Source of the DNA: a candidate division WOR-3 bacterium | GTDB lineage: Bacteria > Hydrothermota > Tepidihabitantia > Tepidihabitantales > Tepidihabitantaceae | Assembly: GCA_965649205.1 (NCBI GenBank) | Contig: CBFGJV010000017.1 | Location: 1-59,669 of the forward strand | Length of the DNA: 59,669 nucleotides | Reading direction: 5' to 3' | Shown here: positions 1 to 59,669 of the stretch, piece by piece | Layout of the letters: the number at the start of each line of letters is the position of its first letter | Numbering within the stretch: position 1 is the stretch's first letter | Made by a program: the position numbers and the translations under genes | The notes under the pieces: generated by a model | The model's input: the letters and a program-made list of their open reading frames with translations, nothing else | Told to the model about the DNA's origin: nothing | Database searches by the model: none

Positions 1-204
1 TTCAAACCTGGCTTCAACCCCGCACTCACCACACCCCTGAAACCAGAACTGAACCCCCTAATCAAACCTCTCTTCACACTCCACCTGTACTTCCCTTTCT
101 ATCCTCCCCTCACACCACAACTTAGCCACATACTCGCCCCAGAACTGTTCCCCCAGACCTTCCCCACCTTCTCCCCCTGGGTCACTGGGGGAGTCACTCC
201 CCCC
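1..204. repeat. Degenerate 12-bp-period array, 17 units, C-rich/G-poor on +, truncated by the window edge
   Basis: 12-mers from base 1 read ttcaaacctggc/ttcaaccccgca/ctcaccacaccc/ctgaaaccagaa/ctgaacccccta/atcaaacctctc... T at unit position 2 in 16 of 17 units, CC at positions 7-8 in 12 of 17, only 12 G in bases 1-177. Frame +1 is open to TGA at 238-240 and reads hydrophobic-x-Pro-x tetrapeptides (FKPG FNPA LTTP LKPE LNPL IKPL). Confidence 0.75.
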
Positions 205-423
205 TCAATTTCCGTGCCAAACCCCTGTGTCCCACCCTGATTCCATCTCCCAGCCGAACCATATTCCACCTTACTCTCGACCCGTCTCCACATCATCTTT
301 ACGAATCATACCTCCAAGAGCATATAACATATCTGAGAACACAACTAGGAAATGTCCAATGTCCCTGTCCTGACTCACCTGTAAAACCAGGTCTGCCAGT
401 ACAGAGAAGAAAGGAGTGAAACC

Positions 424-795
424 ATGAAAGACGCTACTCGCCGCATCTCCCGCTGGAGGGCAAAGTTCACGCCCGCCAGACAGGCAGAAACTCTGGCCGT
501 CATATACGAGGACATGGCCCGACGCTACGCCGCAGTCACAGTAGAACTGTGCTCTATGGAAACGCAAGTGAAACAGGTGCTAGACCAGGCCAAAGTGCAT
601 ACTAACTGGTACGTTTCATATCTGGACTTCGCGCGACAACTATTCCGGCTTTCGCGGCAGCAGGAAATATCCGGCAACAGTCTGGCGCTTGCGGCTCAGG
701 TACTCTTAGAGCGTTGGGCGGCCCGCGGTCTGAACCCGGATGTGCTCACCACCATTCGCCGCGAGGTATTCAATATCGGTCCGCCCGGACCGTAG
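424..795 (+). CDS. Small helical protein resembling the rudivirus (SIRV2-type, Adnaviria) major capsid protein
   Basis: SD AAGGAG at 411-416, ATG at 424. Collinear motifs RRISRWRAKF, QVKQVLDQAKV, YLDFARQL, SGNSLA, LNPDVLTTI match my recollection of SIRV2 MCP (QRYAKWQAKF, NVSAVLTQYGI, YQGFGLKV, SGPALV, ANPQVLDAV). The CDS is well supported; the family call is from memory, not a search. Confidence 0.7.
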   Translation: MKDATRRISRWRAKFTPARQAETLAVIYEDMARRYAAVTVELCSMETQVKQVLDQAKVHTNWYVSYLDFARQLFRLSRQQEISGNSLALAAQVLLERWAARGLNPDVLTTIRREVFNIGPPGP

Positions 796-852
796 TCCGG
801 ACCGGCGCCGAAGGAATGCAGAAAACGGGCAGGGCTTGTAGCCTGATTCACC

Positions 853-2454
853 TTACCATTGAAAGGTGAAAATTGCGCGGGAACGCACATCCTGAATGTC
901 GTTGTGCATAGTGCCGACAACAATCCGGCCAGCAACTGACAATCGCCTGACGAGCCCCAGTTCCTCTACCACCTCCCGCACCAGTTGCACAAACGGCCCG
1001 GCAGTTCGGGGCAAGACGCCGTTTTCGCTCCGTACCAGCACTGGATAGACTCCGTACAAAAGCCGCAATCGGCGAGCGGTATCCAACCGTGTGGTAATGG
1101 CGATTACGGGCATGCGGGGACGAAAACGGGAAATCATCATAGCACTGGCTCCGGTAGTGGCATAGGAAACAATGAATGGAGCGTCTGCCTGCTCAGCCAG
1201 CTGACAAATAGGGTAGCCGATAACATGAATGTTTCGGGTTACCGGTTTGCGCGTAAACTCTCCTTTGAACTTGGCTAGATAAGCTTCCCGGTCTATAGGC
1301 ACTGTGGCCGCAATCACCCGGGCCATTACCTTGACACTCTCCAGAGGAAAATCGCCCACTGCTGTCTCACCCGATAACATGAGCGCATCGGCCCCCTCCT
1401 CTATGGCCGTGGCTATATCCTGAGGTTCGGAGCGATGCGGTAAAGGCCGCTGCATCATAGACTCCAGCAGCTGAGTGGCGACAATGACCGGCTTGCCCGC
1501 GATGTTCGCCTGGTTTATGAGCTCCCTCTGCACCCCAGGTATGCGGTCGTAATCCAAGAGCACTCCCAAATCGCCACGTGCCACCATAATGCCAAATACG
1601 TTCTCCTCCGCCAAAATGGATTCAATATTCCGCACCGCAACCGGAGACTCTATCTTGGCAATGATGGGCTTACCGGCCAGAGGCGTCTTTTCCAGAAACG
1701 CGGCCAGCTCGCGAATGTCTTCTGGCCCCTGCACAAATGACTGCGCAATCAGGTCCACATCAAAACCATGTTCCAGCGCCGCCTTATCCTCCTCCACATC
1801 CAGAGGACCAGCCAGCATCCTGCCACCAGCAACATCCGGCAGATTGAGATGTTTTCCTGTCCGTACTGTGCCCCGGTGTTCCGCCCGACAAATAACCAGG
1901 TCGGGGTTTCGTTTCCGTTCTACCCGCAGATATACATCGTTATCGCCTATCACCACTGTGTGTCCCGGCTCGATTTCGGCATAGATATCCTTGGGGTAGG
2001 TTACAAATAACCTTGCCCGTACCGCACTGACCATAGGCTTGTCCGCATCCTCGCTGTCGGATATCTGTACCCGATCGCCTTCTGTCAGCTCTAACCCCGG
2101 CACCACTTCCCCCTCCGCGGTCAGAATACTGGACACGCGAATCTCCGGCCCCTTCAGGTCCATGATGATAGGCAACGGAACTCTTAACCGCTCCTCTACG
2201 CCGCGAATAGCCGCAATCAACTGCTCTATCCGGCCAAAGTCGGACAGGTGCACATGCGAGAAGTTTATGCGCGCTGCGGCCATGCCGTGCTCGACCAGCT
2301 CTTCAATGGAAACCAGGGCCTCTGGTTCGGGAAAGGTGCCATCCGGCCGTCTTCCCTCCAGCGACACGCGCGGCCCCATCGTGCAGATAATAGCCAGCCG
2401 GTCTGAACTCACCGGCGCTGCTTTCAAAACCCGACCCGTAGTTTTGCGTTTCAT
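853..2454 (-). CDS. pyk: Pyruvate kinase
   Basis: IICTMGP, ARINFSH, DLKGPEIR, IIAKIES, GIMVARGDLG, ATQLLESM, DALMLSGETA motifs. Confidence 0.95.
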   Translation of the reverse strand: MKRKTTGRVLKAAPVSSDRLAIICTMGPRVSLEGRRPDGTFPEPEALVSIEELVEHGMAAARINFSHVHLSDFGRIEQLIAAIRGVEERLRVPLPIIMDLKGPEIRVSSILTAEGEVVPGLELTEGDRVQISDSEDADKPMVSAVRARLFVTYPKDIYAEIEPGHTVVIGDNDVYLRVERKRNPDLVICRAEHRGTVRTGKHLNLPDVAGGRMLAGPLDVEEDKAALEHGFDVDLIAQSFVQGPEDIRELAAFLEKTPLAGKPIIAKIESPVAVRNIESILAEENVFGIMVARGDLGVLLDYDRIPGVQRELINQANIAGKPVIVATQLLESMMQRPLPHRSEPQDIATAIEEGADALMLSGETAVGDFPLESVKVMARVIAATVPIDREAYLAKFKGEFTRKPVTRNIHVIGYPICQLAEQADAPFIVSYATTGASAMMISRFRPRMPVIAITTRLDTARRLRLLYGVYPVLVRSENGVLPRTAGPFVQLVREVVEELGLVRRLSVAGRIVVGTMHNDIQDVRSRAIFTFQW

Positions 2455-2460
2455 CGCCTG

Positions 2461-2488
2461 AGCATAGACGCACCCCTTGAGGTGTCAA
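2461..2488 (-). promoter_or_regulatory. Sigma70-type promoter for pyk, probably leaderless
   Basis: Minus strand TTGACA-N16-TATGCT, then 6 nt to the ATG at 2454; no SD. Confidence 0.65.
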
Positions 2489-2569
2489 GAGACTCATCTG
2501 CTTCTCATGGAAAAAACACCTTCCCTCTACCTCTTTTCTACCTCGCCCGTCCCCCTCCCGGCTCGGTTA

Positions 2570-2597
2570 TTGACACTCCGAGTGCTTAGTCTAGAAT
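2570..2597 (+). promoter_or_regulatory. Sigma70-type promoter for the DUF3467-to-ftsK run
   Basis: TTGACA-N16-TAGAAT, followed by SD AAGGAG before ATG 2613. Confidence 0.6.
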
Positions 2598-2612
2598 GAG
2601 AAAAAAAGGAGT

Positions 2613-2924
2613 ATGATGGATCAAGACAATCGAGAAATACCCGCTGGCCAGCAGGTGCAGGTGGAAATAGGCGAAAGGGAGTCTGAGGGTATATACTCAA
2701 ACTTCGTGCTTATAGCCCATTCTCCCTCCGAATTCATAATTGATTTTGCCCGCCTTCTGCCTGGACTGCCCAAAGCCAAAGTCTTTGCGCGCATCGTCAT
2801 GACGCCCCAGCACGTGCAACTGCTGCACAACGCCCTGGCCGAAAATATAAGAAAGTACGAGGAAAGATTCGGTAAAATTCGTATCCAAGGTAAAGAACAG
2901 TCCACCAAGAACCTGGGATTCTAG
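2613..2924 (+). CDS. DUF3467 domain protein
   Basis: GIYSNFVLIAHSPSEFIIDF...ARIVMTPQH...NIRKYEERFGKI signature; strong SD. Confidence 0.85.
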   Translation: MMDQDNREIPAGQQVQVEIGERESEGIYSNFVLIAHSPSEFIIDFARLLPGLPKAKVFARIVMTPQHVQLLHNALAENIRKYEERFGKIRIQGKEQSTKNLGF

Positions 2925-2952
2925 CTAGCGCTGCCGGAGGAAGTGGGGACTG

Positions 2953-4275
2953 GTGAGTAACCGCATTCGGTTGCAGAAATCGCTTGTCAGACAAAATGTC
3001 ATAGATGCGACTTCGCTACCCCACTACGCGTTGCTTCGTCTGGCTGGGGAACTTGCCGCCCAGCGCGAGACCAAAGCGTTTCTTGTCGGCGGGCCCGTAC
3101 GAGACTTTCTGCTTGGTCGGCCCAGCCCGGACCTTGACATAGCCGTAGAAAAAGATTGTCGGGGCTTTGGCCAAGCTCTGACAGACCGAGTTGGCAGCAG
3201 ATTTGTCTATCATTCTCGTTTTCTCACCGGTACGGTGCAGATTGAGTGTCCGGGACAAGAAAATGCCCCACTTCCCGAGCACATTGACATAACTCAGACC
3301 CGGAAGGAAATGTATCGCAGACCGGCTGCGCTCCCTGAGGTAGAACCAGCCCCTATCGAAGAAGACCTAGCTCGCCGCGACTTCACCATCAACGCCATGG
3401 CATTAGCCATAACCCCCACCGAATTCGGCCAACTGCTTGACCCACATCATGGCCAGGCAGACCTGCAGAAACGTCTGATCCGGGTCCTACACCCTCGCAG
3501 CTTTCAGGACGACCCCACCCGTGCCTTTCGCGGACTCAGGTTCGCCGGACGTCTGGGGTTCAAGCTTGAACCCGGCACGCTACGTATGCTGCGCGAGTGT
3601 ATAAAAGAAAAGACAGCCTCATTACTTACTCCCGAAAGGATATTGCAGGAATTGCGACTCATATGCGCAGAGCCCCGGGCGGCCCAGATTCTAAAAGCCG
3701 TACTAAAGGAAGGATTACTTGCTTCCTGTTTCGATTCTGCCCTGTCCGTTTCGTCTGCCTCTGTAACCTCTCCCATACGTCAGATTGCCTCCCAAGCGCG
3801 TCCGGACTTGCTCTACCTGTACTTACTGACCCTGCTGCCTCTCACCAGCCGGTTCCCCATAACACGACAGGAACGGGAAGCAGTCCGGCAGTTGAAACGG
3901 TTTCCTGCCCTACGCGAGCAGCTGCTGAACGCCTCCAAACCCAGCGCGGTCTATCGTCTGCTGGCGCCAATCTCAACTACCGCCCTAGAACTGTTGAGCC
4001 TGATTGAAACCAGACCCGTGCGCCAGGTCATCAGACAATACCTGCGAACGCTGGCGCAGGTGCGAATCAGCACCACCGGTGCGGACCTGCGTCGGTTCGG
4101 ACTGCCTGCTGGACCGCTCTACCGCCGCATACTGAACGAACTGCTCTGCGCCCGCCTGGACGGTCTGGTTACCACAGATGCGGCAGAACAAAAGCTGGCT
4201 CGCACTCTGGTCCATAAGGCCCTGTCGCGTCTCTCAAGACGAACAGCCAGCAACATCACGTCTTCCCATGCCTGA
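2953..4275 (+). CDS. cca: tRNA nucleotidyltransferase (CCA- or A-adding, poly(A) polymerase family)
   Basis: VGGPVRDFLLG, DLDIAV, EEDLARRDFTINAMA, DDPTRAFRGLRF motifs. Start uncertain. Confidence 0.85.
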   Translation: MSNRIRLQKSLVRQNVIDATSLPHYALLRLAGELAAQRETKAFLVGGPVRDFLLGRPSPDLDIAVEKDCRGFGQALTDRVGSRFVYHSRFLTGTVQIECPGQENAPLPEHIDITQTRKEMYRRPAALPEVEPAPIEEDLARRDFTINAMALAITPTEFGQLLDPHHGQADLQKRLIRVLHPRSFQDDPTRAFRGLRFAGRLGFKLEPGTLRMLRECIKEKTASLLTPERILQELRLICAEPRAAQILKAVLKEGLLASCFDSALSVSSASVTSPIRQIASQARPDLLYLYLLTLLPLTSRFPITRQEREAVRQLKRFPALREQLLNASKPSAVYRLLAPISTTALELLSLIETRPVRQVIRQYLRTLAQVRISTTGADLRRFGLPAGPLYRRILNELLCARLDGLVTTDAAEQKLARTLVHKALSRLSRRTASNITSSHA

Positions 4276-4906
4276 CATCGCTGAGTTTCTCCGCCAGGCG
4301 GTAATCTCCACCCCGGCCATTCTATTTGGCCTTACTATACACGAATTCAGCCACGGCTATGTAGCCTGGAAACTGGGAGACCCGACTGCCCGGTCACTCG
4401 GCAGACTCACTCTGAACCCTCTGAAACATCTTGACTTGGTAGGTACTGCCGCTTTATTTCTGTTCCATTTCGGCTGGGCCAAACCCGTGCCAATCGACCC
4501 GGGCTATTTCCGCTATCCTACTCGCGACCTGGCGCTTTCGTCTCTGGCCGGTCCCGCCGCCAACTTCCTGACCGCGCTGGGAACAGGTCTGGTAACTCGG
4601 CTTTTTTATCTTTTGAACGTAACCGGCTTTCCCCTGTTACTTGTCACCCAATTCGTCTTCTACAACCTCGTGCTCTGCTTCTTCAACCTACTTCCGATTC
4701 CTCCGCTTGACGGCTCGCGGCTAGTTTACTACTTCCTTCCTCCGGAGCTTGCGGCCCGGTACGCCGGCCTGGAAAGATACGGTTTTATTCTACTCTTGGC
4801 CCTCATCTTTGCCGGTCAACTAGCCGGAGTTTCTCTCTTGGGGCTCTATCTAGCCCCCCTAGTCCGCATTTTCAGCTTGCTCTTTGCCGGCCAGGCCCTA
4901 ATGTAG
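4268..4906 (+). CDS. Site-2 protease (peptidase M50) family protein
   Basis: HEFSH zinc motif, GWAKPVP, AGPAANF, FNLLPIPPLDG. Start moved to ATG 4268, overlapping the upstream stop. Confidence 0.9.
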   Translation: MPDIAEFLRQAVISTPAILFGLTIHEFSHGYVAWKLGDPTARSLGRLTLNPLKHLDLVGTAALFLFHFGWAKPVPIDPGYFRYPTRDLALSSLAGPAANFLTALGTGLVTRLFYLLNVTGFPLLLVTQFVFYNLVLCFFNLLPIPPLDGSRLVYYFLPPELAARYAGLERYGFILLLALIFAGQLAGVSLLGLYLAPLVRIFSLLFAGQALM

Positions 4907-4911
4907 AGTCT

Positions 4912-7584
4912 ATGGCTCAGAGACAAAAAAGTCGTCCGCGTTCCCGAAATATAGACACTCTGGTAACCGTGACAGTAGCTATGGTCATACTACTGGTGAT
5001 GATTGGCCTGGGCTGCTACTTGGTCGGACTACGTACCCCGGAACGGAATGTGATAGGCCCCCTTGGTCACTGGGCTGGTTTCGGCCTTTTCTACGCCTTC
5101 GGTTGGACCAGCGTGTTTGTTCCCCTCTTGGCAGCTGCCGCCGGCTTCATCAGTGTACTGAAGCGACGACCTTGGCGCCGGTTCTTTGGTCTCACAGTAT
5201 TCTGCTTCAGTCTGTTGCTAATGCTGGGTCTGGCCTCATACCAGGTCCGGTTGCTCCAACCAGAGCACAATCTCGCCGGCTGGCTGGGACTACGACTGGC
5301 CGTAGTCTTCACAAATCTGCTTGGCCTGGGTTCCTGGTGTTTGCCCGCACTCACCATCATTATCGGTCTGACTCTCTGGAATCGGTGGAAATGGCAGATT
5401 TTCGCCACGTGTTCTGCCTTCGCCATTCTCAGCGGTGTTCTCCTTGATGGTTTCCTCGCCTGGTTTGCTCCTCAGGCGGTATGGCACGTGACTGCCGAAG
5501 AGGGCTTCAAACTGGCGGGCAGCGTAGGCTTGGCCATAAATTCTGGACTGCGCGCAATAATTGGACCGCTCGGCACCCTCATTTTCCTCCTCTGCGCACT
5601 AATAGCGCTTCTGGCGCTGTTCACCGGTTTTCGCTTCCCGCCCACCGCATCACGGCTTTTTGCCCGGCTTTGGACCCTCTTAGTCCTGCGTCGACACAAA
5701 ATACCACCGCCGAAAAAAACAGACCGGAAGCCAGAATCGCCTCCTACCGCAGTTCCTGCTGCCGAACCTCCCCCTCGAAACGAACCTGTCCAGAAAGCCG
5801 CCCCGCCCCCTCCAGCTGAACCCCAATCAATCCCGAGCCGCATACGTGAGCGACCACCTGTCAAATCCCTTGCCGAGTTTGACCTCAACCGGTTCCAGAC
5901 ATTGTTCCTGGAGCAATTGGACAAGCCCGGGCCTGCGGACCAAGTCTTCAAGGATCCGGCCGAGTCGGCTCGCGAAGCAGAACGGCTTCTGGACAAATTG
6001 CGTCAATTCGGGATAGAAGGGCACGTAAGCAACATAGTTTCCGGCCCTATGATTACGCGCTTCGAATTCGAACCGGCCCCGGGTATCAAAATTCAGCGCA
6101 TAGAGAATCTTGCCGACGACCTTTCGCTTGCGCTCTCTGCCGAGCGCATACGCATTCTTGCCCCGATCCCCGGCCGCAGCGCGGTCGGCATAGAAATCCC
6201 CAACAAGGAACGTCGCACCGTGTACCTCCGCGACCTGCTTATTTCCGACGCTTTCCGGGCAGAAAAATCGCCTCTGGGCTTTGCTCTGGGCACAACCATT
6301 ACCGGTGAACCCTACTGTGCTGACCTGCGCCTAATGCCTCACATTCTGATTGCCGGCACAACCGGTTCTGGTAAATCGGTCTGCATCAATTCTATCATCT
6401 GTTCCCTCATCTACCGCTCCTCTCCGAGAGAAGTCCGGTTCCTCACCATTGACCCCAAACAACTGGAGCTGCCGGTATATAACCCAATCCCGCACCTATT
6501 GAACCGGGCCACCATAGACCCGAAAAAGGCAGTCGCCGAGCTCGACGACGTAATCAAGATAATGGAAGTCCGCTACGGCCAGTTTGCCGAGCTGGGCGTG
6601 CGGGATATCACCGGTTACAACGCCCGCGCCCAGGCCGAAGGCAAAGAACCCAAACCTTACATCGTCATCATCATTGACGAGCTGGCCGACCTGATGCTGC
6701 GAGCCCCCAAGGAAATAGAAGACCGCATCACCCGCCTGGCTCAGATGTCCCGGGCCGTGGGTATCCATCTTATCCTTGCCACCCAGCGTCCTTCGGTTGA
6801 CGTCATTACCGGGCTTATCAAGGCCAACTTCCCTTGTCGCATCGCCTTTCAAGTGGCATCCAAGACCGACTCCCGCACCATTCTGGATATGAACGGCGCT
6901 GAATCACTCTTAGGACGCGGTGATATGCTTTTCCTCCCTCCTGGCAAAGGAGACCCCATCCGCCTGCACGGAGCCTTTGTCTCCGATCAGGCCGCCCGGC
7001 AGGTAGTAAACTTGTGGACTACTGTCTATCTCAGCGAGATGCTCAAGGGCCTGGTTCCTGACCCGGAAGAAAAAGCTAAAGCCCTGGTTCAGGCTGAGGT
7101 GGTGGACATTCTCTACGATCCGGAAAAAAGAGACATCAGAAAGAAACGCCAGGACCTCTGCTCTATCCTGCCCGAGGAAGTGGCAGAAGAACTACTCAAC
7201 CGGGAGTACTACGAACCACTCCCCGAAGTGCGTTCCGGTGCGGTAGAAAAGCACGAGGAAAAGCAAAGACGCGAATCGCGCAAACTGGACGCACGCCTTG
7301 CCGAAGCCGCCCGACTGGTAGTCAGATATAGAGAAGCCTCCGTTTCTCTGCTGCAACGCAAAATGGATGTGGGTTGGGCTCGGGCCGGCAGGATAATTGA
7401 CCAACTGGAAGAGGCCGGTGTGGTAGGTGCTCATGCAGGTTCCAAATCGCGCCAGGTACTCATAGAAAGCGAGACCGAACTGGAGGAAATCCTCGCCCGG
7501 ATAAAAAAACAGGCTGCATTACGTTCGGAATCCGCCCAGGACAACGCAGAAGAACCGGAAAACGACCAAGATACCTCAGGATGA
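4912..7584 (+). CDS. ftsK: DNA translocase FtsK/SpoIIIE
   Basis: N-terminal TM region, Pro-rich linker, Walker A GTTGSGKS, IIIDELADLM, ATQRPSVDV, gamma domain ASVSLLQRKMDVGWARAGRIIDQLE. Confidence 0.97.
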   Translation: MAQRQKSRPRSRNIDTLVTVTVAMVILLVMIGLGCYLVGLRTPERNVIGPLGHWAGFGLFYAFGWTSVFVPLLAAAAGFISVLKRRPWRRFFGLTVFCFSLLLMLGLASYQVRLLQPEHNLAGWLGLRLAVVFTNLLGLGSWCLPALTIIIGLTLWNRWKWQIFATCSAFAILSGVLLDGFLAWFAPQAVWHVTAEEGFKLAGSVGLAINSGLRAIIGPLGTLIFLLCALIALLALFTGFRFPPTASRLFARLWTLLVLRRHKIPPPKKTDRKPESPPTAVPAAEPPPRNEPVQKAAPPPPAEPQSIPSRIRERPPVKSLAEFDLNRFQTLFLEQLDKPGPADQVFKDPAESAREAERLLDKLRQFGIEGHVSNIVSGPMITRFEFEPAPGIKIQRIENLADDLSLALSAERIRILAPIPGRSAVGIEIPNKERRTVYLRDLLISDAFRAEKSPLGFALGTTITGEPYCADLRLMPHILIAGTTGSGKSVCINSIICSLIYRSSPREVRFLTIDPKQLELPVYNPIPHLLNRATIDPKKAVAELDDVIKIMEVRYGQFAELGVRDITGYNARAQAEGKEPKPYIVIIIDELADLMLRAPKEIEDRITRLAQMSRAVGIHLILATQRPSVDVITGLIKANFPCRIAFQVASKTDSRTILDMNGAESLLGRGDMLFLPPGKGDPIRLHGAFVSDQAARQVVNLWTTVYLSEMLKGLVPDPEEKAKALVQAEVVDILYDPEKRDIRKKRQDLCSILPEEVAEELLNREYYEPLPEVRSGAVEKHEEKQRRESRKLDARLAEAARLVVRYREASVSLLQRKMDVGWARAGRIIDQLEEAGVVGAHAGSKSRQVLIESETELEEILARIKKQAALRSESAQDNAEEPENDQDTSG

Positions 7585-7628
7585 AGATGGCGTTTGTTAC
7601 TTTCCTTCTTCCCGGGTAAGGCCTTTCC

Positions 7629-8291
7629 ATGCCTGACCGTGCTACCATACTCGCTTGGGTCAAATGTATAACTGACAGGATTCCCTGCGAAAACACAAAA
7701 GTCCTGGATCAGTTCATCCTCTCCCGGCCCCAGGCCAAAATAGTACCTCCTGCACCGGAGTTCAGCTGCGGCGATCACTGGTTCTGCATCCGCCGCTACA
7801 GTGACGTTTTGACCAACGATAACCTACTTGAGGTATACGTCGGTTGCTTTTCTCTCTCTCCGGAGTATCTGGGCTACGACCGGATGGACCCGCACTGGAA
7901 AGACGCCGAAGGCCGGGATAAACACCGCTGGGAACTGACCCGAGCCTATATGCGCCCCCAGTTTCGCGGCCGCAGGTATTCCATTTTCATGCTGGAGTTG
8001 GTCCTGGCATTAGCCCGCAAGAACAAGGCGTATTCTGTGGTGGCATATCCCCGGCACGTTGCCATGCTGGTCACGCTGCTGAAGTACGGCTTTCGCACCA
8101 TGGACGGAAGCTACGATCGTACGCTGCATCGTATTCTGCGCCAAGGCCGCGCCTGGTACGGCAACAACACCAGTCAACGGCAATTGTACTACGCTCAGGA
8201 GTTCCGCAGCTTCATTCAGGACGGCAGTTTCATAATGGAAAAGCGAGTGTCCCGGCCTACCATTGTGGAATTTCTGATGGAAAAGATCTGA
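7629..8291 (+). CDS. Hypothetical protein with a GNAT-like acetyl-CoA-binding motif
   Basis: WELTRAYMRPQFRGRRYS resembles GNAT motif A, with later LLKYGF. No closer family recognised. Confidence 0.55.
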   Translation: MPDRATILAWVKCITDRIPCENTKVLDQFILSRPQAKIVPPAPEFSCGDHWFCIRRYSDVLTNDNLLEVYVGCFSLSPEYLGYDRMDPHWKDAEGRDKHRWELTRAYMRPQFRGRRYSIFMLELVLALARKNKAYSVVAYPRHVAMLVTLLKYGFRTMDGSYDRTLHRILRQGRAWYGNNTSQRQLYYAQEFRSFIQDGSFIMEKRVSRPTIVEFLMEKI

Positions 8292-8328
8292 GAATACTAA
8301 AGTAGAGTCCTGGGGCCACCTGCCCTCC

Positions 8329-9330
8329 CTACTCCTGCCCTAACAGAACCCGAAATCTGCTTGCCCCGATGATACCAGCATCGCTGCCCAGCTGCGCTGC
8401 CACAATCTGCAATCGACGGCCCATATAGGTTTGCGCCCGATTGAAAACTGTACGCCTTGCTGCTAACAGAAGAGGCTGGCCCAGACCACTGAGCCCTCCC
8501 CCCACAGCAATTCGCTCTGGGTCCAACAACGCTATTGCATTCACCAAGCCCAGACCCAAATAGAATCCGGTTTCTTCTACTATCTCCAGGGCCAGCTTGT
8601 CTCTGCGTCGGGCCGCCCGGCCTATCAGCTCCGGGCTCAGACAGTCCAGCCTGTCCTGACAGAAGCTAAACAGCAGACTGGGCGATTCTGCGCCCTCTAT
8701 GAAAGAAATCTGATTCCTATGGCTAATCCTCTTCAGCTGCATTCTCAACTTCATACGCGCCCGATGCAGCAGATACCTAGCCCCCACATACCTCTCCAGA
8801 CAACCCCTTCCTCCACATTTGCAGCGAAGACCATTGCCAAATATGATTGTATGTCCCAGTTCTGCGGCTGCGTGATTTGCCCCCAGAAGAAGCTTCCCCT
8901 GCACCACCGCGCCAGCGCCCACGCCAGTACCCAAGGTAACACACAGAAAATCAGCGCATCCCTGACCAGCACCATACAGCCACTCACCCAGACACACCGC
9001 ATTAGCATCGTTTCCACACACTACAGACAGACCGGTCATGTCCTCTAGTATTTGCTTCACTGCTGTGCCATGCCAGCCAGGCAAATTAGGCGGGACGCGC
9101 ACTATCCCATGCAAATGATCAACCAGACCGGCGATTCCCACCCCCATGCTTCTTACCCTCTTCTGCCTGCCCCATTCCTGCGCCACCCGCGCCACGCGCT
9201 TCAGGGTGACCATAGGGCCTTCTTCTGCTCTAGTCTGGAATTTCCGTCGCACAACAACTCTACCCTTTGCGTCCACCAGGCCCATTTTCGTATTCGTGCC
9301 GCCGATATCAACGCCTATATCGTATAACAT
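8329..9330 (-). CDS. ROK family sugar kinase (glucokinase-like)
   Basis: GVDIGGTN, NDANAVCLGE, TLGTGVGAG, ELGH, CKCGGRGCLE. Confidence 0.92.
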   Translation of the reverse strand: MLYDIGVDIGGTNTKMGLVDAKGRVVVRRKFQTRAEEGPMVTLKRVARVAQEWGRQKRVRSMGVGIAGLVDHLHGIVRVPPNLPGWHGTAVKQILEDMTGLSVVCGNDANAVCLGEWLYGAGQGCADFLCVTLGTGVGAGAVVQGKLLLGANHAAAELGHTIIFGNGLRCKCGGRGCLERYVGARYLLHRARMKLRMQLKRISHRNQISFIEGAESPSLLFSFCQDRLDCLSPELIGRAARRRDKLALEIVEETGFYLGLGLVNAIALLDPERIAVGGGLSGLGQPLLLAARRTVFNRAQTYMGRRLQIVAAQLGSDAGIIGASRFRVLLGQE

Positions 9331-9348
9331 AGTCTCCTGTATTGCCTG

Positions 9349-10587
9349 CTATCTTTCTCTAACCGCAGAAGCGTACAACCACCTCAATGCGCGTTCATAG
9401 GCTCCTGTCATTTCCACTCCGCGCCGGGCCATCATCCGCCTAGCGCATTCCACTGCTTCATCCTCTTTCCATCTGCCTTCTTCCCTGCTTTTTCGCCTCA
9501 CACCTGCCCCCATCTTCCCCGCGGTCAAGAATGTTCTCGGCCAATAAAAAGCTGGGATTTCCCGGGGCGACAAACCAGATTCAAACCAGTTAGCAAAGGT
9601 GCCAATACGAGTACCGGTATTCAATAACGTACCTATCGCTGTCTTCGCGTGGTCGCCGACAAAACAACCCACTTTCAGCAATCCGGTATCCACCGGTCGT
9701 CCGCCGAAAAACACCCGTACCGGTTCATAGGCATTCTTCAAATCCGAATTGGTGGTAAGCGCTCCAAGATTCACCCACTCACCCACATAACTGTGGCCGA
9801 TAAAACCCTCGTGCTGCTTATTGGCATAGCCCTGAAACACAGAGGCTTCCACTTCCCCGCCGATGCGACAAGCCGGCCCGAATGAGCAACCCGGCCTTAT
9901 CTTAGCACCGTCGATAATTGTACCCGGCCCAACATAGCACGGTCCTTCCAGGAAACTGCCCGGTTTGATCTGGGCGTGACGGTCTATCATTACTGGTCCG
10001 GTTTCGGTGCTGATAACTACTCCAGGCCACACCCTTGCGCCGGCCGCAATCCCAAGTCTCTGCCTGGGGCCCACCACAATTACCCCCGCTGGCAGAACAC
10101 CTTTCTTCCTTCCCCCAAGTGGCTGGACACACTCTTTGCTAAGCTCACCAGGATTGAACTCCACAACATCCCACGGTCTAGCCACCACCATTCCGTCTAC
10201 CTGTTCCTGCGGCAGAGCCACTCTCAACGTCCTGTCGGAACTGAAGTTCTCTGCCCTCTCTGCATTCAGGCGGAAACCTGCTATCTGATTATTAACTACA
10301 AGGATCGCCTCTTTACCTTCGGTCTTCACCCCCTGGCGGAGAATCAAGGCGCCGGAAAGAAAAAGACAGTTCTCCCTTATCGGCTGATTTATGCGGCAGT
10401 CCGGATGTTTTTCCGCCACCAATCCGGCCAACCCGTCGCGCACCCAGAGATGAAACTCATCCCGCGGATAGAGTCGACGCATCTTTTCCAGCAGCGTAAA
10501 CCGTCCACAACGCAAATCGCAGACAGGCCGCAGGTCAACCAAAGGAGAAAGCTCGTAAAGCGTTTCGTCCTCGTATAAGCATATCAT
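9349..10587 (-). CDS. GlmU-like protein: degenerate nucleotidyltransferase N-domain plus left-handed beta-helix acyltransferase
   Basis: LSPLVDLRPVCDLRCGRFTLLEK N-terminus, hexapeptide repeats, NKQHEGFIGHSYVGEWVNLGALTTNSDLKN. Confidence 0.8.
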   Translation of the reverse strand: MICLYEDETLYELSPLVDLRPVCDLRCGRFTLLEKMRRLYPRDEFHLWVRDGLAGLVAEKHPDCRINQPIRENCLFLSGALILRQGVKTEGKEAILVVNNQIAGFRLNAERAENFSSDRTLRVALPQEQVDGMVVARPWDVVEFNPGELSKECVQPLGGRKKGVLPAGVIVVGPRQRLGIAAGARVWPGVVISTETGPVMIDRHAQIKPGSFLEGPCYVGPGTIIDGAKIRPGCSFGPACRIGGEVEASVFQGYANKQHEGFIGHSYVGEWVNLGALTTNSDLKNAYEPVRVFFGGRPVDTGLLKVGCFVGDHAKTAIGTLLNTGTRIGTFANWFESGLSPREIPAFYWPRTFLTAGKMGAGVRRKSREEGRWKEDEAVECARRMMARRGVEMTGAYERALRWLYASAVRER

Positions 10588-10593
10588 GCGCCA

Positions 10594-10621
10594 AGCATAT
10601 GTTCGACCCGTCCCCTGTCAA
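10594..10621 (-). promoter_or_regulatory. Sigma70-type promoter, probably leaderless
   Basis: Minus strand TTGACA-N16-TATGCT, then 6 nt to ATG 10587; same geometry as the pyk promoter. Confidence 0.65.
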
Positions 10622-10727
10622 GAGCCCGCCCACGCGCAAAGTCAAAAACCCGTGTACAATCGCACAGCAGCAGGACACCGCTTCTGAGAAATCCTCTCTC
10701 CACCTTAAAACCCAACTCCTTGACAGC

Positions 10728-10756
10728 TTGACACACCGTCTACTTCAGCCTAGCAT
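10728..10756 (+). promoter_or_regulatory. Sigma70-type promoter of the methylmalonyl-CoA cluster
   Basis: TTGACA-N17-TAGCAT, 5 nt before GTG 10762; a second TTGACA at 10720. Confidence 0.55.
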
Positions 10757-10761
10757 CGTCA

Positions 10762-12342
10762 GTGATGGAACAAGACAGCCCGCCGGACTCCGAAAAACTC
10801 GCGAACATTCTCGCCGAATTGAACCGACGTAATGAACAGGCCCTGCTGGGTGGGGGCAAGGAACGGATTGAGAAACAACACGCAGCCGGAAAGCTGACCG
10901 CGCGCGAGCGCTTGCACATCTTGCTGGATGAGGGCAGCTTTGTGGAGCTGGACCGGTTGCGTGTACACGACTGCCATGAATTCGGTATGGACCAACAACG
11001 CATACCGGGAGATGCGGTAGTAACTGGATATGGGCGAATTCACGGTCGGCCGGTTGCTGTTTTTTCTCAGGACTTCACTGTCCTCGGCGGCACTCTCTCC
11101 AAGGTATTTGCCGAAAAGGTATGCAAGATAATGGACCTGGCTATGAAGGTCGGAATGCCTATCATCGGTCTCAACGACTCCGGTGGAGCACGCATACAGG
11201 AAGGTGCTGTCAGCCTGGGCGGCTACGCGGATATATTCTTACGCAACGTACTGGCATCCGGCGTTGTCCCTCAGATTTCTTGTATTCTCGGTCCTTGCGC
11301 AGGAGGGGCTGTATACTCGCCTGCGCTCACGGATTTCATTCTTATGGCCGAAGGTTCCAGCTACATGTTTGTTACCGGCCCTGATGTCATTAAGGCTGTA
11401 ACCCGAGAAGAAGTCACTAAGGAAAAACTCGGAGGTGCCGATACTCACACCGCGGTTTCGGGCGTTGCCCACTTCAAGGCCCTGGACGACAGAGATGTGC
11501 TGGAACTATGTCGCCGTCTTCTTACCTATCTTCCCCAGAATAACCAGCAGCTGCCACCTTACGAAGACCCTGCCGATGAACCGATGCGTGACGTGGAAGG
11601 AATTGAAGAAATAATCCCGAACGACTCCCGCAAAGCCTACGATATGACGGCCATAATCCGACGCACCGTTGACCAGGGCACTTTTCTGGAAGTACAGAGG
11701 GCATGGGCGAAAAACATAATCATAGGTTTCGCCCGCATGGCCGGACAGGTCATCGGCATCGTGGCAAACCAACCCCAGTTCCTGGCCGGCTGTCTGGACA
11801 TAGACGCCTCGGTCAAAGCCGCCCGTTTTATCCGCTTCCTCGACGCCTTCAACATACCCATAGTGACCTTTGTGGACGTGCCCGGCTTTCTTCCTGGAAC
11901 CAAACAGGAATACGGCGGAATAATCAGACACGGTGCAAAACTGCTGTATGCTTACTGCGAAGCTACCGTGCCCAAGATTACCGTGATCACCCGCCGGGCC
12001 TATGGCGGCGCCTACGACGTAATGTCTTCCAAACACATCCGGGGTGATTTCAACTTCGCCTTTTCCACCGCCGAAATCGCAGTTATGGGTGCAGACGGAG
12101 CGGTAAACATACTTTTTCGAAAAGAAATAGCCGCATCTCGCGATCCGGAAGAAACCAGGCAGGAACTCATACGAGAATACGAGGAAAAGTTCTCCAATCC
12201 GTTTCGTGCCGCGGAACTCGGCTATGTGGACGAGATTATTGATTTCAAGGACACCCGGAGAAAAATAGTACGCTCCCTCGAGTTACTCCGCACCAAGAAA
12301 ATAACAAACCCTTGGCGTAAACATGGCAATATACCGCTATAA
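10762..12342 (+). CDS. Acyl-CoA carboxyltransferase (propionyl-CoA carboxylase beta / methylmalonyl-CoA decarboxylase alpha)
   Basis: [54 protein letters not shown]-terminal KHGNIPL. Confidence 0.93.
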
Positions 12343-12375
12343 AGAATAGCCCTTTTCCTAACCTGCAGGAGCGCA

Positions 12376-14070
12376 ATGAAAGACGAAAAAAAGGACCCCG
12401 CGGGCCGAAAATCGGAATGGGAAGATAAGGGAACTGATGCACTTGCCGCTCTGCAGCGCTGGCAACAGCAAACGCTGAACCCGGCTCTGCAGAAGATGCC
12501 CGAACGGGCTGCACATTTTGAAACCACTTCCGGCATTGAACTCGAACGCCTCTACCTGCCCCTCCCCTCAGAACCCTTCCTCGGTTTTCCCGGCTCCTTT
12601 CCTTTCACGCGCGGGATACAGCCTACCAAGTACCGCGCTCGCCTCTGGACTATGCGTCAATACGCCGGTTTCGGTTCGGCAGAAGAAACCAACGCTCGCT
12701 ACCACTACCTCCTTTCTCAAGGACAGACCGGTCTTTCTGTGGCCTTCGACTTACCCACGCAAATGGGCTACGACTCTGACCACCCCTTGGCCCGCGGAGA
12801 AGTAGGTAAAGTGGGAGTTGCCATTTCCACTCTGGATGACATGGCCGCTCTGTTCAAGGACATACCGCTTGACCAGGTCTCAACTTCTATGACTATAAAT
12901 GCTACTGCCGGCATTCTACTTGCCATGTACTGTGTACTGGCTGAAAGGCAGGGGTTATCACTCAAACGCCTCCGCGGCACCATCCAGAACGACATTCTCA
13001 AAGAATATGTCGCCCGTGGTGCTTACATCTTCCCTCCTCGCCCTTCCCTTCGCCTGGTTACAGACATTATCGTCTGGTGTGCGCGAGAGACCCCGGAATG
13101 GAATCCCATAAGCATATCTGGTTATCACATCCGGGAAGCCGGTGCCAATGCCATACAGGAACTGGCTTTCACCTTTGCAAACGGGATTGAGTACATAAAG
13201 TCTGTCCTCGCTGCCGGATTGCGCATCGACGAGTTTGCTCCGCGGCTATCCTTCTTTTTTGCCGCCCACTCCCATATTCTGGAAGAAGTGGCCAAGTTTC
13301 GAGCTGCGCGTCGGCTCTGGGCCAAAATTCTGCGCGAACGCTGGAACGCCTCAGACGAATCCTGCAAACTCCGCTTTCACACCCAGACCGGCGGCGTCAC
13401 GCTGACCGCTCAGCAACCCGACAACAATATCGTACGCGTCGCTTTTCAGGCGCTCGCCGCGGTACTTGGTGGCACCCAGAGCTTGCACACCAATGCGCGC
13501 GACGAAGCTCTGTCGCTACCCACCCCGGAATCTGCCACCCTTGCCCTGCGCACTCAACAGATAATCGCCCACGAGACAGGCGTAGCCGATACAGTCGATC
13601 CGCTGGGTGGCTCCTACTGCATAGAACGACTGACCGACGAAATCGAACATCGGGTCCGCCAGCTGCTGGAGCAGGTAGAATCTCGCGGTGGGGCCGCACA
13701 GGCAATCGAACAGGGCTTCGTCCAGGAACAGATTGCCGAAAGTGCCTACGAGTATCAGAAACAGATAGAAACTGGCGAGCGGGTGGTGGTAGGGCTCAAC
13801 CGCTATCTGGACAGTAGCGCCGCTCCCCAATACGGTCTGCTTCGGATTGATTCGCAGTTTGAAGCAAACCGCGCTGCTCTGCTCGCCCGTCACCGGGCGA
13901 AACGAAACCAGTTCAAAGTTCTTGCCTCTCTGAAATCCCTCCAAACGGCAGCTGAAAGCAGCCAGAATCTCATGCCTGCCATCATGGATGCGGTGCGGGC
14001 CGAATGTACCGTAGGCGAGATATCCGATGCGTTGCGCCGTGCCTTCGGTGAACACGACCGTCGTGCCTGA
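12376..14070 (+). CDS. Methylmalonyl-CoA mutase, catalytic (large) subunit without B12-binding domain
   Basis: WTMRQYAGFG (Tyr), QNDILKEYVARG (Arg), ISISGYHIREAG, GGTQSLHTN, DPLGGSY. No DxHxxG cobalamin domain. Confidence 0.92.
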   Translation: MKDEKKDPAGRKSEWEDKGTDALAALQRWQQQTLNPALQKMPERAAHFETTSGIELERLYLPLPSEPFLGFPGSFPFTRGIQPTKYRARLWTMRQYAGFGSAEETNARYHYLLSQGQTGLSVAFDLPTQMGYDSDHPLARGEVGKVGVAISTLDDMAALFKDIPLDQVSTSMTINATAGILLAMYCVLAERQGLSLKRLRGTIQNDILKEYVARGAYIFPPRPSLRLVTDIIVWCARETPEWNPISISGYHIREAGANAIQELAFTFANGIEYIKSVLAAGLRIDEFAPRLSFFFAAHSHILEEVAKFRAARRLWAKILRERWNASDESCKLRFHTQTGGVTLTAQQPDNNIVRVAFQALAAVLGGTQSLHTNARDEALSLPTPESATLALRTQQIIAHETGVADTVDPLGGSYCIERLTDEIEHRVRQLLEQVESRGGAAQAIEQGFVQEQIAESAYEYQKQIETGERVVVGLNRYLDSSAAPQYGLLRIDSQFEANRAALLARHRAKRNQFKVLASLKSLQTAAESSQNLMPAIMDAVRAECTVGEISDALRRAFGEHDRRA

Positions 14071-14091
14071 ACCTTAACTCTAGGGAGCGTC

Positions 14092-14541
14092 ATGATAAAA
14101 AAAATCAACCACATAGCCATTGCTGTCCCTGACCTGCAGACAGCAGCAGATTTCTACAAGCGGCAACTGGGACTCGAATTGACCGGACAGGAAACCATAG
14201 CCAGCAACAGGGTCAAAGTCGGGTTTCTGCGCCTGGGTGACAGTTCTATTGAGCTGATTCAACCTGACTCGGACGACTCGCCGGTGGCTAAGTTTCTCCG
14301 GACCCGCGGTCCAGGCATCCACCATTTGTGCTTGGAAGTTGACGACATCGATGCCGAATTTACCCGGCTCCGGGCAGCGGGCGTGAAGTTTACCAGCACC
14401 AGCCCTTTAGCAGGAGCGCACGGCTGTCGGGTAGCATTCATTCATCCAGATACGACGGGTGGCGTACTGCTGGAACTGAGCCAGCCGCCGCCTGCGTCTG
14501 ATAATTGCGAAACTTCACAAGAAACACCATTGACAGCATGA
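14092..14541 (+). CDS. mce: Methylmalonyl-CoA epimerase (VOC family)
   Basis: NHIAIAV, IELIQP, GPGIHHLCLEV, AFIHP...GGVLLELSQ; sits next to the mutase. Confidence 0.92.
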   Translation: MIKKINHIAIAVPDLQTAADFYKRQLGLELTGQETIASNRVKVGFLRLGDSSIELIQPDSDDSPVAKFLRTRGPGIHHLCLEVDDIDAEFTRLRAAGVKFTSTSPLAGAHGCRVAFIHPDTTGGVLLELSQPPPASDNCETSQETPLTA

Positions 14542-15800
14542 ACATAGACCTTTCCTACGGCAATACAACAGAAACGGTCCACATACCGGACGAAAACCTG
14601 CTGGGAATCATATATCCGCATGAATTTGTCCCCCTCCAGAATACCGCTGAAAAACTAAGGGAGATGGCCGCAGCGGCCGCTCAGACACTTCGCACCAGCC
14701 GACGGGTTCTGGTAGTAGTTAATGACTATACCCCCCCCACCCCCACGGATTTAATCCTGACCGCACTGGACCCTGTTTTGAAAGACAAGGAAGTCCGCAT
14801 ACTAGTTGCCTTGGGCACACACAGAGAACCGAGTGTTGAAGAATTGAATAGCATACTTGGCTTTGGGTATCTCAACTCTCACCCGTTCCCTGTCCTGTTG
14901 CACAACTGTCACAACCCGTCCCAGCTCCTCTTCCGAGGCAAAACCCGCTTCTCTACCGAAGTCTGGTTCAACCGTGCCGAAGCCTGGGCCGATACAATAC
15001 TGGCCATCAATTCCGTTGAACCTCACTATTTCGCCGGTTATACCGGTGGCCGCAAGAGTTTTGTGCCGGGCATAGCTGGACACCAAACTATCCGTCAGAA
15101 TCATGACTTGGTAGTGGACGCCAACGCGCGCACCTTTACTCTGGCAGGCAATCCAGTTCATGAAGACATGCAGGAGGCGGCCCGCATGTTGTCTCGGCCC
15201 GTGTTTTCCGTGCAATTGGTACTGAACCCGCGCCACCAGCTCTATTCCCTGCACTATGGCGACCTGTTTTCTAGCTTTGCTGCCGCCACCCGCGACTGCT
15301 ATCCTGTTTACGCCGTATCCGTGGAACAATCGGCAGACATAGTTCTAAGCGTATTGCAGCCACCCTACGACATCAACTTATACCAGGCGCAGCGTGCTGT
15401 AGAGTTTGCCCGCTGCATACTGGGTAAAAAATCTATTCACGTCGCTGTCTCCGCTTGCCGTGACGGTATAGGCGATGACAGCTTTATCAAGGTATTCCGG
15501 GGCGTACAATCAGCAGCCGAACTTCTGGAAAGGGCAGCCGTTTCCAGGGGACATCAATCTCCTTTTCCCCTTGGTTGGCACAAGTCTGTTCGCCTGGCCC
15601 AGATTATGCAGAATACCGATCTGTATGCAGTGCTGCACAATGTGGAAGACGCGACGGTGCACAGCGCATTTATGCATCCCTTCCCTTCTGTCCAATCCGC
15701 TCTGGACGCTGCTCTTAGCCAGATTGGTCCCCATGCGAAGGTATATGTTATTCCCGATGCGGGCAGTGTGGTCCCGGTCTTAACCCTTTCCGGACAATAA
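14538..15800 (+). CDS. larA: LarA-family nickel-pincer-dependent racemase/epimerase
   Basis: VVVNDYT, VALGTHR, HNC, VEPHYFAGYTGGRKSFVPG, NH, GNPVHEDM, DINLYQ. ATG 14538 overlaps the mce stop (ATGA). Confidence 0.85.
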   Translation: MNIDLSYGNTTETVHIPDENLLGIIYPHEFVPLQNTAEKLREMAAAAAQTLRTSRRVLVVVNDYTPPTPTDLILTALDPVLKDKEVRILVALGTHREPSVEELNSILGFGYLNSHPFPVLLHNCHNPSQLLFRGKTRFSTEVWFNRAEAWADTILAINSVEPHYFAGYTGGRKSFVPGIAGHQTIRQNHDLVVDANARTFTLAGNPVHEDMQEAARMLSRPVFSVQLVLNPRHQLYSLHYGDLFSSFAAATRDCYPVYAVSVEQSADIVLSVLQPPYDINLYQAQRAVEFARCILGKKSIHVAVSACRDGIGDDSFIKVFRGVQSAAELLERAAVSRGHQSPFPLGWHKSVRLAQIMQNTDLYAVLHNVEDATVHSAFMHPFPSVQSALDAALSQIGPHAKVYVIPDAGSVVPVLTLSGQ

Positions 15801-15817
15801 TGTTAGGATAAACCAAT

Positions 15818-15846
15818 TTGACAAACGTCTGTCTGAACCTTACTAT
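15818..15846 (+). promoter_or_regulatory. Sigma70-type promoter about 225 nt upstream of the RRM gene
   Basis: TTGACA-N17-TACTAT. Confidence 0.6.
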
Positions 15847-16072
15847 TTGCCGTTGGATGTCTGCGGCCGATGTCCAGCAGAACAGAAAAGATAGGCCGTG
15901 AATAGCTTGCTGGAATTCAGAGCCTACCGGTCACAAAGAACGCGGCAAGCTCACTGGTTTTGAGTTGCAACCATATCAAAACCTCCAGAGCAAAGTTGGC
16001 GATTGCCGGTAAATAGCGTCGAACGCTAGCCCCTGAAAACCAATACAAGCAATAACAGACCGGAGGTATTAC

Positions 16073-16402
16073 ATGTCAAAGCGAGTGTTCGTAGGCAATC
16101 TGTCCTTCAATGCCACAGAAGATCAACTTCGTGACTTGTTCAGCAGGCACGGAGAGGTCATCTCAGCGAGTATTGTTACTGATAAATTCACCCATCGCTC
16201 CCGGGGTTTCGCGTTTGTAGAAATGGCGGAGAACGAAGCGGCAAGCGCAGCTATCGCTGCCCTGAATGGTTTTGAACTTGAGGGTCGTCCCCTTACGGTT
16301 AACGAAGCGAGAGAACGAACGCAATTCGGCCGCGAGAACCGCAACAGAAATAAAAACGCAAGATCACGGGAAAAACGTTTTCACGACCGACCTCGCTGGT
16401 AA
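16073..16402 (+). CDS. RRM (RNP) RNA-binding protein
   Basis: RNP2 VFVGNL, RNP1 RGFAFVEM, basic tail; SD GGAGG. Confidence 0.93.
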   Translation: MSKRVFVGNLSFNATEDQLRDLFSRHGEVISASIVTDKFTHRSRGFAFVEMAENEAASAAIAALNGFELEGRPLTVNEARERTQFGRENRNRNKNARSREKRFHDRPRW

Positions 16403-16481
16403 CAGTCCAGCGTCTCAATCTGTCCGGGACATATGTTTAGCCCGCGCCTGCGGTTCCTGCTTTGTAACACTAAAACTCCTG

Positions 16482-19400
16482 CTATTTCTGTATAACCAAC
16501 TTACCGGTGTACGTCGCAAGCTCGGTACCCACTCTTACGAGGTAAACCCCAGCAGGAAAACTGCGCATATCCAAAACGATGGAGGAAGTTTCCCGGCCGA
16601 AAGCAGGCGCTTGGCTTAATACCACGCGCCCCAACGCGTCGTACACTTTTACTGCTAACAGGCCTGTCTGCGGCAGGCTGAGTCTGATGGAAACCCATCC
16701 ATCTGCAACAGGGTTTGGCCGCAAAGAAAAGGAAGAAAAAGGCAGAGTCGCCCGGTAATCTGGAACAACCTTGCTAGTGTCGCCGCCACCTGCAGAAATG
16801 CCCAAAATCGGCAACGTGTAGCTCCACAGTTCGTAGGACTTGCCGCCCTTCAAGGCGTAAAAAACTCCATCACCGATACTGACTATATCAGCACCGGCCT
16901 TCACTCTCTTCGGTTTATCACTCCCTCTACCAAGCTGAGGCATGGTATCCAATTCATACCAAGTATCAGCTTCAGCTGAGTATCTGTAGAATTGGCAAGT
17001 ATTTCCTCCCTTCAGAGCGAAAATACTACCGCCATACCAGGTGCCGGACGCTCCATCCTTTGACTTCTTCTGCTTGACCCCGCCACCCTCAAGTCCGGCC
17101 AAGGGCATACCCCGTAAAGGTGTGCGCAACCAGGACTGGGTAGAAATAGAATAACGAAAGAGGAAGTGATTTGTTCCGTTGTTGCAAACCGCCTGGTGGG
17201 CATAGATGTTATCTTCTCCGTCATAGACCAGAAAAGACCCTCTATCGTACTTTGGTTTCTCAAAGTACGGAACGCTCTCCAGAGTATCCCATCGCTGGGC
17301 CTGAATGTTGAAACGATAAAACTCAGTCTTACCACCCTTCAGCAGATATATGTAACCAGTGTCGTTATGAAACACATATACCGCATCCGTTCCACCTTTG
17401 ACCTTTTTCCCCGCTCCTTTCGGAACTGAAGGCATCTGCTGCCAAGAATCGCCACTGATATCATAACGCCAGAATCCCAGAGTGCTATTGCCTTTAACCA
17501 TAAAGATGCTATTCCCACCATCGGTAACGCCGACGCAACCTTTAGCAGGAGGTTTATTCTTCCCTTCCTCTTCTTGCGGAATGTTGCAACGTTTAGTCCA
17601 GGCATCCGTGGCAGGATCATACTGGTAGAAGTCTACCGTTTTGTTACCTTTAGCCGCGTAGACAAGACCTTTCCCAGCATGATAAGTAAGCCAGGCGCCA
17701 TCTTTAGGTGCCAGCGGCGTAGGAACCTGCGGCATAGGTGCAGCTGGCGTCCAACCTGGCTGCGAAACTACATAGCAGCTTCCCCCTACAGTATCATTTC
17801 CCGGAGCCACATCCGTTCCCAGGACCGTGTAGGCCCTGACAGAGTATTTACCACCAGGACTCGCCGTCCAAGGACGGGAAAAGAAGAAAATGAAAGTATC
17901 GTCGCCCGGTATGAAGAGGTCATTTTCATACGCCTCGTAGGCTATCCTTCCTCCTTGCTCAATAATCAGATGCAGTTCACAGACCGCATCATAACTCTCA
18001 TAGTTAGCCACCCTGACTGCAGGCAAAACTACCGTTCCTGCGCTAACCGACCCTGCTGGCAGAAGGATACTGCTTACCCCCACGTCATGTATAGGATTGT
18101 CAACGATTGCGAAACTGCCCTGCATCAGATCGTTCGCCGGATTATCATCGTAAGCAAGATAGGTGGAACAGCGCACTAAGTATGGCCCAGAATTGTACGG
18201 CTTGGGCCACGCCGGCAGCACCAGAGTACGACTCTGTCCTGATTCCAGTGCCTCTACCCCGATGCTCTGCTCGTACACCTTAGCAGCGGTCTGGTCATAA
18301 AAGCTGACAAATACCTGAAAGGCGGTGGTGCGATTAACCCCGTAATTCTTCACCGTAACTCGCGGCACAACAGTCGCACTGGTATCAAGACTGCCGCCCG
18401 GAGCGTGTATTTTCACCACTCCTACATCGTACTCGGCTGGTGGCAGCACCCGAACCAGGACACCCAGCGTGTCATTGGCTGGATTGCCATCAGTCGGCAC
18501 ATAGACCGAGCAACGTGCAGCGTAGTTCCCAAACGCATGCGGAGCCAGCCAGGGGCGAAAATTCACAGGCATGGTCGAACCTATCGCCAACTCTGAAATA
18601 AAGCAACTGTCGCGATACACCGGACCATACCCTTCCTGCACAACAGTGAACCACACTTTACAACCAAATACCACTGGCCCCACGTTAGCAACCGTAACCG
18701 CAGGAATCACGGTAGCGCCCGTATCCAGTATGCCAGATGTGGGGGCATATATGGTGGTAACCGCTGCATCTGGAGCGGTATTCAGCGGCTCGGTTCTGAA
18801 GTTGAACGTGGAGTTACACAAAGTAGCTCCCCCCGCATTTTTCGCTACCACTCTCCAGTAGTATTTATTGTCGTTAGTCACCCAATTAGTGTAAGGCAGA
18901 ACTGTATCCGTAATATCCCAGCCGATCTTAGTGATCGGATGCGTGTAACGGTCTAAATACACGTCATACCATACGGCTCGAGGCGCAGATCTCCAGGTCA
19001 ACAGTCCCGACAAAGGTAGACCAGTAGAGCCATTCGGAGGCGTGGAAAGGCTGAAAGACCCCGGTCTAGCCACAACAGTGGTAAAACTCCAGATACCTGA
19101 GCTGGTAATACCTCCTGCATTTCTGGCCACAACTTTCCAGTAGTACCGTCGGTCATTGATAAGCCCGGAATAGTTAAAACTGGTATTGACCTGATTAGCA
19201 CTCCGTAGTACCTGCGGTGGATTAACCGTGTCCAGATAGACATCATAACCGGTTGCACGCGCAGCACCCACCCAGCTGAGTGTTCCGGAAATCCCTTGAT
19301 CTAAAGCCCCGTTCATTGGCGAACTCAACTGCGGCAACGCGGGGGCCAACATAGTCTTGAAACTGTTCACCTCCGACTCGGTTCTACCCCCGGGGTTTCT

Positions 19401-22181
19401 AGCTGTGACGCTCCAGTAATAAACACGCCCGTCCTGCAGACCAGAACAAACCAGCACAGTATCGGAATAACCCCTGGCCAGGGTTTCCACTGGCGGATTG
19501 ACTGTATCCAACAACACATAGTATCCGTCTGCCCTCAAGGACTTGGACCAAACCAAGGTATCTATTACCGGTCTGTCAGCTTGGCCATTTTCCGGCTTGA
19601 GAAGCGAAAAAGATGCCGGCTTTTCTTCCACCACTACAATATCCTTCTCAACATAGTCGTTGGTCGGATCTTCATCAGGTCCCAACTCGGTTTGGGCAAG
19701 ACAACGGAAGACCTGCTGTGGCCCGGCCAGCCAGTAATACTGCGAGAAGGTAAACGTACGAGTTTCATCTACGTCAAGGGAGCTGACCATTTCCACGCTG
19801 TCGAACACTACCCCGTCCTTGTTGTCCCATATCGTCACTCGTACACCAAAAGTTTCCACCGTACTACCGTAGTTGGACACATTGACTTGGGGATACACTT
19901 GGGTTTTCTCGCTAACCGTGTCTGCGGGCGACAATATGGCCGAAATTCCCACATCCCGCCTTGCTCCACTAACCCAGTCTACTAGATTATTCGGATCGTT
20001 ATCATAGTCTTCACCCCAGCGGGTTCCACCACCATAACTTACAACTACCCTGCCGACCGTGGTCAGCTTTTCTATATTGCTGCCGGCTGTACCGTAAAAA
20101 CTGAGATTAGTGATGTTAGTGAGGAACTGATTATTCTCTATCTTCAGCATCGGTCCTGCTAAATCGCCATGGTCAAAAACACAGCTGGAAAAATTATCTA
20201 CTGAGTCAATGATTGCTCCGAACTCAATATTTATCCCAGAATTATCCATCCATTGGAAAATAGCCCTTCTGGCAGCAATGGTCGCCCCAGACGCCACCAC
20301 AAAATTGTAGGGAAATCCCTCGCTGGCTGCGACTACCTTGGCGCGTGTACCTCCTGTCCCCACCGCAGAAAACCTGCCGCCGTTTATCCTCACGCTGCCA
20401 GCATTTGAGCTAGTACCAAGGGTGAGAACATTTCTGCCTATCGCAAATGTGCCAGAATTTACTGTAAGCCTATCAACCACCTGCAGGGCATCTGTTAGGC
20501 TTATGCTCCCAAAACCTTTGTCTATGGTAAGGCGATAGAAACTGGCACCGGCAGAAGTCACCGTATGCTCTCCTGTTCCTGTAAATGTCACCTGCCGGCT
20601 GCCATGAGAATAACTGCCTGTATTCGACCAACTCCCGGAGACATAAATATCCGCCGCCTGCGCCAGGCTTCCCTCATTGCTGACACTTCCCACGACATAA
20701 CCCTTACCCGCGCTAAAACTCCCGCCCAGAGTAAGTGACGCTCCCGCCTTGACTACAATACCTTCTGCCACCGTTACAGAACGACTGAGCGCACCGCTAC
20801 CCGAACTGAAAACTACTGCACCACCCATTTTCTCCACCAACAGTCTGTTGAAATCCCAGATGCTAGAAACGCTAGTTTGAGAATTGTGCAACACGACACT
20901 GGACCCCGCGCTCCCCACAAACTTAACCAGCGCGCTTCCAGTAGCCCGGAATACGCTATTGTTAGTAGCTAACACATCCCCACTGAAGGAAACCGTGCCG
21001 GCACTTGCATACCAACCACCGTCTCCCGATGCCGGACCCAATACGAGCTGGATGCCAGTACCCGTGTAATTGATCTCCCCCCCACCGCAATCAAAACGCG
21101 CCATTCCCCCCAATTGATGCTCCCTAATAATGAGACTAGGGTTCTCTGAAACCAGTACCGTGGCCGGAAATGCCGCACTCTGGTTCAAGTAGAACAAACT
21201 AACTGCGCTCGTCCCAGTTATGACCAAACGACCGTCAAAGGTGCCTCGCAGCTCGCCAGCTTCCACCAACAAACTTTGGCCATTAGTCAGCAGAGTACCG
21301 CGCACCAGCTCCACAGCCGGACCTGCACTTCCATCATACGACAAAGTAAGACCGCAATTCAGGGTCACTTCATCGTAAACGGAAGCCTTTTCAATGGACA
21401 GACGTCCCAAGAGGAGAGCAGACACGCTGCTCACGGCTGACTTTCCCGCTCCCGTCAAAACCAGAAGGCTGTTCTTGCCCATCGCAACGGTACCAGTATT
21501 TGTGAAACTCCCGGCCAAGGTTAGCCTACCAGTCTGAACCACAAGACTGCCCTTGTTCACCATTCCAGCCGGAAGAGTAATACTGCCGCTTGTACTGCTG
21601 AGCGTACCATCATTCGTGAAATCTCCGCCGCCGGTTACAGTCAGGCTGCCGGTACCTAGAGCTAACACACCGGAATACGTGTTGACTAATCCCCAGTTGC
21701 CCTGTATCACCAAGCTCCCGCCACTGAAATTCATGATTCCAGAGTTGGTCAAACCGCCAGAACCCGTGCGCACGGTTATCGTTGCACCTGCCACCGACTC
21801 TACCGTGCCGGTATTGACAAAATCCAGAGCAGAAATGGAGCTCGACCTCGGCCAGCGTAACACGCCATCATTGCGAAGTCTATATACTATGTTTAGAGGA
21901 AAACTGCGCGTAGCGGTTAAAATACCGCCAGGCTGAATCTCCACCTGACTCACCGTATAAGTTCTTCCTGCGTCATAGCGGACAGTGTGACGAATAATGA
22001 CTGTATCTGACGACGTTCTGGGTATACCTGGTGGGCTCCAAGTAGTCTGCTGCGTCCACCGCCCCGACGTCACGCTTATGTACTGTGCGGCCAACAACAG
22101 TTCTGACGCTGCAAGAAATAAACCAAGACTAAAAACCACTCTGCAAAACTTCATGCGCACCATCCTTAGTTTAATTCCCAT
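16482..22181 (-). CDS. Giant secreted multidomain protein: beta-helix-like N-region, CARDB/Ig and FN3 repeats, beta-propeller, T9SS-type C-terminal sorting domain
   Basis: Signal peptide; Gly/Thr/Asn-rich region; three YYWxVxAxN FN3 repeats; four DVGV/DAAV...NDT CARDB-like units; KGNKTVDFYQY/KGNSTLGFWRY/LKGG blades; C-terminal PNP...VYDALGRVV...PAGVYLVRV...KLVIQK. Confidence 0.8.
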   Translation of the reverse strand: MGIKLRMVRMKFCRVVFSLGLFLAASELLLAAQYISVTSGRWTQQTTWSPPGIPRTSSDTVIIRHTVRYDAGRTYTVSQVEIQPGGILTATRSFPLNIVYRLRNDGVLRWPRSSSISALDFVNTGTVESVAGATITVRTGSGGLTNSGIMNFSGGSLVIQGNWGLVNTYSGVLALGTGSLTVTGGGDFTNDGTLSSTSGSITLPAGMVNKGSLVVQTGRLTLAGSFTNTGTVAMGKNSLLVLTGAGKSAVSSVSALLLGRLSIEKASVYDEVTLNCGLTLSYDGSAGPAVELVRGTLLTNGQSLLVEAGELRGTFDGRLVITGTSAVSLFYLNQSAAFPATVLVSENPSLIIREHQLGGMARFDCGGGEINYTGTGIQLVLGPASGDGGWYASAGTVSFSGDVLATNNSVFRATGSALVKFVGSAGSSVVLHNSQTSVSSIWDFNRLLVEKMGGAVVFSSGSGALSRSVTVAEGIVVKAGASLTLGGSFSAGKGYVVGSVSNEGSLAQAADIYVSGSWSNTGSYSHGSRQVTFTGTGEHTVTSAGASFYRLTIDKGFGSISLTDALQVVDRLTVNSGTFAIGRNVLTLGTSSNAGSVRINGGRFSAVGTGGTRAKVVAASEGFPYNFVVASGATIAARRAIFQWMDNSGINIEFGAIIDSVDNFSSCVFDHGDLAGPMLKIENNQFLTNITNLSFYGTAGSNIEKLTTVGRVVVSYGGGTRWGEDYDNDPNNLVDWVSGARRDVGISAILSPADTVSEKTQVYPQVNVSNYGSTVETFGVRVTIWDNKDGVVFDSVEMVSSLDVDETRTFTFSQYYWLAGPQQVFRCLAQTELGPDEDPTNDYVEKDIVVVEEKPASFSLLKPENGQADRPVIDTLVWSKSLRADGYYVLLDTVNPPVETLARGYSDTVLVCSGLQDGRVYYWSVTARNPGGRTESEVNSFKTMLAPALPQLSSPMNGALDQGISGTLSWVGAARATGYDVYLDTVNPPQVLRSANQVNTSFNYSGLINDRRYYWKVVARNAGGITSSGIWSFTTVVARPGSFSLSTPPNGSTGLPLSGLLTWRSAPRAVWYDVYLDRYTHPITKIGWDITDTVLPYTNWVTNDNKYYWRVVAKNAGGATLCNSTFNFRTEPLNTAPDAAVTTIYAPTSGILDTGATVIPAVTVANVGPVVFGCKVWFTVVQEGYGPVYRDSCFISELAIGSTMPVNFRPWLAPHAFGNYAARCSVYVPTDGNPANDTLGVLVRVLPPAEYDVGVVKIHAPGGSLDTSATVVPRVTVKNYGVNRTTAFQVFVSFYDQTAAKVYEQSIGVEALESGQSRTLVLPAWPKPYNSGPYLVRCSTYLAYDDNPANDLMQGSFAIVDNPIHDVGVSSILLPAGSVSAGTVVLPAVRVANYESYDAVCELHLIIEQGGRIAYEAYENDLFIPGDDTFIFFFSRPWTASPGGKYSVRAYTVLGTDVAPGNDTVGGSCYVVSQPGWTPAAPMPQVPTPLAPKDGAWLTYHAGKGLVYAAKGNKTVDFYQYDPATDAWTKRCNIPQEEEGKNKPPAKGCVGVTDGGNSIFMVKGNSTLGFWRYDISGDSWQQMPSVPKGAGKKVKGGTDAVYVFHNDTGYIYLLKGGKTEFYRFNIQAQRWDTLESVPYFEKPKYDRGSFLVYDGEDNIYAHQAVCNNGTNHFLFRYSISTQSWLRTPLRGMPLAGLEGGGVKQKKSKDGASGTWYGGSIFALKGGNTCQFYRYSAEADTWYELDTMPQLGRGSDKPKRVKAGADIVSIGDGVFYALKGGKSYELWSYTLPILGISAGGGDTSKVVPDYRATLPFSSFSLRPNPVADGWVSIRLSLPQTGLLAVKVYDALGRVVLSQAPAFGRETSSIVLDMRSFPAGVYLVRVGTELATYTGKLVIQK

Positions 22182-22225
22182 CCCTTTACGGCGTAGCCGT
22201 TACTGCGCATCTCCTACCTCATTAC

Positions 22226-25200
22226 TTACTTTTTCAGAACTATTCTCCGGGTCCAAAACTCACCGCCTGCCTCTAATCTCACCAGATAGGTGCCACTCGA
22301 CAATCTGCGCAGGTCCAGAGAAATGCCGCTATACCAGTTATCTTTACTAAGTTCCTGCATATACACACATCTACCTGTTGCGTCGAAGATTCGTATCTGA
22401 CCAGCCATTCGTGCACCCGCTTTATCTTCTAGGCGGAAGAATACTACGCCCGGCTTCAATGCACTCGGAGACAGGCCGAACCTTAATCTACTAGACTGTG
22501 CCTGGCTTGTCCGGCTGTTATACTCCCACCTCTGGTCTGCGGTCAGTCCTGCGGGTTCCCAGTATCGCCATAACTCTCGCGTCTTTCCGCCCTTCAGCGC
22601 CAAGAAGTATCCGCCGCCCAGAGAAATCAAATCACCACCCGCCTTGACTTTTTTCTTGCTCAAAGAAGAGCCATAACTGGGCATAGTATCTAGTTCATGC
22701 CAGACCTCGGTACTGGGATCAAATCTGTAAAACTCACAAGTACCACCGCCTTTCAAGGCATACAGGGAGCCGTTATACCATACGCCCGCCGCACCATCAC
22801 CCGAACGTTTTACTCTTCCCTCCGTATTCATCAAAGGCATTCCAGGAATGAAACGACCGTCCCAGTCCATCTGCTCAAGGTCAAATCGGAACATGAAGTG
22901 ATTAGTAGGAGTACGGTACTTGGCTTGGTGGCAATAAATGCTCTTGTTGCCGTCGTAAACCAGAAATGAGCCCTTTTCGTATTTGGGATTTGCCTCACCC
23001 AGAGGCGCAGGTTTCATAGTATCCCATCTAGCGGCAATAGTGTTATAGCGGTAAAACTCATTACCCACCCCCTTCAAAAGATAAACCCAGCCAGTATCTC
23101 CCTTCCGCACAAAGACCAGGTCCGTCCCGCCTTTAACCTTTTTGCCAGCACGCCCCTCAGGCACATCTGGCAGTCTGTGCCAGGAATCACCATCTGCATG
23201 GTAACGCCAGAATCCAAGGGTGTTATTACCCTTAGTAGCATACACATGGCCTGCGCCATCAGAAACACCCACCGACCCCTTGTAAGGCAGTTTTTCCTTG
23301 CCATGCTCCATGGTGCCCATACCGGCACGCTTCTGCCAAGAACCATCAGTAAGCTTGTACTCGTAGAAATCTGTACTCTTGTTGCCCTTAGCTACCCAAA
23401 CCACTGGCTCACCAGAAGCGAGTACGCCAGCTGCTAGCCAGGCTCCATCCTTTGCAGCTTTACCGCTGGGCTCAGACAGCATTGGCATGGCTTCCGACCA
23501 TTTCTCCGGCCAATTGGGTCCACCGAAAACGGTAAAGTAGTACCTTGGCCAGAAGAATTCACCCCAGTCTGCCTCATTCCGTGCCCGACACTGCCACCAA
23601 TAGGTCTTACCTGATTCCAATTCTTGACTCACTACCCAAGAGTTAGTTTCGCTATATCCCTCTGCCACCAAGCCCTTACCTACCCCTCCCCTTCCTCCGC
23701 CTTCTTGGTCTTTCATCGGTTCTTCATAAACTTGGAAGTGATATTCCAAAGCACCTTCAATATGTTGTACGGAAAGTTTAGGCCGAACGGTAAACAACAT
23801 TGCCCCATCTTGAGGCTCAACCGGAATCGGTGTCTCAGGCAAAACTCGAGTGCGGAAGTTCCGCCTGGGACTAAAGAAGGCTCCCCAGCCATACTGATTC
23901 TGAGCTCGACACTGCCACCAGTACTCCTTACCATTTTCCAAAGCAGGATACACTGCCCAAGATGGCCGGTCTGTAACTGTTTCTACAACTAACGCGCCTG
24001 TCTCGCCGTCATACACCTGAAAATTGTAAGCAATGGCAGCTGTCACAGGACTTACCGCCAGTGATGGTGTCAAATCTGGGACCTGCTCTCCCGGTTCCGG
24101 GGCAAGCGGGACAGGAGGACCCGGAACAGCTGCAATGCGAAAGCTCCACCGGGGAGAGAAAAAGTTACCCCAACCTGCCGCATTACGTGCCCTGCACTCC
24201 CAAGTGTATTCCAGTCCCCCGGTCAAACCCGGTTCTATTGTCCACTTCGTACCTGCATCCGTAGTTCTGGCTACTACCGTGCCTCCCTGCCAGACCTGAA
24301 ACTCGTAGGCTTCAGCGTCGGTCACCGGCAGAACCTCAAGTTCCGGACATGCGGTATTCACTTCTATGCCGTTCTCAGGAGCAACTGGCTCTGGTGCAAC
24401 CGGTAATATCTTTATTTTGAAGGTCCGACGGGAGGAAAACGCACTCCAACCCGCCACATTGTGCGCTCGACAATCCCAGGTATATGTTCTGCCGTTGACT
24501 AATTCTGGCACAACTACATAAGTCTCGCTGCCAGATGTATACAAATCCGCTCGTTTAATCGTGCCTTCGAAGACGCGAAAGTTATACTGGTCTGCGCCGG
24601 ATACAGGATGGACCTCAAGGGTAGGAGTAAGTGTAGCTAGCTCCTCGTTCTGCGCTGGCGACTTCAGCACTGGCACTGACGGAAGCACGCGTATCTTGAA
24701 ACTGCAGCGTGGCACGAAGTAATCACCCCACCCTTTGGCATTCATCGCCTGGCAGTCCCAGAAATACCACTGAGCATTACCCAGATCCTCATCCAGGGTC
24801 CAAAAATAAGTGCCGGTCTCTACTTGCTTTAGCGGCTCTGAACTTCCCTTCTGAAACACGCGGAATCTGTACAACTGCGCATCGTTGATGGGTGCAACCC
24901 GCAACTGGGGACGATAGGTAGCCACAGAATCTCCGTTAGTCGGAGCTTGAGCAACAGGCCGCGGAGGCACCTGGCCTTCTAGGCGGAAAGCAGCTCGGGG
25001 AGAGAAAAACGGTCCCCAGCCAACTACATTACTATCCCGGCAATCCCATTCGTAGTCATAATTGTCAACACTGAGGTCTGTTGCCGGAAACCAGGACTCG
25101 CTCGTAGAGAATCCTTCAGTTTCCAAGTTTCCATCGCGGAAAATCCGGAAATGTCGCTTCAGTATGCCTGTTGACGAATTCACTTTAAGCGTCGGTCGGT

Positions 25201-26857
25201 AACTGGTCACAATTTCTCCGCCCAAGGGATATTGCGGCACTGGCGGGTTAGGCAGGTCCTCCACCCTGAAGGTCCAACGCGGCTCAAACATCGGACTCCA
25301 TCCGTTTGCAATCTTCGCCCGGCATTCCCACTCATGCCATTGCCCATTGGCCAAAAAAGCGTTCACCCTCCAGGTCCGACTATCAGAGGAATCCTGAGCA
25401 ACAAGGTCTCCGGTCGACGTCCTGTACACCCGAAAATGAAACTTCGTTGCCCCAGGATACTCCTTAACCTCCAGAATTGGTCGTATGGTATCTACTGGCT
25501 CTCCGTTTGCCGGCGACAACGGCTCCGGTGCCAGGCGAACTGTAAAATAACGGACAGGCAAAAAAGGGTCTCCCCAACCAGCAATATTCTTTGCAGCCGC
25601 AGTCCACTGATAAGTTACCCCATTTTCCAAATTCTGGGTCATCGTCCACGAAATCCCGGCGTTTGTAGTACATTCAACCAGCGTCCCGCCCTTATAAACC
25701 CAGAACCCGTAGCAATCGGCACCTGGTACATCCTCCACTACGAAAGTCGGCGTCAGAGTACCCACACTCGCATTCGCGGCCGGTGCTACTGGCACCGGAG
25801 CAGCCGGTTTGGGTATTCTTACAGTAAAAGTCCAACGTGGATAGAAAAACCCGCTCCAGGTACCGTTCTTACGCACTCGACAATCCCACTCGTAAGATTC
25901 TCCATGCAGCAGGTCCTCAGTTACTGTCCAGGCATTACTTGAAGTTACGACGTTGAAAATTGGCTCGGTGACTCCAGATTGGAATAACCGGAACTGGTAA
26001 CTCTCCGCCCCCGTTACAGAAGACACCCGCAGAGTAGGACGAAACACTTCTACCACACTACCATTCTCTGGCTGCAAGGGAGTCGGTCTACTTGGTGCCC
26101 CAGGCACATAATCAACTATTAGCCTGGGTTTGTGCTCGTCATTGCTACCCTCAAAAAGAATCCCCCACCAGTTTCCCGTCCCTTCGTCATCATATCCCAC
26201 TGCAAACCAATCGTCGGCCAACTTGTTCTCCAAGTCCAGGCAAGCCTGAAAAGACAAACCTACGTCCAACCACTTAGCCGGATAAGGGTCGGGGTTCTCA
26301 TATACCCCGTACACGGCACCGCTACCGACGTCCTCGAAAAGCGCTTGAGCATCTCCAGATTGAGGTCTGACAGAAATATCTCTAAGAATCACGCGGTCCG
26401 GCACCGGGAGGGGCTGGGTCTCACCGGATGGATAACAATAGCTACTACAACGCAACCCCAGTATGGTACTACCATCAGGAATAGAACCTACATTCCACTC
26501 TGCAAATGCACGATACTCATATTCCTGTCCCGGGTATCTGGCATCCGTGCCGCACCTTATCGTCCTCTGTTCACTCTTGAAGTATAATCCCCAGACAGTA
26601 TACACGTGTCCGCTATAACCGGCTTCAACAGGAACTATAGTGCTTTCTGCGTCAGCCAAATCAGAAGCGAGTATTATCGCTCGGACCGAACCGTCGCCAT
26701 TAGAAAAATGTCTTGCATTCGCAGTGCGTAACTCCACCAGTTCGGTGCCTCTGGGCAGAAAGCCGGAGGAAGCAAATACTCCGGCATGCCCGGCAATGCT
26801 GACGCCACCCAGAATTAGCGACAATATAACGATAAAGCAAGACTGTCGTGTTCTCAC
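22226..26857 (-). CDS. Giant secreted protein: nine tandem Ig/FN3-like repeats, beta-propeller, T9SS-type C-terminal domain
   Basis: Signal peptide, SD GGGAGG before GTG. Nine ~95-aa repeats (PxPxxPxNG...PxLxV...YxWxCRAxNxxGWG.FF.PR). Same propeller as its neighbour. C-terminal IFDATGRCV...SSGTYLVRL...RIVLKK. Confidence 0.82.
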   Translation of the reverse strand: MRTRQSCFIVILSLILGGVSIAGHAGVFASSGFLPRGTELVELRTANARHFSNGDGSVRAIILASDLADAESTIVPVEAGYSGHVYTVWGLYFKSEQRTIRCGTDARYPGQEYEYRAFAEWNVGSIPDGSTILGLRCSSYCYPSGETQPLPVPDRVILRDISVRPQSGDAQALFEDVGSGAVYGVYENPDPYPAKWLDVGLSFQACLDLENKLADDWFAVGYDDEGTGNWWGILFEGSNDEHKPRLIVDYVPGAPSRPTPLQPENGSVVEVFRPTLRVSSVTGAESYQFRLFQSGVTEPIFNVVTSSNAWTVTEDLLHGESYEWDCRVRKNGTWSGFFYPRWTFTVRIPKPAAPVPVAPAANASVGTLTPTFVVEDVPGADCYGFWVYKGGTLVECTTNAGISWTMTQNLENGVTYQWTAAAKNIAGWGDPFLPVRYFTVRLAPEPLSPANGEPVDTIRPILEVKEYPGATKFHFRVYRTSTGDLVAQDSSDSRTWRVNAFLANGQWHEWECRAKIANGWSPMFEPRWTFRVEDLPNPPVPQYPLGGEIVTSYRPTLKVNSSTGILKRHFRIFRDGNLETEGFSTSESWFPATDLSVDNYDYEWDCRDSNVVGWGPFFSPRAAFRLEGQVPPRPVAQAPTNGDSVATYRPQLRVAPINDAQLYRFRVFQKGSSEPLKQVETGTYFWTLDEDLGNAQWYFWDCQAMNAKGWGDYFVPRCSFKIRVLPSVPVLKSPAQNEELATLTPTLEVHPVSGADQYNFRVFEGTIKRADLYTSGSETYVVVPELVNGRTYTWDCRAHNVAGWSAFSSRRTFKIKILPVAPEPVAPENGIEVNTACPELEVLPVTDAEAYEFQVWQGGTVVARTTDAGTKWTIEPGLTGGLEYTWECRARNAAGWGNFFSPRWSFRIAAVPGPPVPLAPEPGEQVPDLTPSLAVSPVTAAIAYNFQVYDGETGALVVETVTDRPSWAVYPALENGKEYWWQCRAQNQYGWGAFFSPRRNFRTRVLPETPIPVEPQDGAMLFTVRPKLSVQHIEGALEYHFQVYEEPMKDQEGGGRGGVGKGLVAEGYSETNSWVVSQELESGKTYWWQCRARNEADWGEFFWPRYYFTVFGGPNWPEKWSEAMPMLSEPSGKAAKDGAWLAAGVLASGEPVVWVAKGNKSTDFYEYKLTDGSWQKRAGMGTMEHGKEKLPYKGSVGVSDGAGHVYATKGNNTLGFWRYHADGDSWHRLPDVPEGRAGKKVKGGTDLVFVRKGDTGWVYLLKGVGNEFYRYNTIAARWDTMKPAPLGEANPKYEKGSFLVYDGNKSIYCHQAKYRTPTNHFMFRFDLEQMDWDGRFIPGMPLMNTEGRVKRSGDGAAGVWYNGSLYALKGGGTCEFYRFDPSTEVWHELDTMPSYGSSLSKKKVKAGGDLISLGGGYFLALKGGKTRELWRYWEPAGLTADQRWEYNSRTSQAQSSRLRFGLSPSALKPGVVFFRLEDKAGARMAGQIRIFDATGRCVYMQELSKDNWYSGISLDLRRLSSGTYLVRLEAGGEFWTRRIVLKK

Positions 26858-26987
26858 TTTTCCTCCCAGTCAGGTATTACCCAAACAAGATACACTCGAT
26901 CGCGCAGTCAGCCTAGTCTCAACTGCGTGGCCTCCACCCCAACAGCGCTTTTTTCAAAGCGTTACCGCATTTCTCCCCGAGCGTAAT

Positions 26988-27017
26988 ATTATAAGCAGCC
27001 CGCTTAGCAGGTGTCAA
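26988..27017 (-). promoter_or_regulatory. Consensus sigma70 promoter for the two giant secreted proteins
   Basis: Minus strand TTGACA-N18-TATAAT, both hexamers perfect. Confidence 0.6.
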
Positions 27018-27119
27018 CTGCAGTCAAGACAAGAAAGCCGGGTCCTAAAAGGAAAAAAATTGTAGCCCGTAATCCCCAGAATAGACTATGGCTAAGGACA
27101 GCAAACCCACCTATGCCCT

Positions 27120-29012
27120 TCAGTCGAAACTGGCTAACCAGACCCGCATCTGCCCCTGCTTTCTATTCCCCCAAGCAAAATAGGGAATTGCTCTGACAGT
27201 TACCGGCTTTGTGATGTAATTCCCCGCACTATACAAGCGTTGCTTCCAGCCCTTATCAGTCACCCATTCTGCTTTTCCTTCGAGTGTCAATATACCTGGC
27301 AAAGAACGATGCTCTCTGGGAACAAACCGGCCCTTATAAGGAACAACCAGCCTGTGCAAAGGCAAACAGTTGTCTGCTTGTTCGACGCAATAAACCAACG
27401 GCCCTCGCATCAATGCAATCCAACCCAGGTTCTGCCTGACCTCCGGGTGCGCACGCATTTTTTCGACAGGCATTGCCAGATTTAACTCTATCCTGTCTTC
27501 TGAACGCCACAGTCGCGACAAAACAAGCCAGCCTCGGGATACCCGTGGCCTACGCAAGCATTCAGAATTAACTTTCAGCGAGAAGCTATGACACCAACCA
27601 GGAATCCGCAGCCGCAAAGAAAAACGGACCGGCATCCGTGTCTCCAAACGTAGACAGACTCGACCGGACCAAGGATAATCTGTATCTTGTGTAACACCAA
27701 CTTCCTCGCCGGAAACCTGCATCCTGGCTGAACTCGGCACGTACAAATTGACGGCCAGTGAATCCGCTTTAACCATATAAACGAACCTGCCTACTGCCGC
27801 AACCAGCCGCGCCAGATTGGATGGACAACAGGCGCAGTCAAACCAAGACTTACGATAAACATCACCCTCGCTGGCTAGCGGATTGCAATAAGAAAACTTT
27901 GCTCCATCCAGAGAAATACCGGCCAGAACGCCATTGTACAACGCCTGCTCCAAAACATCAGCATATCGGGCATCACCTTCCAGAAGCAGCATCCTGTGGG
28001 CCCAGAACACAAGTCCGACTGCCGCACAGGTTTCTGCATAAGCCGTTTCGTTAGGCAAATCATAATCACGGGTAAAGCCTTCATTCTGACTCGAAGTGCC
28101 TACGCCACCGGTAAGATACAACCTTCTTTCTGTTAAATGTCTCCAGAGACGGCGACAGGTTTCCCGTAAAGAGCAATCTCCTGTTTCGGCCGCCAAGTCG
28201 GTCATGGCCGAGTAGATATACATCGCCCTTACCGCATGTCCAGTCACCTCCCTCTGTTCTCGTAACGGAAGGTGAGCCTGACAATAAGCATAGGTCCCTG
28301 CCCACCATTGAGCCGGGTCTTCTCCTCGCTCTCTAGCTTCAAGGTCGAAATAGTGCGGCTGGCATCCTCGTTCATCCACGAAGAATTTGGCCAGTTGTAG
28401 ATACTTCTTTTCTCCTGTTGTACGATAAAGCCTGATTAGAGCCAACTCTATCTCAGGGTGACCGCAGTATCCGCGCTTCTGTCCCGTCCTTGGTCCGAAC
28501 ACTTCATTAATATAGTCAGCATAGCGACAGACCGCGCGCAACAAGTCGTCCCGGCCCAAAGCTTCGTAACGGGCAATCCCGGCCTCTATCAAGTGGCCAG
28601 CGCAATATAGCTCATGATTGTCCCGCAGATTGGTCCAGCGTTTGTCCGGCTCCACTACGGTGAAATGAGTATTAATGTAGCCATCCGACTGCTGAGCCGA
28701 ACAGATAAGCTGTACAACTTCTTCCAGTTTACGTCCGAGCGTGTCGGAATTGTGATCCGACAGACTATAGCTCACCGCCTCCACCCATTTGGCCACGTCC
28801 GAGTCCCAGAAAATGTGCGGCACTGGTGTTTTGCCTGGTTTCCAGTTCAAACGGAATGCATCGACGCGGCCCGTCTTCTTCATTTGACGGTATATGGCAG
28901 GCAAGGTTCGCTCTCGCAGAAGGTCAAGATAAAACCGCCAGAAGCCACTTTCTATTCCTACGCTTCGCAATTCAACCGGAGTAAAAAGTCCGTAAGGCAT
29001 ACGGCAATTCAT
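27120..29012 (-). CDS. Glycoside hydrolase family 127 (beta-L-arabinofuranosidase-like)
   Basis: FWDSDVAKWVEA, HELYCAGHLIEA, GHPEIELAL, GHAVRAMY, YAETCAAVG, CACCPSN, IPYFAWGNR. The start may be ATG 29000. Confidence 0.93.
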   Translation of the reverse strand: MNCRMPYGLFTPVELRSVGIESGFWRFYLDLLRERTLPAIYRQMKKTGRVDAFRLNWKPGKTPVPHIFWDSDVAKWVEAVSYSLSDHNSDTLGRKLEEVVQLICSAQQSDGYINTHFTVVEPDKRWTNLRDNHELYCAGHLIEAGIARYEALGRDDLLRAVCRYADYINEVFGPRTGQKRGYCGHPEIELALIRLYRTTGEKKYLQLAKFFVDERGCQPHYFDLEARERGEDPAQWWAGTYAYCQAHLPLREQREVTGHAVRAMYIYSAMTDLAAETGDCSLRETCRRLWRHLTERRLYLTGGVGTSSQNEGFTRDYDLPNETAYAETCAAVGLVFWAHRMLLLEGDARYADVLEQALYNGVLAGISLDGAKFSYCNPLASEGDVYRKSWFDCACCPSNLARLVAAVGRFVYMVKADSLAVNLYVPSSARMQVSGEEVGVTQDTDYPWSGRVCLRLETRMPVRFSLRLRIPGWCHSFSLKVNSECLRRPRVSRGWLVLSRLWRSEDRIELNLAMPVEKMRAHPEVRQNLGWIALMRGPLVYCVEQADNCLPLHRLVVPYKGRFVPREHRSLPGILTLEGKAEWVTDKGWKQRLYSAGNYITKPVTVRAIPYFAWGNRKQGQMRVWLASFD

Positions 29013-29050
29013 ACACTATTCCGCTCGCAAAGTCAAACAGACCGGTCATC

Positions 29051-29078
29051 TTGACATAGTGTAGCAAGCGTAGAGAAT
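29051..29078 (+). promoter_or_regulatory. Possible sigma70 promoter for the lptE-rlmD-amidohydrolase-polX run
   Basis: TTGACA-N16-GAGAAT, 6 nt before GTG 29085; imperfect -10. Confidence 0.45.
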
Positions 29079-29084
29079 GAAACA

Positions 29085-29639
29085 GTGAGAATCTCCGCAT
29101 CCCTACGCCATCTCCAGCATGCGTGGGTTTCTCTGCGACGATTCCATCAGTTTCGTCACCTTATGTCGCCATTCCTAGTTTCTTTTCTGCCTCTCTTCTT
29201 ATCCTGCTGTGGTTACTCGCTCCGTTCGCTTGTGCCTCCGCATCTGCGCACCATCGCCATCCCCCCCTGCCGGAACTCCACCATGCAACCTGGGCTGGAT
29301 GACCAGCTTACCGATTTCGTTACCGCCGCCTTCAATCGCGACCGTTCGCTACGCGTAAGTACCCCAGAGAAAGCTGACTTGGTATTGACCATCACTATAA
29401 TATCTTACTCACGCGTCGCCTCAGTATACGACGAACAACAGAACATATCTGCGTACGATCTAACGGCTTCCGCCCAGATAGAAGCACACGATCAGGTACG
29501 AGACGAAGTCTATTTCTCTGGCACAGTCACAGAAAAAACGGCCTATAATCCGGCAACAGAAACGGAAGAAACCGCAGCCTCGCGCCTATTACAGAGGCTC
29601 GCGGCAGAGATTGTCCGCCGTATCCTAACTGCCTGGTAG
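29085..29639 (+). CDS. LptE-family lipoprotein
   Basis: Lipobox-like LFLSCCGYSLR, then LRTIAIPPCRNST..PGL, ADLVL, and C-terminal helix LAAEIVRRILTAW. Start uncertain (29085 or a later ATG). Confidence 0.7.
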   Translation: MRISASLRHLQHAWVSLRRFHQFRHLMSPFLVSFLPLFLSCCGYSLRSLVPPHLRTIAIPPCRNSTMQPGLDDQLTDFVTAAFNRDRSLRVSTPEKADLVLTITIISYSRVASVYDEQQNISAYDLTASAQIEAHDQVRDEVYFSGTVTEKTAYNPATETEETAASRLLQRLAAEIVRRILTAW

Positions 29640-29656
29640 TCAAACCTGCCCTCCCC

Positions 29657-31021
29657 ATGAAGCGAGACAGCAAATCGGTGGAGTTAACTGTTGAACGCAT
29701 CGTTGCTGGTGGAAACGGTCTGGCTCAGCTGGACGGACTTAAAGTCTTCGTACCCTTCGCCGCTCCCCAGGAACGACTGCGCGGCAAATTCATACTACGC
29801 AAGAAAGACTATGCGGTAGCGAAAATCGAGGAAATTATTGAACCATCGCCCTTGCGGGTTCAACCTGCCTGTCCTTTATACGGACGATGCGGTGGCTGTC
29901 AACTGCAGCACCTGAGCTACGATGGACAGTTAATCGTCAAGAAATCCATAGTGAATGATGCCCTACAACGACTCGGTGCCATATTCCTGCCGGTACGCAG
30001 TATATCTCCTCTTGCCATGCCTTGGCACTACCGCAATAAGACCCAGTATCCAGTTCAAGCAGAAACAGCCGAGGGTAGAATGCCCGAATCTATCGGCCTC
30101 AGAATTGGCTTTTTCCGTCGCGAATCACACAACCTGCTTGATGTTCCTTCCTGCCTTTTGCATCCTCAACGTTTCGACCAGCTGCGGATGGTGGCGCTTG
30201 ACACATTCGCGGCTGCGGCCGAAACCGGATATGACGAAAAATACCACAGAGGCAACATTAGACACCTCATCCTACGAAGCAGCACTCCTACAGCCGAGCA
30301 GGTGCTGGTCATAATCGTAACCAGAACCAAATCACTCTCTTCCTTAGTCGTGGAAAGACTAGCTGCTCAAGCTGGAGTCACCGGCGTAGTACAAGTCATA
30401 AACCCCAACCGCACTAACCGCATACTAGGTGACAAACTGATTACGCACACTGGCACATCATTCCTAATACACAGAGTCTTGGGCAAGTCTTTTCGTGTCT
30501 CCGCCCCCTCTTTTTTCCAGGTAAACAGCTGGCAGATAGAAAATCTGTGCCGTAAAGTACTCAAGCATGCCGCCCCTGAGGGAAACGAAACTGTCCTTGA
30601 CCTCTATTCTGGCGTTGGCATGCTCTCCCTTGTGCTCGCCGAGTTCACAGAACAAGTCACCGGCATAGAAATCGAAGGTTCGGCCGTGGAGGATGCTCGC
30701 CATAATGCCGAGCTGAACGTTGTCAGAAACGTTCGCTTCTTGGTTGGCAATGTAGATGATGTGATTACTACTATCGAACAAGCCGACCTAGTTGTCCTGG
30801 ACCCCCCGCGTAAAGGATCCACTCCGGAAACAATAACCCGCATTGCTGCTTTAAAGCCGAAGAGAATCGTGTATGTATCTTGTAATCCGGCTACACTAGC
30901 CCGAGACCTCGCCTTACTGGAAAAGCTGGACTACGAAGTCACAGATGTCGAACCGTTAGATATGTTCCCCCAGACTTGCCATATTGAAACAATCGCCCGA
31001 GTGGAAAGAAAAACCAAATGA
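29657..31021 (+). CDS. rlmD: 23S rRNA m5U1939 methyltransferase
   Basis: TRAM domain, CPLYGRCGGCQLQH Fe-S motif, SFFQVN, LDLYSGVG, LDPPRKG, YVSCNPATLARD, DMFPQT.HIE. Confidence 0.93.
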   Translation: MKRDSKSVELTVERIVAGGNGLAQLDGLKVFVPFAAPQERLRGKFILRKKDYAVAKIEEIIEPSPLRVQPACPLYGRCGGCQLQHLSYDGQLIVKKSIVNDALQRLGAIFLPVRSISPLAMPWHYRNKTQYPVQAETAEGRMPESIGLRIGFFRRESHNLLDVPSCLLHPQRFDQLRMVALDTFAAAAETGYDEKYHRGNIRHLILRSSTPTAEQVLVIIVTRTKSLSSLVVERLAAQAGVTGVVQVINPNRTNRILGDKLITHTGTSFLIHRVLGKSFRVSAPSFFQVNSWQIENLCRKVLKHAAPEGNETVLDLYSGVGMLSLVLAEFTEQVTGIEIEGSAVEDARHNAELNVVRNVRFLVGNVDDVITTIEQADLVVLDPPRKGSTPETITRIAALKPKRIVYVSCNPATLARDLALLEKLDYEVTDVEPLDMFPQTCHIETIARVERKTK

Positions 31022-32532
31022 CAGAAATCTTGGGAAATATCATAACTTCGCCCCACGCCAAACCTTTCTACGGCCGTATTGTTGTAGAAAAAGGTAAAAT
31101 TTCTGCTGTCCAGCCTCTGACTGGACCCCATCTGCTTGCTTCAAGTTGTTACATTTGTCCAGGCTTTATTGATGCCCACACTCACCCTCTTGAACTGGGG
31201 TTGCAGCAACTATTCGTCAATCTGTCAGAATGCCTATCGGTAGACGAAGTTCTCGAACGGATACGAAATTATCTCCACCTCAGGTCTGACGCTGAGGCAA
31301 TTTTGGGTTTTAATCTGGAACCAGAACAACTGGCCGACAAACGTTACCCCTCGTTGTCCGAACTAGACCTGGTTTCCCCAGAAGTACCTGTCTTGCTCTA
31401 CCGCACTGACGGTCACTCGGCCGTGATCAACTCCCCCGGACTGAGGCTGGCGTTCAAGAACACAGACCCGACCGGTCTGGGGAAGAATGCATCCGGACAA
31501 CCTTCCGGTGTACTTCGGGGTGCGGCATACGAACACGCCTCCCGGGTATTCAAAGCCAGGCTGGAACCCGCCACCATCATGCAGGCGCTAGATATGGCTG
31601 GCCAGGCGGCCGTCAGAGCTGGCGTTACTACCCTTGCCGCCATGATAGGCAGTGACCAACTGGCTTCGGCTGACTGGCTGTTCCTTATGCGCTGTCTGGC
31701 AAACCTGCCCGTGCGTGCTATTCCTTTCCTTCAGACGCAGAAACCCGAATTGGCAAAAAGATTTCGCCTCCCGCGTATAGGTGGTTGTCTGCTCATTGAC
31801 GGCTCATTTGGTTCCCATACCGCCGCACTTACTGAACCTTACTCCGACTTTCCTGAAAACTACGGGGTGTGCTATTTTCAGGACAAAGAACTCCTTGCCT
31901 TGCTGAAAAAGGCAGACTCTTTAGGCCTCCAGACTGCTTTTCATGCTATTGGCGACCGCGCCATAGAACAACTGGCCTGCGCCCACGAAACAGCGCCCAC
32001 GAATTGCATTCTCCGCCATCGCATAGAACACGCCGAGCTGCTACCTGCTTCGTCCTCCTTGATCGATAGGATTGCCGCACTAGGTTTGGTTTTGTGCGTA
32101 CAACCTTCTTTCGAAGCCCGCTGGGGTGGACCGAACCGGCTTTACGCAAAAAGACTGGGCGAACGCTGGAAAGATACTAATCCCTATCGCACCTTACTTG
32201 CTGCCGGCGTTGTGCTGGCCGGCGGATCTGACGCTCCCGTAACTCCCATTGACCCCGTGGCCGGAATACGGGCGGCGATCAACCACCCTAATCCAGAGCA
32301 GCGACTACCTGCAACCGACGCTCTGGCTCTTTTCACAAGCGGTGCGGCTTTCTCCCTAAGTCTTGAATCCCTAGTCGGTCGCATAGAACCCGGCATGGAA
32401 GCAGACCTGACAGTTCTAGACTCCGATCCCCGTAATCCTCACAGTTGTCAGGTGCTTGCCACTTATCGAGCCGGTAGACTGATATTTTCTGCCACACCGT
32501 ACGCCGAAAGGAAGTGTTATGTTGGCGAATAA
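31018..32532 (+). CDS. Amidohydrolase (YtcJ-like, Amidohydro_3)
   Basis: PGFIDAHTH, DGHSAVINS, DGSFGSHTAAL, HAIGDRA, HRIEHA, GGSDAPV. Confidence 0.9.
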   Translation: MTEILGNIITSPHAKPFYGRIVVEKGKISAVQPLTGPHLLASSCYICPGFIDAHTHPLELGLQQLFVNLSECLSVDEVLERIRNYLHLRSDAEAILGFNLEPEQLADKRYPSLSELDLVSPEVPVLLYRTDGHSAVINSPGLRLAFKNTDPTGLGKNASGQPSGVLRGAAYEHASRVFKARLEPATIMQALDMAGQAAVRAGVTTLAAMIGSDQLASADWLFLMRCLANLPVRAIPFLQTQKPELAKRFRLPRIGGCLLIDGSFGSHTAALTEPYSDFPENYGVCYFQDKELLALLKKADSLGLQTAFHAIGDRAIEQLACAHETAPTNCILRHRIEHAELLPASSSLIDRIAALGLVLCVQPSFEARWGGPNRLYAKRLGERWKDTNPYRTLLAAGVVLAGGSDAPVTPIDPVAGIRAAINHPNPEQRLPATDALALFTSGAAFSLSLESLVGRIEPGMEADLTVLDSDPRNPHSCQVLATYRAGRLIFSATPYAERKCYVGE

Positions 32533-34240
32533 CCAACATCTGGCCGAAATATTCCAGACTATTGCCGACGCTATGGAACTGAAGGGAGAAACCGGATTCC
32601 GCGTTTTAGCCTACCGTAGAGCAGCCAGGGAACTGCAGAATCTGGCCGAAGACGTAGCCGAACTAGACCGTACCGGCAGACTTAAAACTATCCCGGGCAT
32701 TGGCGAAGGCATTGCCCAGAAAATACACGAATTTCTCACCACCGGCAGGATGAAAAAACTGGAGGAAGTCACCAGTGGCATTTCTCCCGAACTACTGGAC
32801 CTGCTGCAAATTCAGGGGCTAGGGCCCAAAACCTTGAAACTGCTCCATGAAAAGCTAGGGGTAAATGACCGCGCCAGTTTGAAAGAAGTACTGAAAAATG
32901 GTAAAGCAGCTCAGCTGCCGGGCTTCGGTGAGAAAAAAGTTCTCAACCTGCTTCGTTCGCTCCGTCTGGCCGATATGGCAGGCGAACGCATGTTCCTGAA
33001 CGAAGCCATGGAACTGGCAGACCAAGTTGTTTTCCACCTGTTACCCGTGGCAGACAAAGTCACGCCCGCCGGCTCGTTGCGACGCGGTAAAGAAACAATC
33101 GGTGATATAGATATTCTGGTTACAGGCAAAGACGCGCAGACTATTGTCGCTAGATTTGTCTCGCACCCGGCAGTAAAACAGGTATCAGGCCAAGGTCCTA
33201 CGAAAGCCACTTGTCTATTCCAAACTCGCTCGGGTCTGCGTCAGGTCGACCTGCGAGTAGTCAGCCCAGAATGCTGGGGAGCCGCCCTCCAATATTTCAC
33301 CGGCTCCAAGGAACACAATGTGGCGCTACGTACGCTAGCACGGAAACTGGATTTGAAGCTCTCAGAATATGGAGTATTTAAGAACAATAAAAGCATAGCC
33401 GGGCGTACCGAAGAAGAAGTGTATGCCGCCTGCGGACTCCCTTATATCGAGCCAGAATTGCGCGAAAACCGTGGTGAACTGGAAGCAGCCCGGCAAAAAA
33501 CTCTGCCCAGGCTCATTACCCTCGCCGACCTCAAATCCGACTTGCATATGCACACCAATGCGTCCGACGGTTCAGCCGAGCCAGAACAAATGGCTGCAGC
33601 CTGTTTGCAGCGGGGCTACACGCACATCGCTCTTACTGAACACTCTGCCTCAGTAACTTACGCAGGTGGTATATCGGAAGATGAATTACTCCGTCGCTGT
33701 GACTGGATAGACAGATTCAACGAAAAGAACAAACCTTACATCTTAAAAGCCAGCGAAGTAGATATCGGTCTTGATGGCAGACTGGACTATAGCGACAAAA
33801 CCCTCGCCCGACTGGACTTGGTCATTGCTTCCATCCACCAAGGATTCACAAAGAATGTCACAGAACGTGTCTGCGCCGCTTTGGAGCACCCTCTCGTACA
33901 CATAATCGCACACCCTTCAGGCCGGATAATTGGAAAGCGAGAGGGCTATGCCATAGACTTGGACCGTGTTATCGCATGTGCGGCCCGTACTGGCAAAATA
34001 CTGGAAATAAATGCTTTTTATGCCCGTCTCGACCTTTCAGATATCTGGGCACGCAAAGCTAGCGAAGCCGGAGTACTCCTAGCCATCAACACGGACGCCC
34101 ACGCACTTGCAGATCTGGATTGGATGAAATACGGTTTGCTCACAGCCCGCCGGGCCTGGCTCACAAAAGCAGACGTTATTAACTGTCTTACCCTTCCCCG
34201 TCTTCTACGCCTCTTGAAATCGATTCGCAAAGCGAGCTGA
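32519..34240 (+). CDS. polX: DNA polymerase X / PHP 3'-5' exonuclease
   Basis: HhH motifs, [35 protein letters not shown] domain DLHMHT, TEHS, IAHP, INTDAH. Confidence 0.95.
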
Positions 34241-34918
34241 TTCGCCCTGCGGGTCGCACACAAACATGCGTACTGTATAAGACTAAGCAAAAAACAATGG
34301 TTGCAGCGCACGTGAACCAGAGCATTCTACTGCCGTCTGCTTGATTTTGATGAGTTGCTGGCGCTGTGGGTATCATCAAAAGATACGCAAGCCCGGGACA
34401 ACGGGCACATTGTATCTTGGCTGCACCTCATGGTTGGCAAATGTTGCTTGTTTCGCAATTGAAAAAACTGCTATTTCCCTTCCATGATCTGACAGTACCG
34501 TAATACTCAGGAGTATTACTTGCAGCACAAGTGCTCCACCTACTAACGTCCGTGATAGCAATAAGATAGGACAAACAGCGTCTTACCCCCTCCCCAGCTC
34601 CCTGGATTGAGCCGAATGAAGTGAGCAAGGTGGATGAAAGACGAGTAGCGGGCAAACCGCCGACAAAAGAGCAGATAGGGCAGTAAGTCTGGGCCGCAGT
34701 GTTTCTTGTGGCCGCGGTCCTTGGCTGTTTCGGCAAAGATAATGGACTTCTCAACGGTCAGGGTGCTAAACTCCTTCTCTAGTATTGTGGCTGCCAGTGG
34801 GTATTCTCCTTTTGGCCAGAACTAAAGAGCGCCCTTGGCAGCCTGCCTCTAACAGGCTTGAATCGTTTCTGACGGGACGGCTTTTTTCAATTGATCATTT
34901 CTGACGAAAATCGCAACG

Positions 34919-34946
34919 TTGACTTTTCTTTAACCCCGAGTATCCT
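34919..34946 (+). promoter_or_regulatory. Promoter for tRNA-Gln
   Basis: TTGACT-N16-TATCCT, 17 nt before the tRNA. Confidence 0.55.
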
Positions 34947-34963
34947 TCATGTTGTTACCGTTC

Positions 34964-35035
34964 TGGGGGATCGTCTAACTGGCAGGACGGCTGGCTCTGG
35001 ACCAGCTAATTGGGGTTCGAATCCCTGTCCCCCAG
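34964..35035 (+). tRNA. tRNA-Gln (anticodon CTG), 3' CCA not encoded
   Basis: Acceptor stem TGGGGGA/TCCCCCA, D-arm GTC-TAACTGGCAG-GAC, anticodon arm GCTGG-CTCTGGA-CCAGC, T-loop GGTTCGAATCC; discriminator G followed by CTT. Confidence 0.95.
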
Positions 35036-35102
35036 CTTTGTAGGCATACCTCTAACATCTAACATCATTTTGGAAGTCTTAGTTTCGTTCATTGCCATAC
35101 AC

Positions 35103-35130
35103 TTGACAGAAACACTGTTTGGAATAGGCT
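35103..35130 (+). promoter_or_regulatory. Sigma70-type promoter of the mre operon, probably leaderless
   Basis: TTGACA-N16-TAGGCT, then 6 nt to an in-frame GTG at 35137. Confidence 0.6.
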
Positions 35131-35136
35131 TTGGCC

Positions 35137-36180
35137 GTGCCATTTCCTGCAATTCTACGCAACATAGCTGAACGTTTCTCCAACGACATAGCCATAGACT
35201 TGGGAACCTCCACAACGCTTGTCTATGTCAAGGGGCGAGGTATAGAACTCCGCGAACCATCCATCGTCGCTATTGACGACACAACCCACGAAGTTGTAGC
35301 AGTCGGTACCGAGGCCAAACGTATGTTAGGTCGCACTCCGACGGGAATAACCGCAGTACGGCCTATGAAGGATGGGGTAATTGCCGATTTTGGCATGGTA
35401 GAAGTAATGCTCAGGACATTCATCGGCATGGTGCAGCGCCGCAAACTGTTCGTCCGCCCCCGCATAATCGTATGCGTACCGTCGGGCATCACTGAAGTGG
35501 AAAAGCGCGCCGTACGTGATTCCGTGGAAGCCACTGGCGCCCGGGAAGTTTATCTCGTGTCTGAACCCATTGCGGCCGCCATTGGAGTAGGACTGCCCGT
35601 AGATGCGCCCACTGGTAATATGATTATAGACATAGGCGGTGGCACAACAGAGATAGCCGTGGTCGCCCTCTCTGGTGTGGTCAACGCCGCCTCCATTCGT
35701 GTGGCGGGTGACGAAATGGACGAAGCAGTAATAAACTACGTCAAGAAGAACTACAACTTAATAATAGGCGAGCAGACAGCAGAGAACGTAAAAATCGCCA
35801 TTGGTTCTGCCTATGCCACTGGGAAGGAAGAAACTATGGAAGTAAAAGGGCGTGACCTTGTTTCAGGAATTCCCAAGACCATCAAAATTACCTCCACTAA
35901 ATTGCGTGAATCATTGGAAGAACCTGTTTCACTCATCGTGGACGCCGTGCGTCTGGCATTAGAAAAAACTCCACCAGAACTTGCGGCCGACATAGTGGAT
36001 AGAGGCATTCATATGTGCGGCGGCGGCTCGCTTCTGCGCGGCTTGGATCTGCTCATAAAAGAAGAAACTAGCCTACCAGTGCACGTTGCAGAAAATGCCC
36101 TCGAAAGCGTAGTCTGTGGGGCTGGCCGTATCCTAGAGAATATCCACCTGAACTCCAAGCTAGTCACCCGCGCTAAATAG
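35137..36180 (+). CDS. mreB: Rod shape-determining actin MreB
   Basis: IAIDLGT, RPMKDGVIADF, VPSGITEVEKRAV, DIGGGTTE, GGGSLLRGLD. Start placed at GTG 35137 from promoter geometry. Confidence 0.96.
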   Translation: MPFPAILRNIAERFSNDIAIDLGTSTTLVYVKGRGIELREPSIVAIDDTTHEVVAVGTEAKRMLGRTPTGITAVRPMKDGVIADFGMVEVMLRTFIGMVQRRKLFVRPRIIVCVPSGITEVEKRAVRDSVEATGAREVYLVSEPIAAAIGVGLPVDAPTGNMIIDIGGGTTEIAVVALSGVVNAASIRVAGDEMDEAVINYVKKNYNLIIGEQTAENVKIAIGSAYATGKEETMEVKGRDLVSGIPKTIKITSTKLRESLEEPVSLIVDAVRLALEKTPPELAADIVDRGIHMCGGGSLLRGLDLLIKEETSLPVHVAENALESVVCGAGRILENIHLNSKLVTRAK

Positions 36181-36246
36181 TCCGCACAGCAACTTCAATC
36201 TCTCTTTGCCTACTGCTATTGGCCAGATGCTGTCTCCGATGTATAC

Positions 36247-37083
36247 TTGCACGTGCCCTACGGCAAAAAAGCTAGCAAATGGCAAAACCATATGGCGCAG
36301 GCCTTGATTTTCCTGGTCGCCGTGTTCTTGTTGCTTCCTCCCCAGAACCGCATCCGTCTCTCTCTACCGCTTGGTACAATATTGCACGCTCCGCTACGCA
36401 GCCTTGTGATCCTACGCAAACACCTTCAGCACCTAGAAGAGGAAAACAACCGTCTGGCGCGCATGTGTGCCGAACTAGCGGCTGAAAACGCCCGCCTTGT
36501 TGGCCGTCCGCAAACAACTTCTCCCTTACCCTCCAGTCGTTACTCGCTTATCTGCTCTCCCATCATCAATCGTGACGTTACTACCATGCGCCGCTGGTTG
36601 GTGGTCAGCCGAGGCCGGCGACATGGAGTTTTCCCTGGTGCACCTGTTCTGGCACTCGAAGGGATCGTCGGCAAAGTAGTAGCTGCCGGCGAACACCAAG
36701 CTCTAGTTCAAACCATTCTGGACCCGGAATCGAAAATTTCCGTGCGTGACATCAGGTCGGGGATAATTGGCTTGTGCCGCGCCTATCGGAATGAACTGTT
36801 GTTCTTAGACTTCATAGATAAGGGTGCTGACGTACAAGTCAACGATACGGTCATAACCGCTGGCACTGGTCAGGTGTTTCCAGCCGGCCTGGCTGTGGGA
36901 ATCGTACAGAAAGCCTCTGACCACCCCGCCGAGCTATTCCGTACAATAATCGTTAAGCCTTTCGCCGACCTATCTCGACTCCAGGAGGTATTCATCTTCC
37001 GCCTAGACCTACCCCCTGAATCCCTTTGGACCGACCCATGGCTTGATAATCTGGCACCGTCAGAAATCAAGGTGGGGGAATGA
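36247..37083 (+). CDS. mreC: Rod shape-determining protein MreC
   Basis: TM, coiled coil, GIVGKV, VITAG.GQVFPAGLAVG, VKPFADLSRLQEV; synteny. The start may be ATG 36292. Confidence 0.88.
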   Translation: MHVPYGKKASKWQNHMAQALIFLVAVFLLLPPQNRIRLSLPLGTILHAPLRSLVILRKHLQHLEEENNRLARMCAELAAENARLVGRPQTTSPLPSSRYSLICSPIINRDVTTMRRWLVVSRGRRHGVFPGAPVLALEGIVGKVVAAGEHQALVQTILDPESKISVRDIRSGIIGLCRAYRNELLFLDFIDKGADVQVNDTVITAGTGQVFPAGLAVGIVQKASDHPAELFRTIIVKPFADLSRLQEVFIFRLDLPPESLWTDPWLDNLAPSEIKVGE

Positions 37084-37526
37084 GAATTTTATCTATCATA
37101 GTTATGCTCTACGTAGTGTGTCTGGTGCAAATCGGCTTTGCCCCTTATTCCCCCGACTTACTTCTTCTACTGCTTTTCGTAGTCTCGCTGCACGAAAATA
37201 GATTGTTATCTACTTTGCTGGGATTCTTTTCCGGCCTGTGCTTAGATTTGTCTTCTCCTGCTTGCCTTGGTTGCGGCACTTTGCTTTATGCCGGCTGTGC
37301 TTACGGTGCCAGTTCCCTCCACTCCCTCATTTATCGCGGACGCTGGCATATGCTAATACTAGCGACCATCGGTCTTACACTGAAGTACGTACTTTTTTTC
37401 TTATGTGGTGCCGGTCTTCCGCCAGTGAGAGCACTACTGATCTCCAGTTGCACTACCCTACTTTTAGCTGTTCCCGCAGACCTACTCTTGTCGCACCTCT
37501 TCTACGCAAAATGGCAAACCGCCTGA
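37080..37526 (+). CDS. mreD: Rod shape-determining protein MreD
   Basis: Hydrophobic, PDLLL, GFFSGLCLD; lies between mreC and mrdA. Confidence 0.8.
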   Translation: MRILSIIVMLYVVCLVQIGFAPYSPDLLLLLLFVVSLHENRLLSTLLGFFSGLCLDLSSPACLGCGTLLYAGCAYGASSLHSLIYRGRWHMLILATIGLTLKYVLFFLCGAGLPPVRALLISSCTTLLLAVPADLLLSHLFYAKWQTA

Positions 37527-39310
37527 AGCATCTACATCTCGTGCTGTTGTCGCTTTTCGGACTACTCATCTTGCGTCTTGCTCAGCTACAACTGGTTCAA
37601 GGGAAACGCTACGCCCGCCTGAGCGAACGCAACCACATCCGTAGAATCGTCTTGCCTGCTCCCCGCGGCCGAATCTATGACTGCCAAGGACGTCTGCTAG
37701 CCGACACCAAACCATCCTTCACAGTCTCTGTGATTCCCACCGAGCTAGGAGACACCAGTCTGCTTATTCTCAGTCGACTTCTGGGGCTCTCTGTTGAAGA
37801 ACTACGCACTCACATAGAACCCTTTCGATTCCTCTCCTCCCCGCTCACCATACGCCGAAATCTCGATCTTAAATCTGTCCTACGAATAGAAGAAAACCAT
37901 TTCCGGCTGTCTGGCGTTCGCATAAGTGTTGATCCCATTCGTAGCTATCCAGAACCGCACACCTTTTGTCACGTGCTCGGACATCTGGGAGAGGTTACAA
38001 CCGCAGACCTGGCTAAGGATAGCACTTACCGCATATTGGACTACATAGGTCGGGATGGGATTGAAGCTCAGTACGAACAGCTGCTGCGTGGAAAAGACGG
38101 ATGTGAATACATCGAAGTAGATGCACGAGGCAGAGAAGTCGGGCTCTTACGAGAAAAGAAACCAATACCACCTGTACCAGGTCACGATCTCAGACTAACC
38201 ATTGACCGCGACCTTCAAATCCGGGCGGCAGAACTTACCCGAAGCTACGAACGCTGCGCTGTCGTAGGATTAGATGTGAAAACTGGTGCCGTTCTGTGTC
38301 TTTTTTCCCGACCCACATATGACCCTGCCATATTCCTCTCACCCATACCCGCCTCCCTTTGGTCTCAGCTTACAACTGGACCGGCCAAACCATTCTTCAA
38401 CCGCGCCGTCAGCGCTGCTTACCCACCTGGAAGCGTTCTTAAACCCATAGTAGCACTGGCAGCGTTAAAACAAGGTATAGTTAATCGCAATACCAGACTC
38501 GTTCCCTGTACGGGGGGGTATAAATACGGGAATCGCGTTTTCAAGTGCTGGTCACAACACGGCAGCTTAGACCTCCTGGGCGCAATTGCCTACTCCTGCA
38601 ATGTGTACTTCTACCAACTGGGTTTAGCTTTGGGTTTGGACAGCTTGGTTTCCTTCTGCCAACGGTTTCCCTTGGGCAGGGCTACCTGTATAGATTTGCC
38701 GTCCGAAAATACCGGTAATATTCCTACTCGCTCCTGGCTCGACTCCCGCTATGGCAAAGGCAAATGGACCTCTGGGGTGGTATTAAACTTCGCTATCGGT
38801 CAAGGAGAAATTCTCGTCACTCCACTTCAACTCGCCCTCACCTATGCCGCGATCGCTGGTGACGGAACGTGGCCGAGGCCATATATAGTCGCAGCGATAG
38901 ATTCGGCAGGCCGCCAGCTAGACAGTGCCCATGTTCAACTGAATCACCCCCCCCTCAACCTACACCAAACCCGCATTGTACGCAATGCCCTAGAGCGCGT
39001 TGTCACCTACGGCACAGCTGCAACCGCCCACTTGGAAGAAATAGCTGTAGCCGGAAAAACTGGAACTGCCCAGAACCCTGGCCCTGATCATGCCTGGTTT
39101 GTAGGGTACGCTCCAGCTGATTCACCCCGCGTGGTTTTTGCCGTTCTCCTGGAAAATGCCGGACACGGAGGGACAGTAGCAGCACCAATAGTTAGCGAAC
39201 TAATTCGCACCTGGATGCAACAACAGAAGCGCTCTACTTACTTCGATGCCGATGCAAGCGTCTCTTCAAATAGATTTAGCCTTGGAGATAAAGATGAAAC
39301 TTCGCCTTGA
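37511..39310 (+). CDS. mrdA: Penicillin-binding protein 2
   Basis: APRGRIYD, YPPGSVLK (SxxK), SCN (SxN), AGKTGTAQ (KTG). Start moved to ATG 37511. Confidence 0.93.
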   Translation: MANRLKHLHLVLLSLFGLLILRLAQLQLVQGKRYARLSERNHIRRIVLPAPRGRIYDCQGRLLADTKPSFTVSVIPTELGDTSLLILSRLLGLSVEELRTHIEPFRFLSSPLTIRRNLDLKSVLRIEENHFRLSGVRISVDPIRSYPEPHTFCHVLGHLGEVTTADLAKDSTYRILDYIGRDGIEAQYEQLLRGKDGCEYIEVDARGREVGLLREKKPIPPVPGHDLRLTIDRDLQIRAAELTRSYERCAVVGLDVKTGAVLCLFSRPTYDPAIFLSPIPASLWSQLTTGPAKPFFNRAVSAAYPPGSVLKPIVALAALKQGIVNRNTRLVPCTGGYKYGNRVFKCWSQHGSLDLLGAIAYSCNVYFYQLGLALGLDSLVSFCQRFPLGRATCIDLPSENTGNIPTRSWLDSRYGKGKWTSGVVLNFAIGQGEILVTPLQLALTYAAIAGDGTWPRPYIVAAIDSAGRQLDSAHVQLNHPPLNLHQTRIVRNALERVVTYGTAATAHLEEIAVAGKTGTAQNPGPDHAWFVGYAPADSPRVVFAVLLENAGHGGTVAAPIVSELIRTWMQQQKRSTYFDADASVSSNRFSLGDKDETSP

Positions 39311-40472
39311 TCTTGTTATTGTCATTGTCATCCTACTACTTACTGCGTTTGGCTTAGCTGTAATCTACTCCACTGGCGGCTCCCACTTCTTTCTCCGCCA
39401 GCTGCTTTTCTTACCACCTGCTTTTGCCGGCTTCTTGGTTGCCTACCTCATTCCTCGCCGTGTTCTCCACAGCTTGGCCGAATCGGCCTATCTACTCTCT
39501 CTGCTTCTGCTGATTCTTGTTCTGCTAGTCGGAACCGGACCTGGCTCCCGTCGCTGGTTTCTCTTAGGACCGCTTGCTTTTCAACCTTCTGAGTTTGCTA
39601 AGCTAGCTACGGTACTTCTTCTTGCCAAGTTCTTGTCCGGCTCGCGTACCATGGAGCTGAACTTGAAAAGAATAATCCCGCCGATACTCATATGTTTACT
39701 CCCAGCTGTTCTCGTTCTGGCCGAACCAGACCTGAGTACAGCTCTAGTACTAGCTGCAGTCTTGGCAGTAATGCTCTATTGGAACGGCCTAAGCGCTCTG
39801 AATCTTTTACTGCTTTTTACGCCCTTCTTGTCCTTTGTTGCCGGTTTCTCTCTGTACATCTGGATACCTTTTTTCCTCGTTCTGGCAGTTATTGTGTTCA
39901 CGAAGGATACTTTGGGACGCGCCCTTCTGACTCTCGGCACCAGCATACTCTTTGGACTACTTTCACCTCTATCTCTACGCCTGCTTAAAGGTTATCAGGC
40001 CGACCGCATTAAGAACTTTCTTGCTCCCTGGCTTGACCCGCACGGTGTCGGATGGAACGCCATTCAATCTCGTATCGCTATAGGCTCAGGGCGACTCTTT
40101 GGCAAAGGTTATCTACGCGGCACTCAAAATCGACTGGGTTTTCTTCCCAACCGGCACACGGACTTCGTTTTTTCCTGCGTTGGTGAAGAGTTTGGATTTA
40201 TCGGAAGCGTCGTACTGCTGGCCGGGTTTGCCCTGTTCATTCATCGCTTTCTGGTCATAGGACACCGCGCTAGAGATCGATTTGATTCGCTTATCTGCGC
40301 CGGCTGTGCTGCAATACTACTCTATCAGGTATTCGTCAATGTAGGGATGCTTCTGGGACTTCTTCCCATCACCGGAGTTGCCCTCCCCTTCATAAGCTAC
40401 AGCGGCTCATCACTTCTCCTGAACTACATGATGGCAGGACTGGTAGCCAACGTTGCGGCAAAGCCCGAATGA
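39294..40472 (+). CDS. rodA: SEDS glycosyltransferase RodA
   Basis: FQPSEFAKL, EPDLSTA, QSRIAIGSG, HTDFVF, PITGVALPFISYSGSS; SD GGAG before ATG 39294. Confidence 0.93.
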   Translation: MKLRLDLVIVIVILLLTAFGLAVIYSTGGSHFFLRQLLFLPPAFAGFLVAYLIPRRVLHSLAESAYLLSLLLLILVLLVGTGPGSRRWFLLGPLAFQPSEFAKLATVLLLAKFLSGSRTMELNLKRIIPPILICLLPAVLVLAEPDLSTALVLAAVLAVMLYWNGLSALNLLLLFTPFLSFVAGFSLYIWIPFFLVLAVIVFTKDTLGRALLTLGTSILFGLLSPLSLRLLKGYQADRIKNFLAPWLDPHGVGWNAIQSRIAIGSGRLFGKGYLRGTQNRLGFLPNRHTDFVFSCVGEEFGFIGSVVLLAGFALFIHRFLVIGHRARDRFDSLICAGCAAILLYQVFVNVGMLLGLLPITGVALPFISYSGSSLLLNYMMAGLVANVAAKPE

Positions 40473-40517
40473 ATTTCTCATCTGTTGGTTTAACTGCTGC
40501 ACCATCTTCGTTAGGCC

Positions 40518-41588
40518 ATGATTGACCTTCGCACGCTAACCCTGACGCAACTGACTGAGCTATGCGCAGAAATAGGCTGGGAACCTTATCGAGCGAAGCA
40601 GATTTATGCCTGGATTTGGCAAAAAGGACTAACTGATCTAGGAAGAATGACCAATCTAAGCAAAGAAAAAAGAAATGAGCTGACGCGTCGCTACTATATC
40701 GGGCAGTTCGCTGAAGAGCGTTGTCTAGTCGATGGAGACGGAACCATGAAATTCACCTGGCGCCTCAGCGATGGAACGCTGGTAGAATCGGTATACATAC
40801 CAGAACCCGATCGCAAAACAGTCTGTGTCTCTACACAGGTAGGTTGCAGTCTTGGTTGCTCCTTCTGTTTAACTGGACGTAGAGGCTTCATACGCAACTT
40901 GGCTTGGCACGAAATTGCCGGCCAGGTACTTGAAGTGAAGCGAAGAATACAAAATATGGCAAACTTGCCCTGTCCGCAATCTAAAGCAAACGCTCTGATT
41001 CCACCTTCTATTGTTTCTAATGTAGTCTTCATGGGCATGGGCGAGCCGTTTCTGAACTACGAGGCTGTGCTGGAGGCTTTAGTTCAATTAAACCAAGACA
41101 TAGGACTTAACTTGGGTGCGCGAAAAATGACCGTGTCCACCGCAGGCATCCCCGATCGTATTCGAGACTACGGTCGCTTCGCCCTCAAAACTAAACTCGC
41201 TGTATCACTCAACGCCGCCGACAATGAAACCCGCAGTCAGCTGATGCCTATTAACCGACGCTACCCCCTGGAAGAACTTTTCTCCGCCGTGAAGGATTTT
41301 ATCCGCTTGAAAAACAAACGTGTAACCTTCGAATATGTTCTCATCGACGGAGTAAACAACCGCACCCGTGACGCAAAACAGCTCATAACACTACTACGCA
41401 ACCTGCCCTGTAAACTTAACCTTATACCCTTCAATCCTATACCGGATTGTGAATACCAACCTCCGTCAATGAACGACGTAGAAAAGTTTGCACATTCGCT
41501 GTATCCCCATCTGCCAGCCGTTACTATCCGCCGCAGTCGCGGCGCAGGCATTTCAGCTGCTTGCGGCCAACTGGCTGCTAATGCGTAG
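40518..41588 (+). CDS. rlmN: Radical SAM rRNA/tRNA methyltransferase RlmN
   Basis: CVSTQVGCSLGCSFC, VFMGMGEP, TFEYVLI.GVN, NLIPFNP, AACGQL. Confidence 0.95.
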   Translation: MIDLRTLTLTQLTELCAEIGWEPYRAKQIYAWIWQKGLTDLGRMTNLSKEKRNELTRRYYIGQFAEERCLVDGDGTMKFTWRLSDGTLVESVYIPEPDRKTVCVSTQVGCSLGCSFCLTGRRGFIRNLAWHEIAGQVLEVKRRIQNMANLPCPQSKANALIPPSIVSNVVFMGMGEPFLNYEAVLEALVQLNQDIGLNLGARKMTVSTAGIPDRIRDYGRFALKTKLAVSLNAADNETRSQLMPINRRYPLEELFSAVKDFIRLKNKRVTFEYVLIDGVNNRTRDAKQLITLLRNLPCKLNLIPFNPIPDCEYQPPSMNDVEKFAHSLYPHLPAVTIRRSRGAGISAACGQLAANA

Positions 41589-41609
41589 TCGGCAGGGTAC
41601 TTCGGTCGT

Positions 41610-42170
41610 CTAATGTAAACGCTCTAAATACCGCCCTGACTCTACTTCTATTCTTACCCGATCACCCACTTTGATAAATTGCGGCACCAGTACCTCCAAA
41701 CCATTGTCCAGTATCGCCGTTTTGGGTGCGGCATCCACGTCGCCGTGCAACGGCGCACCGGTAGAAGCAACAACAGCATCCGCTGTCTTTGGGAGTTGCA
41801 CATCAACAGGCTCGTCTCCGATGAATTCAACTATCAGACTGTCCCCCTCCTTCAAGAAACGAGTATATGCACCCAGCATCCGGGCCGGAATGCCTACTTG
41901 ATCGAAAGTAACTGGGTGAAGAAAAAAATAGGTATCCGCATCACGATAACTGTACTGCATAGCCACGCTGTCTACGTTCAAGTCTTCCACCTTCTCGTCT
42001 GGGTGCAGTCTTCGTTCTGTCTGGTTTCCCGTATGTATGTTTTTCAGTCGAACATGGACAGAGCTAGGCAGTTTGGCTGTACCAGCCTTAAACTCAGAAG
42101 ACATCACTTTAAAAACCTCGTTGCCCAACTTGATAACCGTTCCGGCATGGAGTTCAGAGGCTCTTACCAT
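41610..42170 (-). CDS. efp: Elongation factor P family protein with a non-canonical tip loop
   Basis: Three-domain EF-P pattern and C-terminal GLEVLVPQFIKVGDRVRIEVESGRYLER; SD GGAGG; promoter TTGACG-N17-TAGCAT at 42217-42189. Confidence 0.85.
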   Translation of the reverse strand: MVRASELHAGTVIKLGNEVFKVMSSEFKAGTAKLPSSVHVRLKNIHTGNQTERRLHPDEKVEDLNVDSVAMQYSYRDADTYFFLHPVTFDQVGIPARMLGAYTRFLKEGDSLIVEFIGDEPVDVQLPKTADAVVASTGAPLHGDVDAAPKTAILDNGLEVLVPQFIKVGDRVRIEVESGRYLERLH

Positions 42171-42324
42171 TCCATTCCTCCTCTGAAAATGCTAACCCAG
42201 TCAATCTTCTTCGTCAATACCTCCTTATTCCTTGGCCAAGGGAGCGAATAGTAGTTACGCCGGCATGCCGTATGAATAAAGAGCAACGTACTTTTATCTG
42301 CACCTTCAAGAAAAGTCGAAAGAA

Positions 42325-43155
42325 CTAAAGCGGCCGCCGATTTTCAAACCGCGTAGGCGTTATGCCAAGTTCTAAAAGAGACCGTATAGTTTTGTCTATA
42401 CCCGAACCAAGATCCCCCGGCCTATGTGCATCAGAACCAACCGTGAATACGGAAATACCTGCTTCTCTGGCTTGCCGTAGCACAGAAAAAGCCGGATATG
42501 GTTCAGCATCTCCCCGACGTAACGCCGAGGTATTCACCTCTAGACCAACACCAGCATTAACCAGATATTTGAGTACAGACTCCATTTCTCTCTCTGCACA
42601 CTCAACAAACTCTGGGCCGTACATGGATTGTATGTACTTGCGGTATATGTCCAGATGCGCCAGGCAATCAAATAATCCTGACCCGGCCGCAGCTCGAACG
42701 TATTCGAAATAACGACGTACAACAAACTCAGCTGGTTTGTGCCCGAACACCGCACGAAACTCGTCCACTTCGGCTCCCGAAGTCAAGGCTATGTGGTCAA
42801 TCAGATGCACGGCGCCCAACACAAAGTCAAAAGGATAGTGGGCAAGAAAGTCTTTCACTATCCCTTCTACGCCCATTTCATATCCCACTTCTACGCCCGC
42901 CCTTACTATCAATCCGGGGAACCTTTTTCTCATTCTTTCTATTTCCGCAAAGTACGCGACCGGCCAGTTCGAATCGGTTGTCATTCGCAGGCCGCCTACT
43001 TGTACGAATTCTCGATCACGTCTTGCGGGATCACATTCGTGATGGGTTGTAAAACATATCTCCTTCAGACCCAATTCTAAGGCTCGCACACAGTACTCCT
43101 CCATGCTGCCTTCCGCGTCTTGAGAAAAATTCGGATGAATGTGGTAGTCAATCAT
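42325..43155 (-). CDS. PHP-domain phosphatase, histidinol-phosphatase HisJ/HisK family
   Basis: DYHIH, FTTH, GVEVG, LGAVH, LAHLD, LEVNTS, GSDAH. Confidence 0.85.
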   Translation of the reverse strand: MIDYHIHPNFSQDAEGSMEEYCVRALELGLKEICFTTHHECDPARRDREFVQVGGLRMTTDSNWPVAYFAEIERMRKRFPGLIVRAGVEVGYEMGVEGIVKDFLAHYPFDFVLGAVHLIDHIALTSGAEVDEFRAVFGHKPAEFVVRRYFEYVRAAAGSGLFDCLAHLDIYRKYIQSMYGPEFVECAEREMESVLKYLVNAGVGLEVNTSALRRGDAEPYPAFSVLRQAREAGISVFTVGSDAHRPGDLGSGIDKTIRSLLELGITPTRFENRRPL

Positions 43156-44903
43156 GAGCTCATCCCCACTTCCGCCTGCATTCCAAACTCAAATTCGAGG
43201 TTACTTTTGTAAGTACAACCGATCTTGAATCCCAGACCGGTACTTTTGGTAAATCTGAATCCTCCACCTAGCCCAGCACGCCAAGCAGAACTGGAAGTAC
43301 TGAAGGTCGAACCACTGCGCAGTGGACCATATTCACTCATAAACATTCTGATACCCATCCCTGAAATGTCAAAACGAGCTGCAGTGAAGTTGAGCCAAAA
43401 ACCATTTTGTTCTGTTCTTGCCATCATACCAAACATGTTACCCCGTCCCAAACTTCTGTCCGGGTAAGCATCAGCAAACATCAGCCTTACTTCGCCTTGA
43501 CGAAACGGAGCAAAAACAGCGATAAATCTAGCGGTGCGAAGCCGTTCCTGCTCCAGCCGGTAACTGCGTCCCAGACGTAGCTCGGCTGAAAAGCCAATGG
43601 ACTTGACCGCGAAGCAGGCCTCCAGTCGGGCGGGAAGCGAATCAAGCTCGTAGTCCCGATAAGTGTTGCCTCGCACACTTAAGCTAAATCTCCCCGCTCT
43701 GTAACCGAGGCGCCCATTACTGGTCAATCTACTCCTTCGGTCAGTTAGTGTCCGCCAGCAACTGAGAGGAGCAAAATACCTGCGATCATAACCAGCCGCC
43801 TTCCATTCTACGCTCCAGTTCCTCCATATCCCAGAAACATCCACAGCTCCTGCTCCTCCCCCGCCGCTGGAGAACCCAGCTTCTCCTCCCAGCAAGTATG
43901 CGCCAGTTTTTGCCGTGAAGTGCACTCCAACGCTCCCCAGTGTCGTTCCAAAAAACGAATTCGTGGAATCTATGGCTGCGAAAGAACGACTATACTTCAC
44001 TCCGTATGCAGCTGTTCCAAAGCGCAAGTTCCGCCATGCTCTGGCCAAGTCTAATCCCACCGATGCTTCCTGCACGGAATTACGACTCGCTATCGCAGCA
44101 GAATCATCATGCAATCCAGAAAAAATCAACTTCCTTACCGTACCATCTGGATTCAATCTGGCATCTCGTCCGACCACGGAAATAAATGCCAGGCCCCTCC
44201 AATTACCACCAGAAAAATCGGCACCCACTCCCCTTAAATTCCTGCTCTCGAGTGAAACCCCGACCAATCTCAAACCAGATGGCCCTACAGCCTCCCCTGT
44301 CCAGCCAGCCGCAGCCCGACGATAAGGTCCTGATAAAACCAAACCTAGTCCAGATCCAACGCTGAAATCGCCTATTATCGCTTTCCAGCCTGAGGCTGCA
44401 TACTGCAGACCCGTACCAAACCAATCTGACCAATTAGTCTCTCCTCGATCCTTCTCCAACACCACCGAAGCAAGCCAGGAACCCTGCTCCAGCCGCGCTC
44501 GGACGAACGACCGCACCCTGCGCGCACAAACGGGTGAGGTATCTACATCCACAACTGTACGCAACATTATGTCTCCACTCCATACAGAATCTTTTTGATT
44601 TAGTATAACCACCGGCAAAAGCGAACGATAAACCTCCTCCGTCACTCCGGGAACCGATCGCAAAGCTGACAAGGAATTGAACCCGCCCACTGAATCTCGA
44701 AACGATATGATGCGGTAAGCAAGCAAAGGACAAAGCCAGGGAATCGCAAGCAAATCCTCTGCGCGAACCCTATTCAGATCCAGAGGATGCCGCAACAGCG
44801 ATTCCACCTCTTCCTTTACTGCCAAGTCATCTTTATCCGGTATCGAATTGTAGTCAGGTTCGCTGAGAACGGAACCCAACAGGAAAAGCAATATTAGTGC
44901 CAT
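43152..44903 (-). CDS. ComEA-like helix-hairpin-helix domain fused to a predicted outer-membrane beta-barrel
   Basis: Signal-like N-terminus, PLDLNRVRAEDLLAIPWL...GGFNSLSALRSVPGV, then EKDRGE, IIGDF.VG.GLGLV and amphipathic beta-strands. Confidence 0.7.
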   Translation of the reverse strand: MALILLFLLGSVLSEPDYNSIPDKDDLAVKEEVESLLRHPLDLNRVRAEDLLAIPWLCPLLAYRIISFRDSVGGFNSLSALRSVPGVTEEVYRSLLPVVILNQKDSVWSGDIMLRTVVDVDTSPVCARRVRSFVRARLEQGSWLASVVLEKDRGETNWSDWFGTGLQYAASGWKAIIGDFSVGSGLGLVLSGPYRRAAAGWTGEAVGPSGLRLVGVSLESRNLRGVGADFSGGNWRGLAFISVVGRDARLNPDGTVRKLIFSGLHDDSAAIASRNSVQEASVGLDLARAWRNLRFGTAAYGVKYSRSFAAIDSTNSFFGTTLGSVGVHFTAKTGAYLLGGEAGFSSGGGGAGAVDVSGIWRNWSVEWKAAGYDRRYFAPLSCWRTLTDRRSRLTSNGRLGYRAGRFSLSVRGNTYRDYELDSLPARLEACFAVKSIGFSAELRLGRSYRLEQERLRTARFIAVFAPFRQGEVRLMFADAYPDRSLGRGNMFGMMARTEQNGFWLNFTAARFDISGMGIRMFMSEYGPLRSGSTFSTSSSAWRAGLGGGFRFTKSTGLGFKIGCTYKSNLEFEFGMQAEVGMSS

Positions 44904-45598
44904 GCTGCTGTCAACCCCAAGAAATGCGTCTCCTGGAGTCTAGTGTGATACCGATAGGAATAGTCCACAGAAATTACTCCAGTCCGAAGTCCTATCCCGG
45001 CCCCATAAAACAAAGGTTTGTACCCAATTCCCACCCGCAGGTCTAGGGGCGGAGCAATATTCAATTCCATCCCGAATGCCATTTGCTCGTCAGAATTGCT
45101 CTTGGAAACGTCAAATGCAAGCAACAAGTGTATCGCTGGCCTAAAAGAAAAAGATAGATTGGGTCGCAAAGAAACTACATCTCCATTTGCAAATCTTGGT
45201 TCGTTTACGCCCAAAGCAGAGGCTGCTATTGCATATACACCACGTCGCCAGCTGGCTCCTAGATCAAAAGACACTACTGCATCCATAGTACTACCGAAGG
45301 TCTCTGCCGTCAGAAAACGACCTGCCGTGCCAACAGCAAGAGAATCCACAGGACTGTACCCGACCACAACACTAGTAGCTATTTCTTGATAGCGCGCTAA
45401 GGACGTTCGGCTTCCGTAGGCAGCCACCGCCCAGCGCCCTTGCTTGCCAGATACCGCCAATTGCAGCTGGTCTACGCCAGAAAGTCCGAAGGGACGGCAA
45501 TACTCTACAAACATTCCTACTCGCCCATTGTAAGTAACAAACGCGGGATTATGACAAAATGCGTTGCGCCAGTCATCAACAGCACCACCAGCTATCAT
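44894..45598 (-). CDS. Predicted outer-membrane beta-barrel, PorV/PorQ-like
   Basis: NPA near the N-terminus, SFDLG, LDLRVG, C-terminal VDYSYRYHTRLQETHFLGL. True N-terminus probably lies further upstream (see findings). Confidence 0.6.
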   Translation of the reverse strand: MIAGGAVDDWRNAFCHNPAFVTYNGRVGMFVEYCRPFGLSGVDQLQLAVSGKQGRWAVAAYGSRTSLARYQEIATSVVVGYSPVDSLAVGTAGRFLTAETFGSTMDAVVSFDLGASWRRGVYAIAASALGVNEPRFANGDVVSLRPNLSFSFRPAIHLLLAFDVSKSNSDEQMAFGMELNIAPPLDLRVGIGYKPLFYGAGIGLRTGVISVDYSYRYHTRLQETHFLGLTAAWH

Positions 45599-45694
45599 CG
45601 CTGCAGAACGGCTGACAGCCGGAACAAACTCAAAAGCTGCCGCAACGAAAAACCAGACGAGTATGAATACCCCCGGCGCCTACCTCGGTAAAAA

Positions 45695-46045
45695 TTACTT
45701 CACATAGTAAAGGAATCGACCACAATTAGGACAGGTAACCAGCTCTGTGCGACAACGTACCGCTAGCTCAGACGGCAGCTTTACGTAACATCCGCCACAA
45801 AACTCCTTGATAACTTGAACTACCACGCGACCCCCGTATCGTTTCATTATTCTTTCGTACTGAGCAAGCAATTTTGGGTCTATTTTACGCGTCAATTTCG
45901 CCCGTTCTTTCTCCGCCGTTCTGATAAATTCATCCGAAGGTTGAATATCCTTGAAACCCACCGCTTGGTAGCTTTCGCTCTCGATGTCCCGCAAAATGTG
46001 GTCAAACTCCTCCAATGAACGTAACGTCTCAATTCGATCGTTCAC
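45695..46045 (-). CDS. C4-type zinc-ribbon protein (DUF164-like, short form)
   Basis: LLAQYERI...CGGCYVKLP...CPNCGRFLY. Confidence 0.85.
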   Translation of the reverse strand: MNDRIETLRSLEEFDHILRDIESESYQAVGFKDIQPSDEFIRTAEKERAKLTRKIDPKLLAQYERIMKRYGGRVVVQVIKEFCGGCYVKLPSELAVRCRTELVTCPNCGRFLYYVK

Positions 46046-46500
46046 CTTATGTTCTCCTCTAGCGAACGAATCAACTCAATAAACTCTTCAGGTGTTTGCG
46101 GGTCGAACAACCTCTTTTTCTTTGCAAGTTCCTGGCATATCATCGCCACCCGTCCCAACGTAATGAGATACTGATTCCCTCTATCCTGCGGCGGCGCGAT
46201 TACCAGGAAAAAAAGATGGGCTGGCTTCTTGTCAATGGAGTCGAAATCAACCCCCTTGGTCGAACGTCCTACCGCTATCTCTAATTTGTCAATCAAAAGT
46301 GAGCGGCCATGAGGAATGGCTATTCCCTTGCCGATACCGGTTGAACCGAGCTCCTCTCGTTTAAGCAGAGTCTGCAGAAGCGACTCTGCTTCATCATCCT
46401 GTTTGACCATTGCCACCAGCTCACGGAGTACGTCAACCTTTTTTTTGCCTTTCAAGTCAAGATTTATTCTTTCCGGCCTGAGCAAAGACGTCAAATTCAA
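46042..46500 (-). CDS. PTS EIIA domain protein (Fru/Ntr family)
   Basis: REELGSTGIGKGIAIPHGR phospho-His motif, GVDFDSID; TTG start with SD GGAGG. Confidence 0.9.
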   Translation of the reverse strand: MNLTSLLRPERINLDLKGKKKVDVLRELVAMVKQDDEAESLLQTLLKREELGSTGIGKGIAIPHGRSLLIDKLEIAVGRSTKGVDFDSIDKKPAHLFFLVIAPPQDRGNQYLITLGRVAMICQELAKKKRLFDPQTPEEFIELIRSLEENIR

Positions 46501-46536
46501 ACTACACCTCCTGTTGGATACCCGCGAACGTATCTT

Positions 46537-46893
46537 TCATCCCTGCCCATCATCTGCGATACGTAGCTTTGGCACATCTCCCCACAGTCTTTCCAGACCG
46601 TAGAATGACCGCACATCGTCCAAGAAAATATGCACCACGACATCCACGTAGTCAAGCAAAACCCAGCGGGCGTTCTCCATACCCTCGATATGATGCGGCC
46701 GTTCTCCCTCCTTGCGTAAAATTTCCTCAACCTCCCTCGCCAAGGCCTGAGCGTGCATTACCGAACTGGCAGTAACAACAACAAAAAAGTCCGCTATCGG
46801 GGAATATCCCCGCAAGTCCATGACCACTACATTCTCACCGAGCTTATCCCGCACAATATGGGCACAACGACGAGCCAGCCTGTCGGCTTCCAT
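46537..46893 (-). CDS. rsfS: Ribosome silencing factor
   Basis: DFFVVVTA, WVLLDYVDVVVHIF, RSFYGLERLWGD. Confidence 0.95.
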   Translation of the reverse strand: MEADRLARRCAHIVRDKLGENVVVMDLRGYSPIADFFVVVTASSVMHAQALAREVEEILRKEGERPHHIEGMENARWVLLDYVDVVVHIFLDDVRSFYGLERLWGDVPKLRIADDGQG

Positions 46894-46896
46894 AGT

Positions 46897-47349
46897 CTAC
46901 CGAAACATCACCAGCTTGGGAAAAAACTTGCGAAAATCTTGCCCAGCGACTACTTGAACCTCCAGGAAACGAGTCGAATCAATTCGTACAGTAGTTTCCG
47001 GCCACAATCTCTCTTGCAGCGGCAGAAAAAGAAACCGCTTCCGCACTGACAAGGCCCTTGCCACTTTATGTGCATAGCCTCCGTTGGGATCAAGAAGGTC
47101 AACGATAACTGTATGCCTGATTGACTCGGCCGCATTGCTAACCCCATACACACAGAATCCCCTGGCTTCCAGTTCATCGGCAACCGCCCTTCCTAACCTG
47201 GGAAATGCACACCCGTTAATAACTTCAAGCCTGATAGCTGCAGGATCGAATTCGAATGGCTCTTCTCTACTTAAAATCCTCCATGCTACCGAGACTCCAG
47301 TTGCCGCCAGCAAGAAAAACAAAACTAATCCTAAGAACACCTTTTTCAT
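46897..47349 (-). CDS. LytR C-terminal domain protein
   Basis: N-terminal TM, LEVINGC...GLG..VADEL.ARGF, VQVVAGQDF. Confidence 0.8.
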   Translation of the reverse strand: MKKVFLGLVLFFLLAATGVSVAWRILSREEPFEFDPAAIRLEVINGCAFPRLGRAVADELEARGFCVYGVSNAAESIRHTVIVDLLDPNGGYAHKVARALSVRKRFLFLPLQERLWPETTVRIDSTRFLEVQVVAGQDFRKFFPKLVMFR

Positions 47350-48098
47350 AAGTGTCTTGATTCTCTTCTTAGCAGCTCCTGTTCTATCAAAAACAAGTCT
47401 TCGGGAGTATTGGCCCCCAACATTTCTGCCGGATCTTCCGCGAGGACCGCAACCACTTTTCCGCCCGCATTTCGTATCTCCCTAACCATATCCGTGAGAT
47501 AGTATTCGCCTGATACCGCACTCGGTTTTATCCGTTCAATTGCTCCTCGCACCCGACCCCAACAAAAAGAATACAGACCGGAATTGACTTCCTTAATTCT
47601 CAGCTCTTCGGTCGTAGCCTCTCTCCTCTCGACAATACGCTCTATTTCGTCTCCTTGGCCCCGTATCACCCGCCCATAATCTTTGGGGTCCTCCAATTCC
47701 GCTGTGAACACCGCCACGTCCGCGTCACGTGACCTGCGTGTCTGGACCAGTCGTCGGATCGTCGCGGCCGATATAAGTGGTGCGTCACCATACAGGACTA
47801 CACACTCCTCCTCGTTCACAAGCAAATCGCTACAGGAAAGCAATGCATCCGCGGTACCCCTTGGTTCCTTCTGAACTACATATTCTAACTGAACCGGAAC
47901 ATTCTCTGCTTCTAGCGTTTCACGGATGAGGTTTCGGCTTTCCTGGTTTACAACTACAATAATCCTTTCCACACCTGCGTCATACGCCGCCCTAACTACC
48001 CGACATAGAAGTACTTTCCCCCGTACGCACAATAACACTTTAGGGATATCCCTTCCCATCCGTTTACTCCTCCCGGCAGCCAGTATGATTGCGGTCAA
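47346..48098 (-). CDS. Nucleotidyltransferase matching the GlmU N-terminal (uridyltransferase) domain only
   Basis: IILAAGRSKRM...PKVL, VVQKEPRGTADA, LYGDAPLI, YGRVIR, IVE, EVNSGLY, GEYYLTD, GAN. Ends before any LbH domain. Confidence 0.88.
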   Translation of the reverse strand: MTAIILAAGRSKRMGRDIPKVLLCVRGKVLLCRVVRAAYDAGVERIIVVVNQESRNLIRETLEAENVPVQLEYVVQKEPRGTADALLSCSDLLVNEEECVVLYGDAPLISAATIRRLVQTRRSRDADVAVFTAELEDPKDYGRVIRGQGDEIERIVERREATTEELRIKEVNSGLYSFCWGRVRGAIERIKPSAVSGEYYLTDMVREIRNAGGKVVAVLAEDPAEMLGANTPEDLFLIEQELLRRESRHL

Positions 48099-48451
48099 CG
48101 TATCAATCTGTTGTCCTTACCAACAACGACCTTCCTAAGGCGGTACGTCGTCACCTCCGCTTCGTCAAGAATAATATTCGACATTACTATCAACTCATCT
48201 CCGACTTCTCCCATACGAGCAGCACCACCATTCAACACACAGGCTCCAGAACCAGCGCGAGCTCTAATAGCATAGGTTTCGAAGCGATTGCCATTGGTTA
48301 TGTTCACCACCTGTACCACCTCACCAGGCAAGATATCAGCCGCGTCCAACAACTCTCCATCTATAGACAAGCTGCCTTCGTATCGAAGGTTCTTGTCCGT
48401 AACAACCAGACGTTGTATCTTGGATTTGACCAGAATCCGGAAACGCGCCAC
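48095..48451 (-). CDS. panD: Aspartate 1-decarboxylase
   Basis: KSKI, YEGSLSID (G/S autocleavage site), NGNRFETYAI, LNGGAAR. Confidence 0.95.
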   Translation of the reverse strand: MARFRILVKSKIQRLVVTDKNLRYEGSLSIDGELLDAADILPGEVVQVVNITNGNRFETYAIRARAGSGACVLNGGAARMGEVGDELIVMSNIILDEAEVTTYRLRKVVVGKDNRLIR

Positions 48452-48457
48452 CGCGCT

Positions 48458-48934
48458 CTAGGATTCTTTGGACTCGGACTTTCCCTTGGCGCGGGACGCC
48501 GAAACTGCCTTCTTCTCTTTCCGGCGCCCAGACCCTGCCTTTTTGGCTTCTGCCCGAGCCCGCTTTTCCTTGTGACTTTCTTCTCTAATCACCAGCTCAA
48601 GTATGGCCATCTCAGCCGCGTCGCCCACCCTGCGACCAAGCCGATAAACACGGGTATACCCTCCTCTATGGTCAGAAAACCTGGGAGCTATTACGTCAAA
48701 TACTTTCTTAAGCAACTTCTTATCCGCTATATAACGAGCCACTTCACGCCTAGCTGCCAATGTGCCCTTTCCAGCGAAAGCAAGCAAACGTTCGGCGAGA
48801 CGCTGCGCAAGCTTTGCTTTAGCCAGAGTCGTTTCTATCCTTTCGTACGTAAACAACTGAGACACCAAGTTGCGCAACATAGCCTTGCGGTGCGACTTAG
48901 TTCTGCCCAGTTTCTTGGTGAAACCGTGCCTCAC
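48458..48934 (-). CDS. rplQ: 50S ribosomal protein L17
   Basis: MRHG...KLGRTKSHRKAMLRNL, IETTLAKAK, GGYTRV, GDAAEMA. Confidence 0.97.
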   Translation of the reverse strand: MRHGFTKKLGRTKSHRKAMLRNLVSQLFTYERIETTLAKAKLAQRLAERLLAFAGKGTLAARREVARYIADKKLLKKVFDVIAPRFSDHRGGYTRVYRLGRRVGDAAEMAILELVIREESHKEKRARAEAKKAGSGRRKEKKAVSASRAKGKSESKES

Positions 48935-49947
48935 TGCTGCTCCTTCTCAAAACCCGTGACGTCCATGCCGAAGGTCAACCCCATATCTTCAAGTACTTTC
49001 TTTATCTCTTCCAAAGACCTCCGACCGAAGTTTTCAATCTCCAGCATATCCTTCTCGGTCCGCTGCACCAACTCGCCCACAGTCTGTATAGAAATCCGTT
49101 CGCCCGTACGTTTAGAACGCCCCTTCTTCAGGCAGTTCAATGCTCGATTAGAAAGCTCCAGCTCTTCTATATCCTTGGCCAATATCTCCATCAACCGATC
49201 ACGGTCACGGTACAATTTTTCTTCCTCAATGAACTGCGGTTCTTTTTCCTGAGGCACCAGCACAGCCATATGATTCTTGAGGATAGTAGCCGCTTGAATA
49301 AGTGCCTCATCTGGCCGTACGGACCCATCTGTCCAAACCTCCAGAAGTACTTTTTCAAAGTCTGTACGGTCCAAAACTCGCATATTCTCTACCCAATAGT
49401 TTACTTTCTTTACCGGAGAGAAAAAAGCGTCAAGGAAAATCGTATCCGCAACCGCAGTCTGGTGGTTTTTCTTAAGTCTGTCGGCAGTCACGTAGCCGCG
49501 ACCATTTTCGACCACCATTTCCATATTCACCTGACGATTTTTGTCAGTAATGGTCAGGATCTTTTGATCCGGATTGGCGATAACGATCTCGGGCGGTACG
49601 GTAAGGTCCTTAGCGGTAAACTCTCGCTTTCCCTTTGCCGAAAGCGTACAGGTCTTGGGCGTTTCCGACCAAAGCCGCATCCTAAGCTTTTTGATATTCA
49701 AGATTATTTCCGGTACATCCTCTACAACATCGTCGATAGTCGAAAATTCGTGCGGTACCCCGTCGATGCGCACTTGAGTGACAGCCGCCCCCTGTACCGC
49801 CGAAAGCAATGCCCGACGTAAACTATTACCAATGGTAGCACCCCACCCTTTTTCAAGTGGAGCAATAATAAACTTGGTATAAGAGTCAGTTGCCGTCTCG
49901 GCTTCAAACTCCAGTTTTTCAGGAGAAATAAAACGCTTAAGCTTCAT
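48931..49947 (-). CDS. rpoA: RNA polymerase alpha subunit
   Basis: PLEKGWGATIGNSLRRALLS, HEFSTI..VVEDV, DAFFSPV, LSNRALNCL, NFGRRSLEEI. Confidence 0.97.
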   Translation of the reverse strand: MKLKRFISPEKLEFEAETATDSYTKFIIAPLEKGWGATIGNSLRRALLSAVQGAAVTQVRIDGVPHEFSTIDDVVEDVPEIILNIKKLRMRLWSETPKTCTLSAKGKREFTAKDLTVPPEIVIANPDQKILTITDKNRQVNMEMVVENGRGYVTADRLKKNHQTAVADTIFLDAFFSPVKKVNYWVENMRVLDRTDFEKVLLEVWTDGSVRPDEALIQAATILKNHMAVLVPQEKEPQFIEEEKLYRDRDRLMEILAKDIEELELSNRALNCLKKGRSKRTGERISIQTVGELVQRTEKDMLEIENFGRRSLEEIKKVLEDMGLTFGMDVTGFEKEQQ

Positions 49948-50561
49948 TTCGAGTATAGCTCCACAATCAGTTGTGTATTACACGGAATATCTTTCACGTC
50001 CTCCGGCGTGGGCTCACGCTCAACTCTACCCGTGACGGATACCGGGTCAACAGAGAGCCAAGGAGCCGCCGCAGAGTCCTTGTTAGCTAACAAAGGTTTC
50101 ACCATAGCAAGAGCTTTGGGGCCAGACACTCCTATCGTCTGCCCTGCCTTTACGGAATACGACGGAATATCTACCTTTTTGCCATCAACTGTTATGTGCC
50201 CATGTCGAACCAACTGCCTAGCTTGGGCTCGGGAATCGGCGAAACCCAATTTGAATACCACGTTGTCCAACCTCCGCTCTAGCAACATAACTAGAGCTGC
50301 GGCCGTATTCGCAAATTTGACAGCCTGCTGGTAGTAGTTATGAAACTGCCTCTCCAGCACTCCATACATCATACGCAGTTTCTGTTTTTCCCGCAGTTGA
50401 ATTGAATAAGCGGAAACTCGCCTTCGGCGGCCTTTCGCGTCTGACTCTTCACCTCGTTTCATCAGAACGCACTTGTCAGACAGGCACTTGGCTCCACGTA
50501 GATAGTATTTCTCCGCTGCCTTGCGGCATTTCTTGCAGACCGGACCGATGTGTCTTGCCAT
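49944..50561 (-). CDS. rpsD: 30S ribosomal protein S4 (Zn-binding, four-Cys form)
   Basis: CKKCR...C...C, QLREKQK, LERRLDNVV, ARQLVRHGH, IVELYSK. Confidence 0.97.
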   Translation of the reverse strand: MARHIGPVCKKCRKAAEKYYLRGAKCLSDKCVLMKRGEESDAKGRRRRVSAYSIQLREKQKLRMMYGVLERQFHNYYQQAVKFANTAAALVMLLERRLDNVVFKLGFADSRAQARQLVRHGHITVDGKKVDIPSYSVKAGQTIGVSGPKALAMVKPLLANKDSAAAPWLSVDPVSVTGRVEREPTPEDVKDIPCNTQLIVELYSK

Positions 50562-50613
50562 AAATCTATTTGGGAATTATAAAAAGCAAGTATTCCAAGT
50601 CAACAATCTCAGC

Positions 50614-50988
50614 TCACACCCGGCGCTGTTTAGGCGGACGGCAACCATTGTGCGGTATTGGCGTTATGTCCTTAATGGCTGTGATATCGAGGCCGGCATT
50701 CTGTAGCGACCGCACTGCCGCTTCCCGCCCTGGCCCCGGACCGGAAATTCTTACCTCTACCTTCCGTACCCCCAAGTTACTCGCCTCCTTAGCCGCGGCT
50801 TCGGCACAAACACCGGCAGCATAGGGCGTCCCTTTCTTAGAACCCTTGAATCCAACACGACCCGCTGACGACCAGCACACTACAGAACCGTCAGGCTCAG
50901 CTATAGTAACCATTGTGTTGTTGAAAGTCGTGTTTATGTATGCTATGCAATGTGCGGATATCCTGCGCTTCGTACCTCTTCTTGCCAT
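50614..50988 (-). CDS. rpsK: 30S ribosomal protein S11
   Basis: [45 protein letters not shown]. Confidence 0.97.
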
Positions 50989-51368
50989 TATTCTTCTGCC
51001 TTTCTGCGAATGACCCCCGAGGTTTTACGCGGCCCTTTTCTGGTCCTAGCATTAGTCCTTGTACGTTGACCGCGAACAGGCAACCCCGCTCTATGCCTAG
51101 CACCGCGGTAACTGCCGATCTCAATATAACGTTTGATATTAGCAGAAACCTCGGCTCGCAACTCGCCTTCCACCTTATAACCCGATTCTATTTCCTTACG
51201 TATGCGTGCAACCTCATCTTCGCTTAACTCGTTGACCCTTCGGTCGGGGTCGATCCCGGTGGCAGCTAAAATCCGCTTTGCCGAAAATAGCCCAATGCCG
51301 TAGATATGCGGCAAAGCATACAGAATTTTCTTGTTGTCGGGCAGGTCAACACCTGCAATACGCGCCAA
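50988..51368 (-). CDS. rpsM: 30S ribosomal protein S13
   Basis: [43 protein letters not shown] start with SD GGAGG. Confidence 0.97.
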
Positions 51369-51434
51369 TTATCCTCCTGCAATAGTCATTAAGCTTTTAT
51401 ATCTTGTATCTCGTATCTCTTACAACGGTGTATA

Positions 51435-51462
51435 TATATACTTGAATCCGGCGCAAAGTCAA
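51435..51462 (-). promoter_or_regulatory. Candidate promoter of the alpha operon
   Basis: Minus strand TTGACT-N16-TATATA within a TA tract. Confidence 0.45.
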
Positions 51463-51636
51463 GTAAACGCTGTATAACCTCTGTACACCATAATCCCACC
51501 TTCTTCGTTCTGTCCCATACAGGTTACACCCTGATTATCTTCAAACGCAACTAAGCAATCTTGTACGTATGCGGACTGCATTTTGGTAGGCAAGATGGTA
51601 AATTGACTAAGCAAAGATGAATGCGTAAATTTGGAT

Positions 51637-52878
51637 ATGCGCCGCACGTTGGTTTTGTACGCCATCGTAATCACCATAGCCACAGCTGGCTATGACCCAT
51701 TGTCAGTTTGCAGCGATTGGCTGATACAGACATACAAGCTGTTCATCTCGCCTCTACAAGGAGGAAACATTTGTAATTTCTGGCCCACCTGCTCACAGTT
51801 TACCCGCGAAGCTATTCGCACGCGTGGTTTCTGGGAAGGTGTACTAATCGGCGCAGACCGGCTGATGCGCTGTCACCCAGGCGCCTGGCTATATCTCGAT
51901 CGCTATTACTTCGGCATCAGTCACGACCGCCTTATAGACCCGGTCTGCAACCATGTCCTCTCATATACAAACCCAGTAGGACCGGATAGTCACACCATAA
52001 TTGCGATTAGTAACCAACAAATGGCCGCCCAGGCAACTACAAGAAAAGAACGCGGATTCGCCGAGTTTCTTTATGGTCAAGGAGATTACTCCCGTGCCGG
52101 CAGTGAATTCCTACGTTTGGCATATGCTGAAGTTCAGCCCAAAACACGTTGCTACTACCTTTTAATGGCTGGTGAGGCCCTTCTATGTTCCTACGACTAC
52201 AATCGGGCTCGTAGTGCATTTTCTCTTGTGCCTGACTCTGTAGCACACAAAAAATATGGCATCGCTCGTGTTTGGTTCGGTCGGGCACTTTTCGATTCGG
52301 CTCGGACTGAGCTTGTTCGGATTCAGCATCCTAACCTACGCTCACAAGCAAGAATACTCATCGGCTGGTCTCTATTCAAAGAATACAAATTCAAAGAAGG
52401 TTCCCGAGTATTCCACAACATGCAGGTTAAACCTGATAGTTTTGCAGCAGAGCTGGTTCAAGCAACATTGCCTCTGAGTTCCTTTGACGGGACCGGCCTA
52501 GTCCGGCGGAATCGCTTGGCCGGTACGCTTCTATCCGCATTTCTTCCTGGAGCCGGGCAGATATATGCAGGCAAAACATACGATGGGGCATATTCTTTTC
52601 TTACAGTGACCAGTACTGGTCTGGCCACTTGGTGGTATGCCACGCATCCTAGCCATGACCGGACACGTGTCAAACTTTATATATCCTCGATCTTAACCGT
52701 TCTTTTCTACGCCGGCAATGTCTACGGTGCCAACGTTGCCGTACGAGACTATAATAGTCTTCAAGAAAGAAACTACCTGGCCAAAGCTGAAAGAATCCTG
52801 GAAAGCCTCGACCTTGCTCCAGATTACTCAGAATTTTTGCTCCCAGGTGCAGACTCATCTTACACCGAATCACATTGA
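51637..52878 (+). CDS. yidD: YidD-like domain fused to TPR-like helices and a C-terminal membrane domain
   Basis: YKLFISPLQG..CNFWPTCSQFTREAI...G...GADRLMRCHP (YidD Cys pattern), then helical repeats and LLSAFLPGAGQIYAGK. Promoter TTGACT-N17-TAAATT lies 5 nt before ATG 51637. Confidence 0.75.
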   Translation: MRRTLVLYAIVITIATAGYDPLSVCSDWLIQTYKLFISPLQGGNICNFWPTCSQFTREAIRTRGFWEGVLIGADRLMRCHPGAWLYLDRYYFGISHDRLIDPVCNHVLSYTNPVGPDSHTIIAISNQQMAAQATTRKERGFAEFLYGQGDYSRAGSEFLRLAYAEVQPKTRCYYLLMAGEALLCSYDYNRARSAFSLVPDSVAHKKYGIARVWFGRALFDSARTELVRIQHPNLRSQARILIGWSLFKEYKFKEGSRVFHNMQVKPDSFAAELVQATLPLSSFDGTGLVRRNRLAGTLLSAFLPGAGQIYAGKTYDGAYSFLTVTSTGLATWWYATHPSHDRTRVKLYISSILTVLFYAGNVYGANVAVRDYNSLQERNYLAKAERILESLDLAPDYSEFLLPGADSSYTESH

Positions 52879-53705
52879 CTACCCTACTGCTTCTAGTTAT
52901 TGCCTGTCCGCTTGCCGACTCACTTTTCTCTCATGGCTTTTTCGCCGAAGCAGCGACTGAATATCAACGTTATCTTTGGCAAAACTCTGACAGTGACATT
53001 CTAACTCATATTAAACTGGGTCTGAGCCTCGCCGCGGCCGGCGAGACGAACGCCGCCCGAATACAACTAGTTCCAATAATGGAAGGACATCAAGAATTGA
53101 ATAGAGCAATCAGAAAGGCCTTCGCCGGGTTCCACGCGCAAAGACAGGAATACGAGCTAGCCCGGCGCGAACTCCTGGATTTAGGTTTGTTACTGAAGGA
53201 TTCTGTCCTGGTTTCGGAATTGTATACGGAGCTTGCCTGGTTGGAATTGTTGGCGGAAAACGAAGCTGCAGCGGCTGACTACCTGAACAAAGCCGGCCGC
53301 CATGACATTGCTGCAGCCGTAACCTCATCCTGCCCCCGCAAGAACTGTCGTCCTGCCTTGGCGGTTCTTCTGTCCACGTTCCTGCCCGGTTCGGGAGAAA
53401 TCTACGCCGGACAACCTCTGGTCGGGATAGTCAGCTTTCTCATTACCGGCAGCTCAGGCCTCGTTTCCTATCTTGCAGCCAAGTCCGGAGATTGGGTCAG
53501 TGCGTCTTTCGTGTTTTCGTTCTTATTTCTTAGATTCTACTCCGGCTGTAGACACAACGCTGCCGACTTTTGCCTTGAACGCCAACGAATACTTACTCGT
53601 AAACATCTGAACTCAATCAGACAAAATTACTTCTTGGAACCCGATTGGTTCGCGGCAGCAGAAAGCCTAATCGGGTTCAAACTTCCCTGCTCAACGCGGC
53701 GCTGA
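52875..53705 (+). CDS. TPR-like membrane protein, paralogue of the C-terminal part of the upstream fusion
   Basis: ADSLF..GFFAEAATEYQR TPR-like start and LLSTFLPGSGEIYAGQ shared with the upstream gene; 4-nt overlap. Confidence 0.7.
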   Translation: MTTLLLLVIACPLADSLFSHGFFAEAATEYQRYLWQNSDSDILTHIKLGLSLAAAGETNAARIQLVPIMEGHQELNRAIRKAFAGFHAQRQEYELARRELLDLGLLLKDSVLVSELYTELAWLELLAENEAAAADYLNKAGRHDIAAAVTSSCPRKNCRPALAVLLSTFLPGSGEIYAGQPLVGIVSFLITGSSGLVSYLAAKSGDWVSASFVFSFLFLRFYSGCRHNAADFCLERQRILTRKHLNSIRQNYFLEPDWFAAAESLIGFKLPCSTRR

Positions 53706-54236
53706 ACATAATCTTATCTAATTCTTGGGCCAGTTTACTGCGCACTTTTTCTAGAATCCGATCAACCGAAAAATCCAAGACAGTCTTTCCTCGTACGATG
53801 ACTACTCCTCCTGCTATATCAGCAGGCTCGCCCACCTTGACTCCCGAATCAAAATGAAACCTGACGGCATCCTTCTTCGAAAGCGTTACCACGCTTTCCT
53901 TGTCTGCAAAACGTTTCACCACAGACAGCACCAGCTCGGGATAGTCTTTGTCTGCGACAAATCTTTCTACGGCCTGCACCAGAACCCGATCGATCATTCT
54001 CCACTTGGCCGCAAGGAGCATGTTACGTTGTTCTAGGCGCGCTCTGCTCCGAGCTCGTTCCAGTATGAGCGCCGTTTCCCTTTCGATCAACAGCTGATAC
54101 TCTCTTTCCAGTTTTGCTATTTGGTCTGCAAGAGCCTGCTCTATCCTACGGAGCTCAATCACCTTGTTTGCTTCTATATCCTGCAGACTTGCCTGAGCGT
54201 CTGCGCGGACTTTATCCAGAAGTTTGCTTTTTGCCA

Positions 54237-54237
<1 letters not shown>
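53677..54237 (-). CDS. ntpE: V/A-type ATP synthase subunit E
   Basis: Charged coiled coil, then IAGGVVI...LDFSVDRIL; synteny with K and I. Confidence 0.85.
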
Positions 54238-54776
<539 letters not shown>

Positions 54777-54810
54777 TTATTCATATACGAACAAAGTATC
54801 AGAGCTAAGC

Positions 54811-57033
54811 TTATGACGACAACGAAACATATTGATGACGTTCCCGTAAGGGGGTAAACGGTTCGCCGCCGCCCGTATAGAACCTGGGGAAAAATTCTAC
54901 GTAGTTCAAACGCAGAGTATGGACGAAAGCCCCCAGTACGTTCACCGCTATGTTGTACGCATGACCAAAACTTAACGCTATCACACCCAGCAACACTCCC
55001 AGCGCCGGGATCGGCAACACCATCCAGGCTATCGTATTTATAGCCATAGCGATACCACCAGTGACCATACCCAGCGCCATAATTCGAATGTAGGAGAGTA
55101 CCACACCTATATAAGAAGTCGCACCATAAAGTGCATAAGCACCCCAGAGAAACTTCTTGACCAGGCCGCGATTAGCCGGCGCACTAAACAAGAACGGCAA
55201 ACACAGCATTCCTGCGATCAACTCTGGAATAACTCCAAACAAAGCTAACCCCAAACCAATCATACCGACGATTCCAAAAGCTACGGCGGCTATCTTGAAT
55301 CTCCTACGTCTAAACAAATCAACTGCCGCATAGACCAGCATCACGAAAAGTACAGCTAACACCATCCAGCGTATTTGTGTAACCGTAACCGGTAAGGCGC
55401 CCAGTTTCGCGGTTAGGAGAACTAGAACAGAAGAAACTAACGCAAACCAGAGCCACTGAGCCCGGATGTTCTCCGTTGCTCGTCTAGTGAAAACCAGGAT
55501 AGCTGCAACCGCCAAGAGTATCGCTACCAGCAGTGCGGCCGAAATCCAAACAGACAACATTCTGCCCAGGGCCAGACGAGCCAGAAAACCGTTTAGCATC
55601 ACAAACCACGGCAAATGACCCAGTAGCGCGTCTCCGTACTGACGAATCCTGATACAGTCAAATATTTCAATGAGTATGCCGAAAATCAGATGCAAATACC
55701 CGAACCCAATCGAAAGCACAAAAAACGGCATCGGATTCTGTAAAGGGTCGAATAACATCAGCTTATTTTTCAACGTCACTACCGCAGGAATCGCGAGCCG
55801 GTCCGGAAGGTCTCCAAACCAACCACCCACAACTGCTCCCGCTATCACAGTAACGACACCACTGATAAATATCATGCCCAGAAGCTTATTGTCCCGACCA
55901 AGCTTACGCATCAGTAGCCAAGCCAGAACAGCCACCACAATTCCGTACCCTGCGTCTGTCAGACAAAAGGCGAAGAACAGGGCGAAAAAAGGCGCCAACA
56001 AAACAGTAGGGTCAATTTCTCGAGGGGAGGGAAGACTGAACATCTCCAGTACCAGCTCAAAGGGTCGAAACGGCCTACTGTTAGCCAGAGCCACGGGGGG
56101 TTCTTCTCCCGGATCGGGCTCTATGGAGCAAGACGCCGCATGGCCATTCTTTTCAACCACCTCCTCCAACCGTTTCAGATCCCGTTCCTTCACCCAACCA
56201 GTTATCACCGCAACCGTCTTGGTCTTACCAAAACCAGAAACCGCTGCCTCCCGTGCTCTCTCGGTCAGGAGTGCATCTGCGGCAACCTTCATCGGTGCAG
56301 AATCCTCACCCAAAGCCGCTATCTGTTCCTCAATTCTTCTGCTTTCCTTATTCAGACGCTGTATCTCTTCATCTAGCCTGTGCAGCACACGAGCAGGTAT
56401 CTCCCGAACAGAGCGCAAATCTACAGACTCAAAACGTGCGGATGCAAGCGCCGCTGTCACTTCCGAATCGCAATCTCTTGTGGCAATCAACACTGCACTG
56501 ATCCCAAATTCACCTGCTTCAACTAATTCTATCGCAACCGGTAAGCTAAGGAGCTCTTCTCGTACACGCTCCAGCTCAGTTTGATCTGAAAATAAACCCA
56601 AGATTACAGTTAGGTCTGGCAGCTGGTACAAGTCTGCTGGACTGTGACGCAGTTCCTTCCACGGCCGCAGCCGTTTCTGCTCTAACTCAGTATTCTTTCT
56701 CCGGTTATCCAGCTCTGCCAGTCTGCGATTCAGCTCTGCCAAAAGCTCTGCCTGTTTCTCTCCCTCTTTCTGCCTTGCTAACCGTTCAAATTCCTGTCTC
56801 GATAGTGCCAGTTTGGAACCAAACAAACTCTTCCTTTTCTTGACGGCATCCAGTTGTTCTATCGCTTCCACTAACCGCGCAAGCCTCCGGTCCAGTTCGG
56901 CCAGCCAGGTGTTATCACCTCCCTCCGTGGAAACCACGTGCAGTAAACCTTCGCGCTGCAGATCACAAACCAACTGATCTCGTACACTCTCGTGTACCGC
57001 GATCAAGACCTTAGTCACTCTTTCAACAGCCAT
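54811..57033 (-). CDS. ntpI: V/A-type ATP synthase subunit I
   Basis: ITGWV, PPVAL.N, EIDPT, DAGYG, LSYIRIMALGM, GHAYN, FVHTLRLNYVEFFPRFYTGGG.PF.P. Start moved to ATG 57033 (SD GAAGGA). Confidence 0.93.
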   Translation of the reverse strand: MAVERVTKVLIAVHESVRDQLVCDLQREGLLHVVSTEGGDNTWLAELDRRLARLVEAIEQLDAVKKRKSLFGSKLALSRQEFERLARQKEGEKQAELLAELNRRLAELDNRRKNTELEQKRLRPWKELRHSPADLYQLPDLTVILGLFSDQTELERVREELLSLPVAIELVEAGEFGISAVLIATRDCDSEVTAALASARFESVDLRSVREIPARVLHRLDEEIQRLNKESRRIEEQIAALGEDSAPMKVAADALLTERAREAAVSGFGKTKTVAVITGWVKERDLKRLEEVVEKNGHAASCSIEPDPGEEPPVALANSRPFRPFELVLEMFSLPSPREIDPTVLLAPFFALFFAFCLTDAGYGIVVAVLAWLLMRKLGRDNKLLGMIFISGVVTVIAGAVVGGWFGDLPDRLAIPAVVTLKNKLMLFDPLQNPMPFFVLSIGFGYLHLIFGILIEIFDCIRIRQYGDALLGHLPWFVMLNGFLARLALGRMLSVWISAALLVAILLAVAAILVFTRRATENIRAQWLWFALVSSVLVLLTAKLGALPVTVTQIRWMVLAVLFVMLVYAAVDLFRRRRFKIAAVAFGIVGMIGLGLALFGVIPELIAGMLCLPFLFSAPANRGLVKKFLWGAYALYGATSYIGVVLSYIRIMALGMVTGGIAMAINTIAWMVLPIPALGVLLGVIALSFGHAYNIAVNVLGAFVHTLRLNYVEFFPRFYTGGGEPFTPLRERHQYVSLSS

Positions 57034-57353
57034 TGTTCCTTCAACACCGCCAAGGCATGCATAACCGCTTCTGTCCACCGGGCTTGGCAGGACTTTTCTA
57101 ATTTCTGAACTAGCTTCTCTGTCTCCAACCGTGCCTGTTCTTCCAATTTTCTGGCTTCCTCTGCTGCCTTAGTCCTGGCCTCCTCTTTTCTTCGCTCCAA
57201 ATCAACTCTTACTTGACTCACTCTCACCCGACTCTCTTCTTCAGCTTTCTCTATCGCCATTCTGCTGGAACGCCTTGCAGACTCCAGTTCAGCTGCTAGC
57301 TGCTCTTCCAGGGCTTTTATTTCGGCTATGAGGTCATGACTCTCTATATTCAT
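57015..57353 (-). CDS. V/A-type ATP synthase subunit G/H (peripheral stalk)
   Basis: Highly charged coiled coil directly upstream of subunit I; promoter TTGACA-N16-TAGCAT at 57393-57366. Confidence 0.7.
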   Translation of the reverse strand: MNIESHDLIAEIKALEEQLAAELESARRSSRMAIEKAEEESRVRVSQVRVDLERRKEEARTKAAEEARKLEEQARLETEKLVQKLEKSCQARWTEAVMHALAVLKEQWLLKE

Positions 57354-57507
57354 ACGAGGGCAAGAATGCTACTATGGCATGTAGTCATGTCAAATGCGGC
57401 TTTTCGTCGAACGGCATTCCAGTGGCTTAAACACTGAATAACCGTCTCACCGTTTACCCCAAGACCAATCGCCCGCAGTAATCTGTGCCTGCCAGAACAA
57501 GTGAACG

Positions 57508-58995
57508 TCATTCCTGAGGTTCAACCGCCAAATACAGCTTAACACCGCCCCGTTGAACCCTCAGTAGAACTGCCTCTCCCCGTTTCAAAGTCTTAAGCAC
57601 CTTTAAGAAGTCACCCGCATCGGCAATCCGTTTGTCGCCCACCTCCAGTATTATATCCCCCTTCTGCACACCCGCTTCCGCCGCTGCACTACCGACTTCA
57701 ACGGCTTCCACCAGGACTCCGCCGTCAACGCCAGCCTCACGACGCTCCGCCTCAGTCAAATTCCGCACCTCTAGACCCAACTTCACATCCTCAGTCTCCG
57801 GTTGTACCACCGCTTGTTGCTCTTCTGGCATTTCGGTCAAAGTAACTTTCTTAGTCAATATTTTCCCATCTCGGACCAAAGTCAATGTTATAGTAGTACC
57901 CGGAGAAAAATCAGCTATTATGCGGCGAAACCGTTCTACGTTCTCAATCTCCTCACCGTTTACTTTCAAGATAACATCTCCGGCCATAATGCCGGCTCGC
58001 TCTGCCGGCTGATTCTTTATCACCTCGCTTACCAACACTCCCTTGGTACTTTCCAGACGCTTGGCCTTGCGGATCGATTCGGTGATAGGCTGAGGCCTAA
58101 TACCAAGAAATCCTCTGATCACCTTACCGTGCGCTTTCAGCTGTTCAGTAACATTCTTAACCATATCCACCGGCACGGCGAAACCAATACCCACATTTGC
58201 CCCAACTGGTGAACGTATGGCACTATTTATGCCAATGAGTTCACCGCGAATGTTAACTAGTGGCCCACCCGAATTACCGGGATTGATAGAAGCATCCGTC
58301 TGAATGAAATCCTGATAACTGGGCCCTTCAGGTAACGGTATACCTGAACGACCTTTGGCGGAGATAACACCCACTGTGACTGTACTCTGCAACCCGAAAG
58401 CGCTGCCTATCGCTATCGCCCAATCACCGACCTTTATGTCCTCCACCCGGCCAAACGCAATAGCAGGCAGCGGCTTGTCAGATTCCACCTTTATCAGAGC
58501 CAAATCAGTCTTTTCATCCCTACCTATCACTTTCACATGCTTACCTGAAAACTCGGTGCCATCTGACAGCCTCACCACAATGCGATCAAAACCCGCAACT
58601 ACGTGATTGTTGGTAACGATATACCCCTTGGGATCCACAATCACACCCGAACCGAGAGCATTCCGCTGCTGCTCCAGCGGTAACTCGGGAAAATCCGGGA
58701 AAAAACGACGGAAAAATTCCTCCAGCTGCCCCCCAGAACCCGGTTGCCGGGACGATACCTTGACCGTTTTTTCGGCAGAAATATAGACTACGGTCGGAAT
58801 CACAGCTTCTGCCACAGCTACAAAAGGACTCTCCCCCGCCTGAGCATTGACGACTGTAGCGGAACTACCGGACAAGGCGAGAGCAGGCCTTGAACTACAG
58901 TTGAGTACGTTGCCCAAAACCATACCCAAAACAAAAGCAACAAGCACGGCCGGAGCCAACACCGCACCTAACAGGGTTATGCTTATTTTTTTCAC
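57508..58995 (-). CDS. degP: HtrA/DegP (Do) serine protease with two PDZ domains
   Basis: GSGVI, TNNHVV, DLALIK, QTDASINPGNSGGPL, two PDZ domains. Start moved to GTG 58995 (SD GAGGAGG). Confidence 0.93.
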   Translation of the reverse strand: MKKISITLLGAVLAPAVLVAFVLGMVLGNVLNCSSRPALALSGSSATVVNAQAGESPFVAVAEAVIPTVVYISAEKTVKVSSRQPGSGGQLEEFFRRFFPDFPELPLEQQRNALGSGVIVDPKGYIVTNNHVVAGFDRIVVRLSDGTEFSGKHVKVIGRDEKTDLALIKVESDKPLPAIAFGRVEDIKVGDWAIAIGSAFGLQSTVTVGVISAKGRSGIPLPEGPSYQDFIQTDASINPGNSGGPLVNIRGELIGINSAIRSPVGANVGIGFAVPVDMVKNVTEQLKAHGKVIRGFLGIRPQPITESIRKAKRLESTKGVLVSEVIKNQPAERAGIMAGDVILKVNGEEIENVERFRRIIADFSPGTTITLTLVRDGKILTKKVTLTEMPEEQQAVVQPETEDVKLGLEVRNLTEAERREAGVDGGVLVEAVEVGSAAAEAGVQKGDIILEVGDKRIADAGDFLKVLKTLKRGEAVLLRVQRGGVKLYLAVEPQE

Positions 58996-59064
58996 GAAAA
59001 ACCTCCTCTCAGTATAAATAGACCTCGACAAAGGTCCTCGAGGTTCAAGCCATTACCGCATCAT

Positions 59065-59658
59065 CTACCCAGAAAGAATCTTATTCTCCACCAGATAAGC
59101 GCCTGTCACGCTGCGACTGGCCAAGTCAAGAAAACTCATCCCTCGCTTATGCGCTTCGTCTATTTGTTTGATCACGTAGCGCAGACAACGCTCGAGCTCA
59201 CCTAGTTCAACCTTTTTATAGCCCCCACGCCCGGTTTCGTGTGCAGATATGACCAAAGCCAGCTCGTCTGCCACCAGCTGCACGCGAGGGTTTTGCGAAC
59301 GGTACTCATAGATTAGACCCTTCGCCTTAGTGCGCAAAGTGTTAGCCGCATCCGCGACCGCCTCCCGACATTCTGCGTCGCTGAGTTCACGCAAACGTTG
59401 CTGCTGTGTACGTACCAACGCCAGCCAGATGTTGTGCAACACAACATACCAGCTATCTTCTGGTACCTGATCACGCACCAACCACATCAGTTTGGCCAAA
59501 GCCTCTCTCTGCCCTTGTTTGAAATAGGCACATTCTACTGGACAGCTTATGAGACGGCCCCGACTTCGACCGCAACATAACGAACACACACTTTGTTTCA
59601 AGGCTGCGCAGTACCGTCCGGCTGCCCTCTGGCTACACACACTGCACTTTTCGCGCAT
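59065..59658 (-). CDS. Hypothetical protein with an N-terminal Cys-rich (putative Zn-binding) domain
   Basis: CSVC...RYC...VCSLCC...CPVECAY followed by a helical region; co-oriented with degP. Confidence 0.65.
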   Translation of the reverse strand: MREKCSVCSQRAAGRYCAALKQSVCSLCCGRSRGRLISCPVECAYFKQGQREALAKLMWLVRDQVPEDSWYVVLHNIWLALVRTQQQRLRELSDAECREAVADAANTLRTKAKGLIYEYRSQNPRVQLVADELALVISAHETGRGGYKKVELGELERCLRYVIKQIDEAHKRGMSFLDLASRSVTGAYLVENKILSG

Positions 59659-59669
59659 TTTTGTCTATT

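Follow-up and report, generated by a model that had tools for sequence, protein, structure and literature searches.

The first 204 nucleotides of the window (the whole 59,669-nt stretch analyzed here, which opens contig C17 of the WOR-3 genome G000; 2.15 Mb, 97.95% complete) form a non-coding array of 12-nt units upstream of a gene for a predicted Adnaviria-type capsid-fold protein. Given that a viral capsid dimer wraps exactly 12 bp and that the array has a period of 12, the array is likely a loading track. We favor, with some confidence, the reading that it is a phased track on which a DNA-wrapping filament derived from a capsid would form and act locally, much like chromatin. This reading draws on the period, the strict register, the non-coding status and two-fold symmetry of the array, its linkage to one gene subfamily, and the predicted fold of the protein.

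Positions 1-204 consist of 17 back-to-back 12-nt units without a single indel. Unit position 2 is T in 16 of the 17 units and position 4 is A in 11, while positions 7 and 8 are C in 14 and 13 units, respectively. The lag-12 identity is 0.484, compared to 0.317 ± 0.032 for base shuffles and 0.324 ± 0.031 for codon shuffles, a value that none of 5000 shuffles match; identity at lags 24 and 36 is 0.42 and 0.48. In these respects, the gap-free units of the original prediction are borne out, as are the depletion of G on the + strand (21/204, or 10%, compared to 22% in the window) and an end point roughly 220 bp before the gene, with 219 bp separating the end of the array from the ATG at 424. The claim that the register persists past the TGA at 238-240 fares less well: lag-12 identity across 204-420 is 0.35 versus 0.27 (p about 0.003), but per-unit scores beyond 204 drop to 1.9 bits or less, where 1-8 bits are typical inside the array, leaving a marginal signal overall. 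Bases 205-220 are also common to three other elements in G000 and to a same-genus cassette. With a matrix trained on other genomes, the window array is the top hit in a periodicity scan (44.1 compared to a null maximum of 29.2); it is absent from the output of Tandem Repeats Finder. A genome-wide periodicity scan used alone was rejected, as it gave too many false positives (147 hits compared to 95 and 73 in shuffles). A scan of positions 1-900 for consensus promoters and terminators returned no sites; the putative promoter in Table 1 has a counterpart, TATAAT, at the same distance in a same-genus genome.

Table 1. Features at the start of the window, with the evidence behind each where one is given.
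Feature	Position	Strand	Basis
Array body: 15 degenerate units, T fixed at unit position 2; the contig start cuts the 5' side	1..180	+	periodicity
Two best-conserved terminal units with a 17-bp dyad, GGGGGAGTCACTCCCCC (187-203); probable nucleation end	181..204	+	
Weak fading of the 12-bp register	205..264	+	lag-12 identity, unit scores
Putative promoter of the capsid-like gene, -10-like TATAAC at 323-328	298..328	+	
Ribosome-binding site AAGGAG	411..416	+	sequence; conserved before homologues
123-aa basic protein (pI 10.0), predicted SIRV2/AFV1 major-capsid-protein fold	424..795	+	

The array extends 5' beyond the start of contig C17, given that window bases 1-99 recur unchanged at the end of contig C23 and bases 1-119 are 98% like the start of contig C16. 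Following the repeat into upstream DNA, as had been proposed, yields about 4-5 more good units at the end of C23, for about 21-22 in all. Window positions 174-343 are 96% like the end of contig C36. Because C23 agrees with the window at base 98 and C16 differs, we infer the joins C23-C17 and C16-C36. A segment made up of array and promoter would then exist in two recent copies; the first precedes the capsid-like gene, and the second an unrelated gene for a C25 peptidase. The neighbors of 424-795 are pyruvate kinase and, by the inferred join, a tRNA-Arg gene on the C23 side that is oriented away from the 5' end of the array. At C14:18127-18600, C35:432-950, and C23:30931-31359 of G000, an array lies just 5' of a tRNA gene that faces away from the decayed end of the array. 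A separate 230-bp repeat (86-96% identity; C35:1-231, C47:1-230, C12:42583-42820, C44, and C9 of G000) sits 3' of two arrays and at other sites.

A gene for a hydrophobic-x-Pro-x tetrapeptide-repeat protein could also end in an array of this kind, which is the rival raised in the original prediction. Frame +1 is indeed open up to the TGA at 238-240, and true coding VTPQ and VTPP repeats occur in other genomes of the phylum. Reading back to the upstream stop, however, we found no ATG, GTG, or TTG in the repeat frame of either candidate 5' contig, C23 or C16. The pN/pS of the repeat frame is about 1 (1.11 for C16 against C23 and 0.83 against the array of the same-genus genome G001), whereas gene 424-795, with a pN/pS of 0.14, is under purifying selection. 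Stop codons in the repeat frame also show no depletion: 20 arrays (25 found, minus 8 that were duplicates, short, or frameshifted, plus 3 added from G000) hold 27 stops where 24.0 ± 4.0 are expected, including all three stop codons. The question of whether stops break the frame in homologous arrays is thus answered; they do so at the chance rate in 16 of the 20 arrays, and 15 of 21 elements in G000 hold them as well. The missing start codon, the stops, and the pN/pS lead us to reject this rival, whose probability is negligible; the array is non-coding and holds no gene. Gene callers take arrays for N-terminal tetrapeptide repeats of capsid-like proteins (P0186, P0192), and in P0186 such an array precedes a more distant homologue.

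In the pooled profile of 287 units, position 2 is T in 92%, position 3 is G or C, and position 4 is A in 63% and G in 26%, with weaker signals for T at position 6 and A at position 12. Positions 3 and 9 are axes of self-complementarity in the profile (r 0.77), with all other axes at 0.22 or less. When positions 2 and 4 are removed, r is 0.65 and this axis is the best in 87% of 200 bootstraps; in 21 elements selected by the end motif alone, r is 0.66. The two-fold axes of the profile are spaced 6 bp apart, which would be the expectation for a two-fold symmetric dimer stepping 12 bp. The symmetry is unequal, with T2 at 92% and A4 at 63%; this inequality counts against the loading-track reading and is not explained by a symmetric dimer on duplex DNA by itself.

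The register is strictly kept between copies. Eighteen arrays align over 144 columns with zero gaps, C16 and C23 show no differences at unit position 2, paralogous copies in G005 are separated by an indel of exactly 12 bp, or one unit, and near-perfect arrays are present in G021. No phase lock to the start codon or ribosome-binding site was found, a point against the loading-track reading; 5 of the 7 strongest loci had been suggestive, but the 31 loci spread over 10 of the 12 possible residues.

Could the array act instead as a single-stranded nucleic acid, either by loading Rho in the manner of a rut site or as a non-coding RNA, perhaps with a coat of the protein? The window copy is rich in C and poor in G, TC recurs every 12 nt, the asymmetry of T versus A/G resembles G-U wobble, a hairpin is possible at the end of the array, and the genome encodes Rho. 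Many homologous arrays are G-rich, however, so that the C-rich, G-poor composition of a rut site is true of the window copy and not of many of its homologues. The body of the array is no more foldable than shuffled sequence (z -0.7 and -0.8), a 4-bp terminal stem is all that the alignment supports, Rfam gave no match, and many elements have a divergent neighbor and no same-strand upstream gene. Rho is not known to need an indel-free register, which further counts against this explanation, and we regard it as very unlikely.

The product of 424-795 is predicted to have an Adnaviria-type capsid fold, and structural comparison of the model upholds its earlier description as capsid-like. The AlphaFold model has a pLDDT of 93, and in a structural search of 48,161 chains, ranks 1-7 were all Adnaviria capsid proteins with Z scores of 13.8 to 7.5. 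SSRV1 gave a Z of 13.8 (rmsd 4.5, 121 aligned), although a Z near 13 calls for caution in a helical protein. The six best Foldseek rows are chains of SIRV2, SSRV1, and AFV1, none at an E of 0.001 or better, the best being SIRV2 (E 2.2e-3, TM 0.70). In the model, an N-terminal helical arm and a C-terminal four-helix bundle superpose on solved capsid proteins. By sequence, the capsid family PF12193 scores 21.5 bits against the window protein (E 2.7e-4), below its cut-off of 25.2, which 3 of 20 scanned relatives exceed. A profile search placed four capsid structures first, with AFV1, SSRV1, and SIRV2 chains at E 0.008-0.022, and the N-terminal RRISRW-KF segment aligns with the N-terminus of SIRV2 and SSRV1. 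The nearest named homologue (83%) comes from a candidate division WOR-3 bacterium, and 1017 representatives at 50% identity match the family profile. In PHROGs, 27 of 58 members match nothing more than a weak, unnamed family, and no usable match came from ESM Atlas.

The period of the array equals the DNA footprint of these viral proteins. In SFV1, each capsid dimer takes up 12 bp of DNA, and the axis of the SIRV2 dimer coincides with a DNA pseudo-dyad (PMC6105669); published accounts of AFV1, SIRV, and PFV2 likewise give 12 bp per dimer. The figure of one SIRV2 dimer per 12 bp, on which the original prediction drew, is confirmed and holds for AFV1, SFV1, and PFV2 as well.

Homologues are found in 41 of 41 relatives, with 2-33 matches per genome. 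Across 151 genomes of the phylum, the capsid-fold family occurs in 26, comprising all 26 of the window's order and none of the 125 others. G000 has 14 capsid-fold ORFs, some of them in operons of divergent paralogues and two with a two-domain layout. Such operons, with three to four paralogues each, lie at C13:1-1301 and C43:5163-6224 of G000 and at L117, L118, and L115, with the canonical copy last in several cases; the two-domain single-chain forms are on C3 and C42. At C12:69210-70862, a canonical capsid-like gene lies 3' of a small ORF and of an ORF that by eye looks ECF-sigma-like, and adjoins a cas3-like gene. Three further proteins (P0238, P0257, and P0262) join an N-terminal capsid-fold domain to a long C-terminal domain, resembling accessory forms reported from archaeal adnaviruses.

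To relate arrays to genes, we scored the DNA upstream of 63 capsid-like loci, leaving out one where it was too short, and called an array above 15 bits. Within the window's subfamily, 30 of 40 genes have an array on their 5' side (23 of 33 when the training set is left out), compared to 1 of the 22 more distant paralogues; given that kin among the loci are not independent, we attach no p-value to this difference. The co-occurrence of arrays with homologues of 424-795, which had been put forward as a check, is therefore seen within the subfamily. Several observations here count against the loading-track reading. Ten of the 40 subfamily genes fall under the threshold, several of these loci being periodic by a matrix-free measure, and of 26 capsid-like loci from families f2-f5, only 4 have an array within about 1.5 kb. 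The f2-f5 arrays are AT-rich with the same T-n-A core and are located either 3' of a two-gene operon or on the other strand; AT-rich T-n-A arrays flank capsid-like genes in two of these families, f3 and f5. The array model trained on family f1 likewise found none in 8 genomes of f2-f5, with only 26 candidates scored per genome.

Some capsid-fold domains are themselves joined to a helix-turn-helix, which bears on the possibility that a conventional helix-turn-helix protein, XRE or other, uses the array as a set of operators and that the 12-bp match to capsids arose by chance. Dyad units are typical of operators, and XRE-HTH genes follow arrays in G005 and elsewhere. Short coding GTNAC-N7 repeats also occur in Fic-like HTH genes of genomes that lack the capsid fold. 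Yet these XRE proteins carry the capsid fold themselves: they have two capsid-fold domains (hhalign profile 94% and 84%), and residues 280-372 of the fusion reach Z 11.5 to AFV1 and SSRV1. The fusions are found in 18 of 41 genomes, all of family f1, whereas arrays occur in f3 and f5 too; arrays above shuffles precede 9 of 22 fusion genes. Runs of 20-30 contiguous units with about 1.5 bits at one position would also fit a cooperative filament better than they would a repressor site. We consider a conventional operator quite unlikely.

One XRE-capsid-fold regulator (L089:2008-3410, on C1 of G000) lies beside a cas12b locus and is split into two overlapping ORFs; its relatives are single proteins of 330-400 aa. 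The short coding VTPQ repeats mentioned above sit in genes with HATPase_c_4 and a Fic-like C-terminal HTH (L269:480-543, L270:437-490, and L271:472-528) in other families of the phylum. At the DNA level, their units hardly differ from one another and follow the GTNAC-N7 layout seen at the ends of the arrays; these repeats are possibly self-operators inside the gene. When the array model was run on 101 genomes outside the order, all 4 hits were coding VTPQ/VTPP repeats, in a test that is underpowered.

The arrays are not restricted to capsid-like genes. G000 holds about 21 dyad-ended elements that are dispersed and mostly away from these genes, with only 2 directly preceding a canonical copy. 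In these elements, T at position 2 stays at about 50% for 20 units 5' of the end and then falls to background. Other elements lie between ordinary genes in divergent, tandem, and convergent settings; those at C8:6412 and C6:39863 are between convergent genes with no promoter to control, which argues against a reading in terms of promoter control. The original prediction of a two-part system of cis-array and coat protein thus stands in part. The arrays do co-occur with homologues, the fold is predicted, and the 12 bp agree, but a local packaging unit is not supported, given the dispersed elements, the 14 capsid-fold ORFs in the same genome, and the lack of any viral or mobility gene nearby.

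A different version of this idea is that array and gene form a minimal selfish or transfer module, in which packaging would originate at the array and the module or flanking DNA would be wrapped by the protein into filamentous particles, mobilized by factors supplied in trans. Copies share only about 1.1 kb (array, promoter, and gene, roughly -760 to +375 from the ATG) with no further gene, and the flanking genes vary among genera and within the genus, where the G001 site is empty in G000. This variable location, the 2-33 copies per genome, and recent duplications in G000 and G005 speak for such a module. Against it, we found no transposase, integrase, or Rep in the 52 flanking ORF pieces scanned (of 164 listed) or in shared flanking ORFs. 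The Y1 (HUH) transposase PF01797 was not found in G000, in a search whose control was positive in 6 of 14 genomes, and an alignment of 6 G005 copies, two of which can be read only in part, shows ragged ends and no terminal repeats. No relative was found in GenBank phages or, with two patterns that detect close relatives, in IMG/VR contigs. The presence of the family in 26/26 genomes of the order, together with the purifying selection on the gene, fits a kept cellular function, and a 90%-identical relative retains the gene beside pyruvate kinase. We therefore think a selfish module improbable. The pyruvate kinase gene (853-2454, - strand) converges on the capsid-like gene; used as a query against 5 related genomes, it had a match in just 1. 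No joints or indels were seen in the DNA contigs of relatives.

Is this then a provirus of the Adnaviria? The copies have no viral gene context, sharing only the 1.1-kb module, and the host is not archaeal, as the closest named homologues are WOR-3 bacteria and the family tracks one bacterial order. Given both results, the system is not a member of Adnaviria; by analogy, it would work like an adnavirus nucleocapsid without belonging to that realm. The realm is called archaea-specific and its capsid protein exclusive to it in two recent papers (PMC13700489, PMC10848233). The likeness to Adnaviria capsid proteins (SIRV2 3j9x, SSRV1 6wq0, AFV1 3fbz/5w7g, SFV1 6d5f, and PFV2 6v7b; PF12193) lies in the predicted fold, size, basic charge, and aligned N-terminal arm, and in an array period equal to their 12 bp per dimer. 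The single genes and tandem paralogue pairs seen here parallel homo- and heterodimeric Adnaviria capsids. Unlike Adnaviria, the system is chromosomal, multi-copy, and universal in one bacterial order; some copies are fused to XRE-HTH, and it is paired with a periodic DNA signal that we found described for no adnavirus. In rudivirus and lipothrixvirus genomes, 12-bp indels are common and mostly inside ORFs, as stated in a passage of one review (PMC4390879) that mentions no periodic array. The G005 copies show the same exact 12-bp steps in length, but here it is a whole intergenic track that is periodic.

Under the loading-track reading, the product of 424-795 would dimerize and cover 12 bp like its viral homologues, and these dimers could polymerize on the array into a short DNA-wrapping sleeve. 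Assembly would start at the perfect dyad end and run over 20-30 units (250-350 bp), with one weak T-n-purine contact per dimer, summed cooperatively, and with the DNA under the sleeve turned to A-form. Divergent paralogues, tandem two-domain forms, and XRE-HTH fusions may serve as nucleators or caps. The most likely job of the sleeve would be chromatin-like local control of adjacent promoters, including that of the gene itself, about 95 bp 3' of the array. Viral capsid proteins of the Adnaviria fold are not known to prefer particular DNA sequences, so that base reading must be assumed as a new property, which counts against the scheme.

Parts of this scheme have precedents. At H-NS nucleation sites and in ParB-parS, a strong site seeds cooperative coverage of flanking DNA, and in nucleosome positioning, weak periodic contacts set the phase with a period of about 10.5. 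The proposed track would share the strong seed and the weak periodic contacts with these systems; it differs in its unrelated fold, in a period of 12 without single-base indels rather than about 10.5, and in a protein class whose viral members turn DNA into the A-form. Like the elements here, REP/BIME elements with RAYT, and MITEs, are dispersed intergenic repeats that end in a GC-rich palindrome. Unlike them, these elements have a phased, degenerate track of 250-350 bp, with no Y1 transposase in the genome and no terminal inverted repeats seen.

A literature search, with subscription journals outside its coverage, returned no description of an array combined with a capsid-fold system and no paper joining "Adnaviria" and "WOR-3". 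The main text of a WOR-3 genomics paper (PMC12542636) makes no mention of capsid, virus, or repeat. Taken further, the system could be a domesticated adnavirus nucleocapsid that acts as programmable chromatin in one bacterial order, where a perfect dyad or XRE-fused single-chain dimers would seed A-form sleeves on dozens of 12-bp tracks; we put this forward tentatively, as a serious possibility that falls just short of even chances. If true, bacteria would have a conserved cellular family and a cis-element to match, the family being either a missing cellular relative of Adnaviria or a capsid turned chromatin, and the whole would represent a new kind of bacterial DNA-organizing system with an A-form sleeve. 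Where and how nucleocapsid assembly starts would become testable with a small protein and 300 bp of DNA, and so too would the reason for the 12-bp steps in these viral genomes.

Follow-up and report, generated by a model that had tools for sequence, protein, structure and literature searches.

We propose that a gene near the left end of a contig from a candidate division WOR-3 bacterium encodes a domesticated protein of the Adnaviria capsid fold, and that this protein probably polymerises on its own 12-bp-phased DNA arrays as site-specific chromatin and not as a virus coat, a reading to which we assign a probability of roughly 0.6. The stretch of DNA analysed (the window, 59,669 nucleotides) is contig C17 of a genome (G000) that is 2.15 Mb in size and 98% complete. 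Its relevant features are these:

4..255, no strand: non-coding array, about 21 degenerate units long, each of 12 bp and all in strict register (A at 1, T at 11, C/G at 12)
187..203, no strand: odd palindrome with core GGGAGTCACTCCC at 189-201, its centre in phase with the array
299..327, plus strand: promoter-like motif TTACGAA-N15/16-GCATATAA, with 6 copies in the genome
411..416, plus strand: putative ribosome-binding site AAGGAG, recognised by its sequence
424..795, plus strand: gene for a capsid-fold protein of 123 aa (SIRV2/Adnaviria-type, five helices), a member of an order-wide multi-copy family
853..2454, minus strand: pyruvate kinase gene (pyk), a convergent neighbour given as context, outside the system

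Judged by sequence profiles and a predicted model, the 123-aa protein (P0001) is homologous to the capsid proteins of SIRV2 and other Adnaviria and has the same fold. Our profile of 90 diverse relatives (A2), made of P0001 and 89 full-length ones chosen among 150 matches listed, was compared with the PDB and matched SSRV1 (6wq0; 3e-9), SIRV2 (3j9x; 3e-8), SFV1 (6e-6), and AFV1 (2e-4), with SSRV1, SIRV2, SFV1, and both AFV1 capsid proteins all preceding any unrelated chain. Moreover, hhalign of the profile with SIRV2 ORF134 gave 95% over 110 columns, while the identity of P0001 itself to rudivirus capsid proteins is about 20%. Used alone, P0001 reached Pfam PF12193 (Sulf_coat_C) with an E-value of 2.7e-4 and 21.5 bits, below the cut-off of 25.2, and a match above this cut-off is found in 5 of 21 genomes of the order. 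Single-sequence searches with P0001 returned no significant match among PDB chains, PHROGs, or NCBIfam and no usable match in the ESM Atlas, and Pfam SFV1_VP4 had no match in this genome. The P0001 model (pLDDT 90.7) places helices at residues 4-14, 17-55, 60-79, 84-100, and 105-115, which form a long N-terminal helical arm and a C-terminal four-helix bundle. Here, Foldseek listed SIRV2 (3j9x) first with an E-value of 1.7e-3, every E-value being above 0.001. In the VIA wide fold search, ranks 1-7 were all Adnaviria capsids, with Z running from 12.8 (rmsd of 2.6 with 81 residues aligned) to 8.0 and the next unrelated chain at 7.7; a fold Z of 12-13 can be reached by chance for helical bundles, and here the fold matches agree with the sequence test. 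The basic residues R7, K14, K50, R71, and R101 are conserved in 87-91% of the 90 relatives, and P0001 has 18 K/R and 12 D/E versus 11 and 2 in SIRV2, which makes it less basic overall. A homodimer prediction for P0001 scored 0.02 and gave no answer. An earlier sequence-only reading had called the gene a rudivirus-type capsid homologue on the basis of five blocks shared with the SIRV2 capsid protein; these blocks do occur in the same order in P0001 and SIRV2 ORF134 (NC_004086), the homology is supported by the profile search, hhalign, and fold searches, and the comparison of a model with capsid structures, which that reading had suggested, is led by Adnaviria capsids.

That reading had also described a well-punctuated gene with a basic N-terminus (RRISRWRAKF) that converges with pyk, and the open reading frame, the AAGGAG, and pyk were all confirmed. 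The gene is under purifying selection, with a dN of 0.095 and a dS of 1.315 against the copy in genome G001, and with paralogue pairs giving dN of 0.04-0.16 versus dS of 0.2-0.8. Among the rows listed (40 of 147), which derive from three hot-spring runs in two studies, 14 of 15 in-gene differences lie at third codon positions, and a contig of 6,172 nt from run X3 covers 524-1500 and so joins the gene to pyk in a related strain. Upstream, the TTACGAA-N15/16-GCATATAA motif precedes this gene and two more loci of the family, as well as three gene starts that are truncated or decayed, and it is a candidate promoter; a sigma-70 consensus scan did not call the motif at 299-327, and a promoter/terminator scan together with Rfam over 1-1000 found nothing.

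The array at 4-255 has a period-12 score of 0.142, which 0 of 5000 shuffles reached, and about 8 more units on the overlapping contig C23 bring its total to about 29. Its palindrome, read from the sequence, may be a nucleation or high-affinity site: many related arrays have similar ends, and the palindrome pattern has 7 copies in this genome versus 0 for a reversed control, with up to 21 copies in genomes of this family and 0-2 elsewhere. The array, palindrome, and promoter region of the window have a duplicate, about 90% identical, at G000:C16:1-300 and C36:12990-13202, which leads into a secreted-peptidase-like gene, not a capsid-fold gene. This genome also has a second type of array, one strand of which is strongly C-rich, and at G000:C5:990-1410 a C-rich array stands upstream of a gene that, from its sequence, resembles rho, with the C-rich strand opposite to the gene. 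Elsewhere in the window, 43050-43320 has a marginal period-12 score, though it does not look like an array.

The setting of the gene is that of a bacterial chromosome. The first 99 bases of the window are exactly the end of contig C23, and from this overlap, the sole one of its kind in the assembly, the two contigs probably adjoin. C23 carries the start of the array, a tRNA-Arg(CCT), and TPR, ABC-F, RF-1-domain, GTPase, and DUF1015 genes, so that the sequence to the left of base 1, which the sequence-only reading had wished to see read, holds a tRNA and housekeeping genes, and its alternative of an Adnaviria-like element extending leftwards is not supported; a virus to the left of the window was rejected. 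Housekeeping genes also make up the right flank. As that reading had stated, no integrase, replication, or virion gene appears among the 40 other long window ORFs scanned with NCBIfam, 11 of which have no family. Likewise, integrase, Rep, and virion families are absent among 117 neighbours of 41 related loci (Pfam) and among 89 of the 96 neighbours at 20 metagenome loci (PHROGs); one IS-like HTH (in the 41 loci), one endolysin-like peptidase M15, and one Pam3 gp33-like protein are present. A search of this genome with 20 SIRV2 proteins matched only a glycosyltransferase, located elsewhere, and nothing convincing came from phage and plasmid collections. Those relatives that bear a name belong to candidate division WOR-3, one being labelled Latescibacteria, and the window holds mreBCD, pbp2, rodA, and T9SS cargo, which speaks for a bacterial and against an archaeal host. 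The region 16485-26857 encodes two T9SS-sorted proteins of very large size (1899 and 1543 aa), and T9SS-type genes are not enriched near family loci (3/10 versus 29% for random). Thus the gene has no transposase, integrase, or Rep of its own beside it, as an autonomous mobile element would; it does not sit among replication, virion, and egress genes, as in an Adnaviria virus or provirus; and no head-tail morphogenesis cluster, the hallmark of a gene transfer agent, is found among the neighbours.

Nor is the gene alone, as had been claimed, since 14 matches to the family profile are found in this genome, comprising five full-length single genes (C12, C13, C17, C21, and C22), operons of diverged domains (C5, C13, and C43), and tandem fusions (C3 and C42). 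With an iterated profile the count is 17 domains at 10 places, of which two domains are weak (domain E of 0.001-0.006). Counting paralogues here and in relatives, as had been recommended, shows the family to be multi-copy in this genome and present in 35/35 genomes of this WOR-3 order versus 0/166 others of the phylum sample; each of the 31 genomes in a relatives search (31/31) has 1-35 matches, and 981 metagenome clusters (at 50% identity) match, mostly without names. A further form is an XRE regulator, whose family model (from G011) has an HTH followed by two capsid folds that superpose on AFV1 capsids at residues 108-233 (Z of 9.9, rmsd of 3.2, 121 aligned) and 242-365 (Z of 11.1, rmsd of 7.9, 117 aligned). 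The single XRE protein of this genome is not significant against A2, and the XRE family alignment and model are. A search for longer relatives found none and was insensitive, because the fusions exist nonetheless. Together, order-wide occurrence, purifying selection, housekeeping neighbours, and fusions to HTH regulators favour the domesticated capsid gene that the sequence-only reading had offered as one alternative.

Several family loci of this genome have conspicuous surroundings, and the CRISPR-Cas locus is flanked by family genes. The two-domain operon on C43 (L211) directly adjoins a CRISPR array, the single gene on C12 (L202) is 1.5 kb from cas3, and the C3 tandem fusion adjoins a TdeIII-type restriction-modification pair. 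At G000:C1:37140-38709 (L201, L233), an array is followed by an XRE-capsid-fold gene that is apparently split into a 120-aa HTH ORF and a 265-aa ORF. At G000:C12:69575-70912 (L202), the promoter-like motif precedes an ECF sigma gene that by eye seems frameshifted, upstream of the C12 paralogue, and an intact ECF sigma gene is near the decayed C1 family copy. In other genomes, each of the three sampled family genes of G005 (L183, L185, and L186) contains a stretch of N towards its 5' end, and L058, labelled Cryobacterium, is a gene of the window's clade with an array, its contig being likely mis-binned.

Arrays recur upstream of the family as a whole. Out of 99 loci we examined the 61 non-redundant ones that had a near-full gene and 700 bases upstream, and found that the mean upstream autocorrelation peaks at 12, 24, 36, 48, and 60, without a 3-base rhythm. 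With the array threshold set at the 95th percentile of the scores from 300 upstream control regions, 34/61 upstream regions pass versus 3/50 downstream, and for the periods 10, 11, 13, and 15 the upstream counts are 1, 5, 4, and 0 of 61. Two clades were parted with a quick tree (123 columns, long-branch warnings, no viral outgroup) that served this purpose solely. Arrays precede 34/37 rows of the window gene's clade and 0/28 of its sister, counts that leave out rows with too little upstream DNA and that include many rows from one genus and related, non-independent genomes; for the sister clade in metagenomes, an adjacent array is found at 5/21 loci examined (of 34). Moreover, arrays stand upstream of 17/20 two-domain operon loci and 11/20 XRE loci. 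Most arrays have about 40% in-register identity and keep their period and length (16-29 units, median of 25), while the consensus differs between genomes and lineages and many are not symmetric. In pairwise alignments, indels mostly sum to multiples of 12 by inspection, distant pairs being noisy. The pooled matrix of 708 units from 28 arrays is two-fold symmetric, with an r of 0.83 versus 0.25 or less for other axes. Median symmetry is about 0.73 for single genes (28 arrays) versus about 0.33 for two-domain operons (15 arrays), and the lowest symmetry among the 28 belongs to the array of the window itself (r of 0.16).

For the distribution of such tracts between lineages, a fixed TSR-every-12 pattern was dropped as a marker in favour of a pattern-free scan: it matched 58/91 genomes and fails to separate lineages because a coding Cys-His repeat matches it outside the order. 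In G158:C1:377428, G224:C35:12415, and many f6/f7 genomes, all outside the order, a single-copy 12-bp repeat reads by eye as a Cys-His-Ser-Ala-type peptide, and the out-of-order G092 has a near-perfect 12-bp minisatellite. Matches to the periodic pattern are very high in G015 (575), G233 (183), and G001 (165), which suggests array expansions in these three. The pattern-free scan counted 23 period-12 tracts here, while eight other in-order genomes, sampled over 1.2 Mb, gave 30, of which 16 came from G005, for which 3/20 windows had been chosen to include family genes. No tract was found in samples of G189 (160 kb), G029 (60 kb), or G173 (40 kb). Outside the order, 0.8 Mb from four genomes gave 2 tracts (one a coding Cys-His repeat, one marginal), so that the in- versus out-of-order difference has a binomial p of 2e-5, or 0.002 without G005, with kinship ignored. 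Other periods gave 0-3 tracts. Among 36 strong tracts, 0 are enclosed in an ORF that exceeds the tract length by more than 700 bases, and 10 lie between convergent genes.

These data bear on an alternative that takes the arrays for minisatellites worn down by time, or for degenerate coding repeats of 4 residues, unlinked to the protein, which would then have another helical-bundle job. Twelve is divisible by 3, some arrays lack stops in a frame (16/28 have one or more of the six frames open), the tract at L193 looks like a coding linker, and the number of genes does not correlate significantly with that of pattern matches (rho of 0.33, p of 0.056). Against this, there is no 3-base rhythm and no depletion of stops, which number 42/191/28/51/50/260 over the six frames of 28 arrays (708 units) versus 40/202/37/56/45/266 after column shuffling. 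Furthermore, a single period persists across lineages despite a different consensus, arrays precede three kinds of capsid-fold genes, and tracts are nearly absent outside the order. Arrays unlinked to the protein are hence highly improbable, and the array as a protein-coding sequence was rejected.

Fainter still is the prospect that the arrays act as RNA, namely as Rho-utilisation-like tracts or protein-coated transcripts, and not as DNA sites. A rut site is marked by a transcribed strand that is rich in C, poor in G, and unstructured, and one strand has a strong excess of C both in the window's array (skew of 0.62) and in the second array type of this genome. Many homologous arrays have a skew near 0, however, and the pooled matrix is two-fold symmetric. 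Symmetric positions show no consistent excess of pairing (one pair above and two below expectation), and folding energies lie below those of dinucleotide shuffles but near lattice-preserving ones (z of +0.9 to -2.9); a hairpin RNA was rejected. Rfam has no match to the array, and the 10 of 36 tracts between convergent genes also speak against a role as RNA.

An explanation that we consider unlikely, if less so than the two above, is that array and gene form a minimal selfish element or satellite, in which the array would be a packaging signal, the protein would coat and move it with the help of an unseen virus, and scattered copies would be insertions and ruins. The range of 1-35 matches per genome would suit this, as would the decayed family copies, neighbours that differ between genomes (the G001 copy, 83% identical, has an upstream neighbour other than the window's), truncated gene starts after arrays on C1, C20, and C10, and the near-identical gene-free copy of the array on C16/C36. 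Several restriction or toxin-antitoxin genes are found among the neighbours, and P0001 matches one stretch in IMG/VR, which may come from a record, labelled as viral, of this genome or one very close to it. Conversely, the family occurs in every searched genome of the order under purifying selection, no integrase or Rep accompanies it apart from one IS-like HTH in 41 loci, three clade alignments (A1, A3, and A4) found nothing in IMG/VR, and clpB and ribA/B are conserved neighbours within genera. Fusions to regulators point the same way, as do the many tracts of the single-contig G005, which do not adjoin its three sampled family genes.

Between these in likelihood, and distinctly improbable, are inducible filamentous particles or a protective coat on host DNA (GTA- or SASP-like), for which the arrays would be start sites of long filaments. 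Spore SASPs induce A-like DNA, and gene transfer agents are head-tail gene clusters. Here, the capsid fold with its intact N-terminal arm, the shared promoter-like motif, the occurrence of related strains in hot-spring runs, and sigma-70-family genes next to 5/41 related loci and 3/20 metagenome loci (none of the window's clade) would be in keeping with such particles. There is, however, no recurring gene cluster and no end-capping or egress gene, the arrays end near 30 units, and the HTH fusions point to local regulation.

We therefore return to site-specific chromatin as the preferred reading. One capsid dimer covers 12 bp of A-form DNA in solved virions, according to PMC5517147 (the AFV1 heterodimer, 'as with SIRV') and PMC7189273 (that of PFV2), and the SIRV2 dimer has a two-fold axis running through the DNA, one turn being made of 14.7 dimers (PMC5517147, PMC7189273); rudi- and lipothrixviruses are described in PMC4390879 as often showing 12-bp indels. 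A polymer of this kind would read a 12-bp lattice with just such symmetry, from which we infer that dimers would nucleate at the palindrome and then cover the array, lined up with one dimer per unit. About 300-350 bp would be wrapped into a short virion-like solenoid, predicted to be A-form, and, with the geometry of SIRV2, coverage of an array would amount to about two turns. The gene could be autoregulated through the array that precedes its promoter, and gene-free arrays could be acted upon in trans. The lattice may have been selected as a signal, or it may be the trace that stable binding leaves through mutation; both would imply occupancy in vivo. The SIRV2 genome has no period-12 array, and sequence-guided binding would therefore be a new property. 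On the same reading, the two-domain operons would supply heterodimers reading polar arrays, the HTH fusions would be sequence-specific anchors, and the chromosome would be organised or regulated by a family that the order possibly acquired, at its root, from an Adnaviria-like virus. Counting against this reading are the low symmetry and C-richness of the window's array, the lower overall basicity of P0001, the sister clade with its 0/28 arrays, the varying consensus, the three samples that gave no tract, the non-significant correlation of gene and pattern counts, the arrays with open frames, the G092 minisatellite, and the differing neighbours and decayed copies. More tentative, and in our estimate a little short of an even chance, is the extension to an order-wide chromatin with a positioning code, in which homodimers, heterodimers, and HTH-anchored tandem dimers would make virion-like A-form solenoids on dozens of arrays and so organise or switch the DNA nearby.

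In searches of open-licence papers and preprints, we found no description of bacterial homologues, of domestication, or of such arrays. A 2024 review presents adnavirians as widespread in archaea and seemingly unconnected to bacterial viruses, with a unique capsid protein (PMC10848233), and a preprint describes duplicated and fused capsid genes in archaeal viruses and not in cells (bioRxiv 10.1101/2025.08.23.671958). A cellular bacterial family of the Adnaviria fold that every searched genome of one order has kept and that has diversified into operons and regulator fusions breaks this archaeal-virus boundary and bears on the origin of the fold. Moreover, a small protein and 350 bp of DNA offer a direct assay for sequence-guided A-form wrapping, which is undescribed for these capsids; if the proposal is true, bacteria would have a chromatin of a new kind, which might also serve as a tool to coat DNA in a programmable way.

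Compared with known systems, the closest likeness is to the rudivirus capsid proteins (SIRV2 3j9x, SSRV1 6wq0, and 3f2e, the SIRV C-terminal domain), in full-length sequence and fold, the basic N-terminal arm, and the five blocks, whereas the bacterial protein differs in its chromosomal location, its many paralogues, the lack of viral genes nearby, and the 12-bp arrays that are absent from the SIRV2 genome. The same fold is found in AFV1 (5w7g/3fbz/3fbl), SIFV (6wq2), PFV2 (6v7b), and SFV1 (6d5f), and the MCP1/MCP2 pairing of lipothrixviruses, tristromaviruses, and SFV1 has a likeness in the two-domain operons and tandem fusions of the bacteria, though the bacterial versions include XRE HTH fusions and come without an envelope or virion partners. 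With gene transfer agents, the family shares virus-derived structural genes on a bacterial chromosome under purifying selection, but these are dispersed single genes and short operons of a filamentous-virus fold and not head-tail clusters. Finally, histones with their nucleosome-positioning periodicity, ParB spreading from parS, and SASPs are alike in that a protein polymerises on or wraps chromosomal DNA with a periodic or palindromic signal, while here the fold is unrelated, the period is 12 and not about 10, and the arrays are many, dispersed, and 200-350 bp long.
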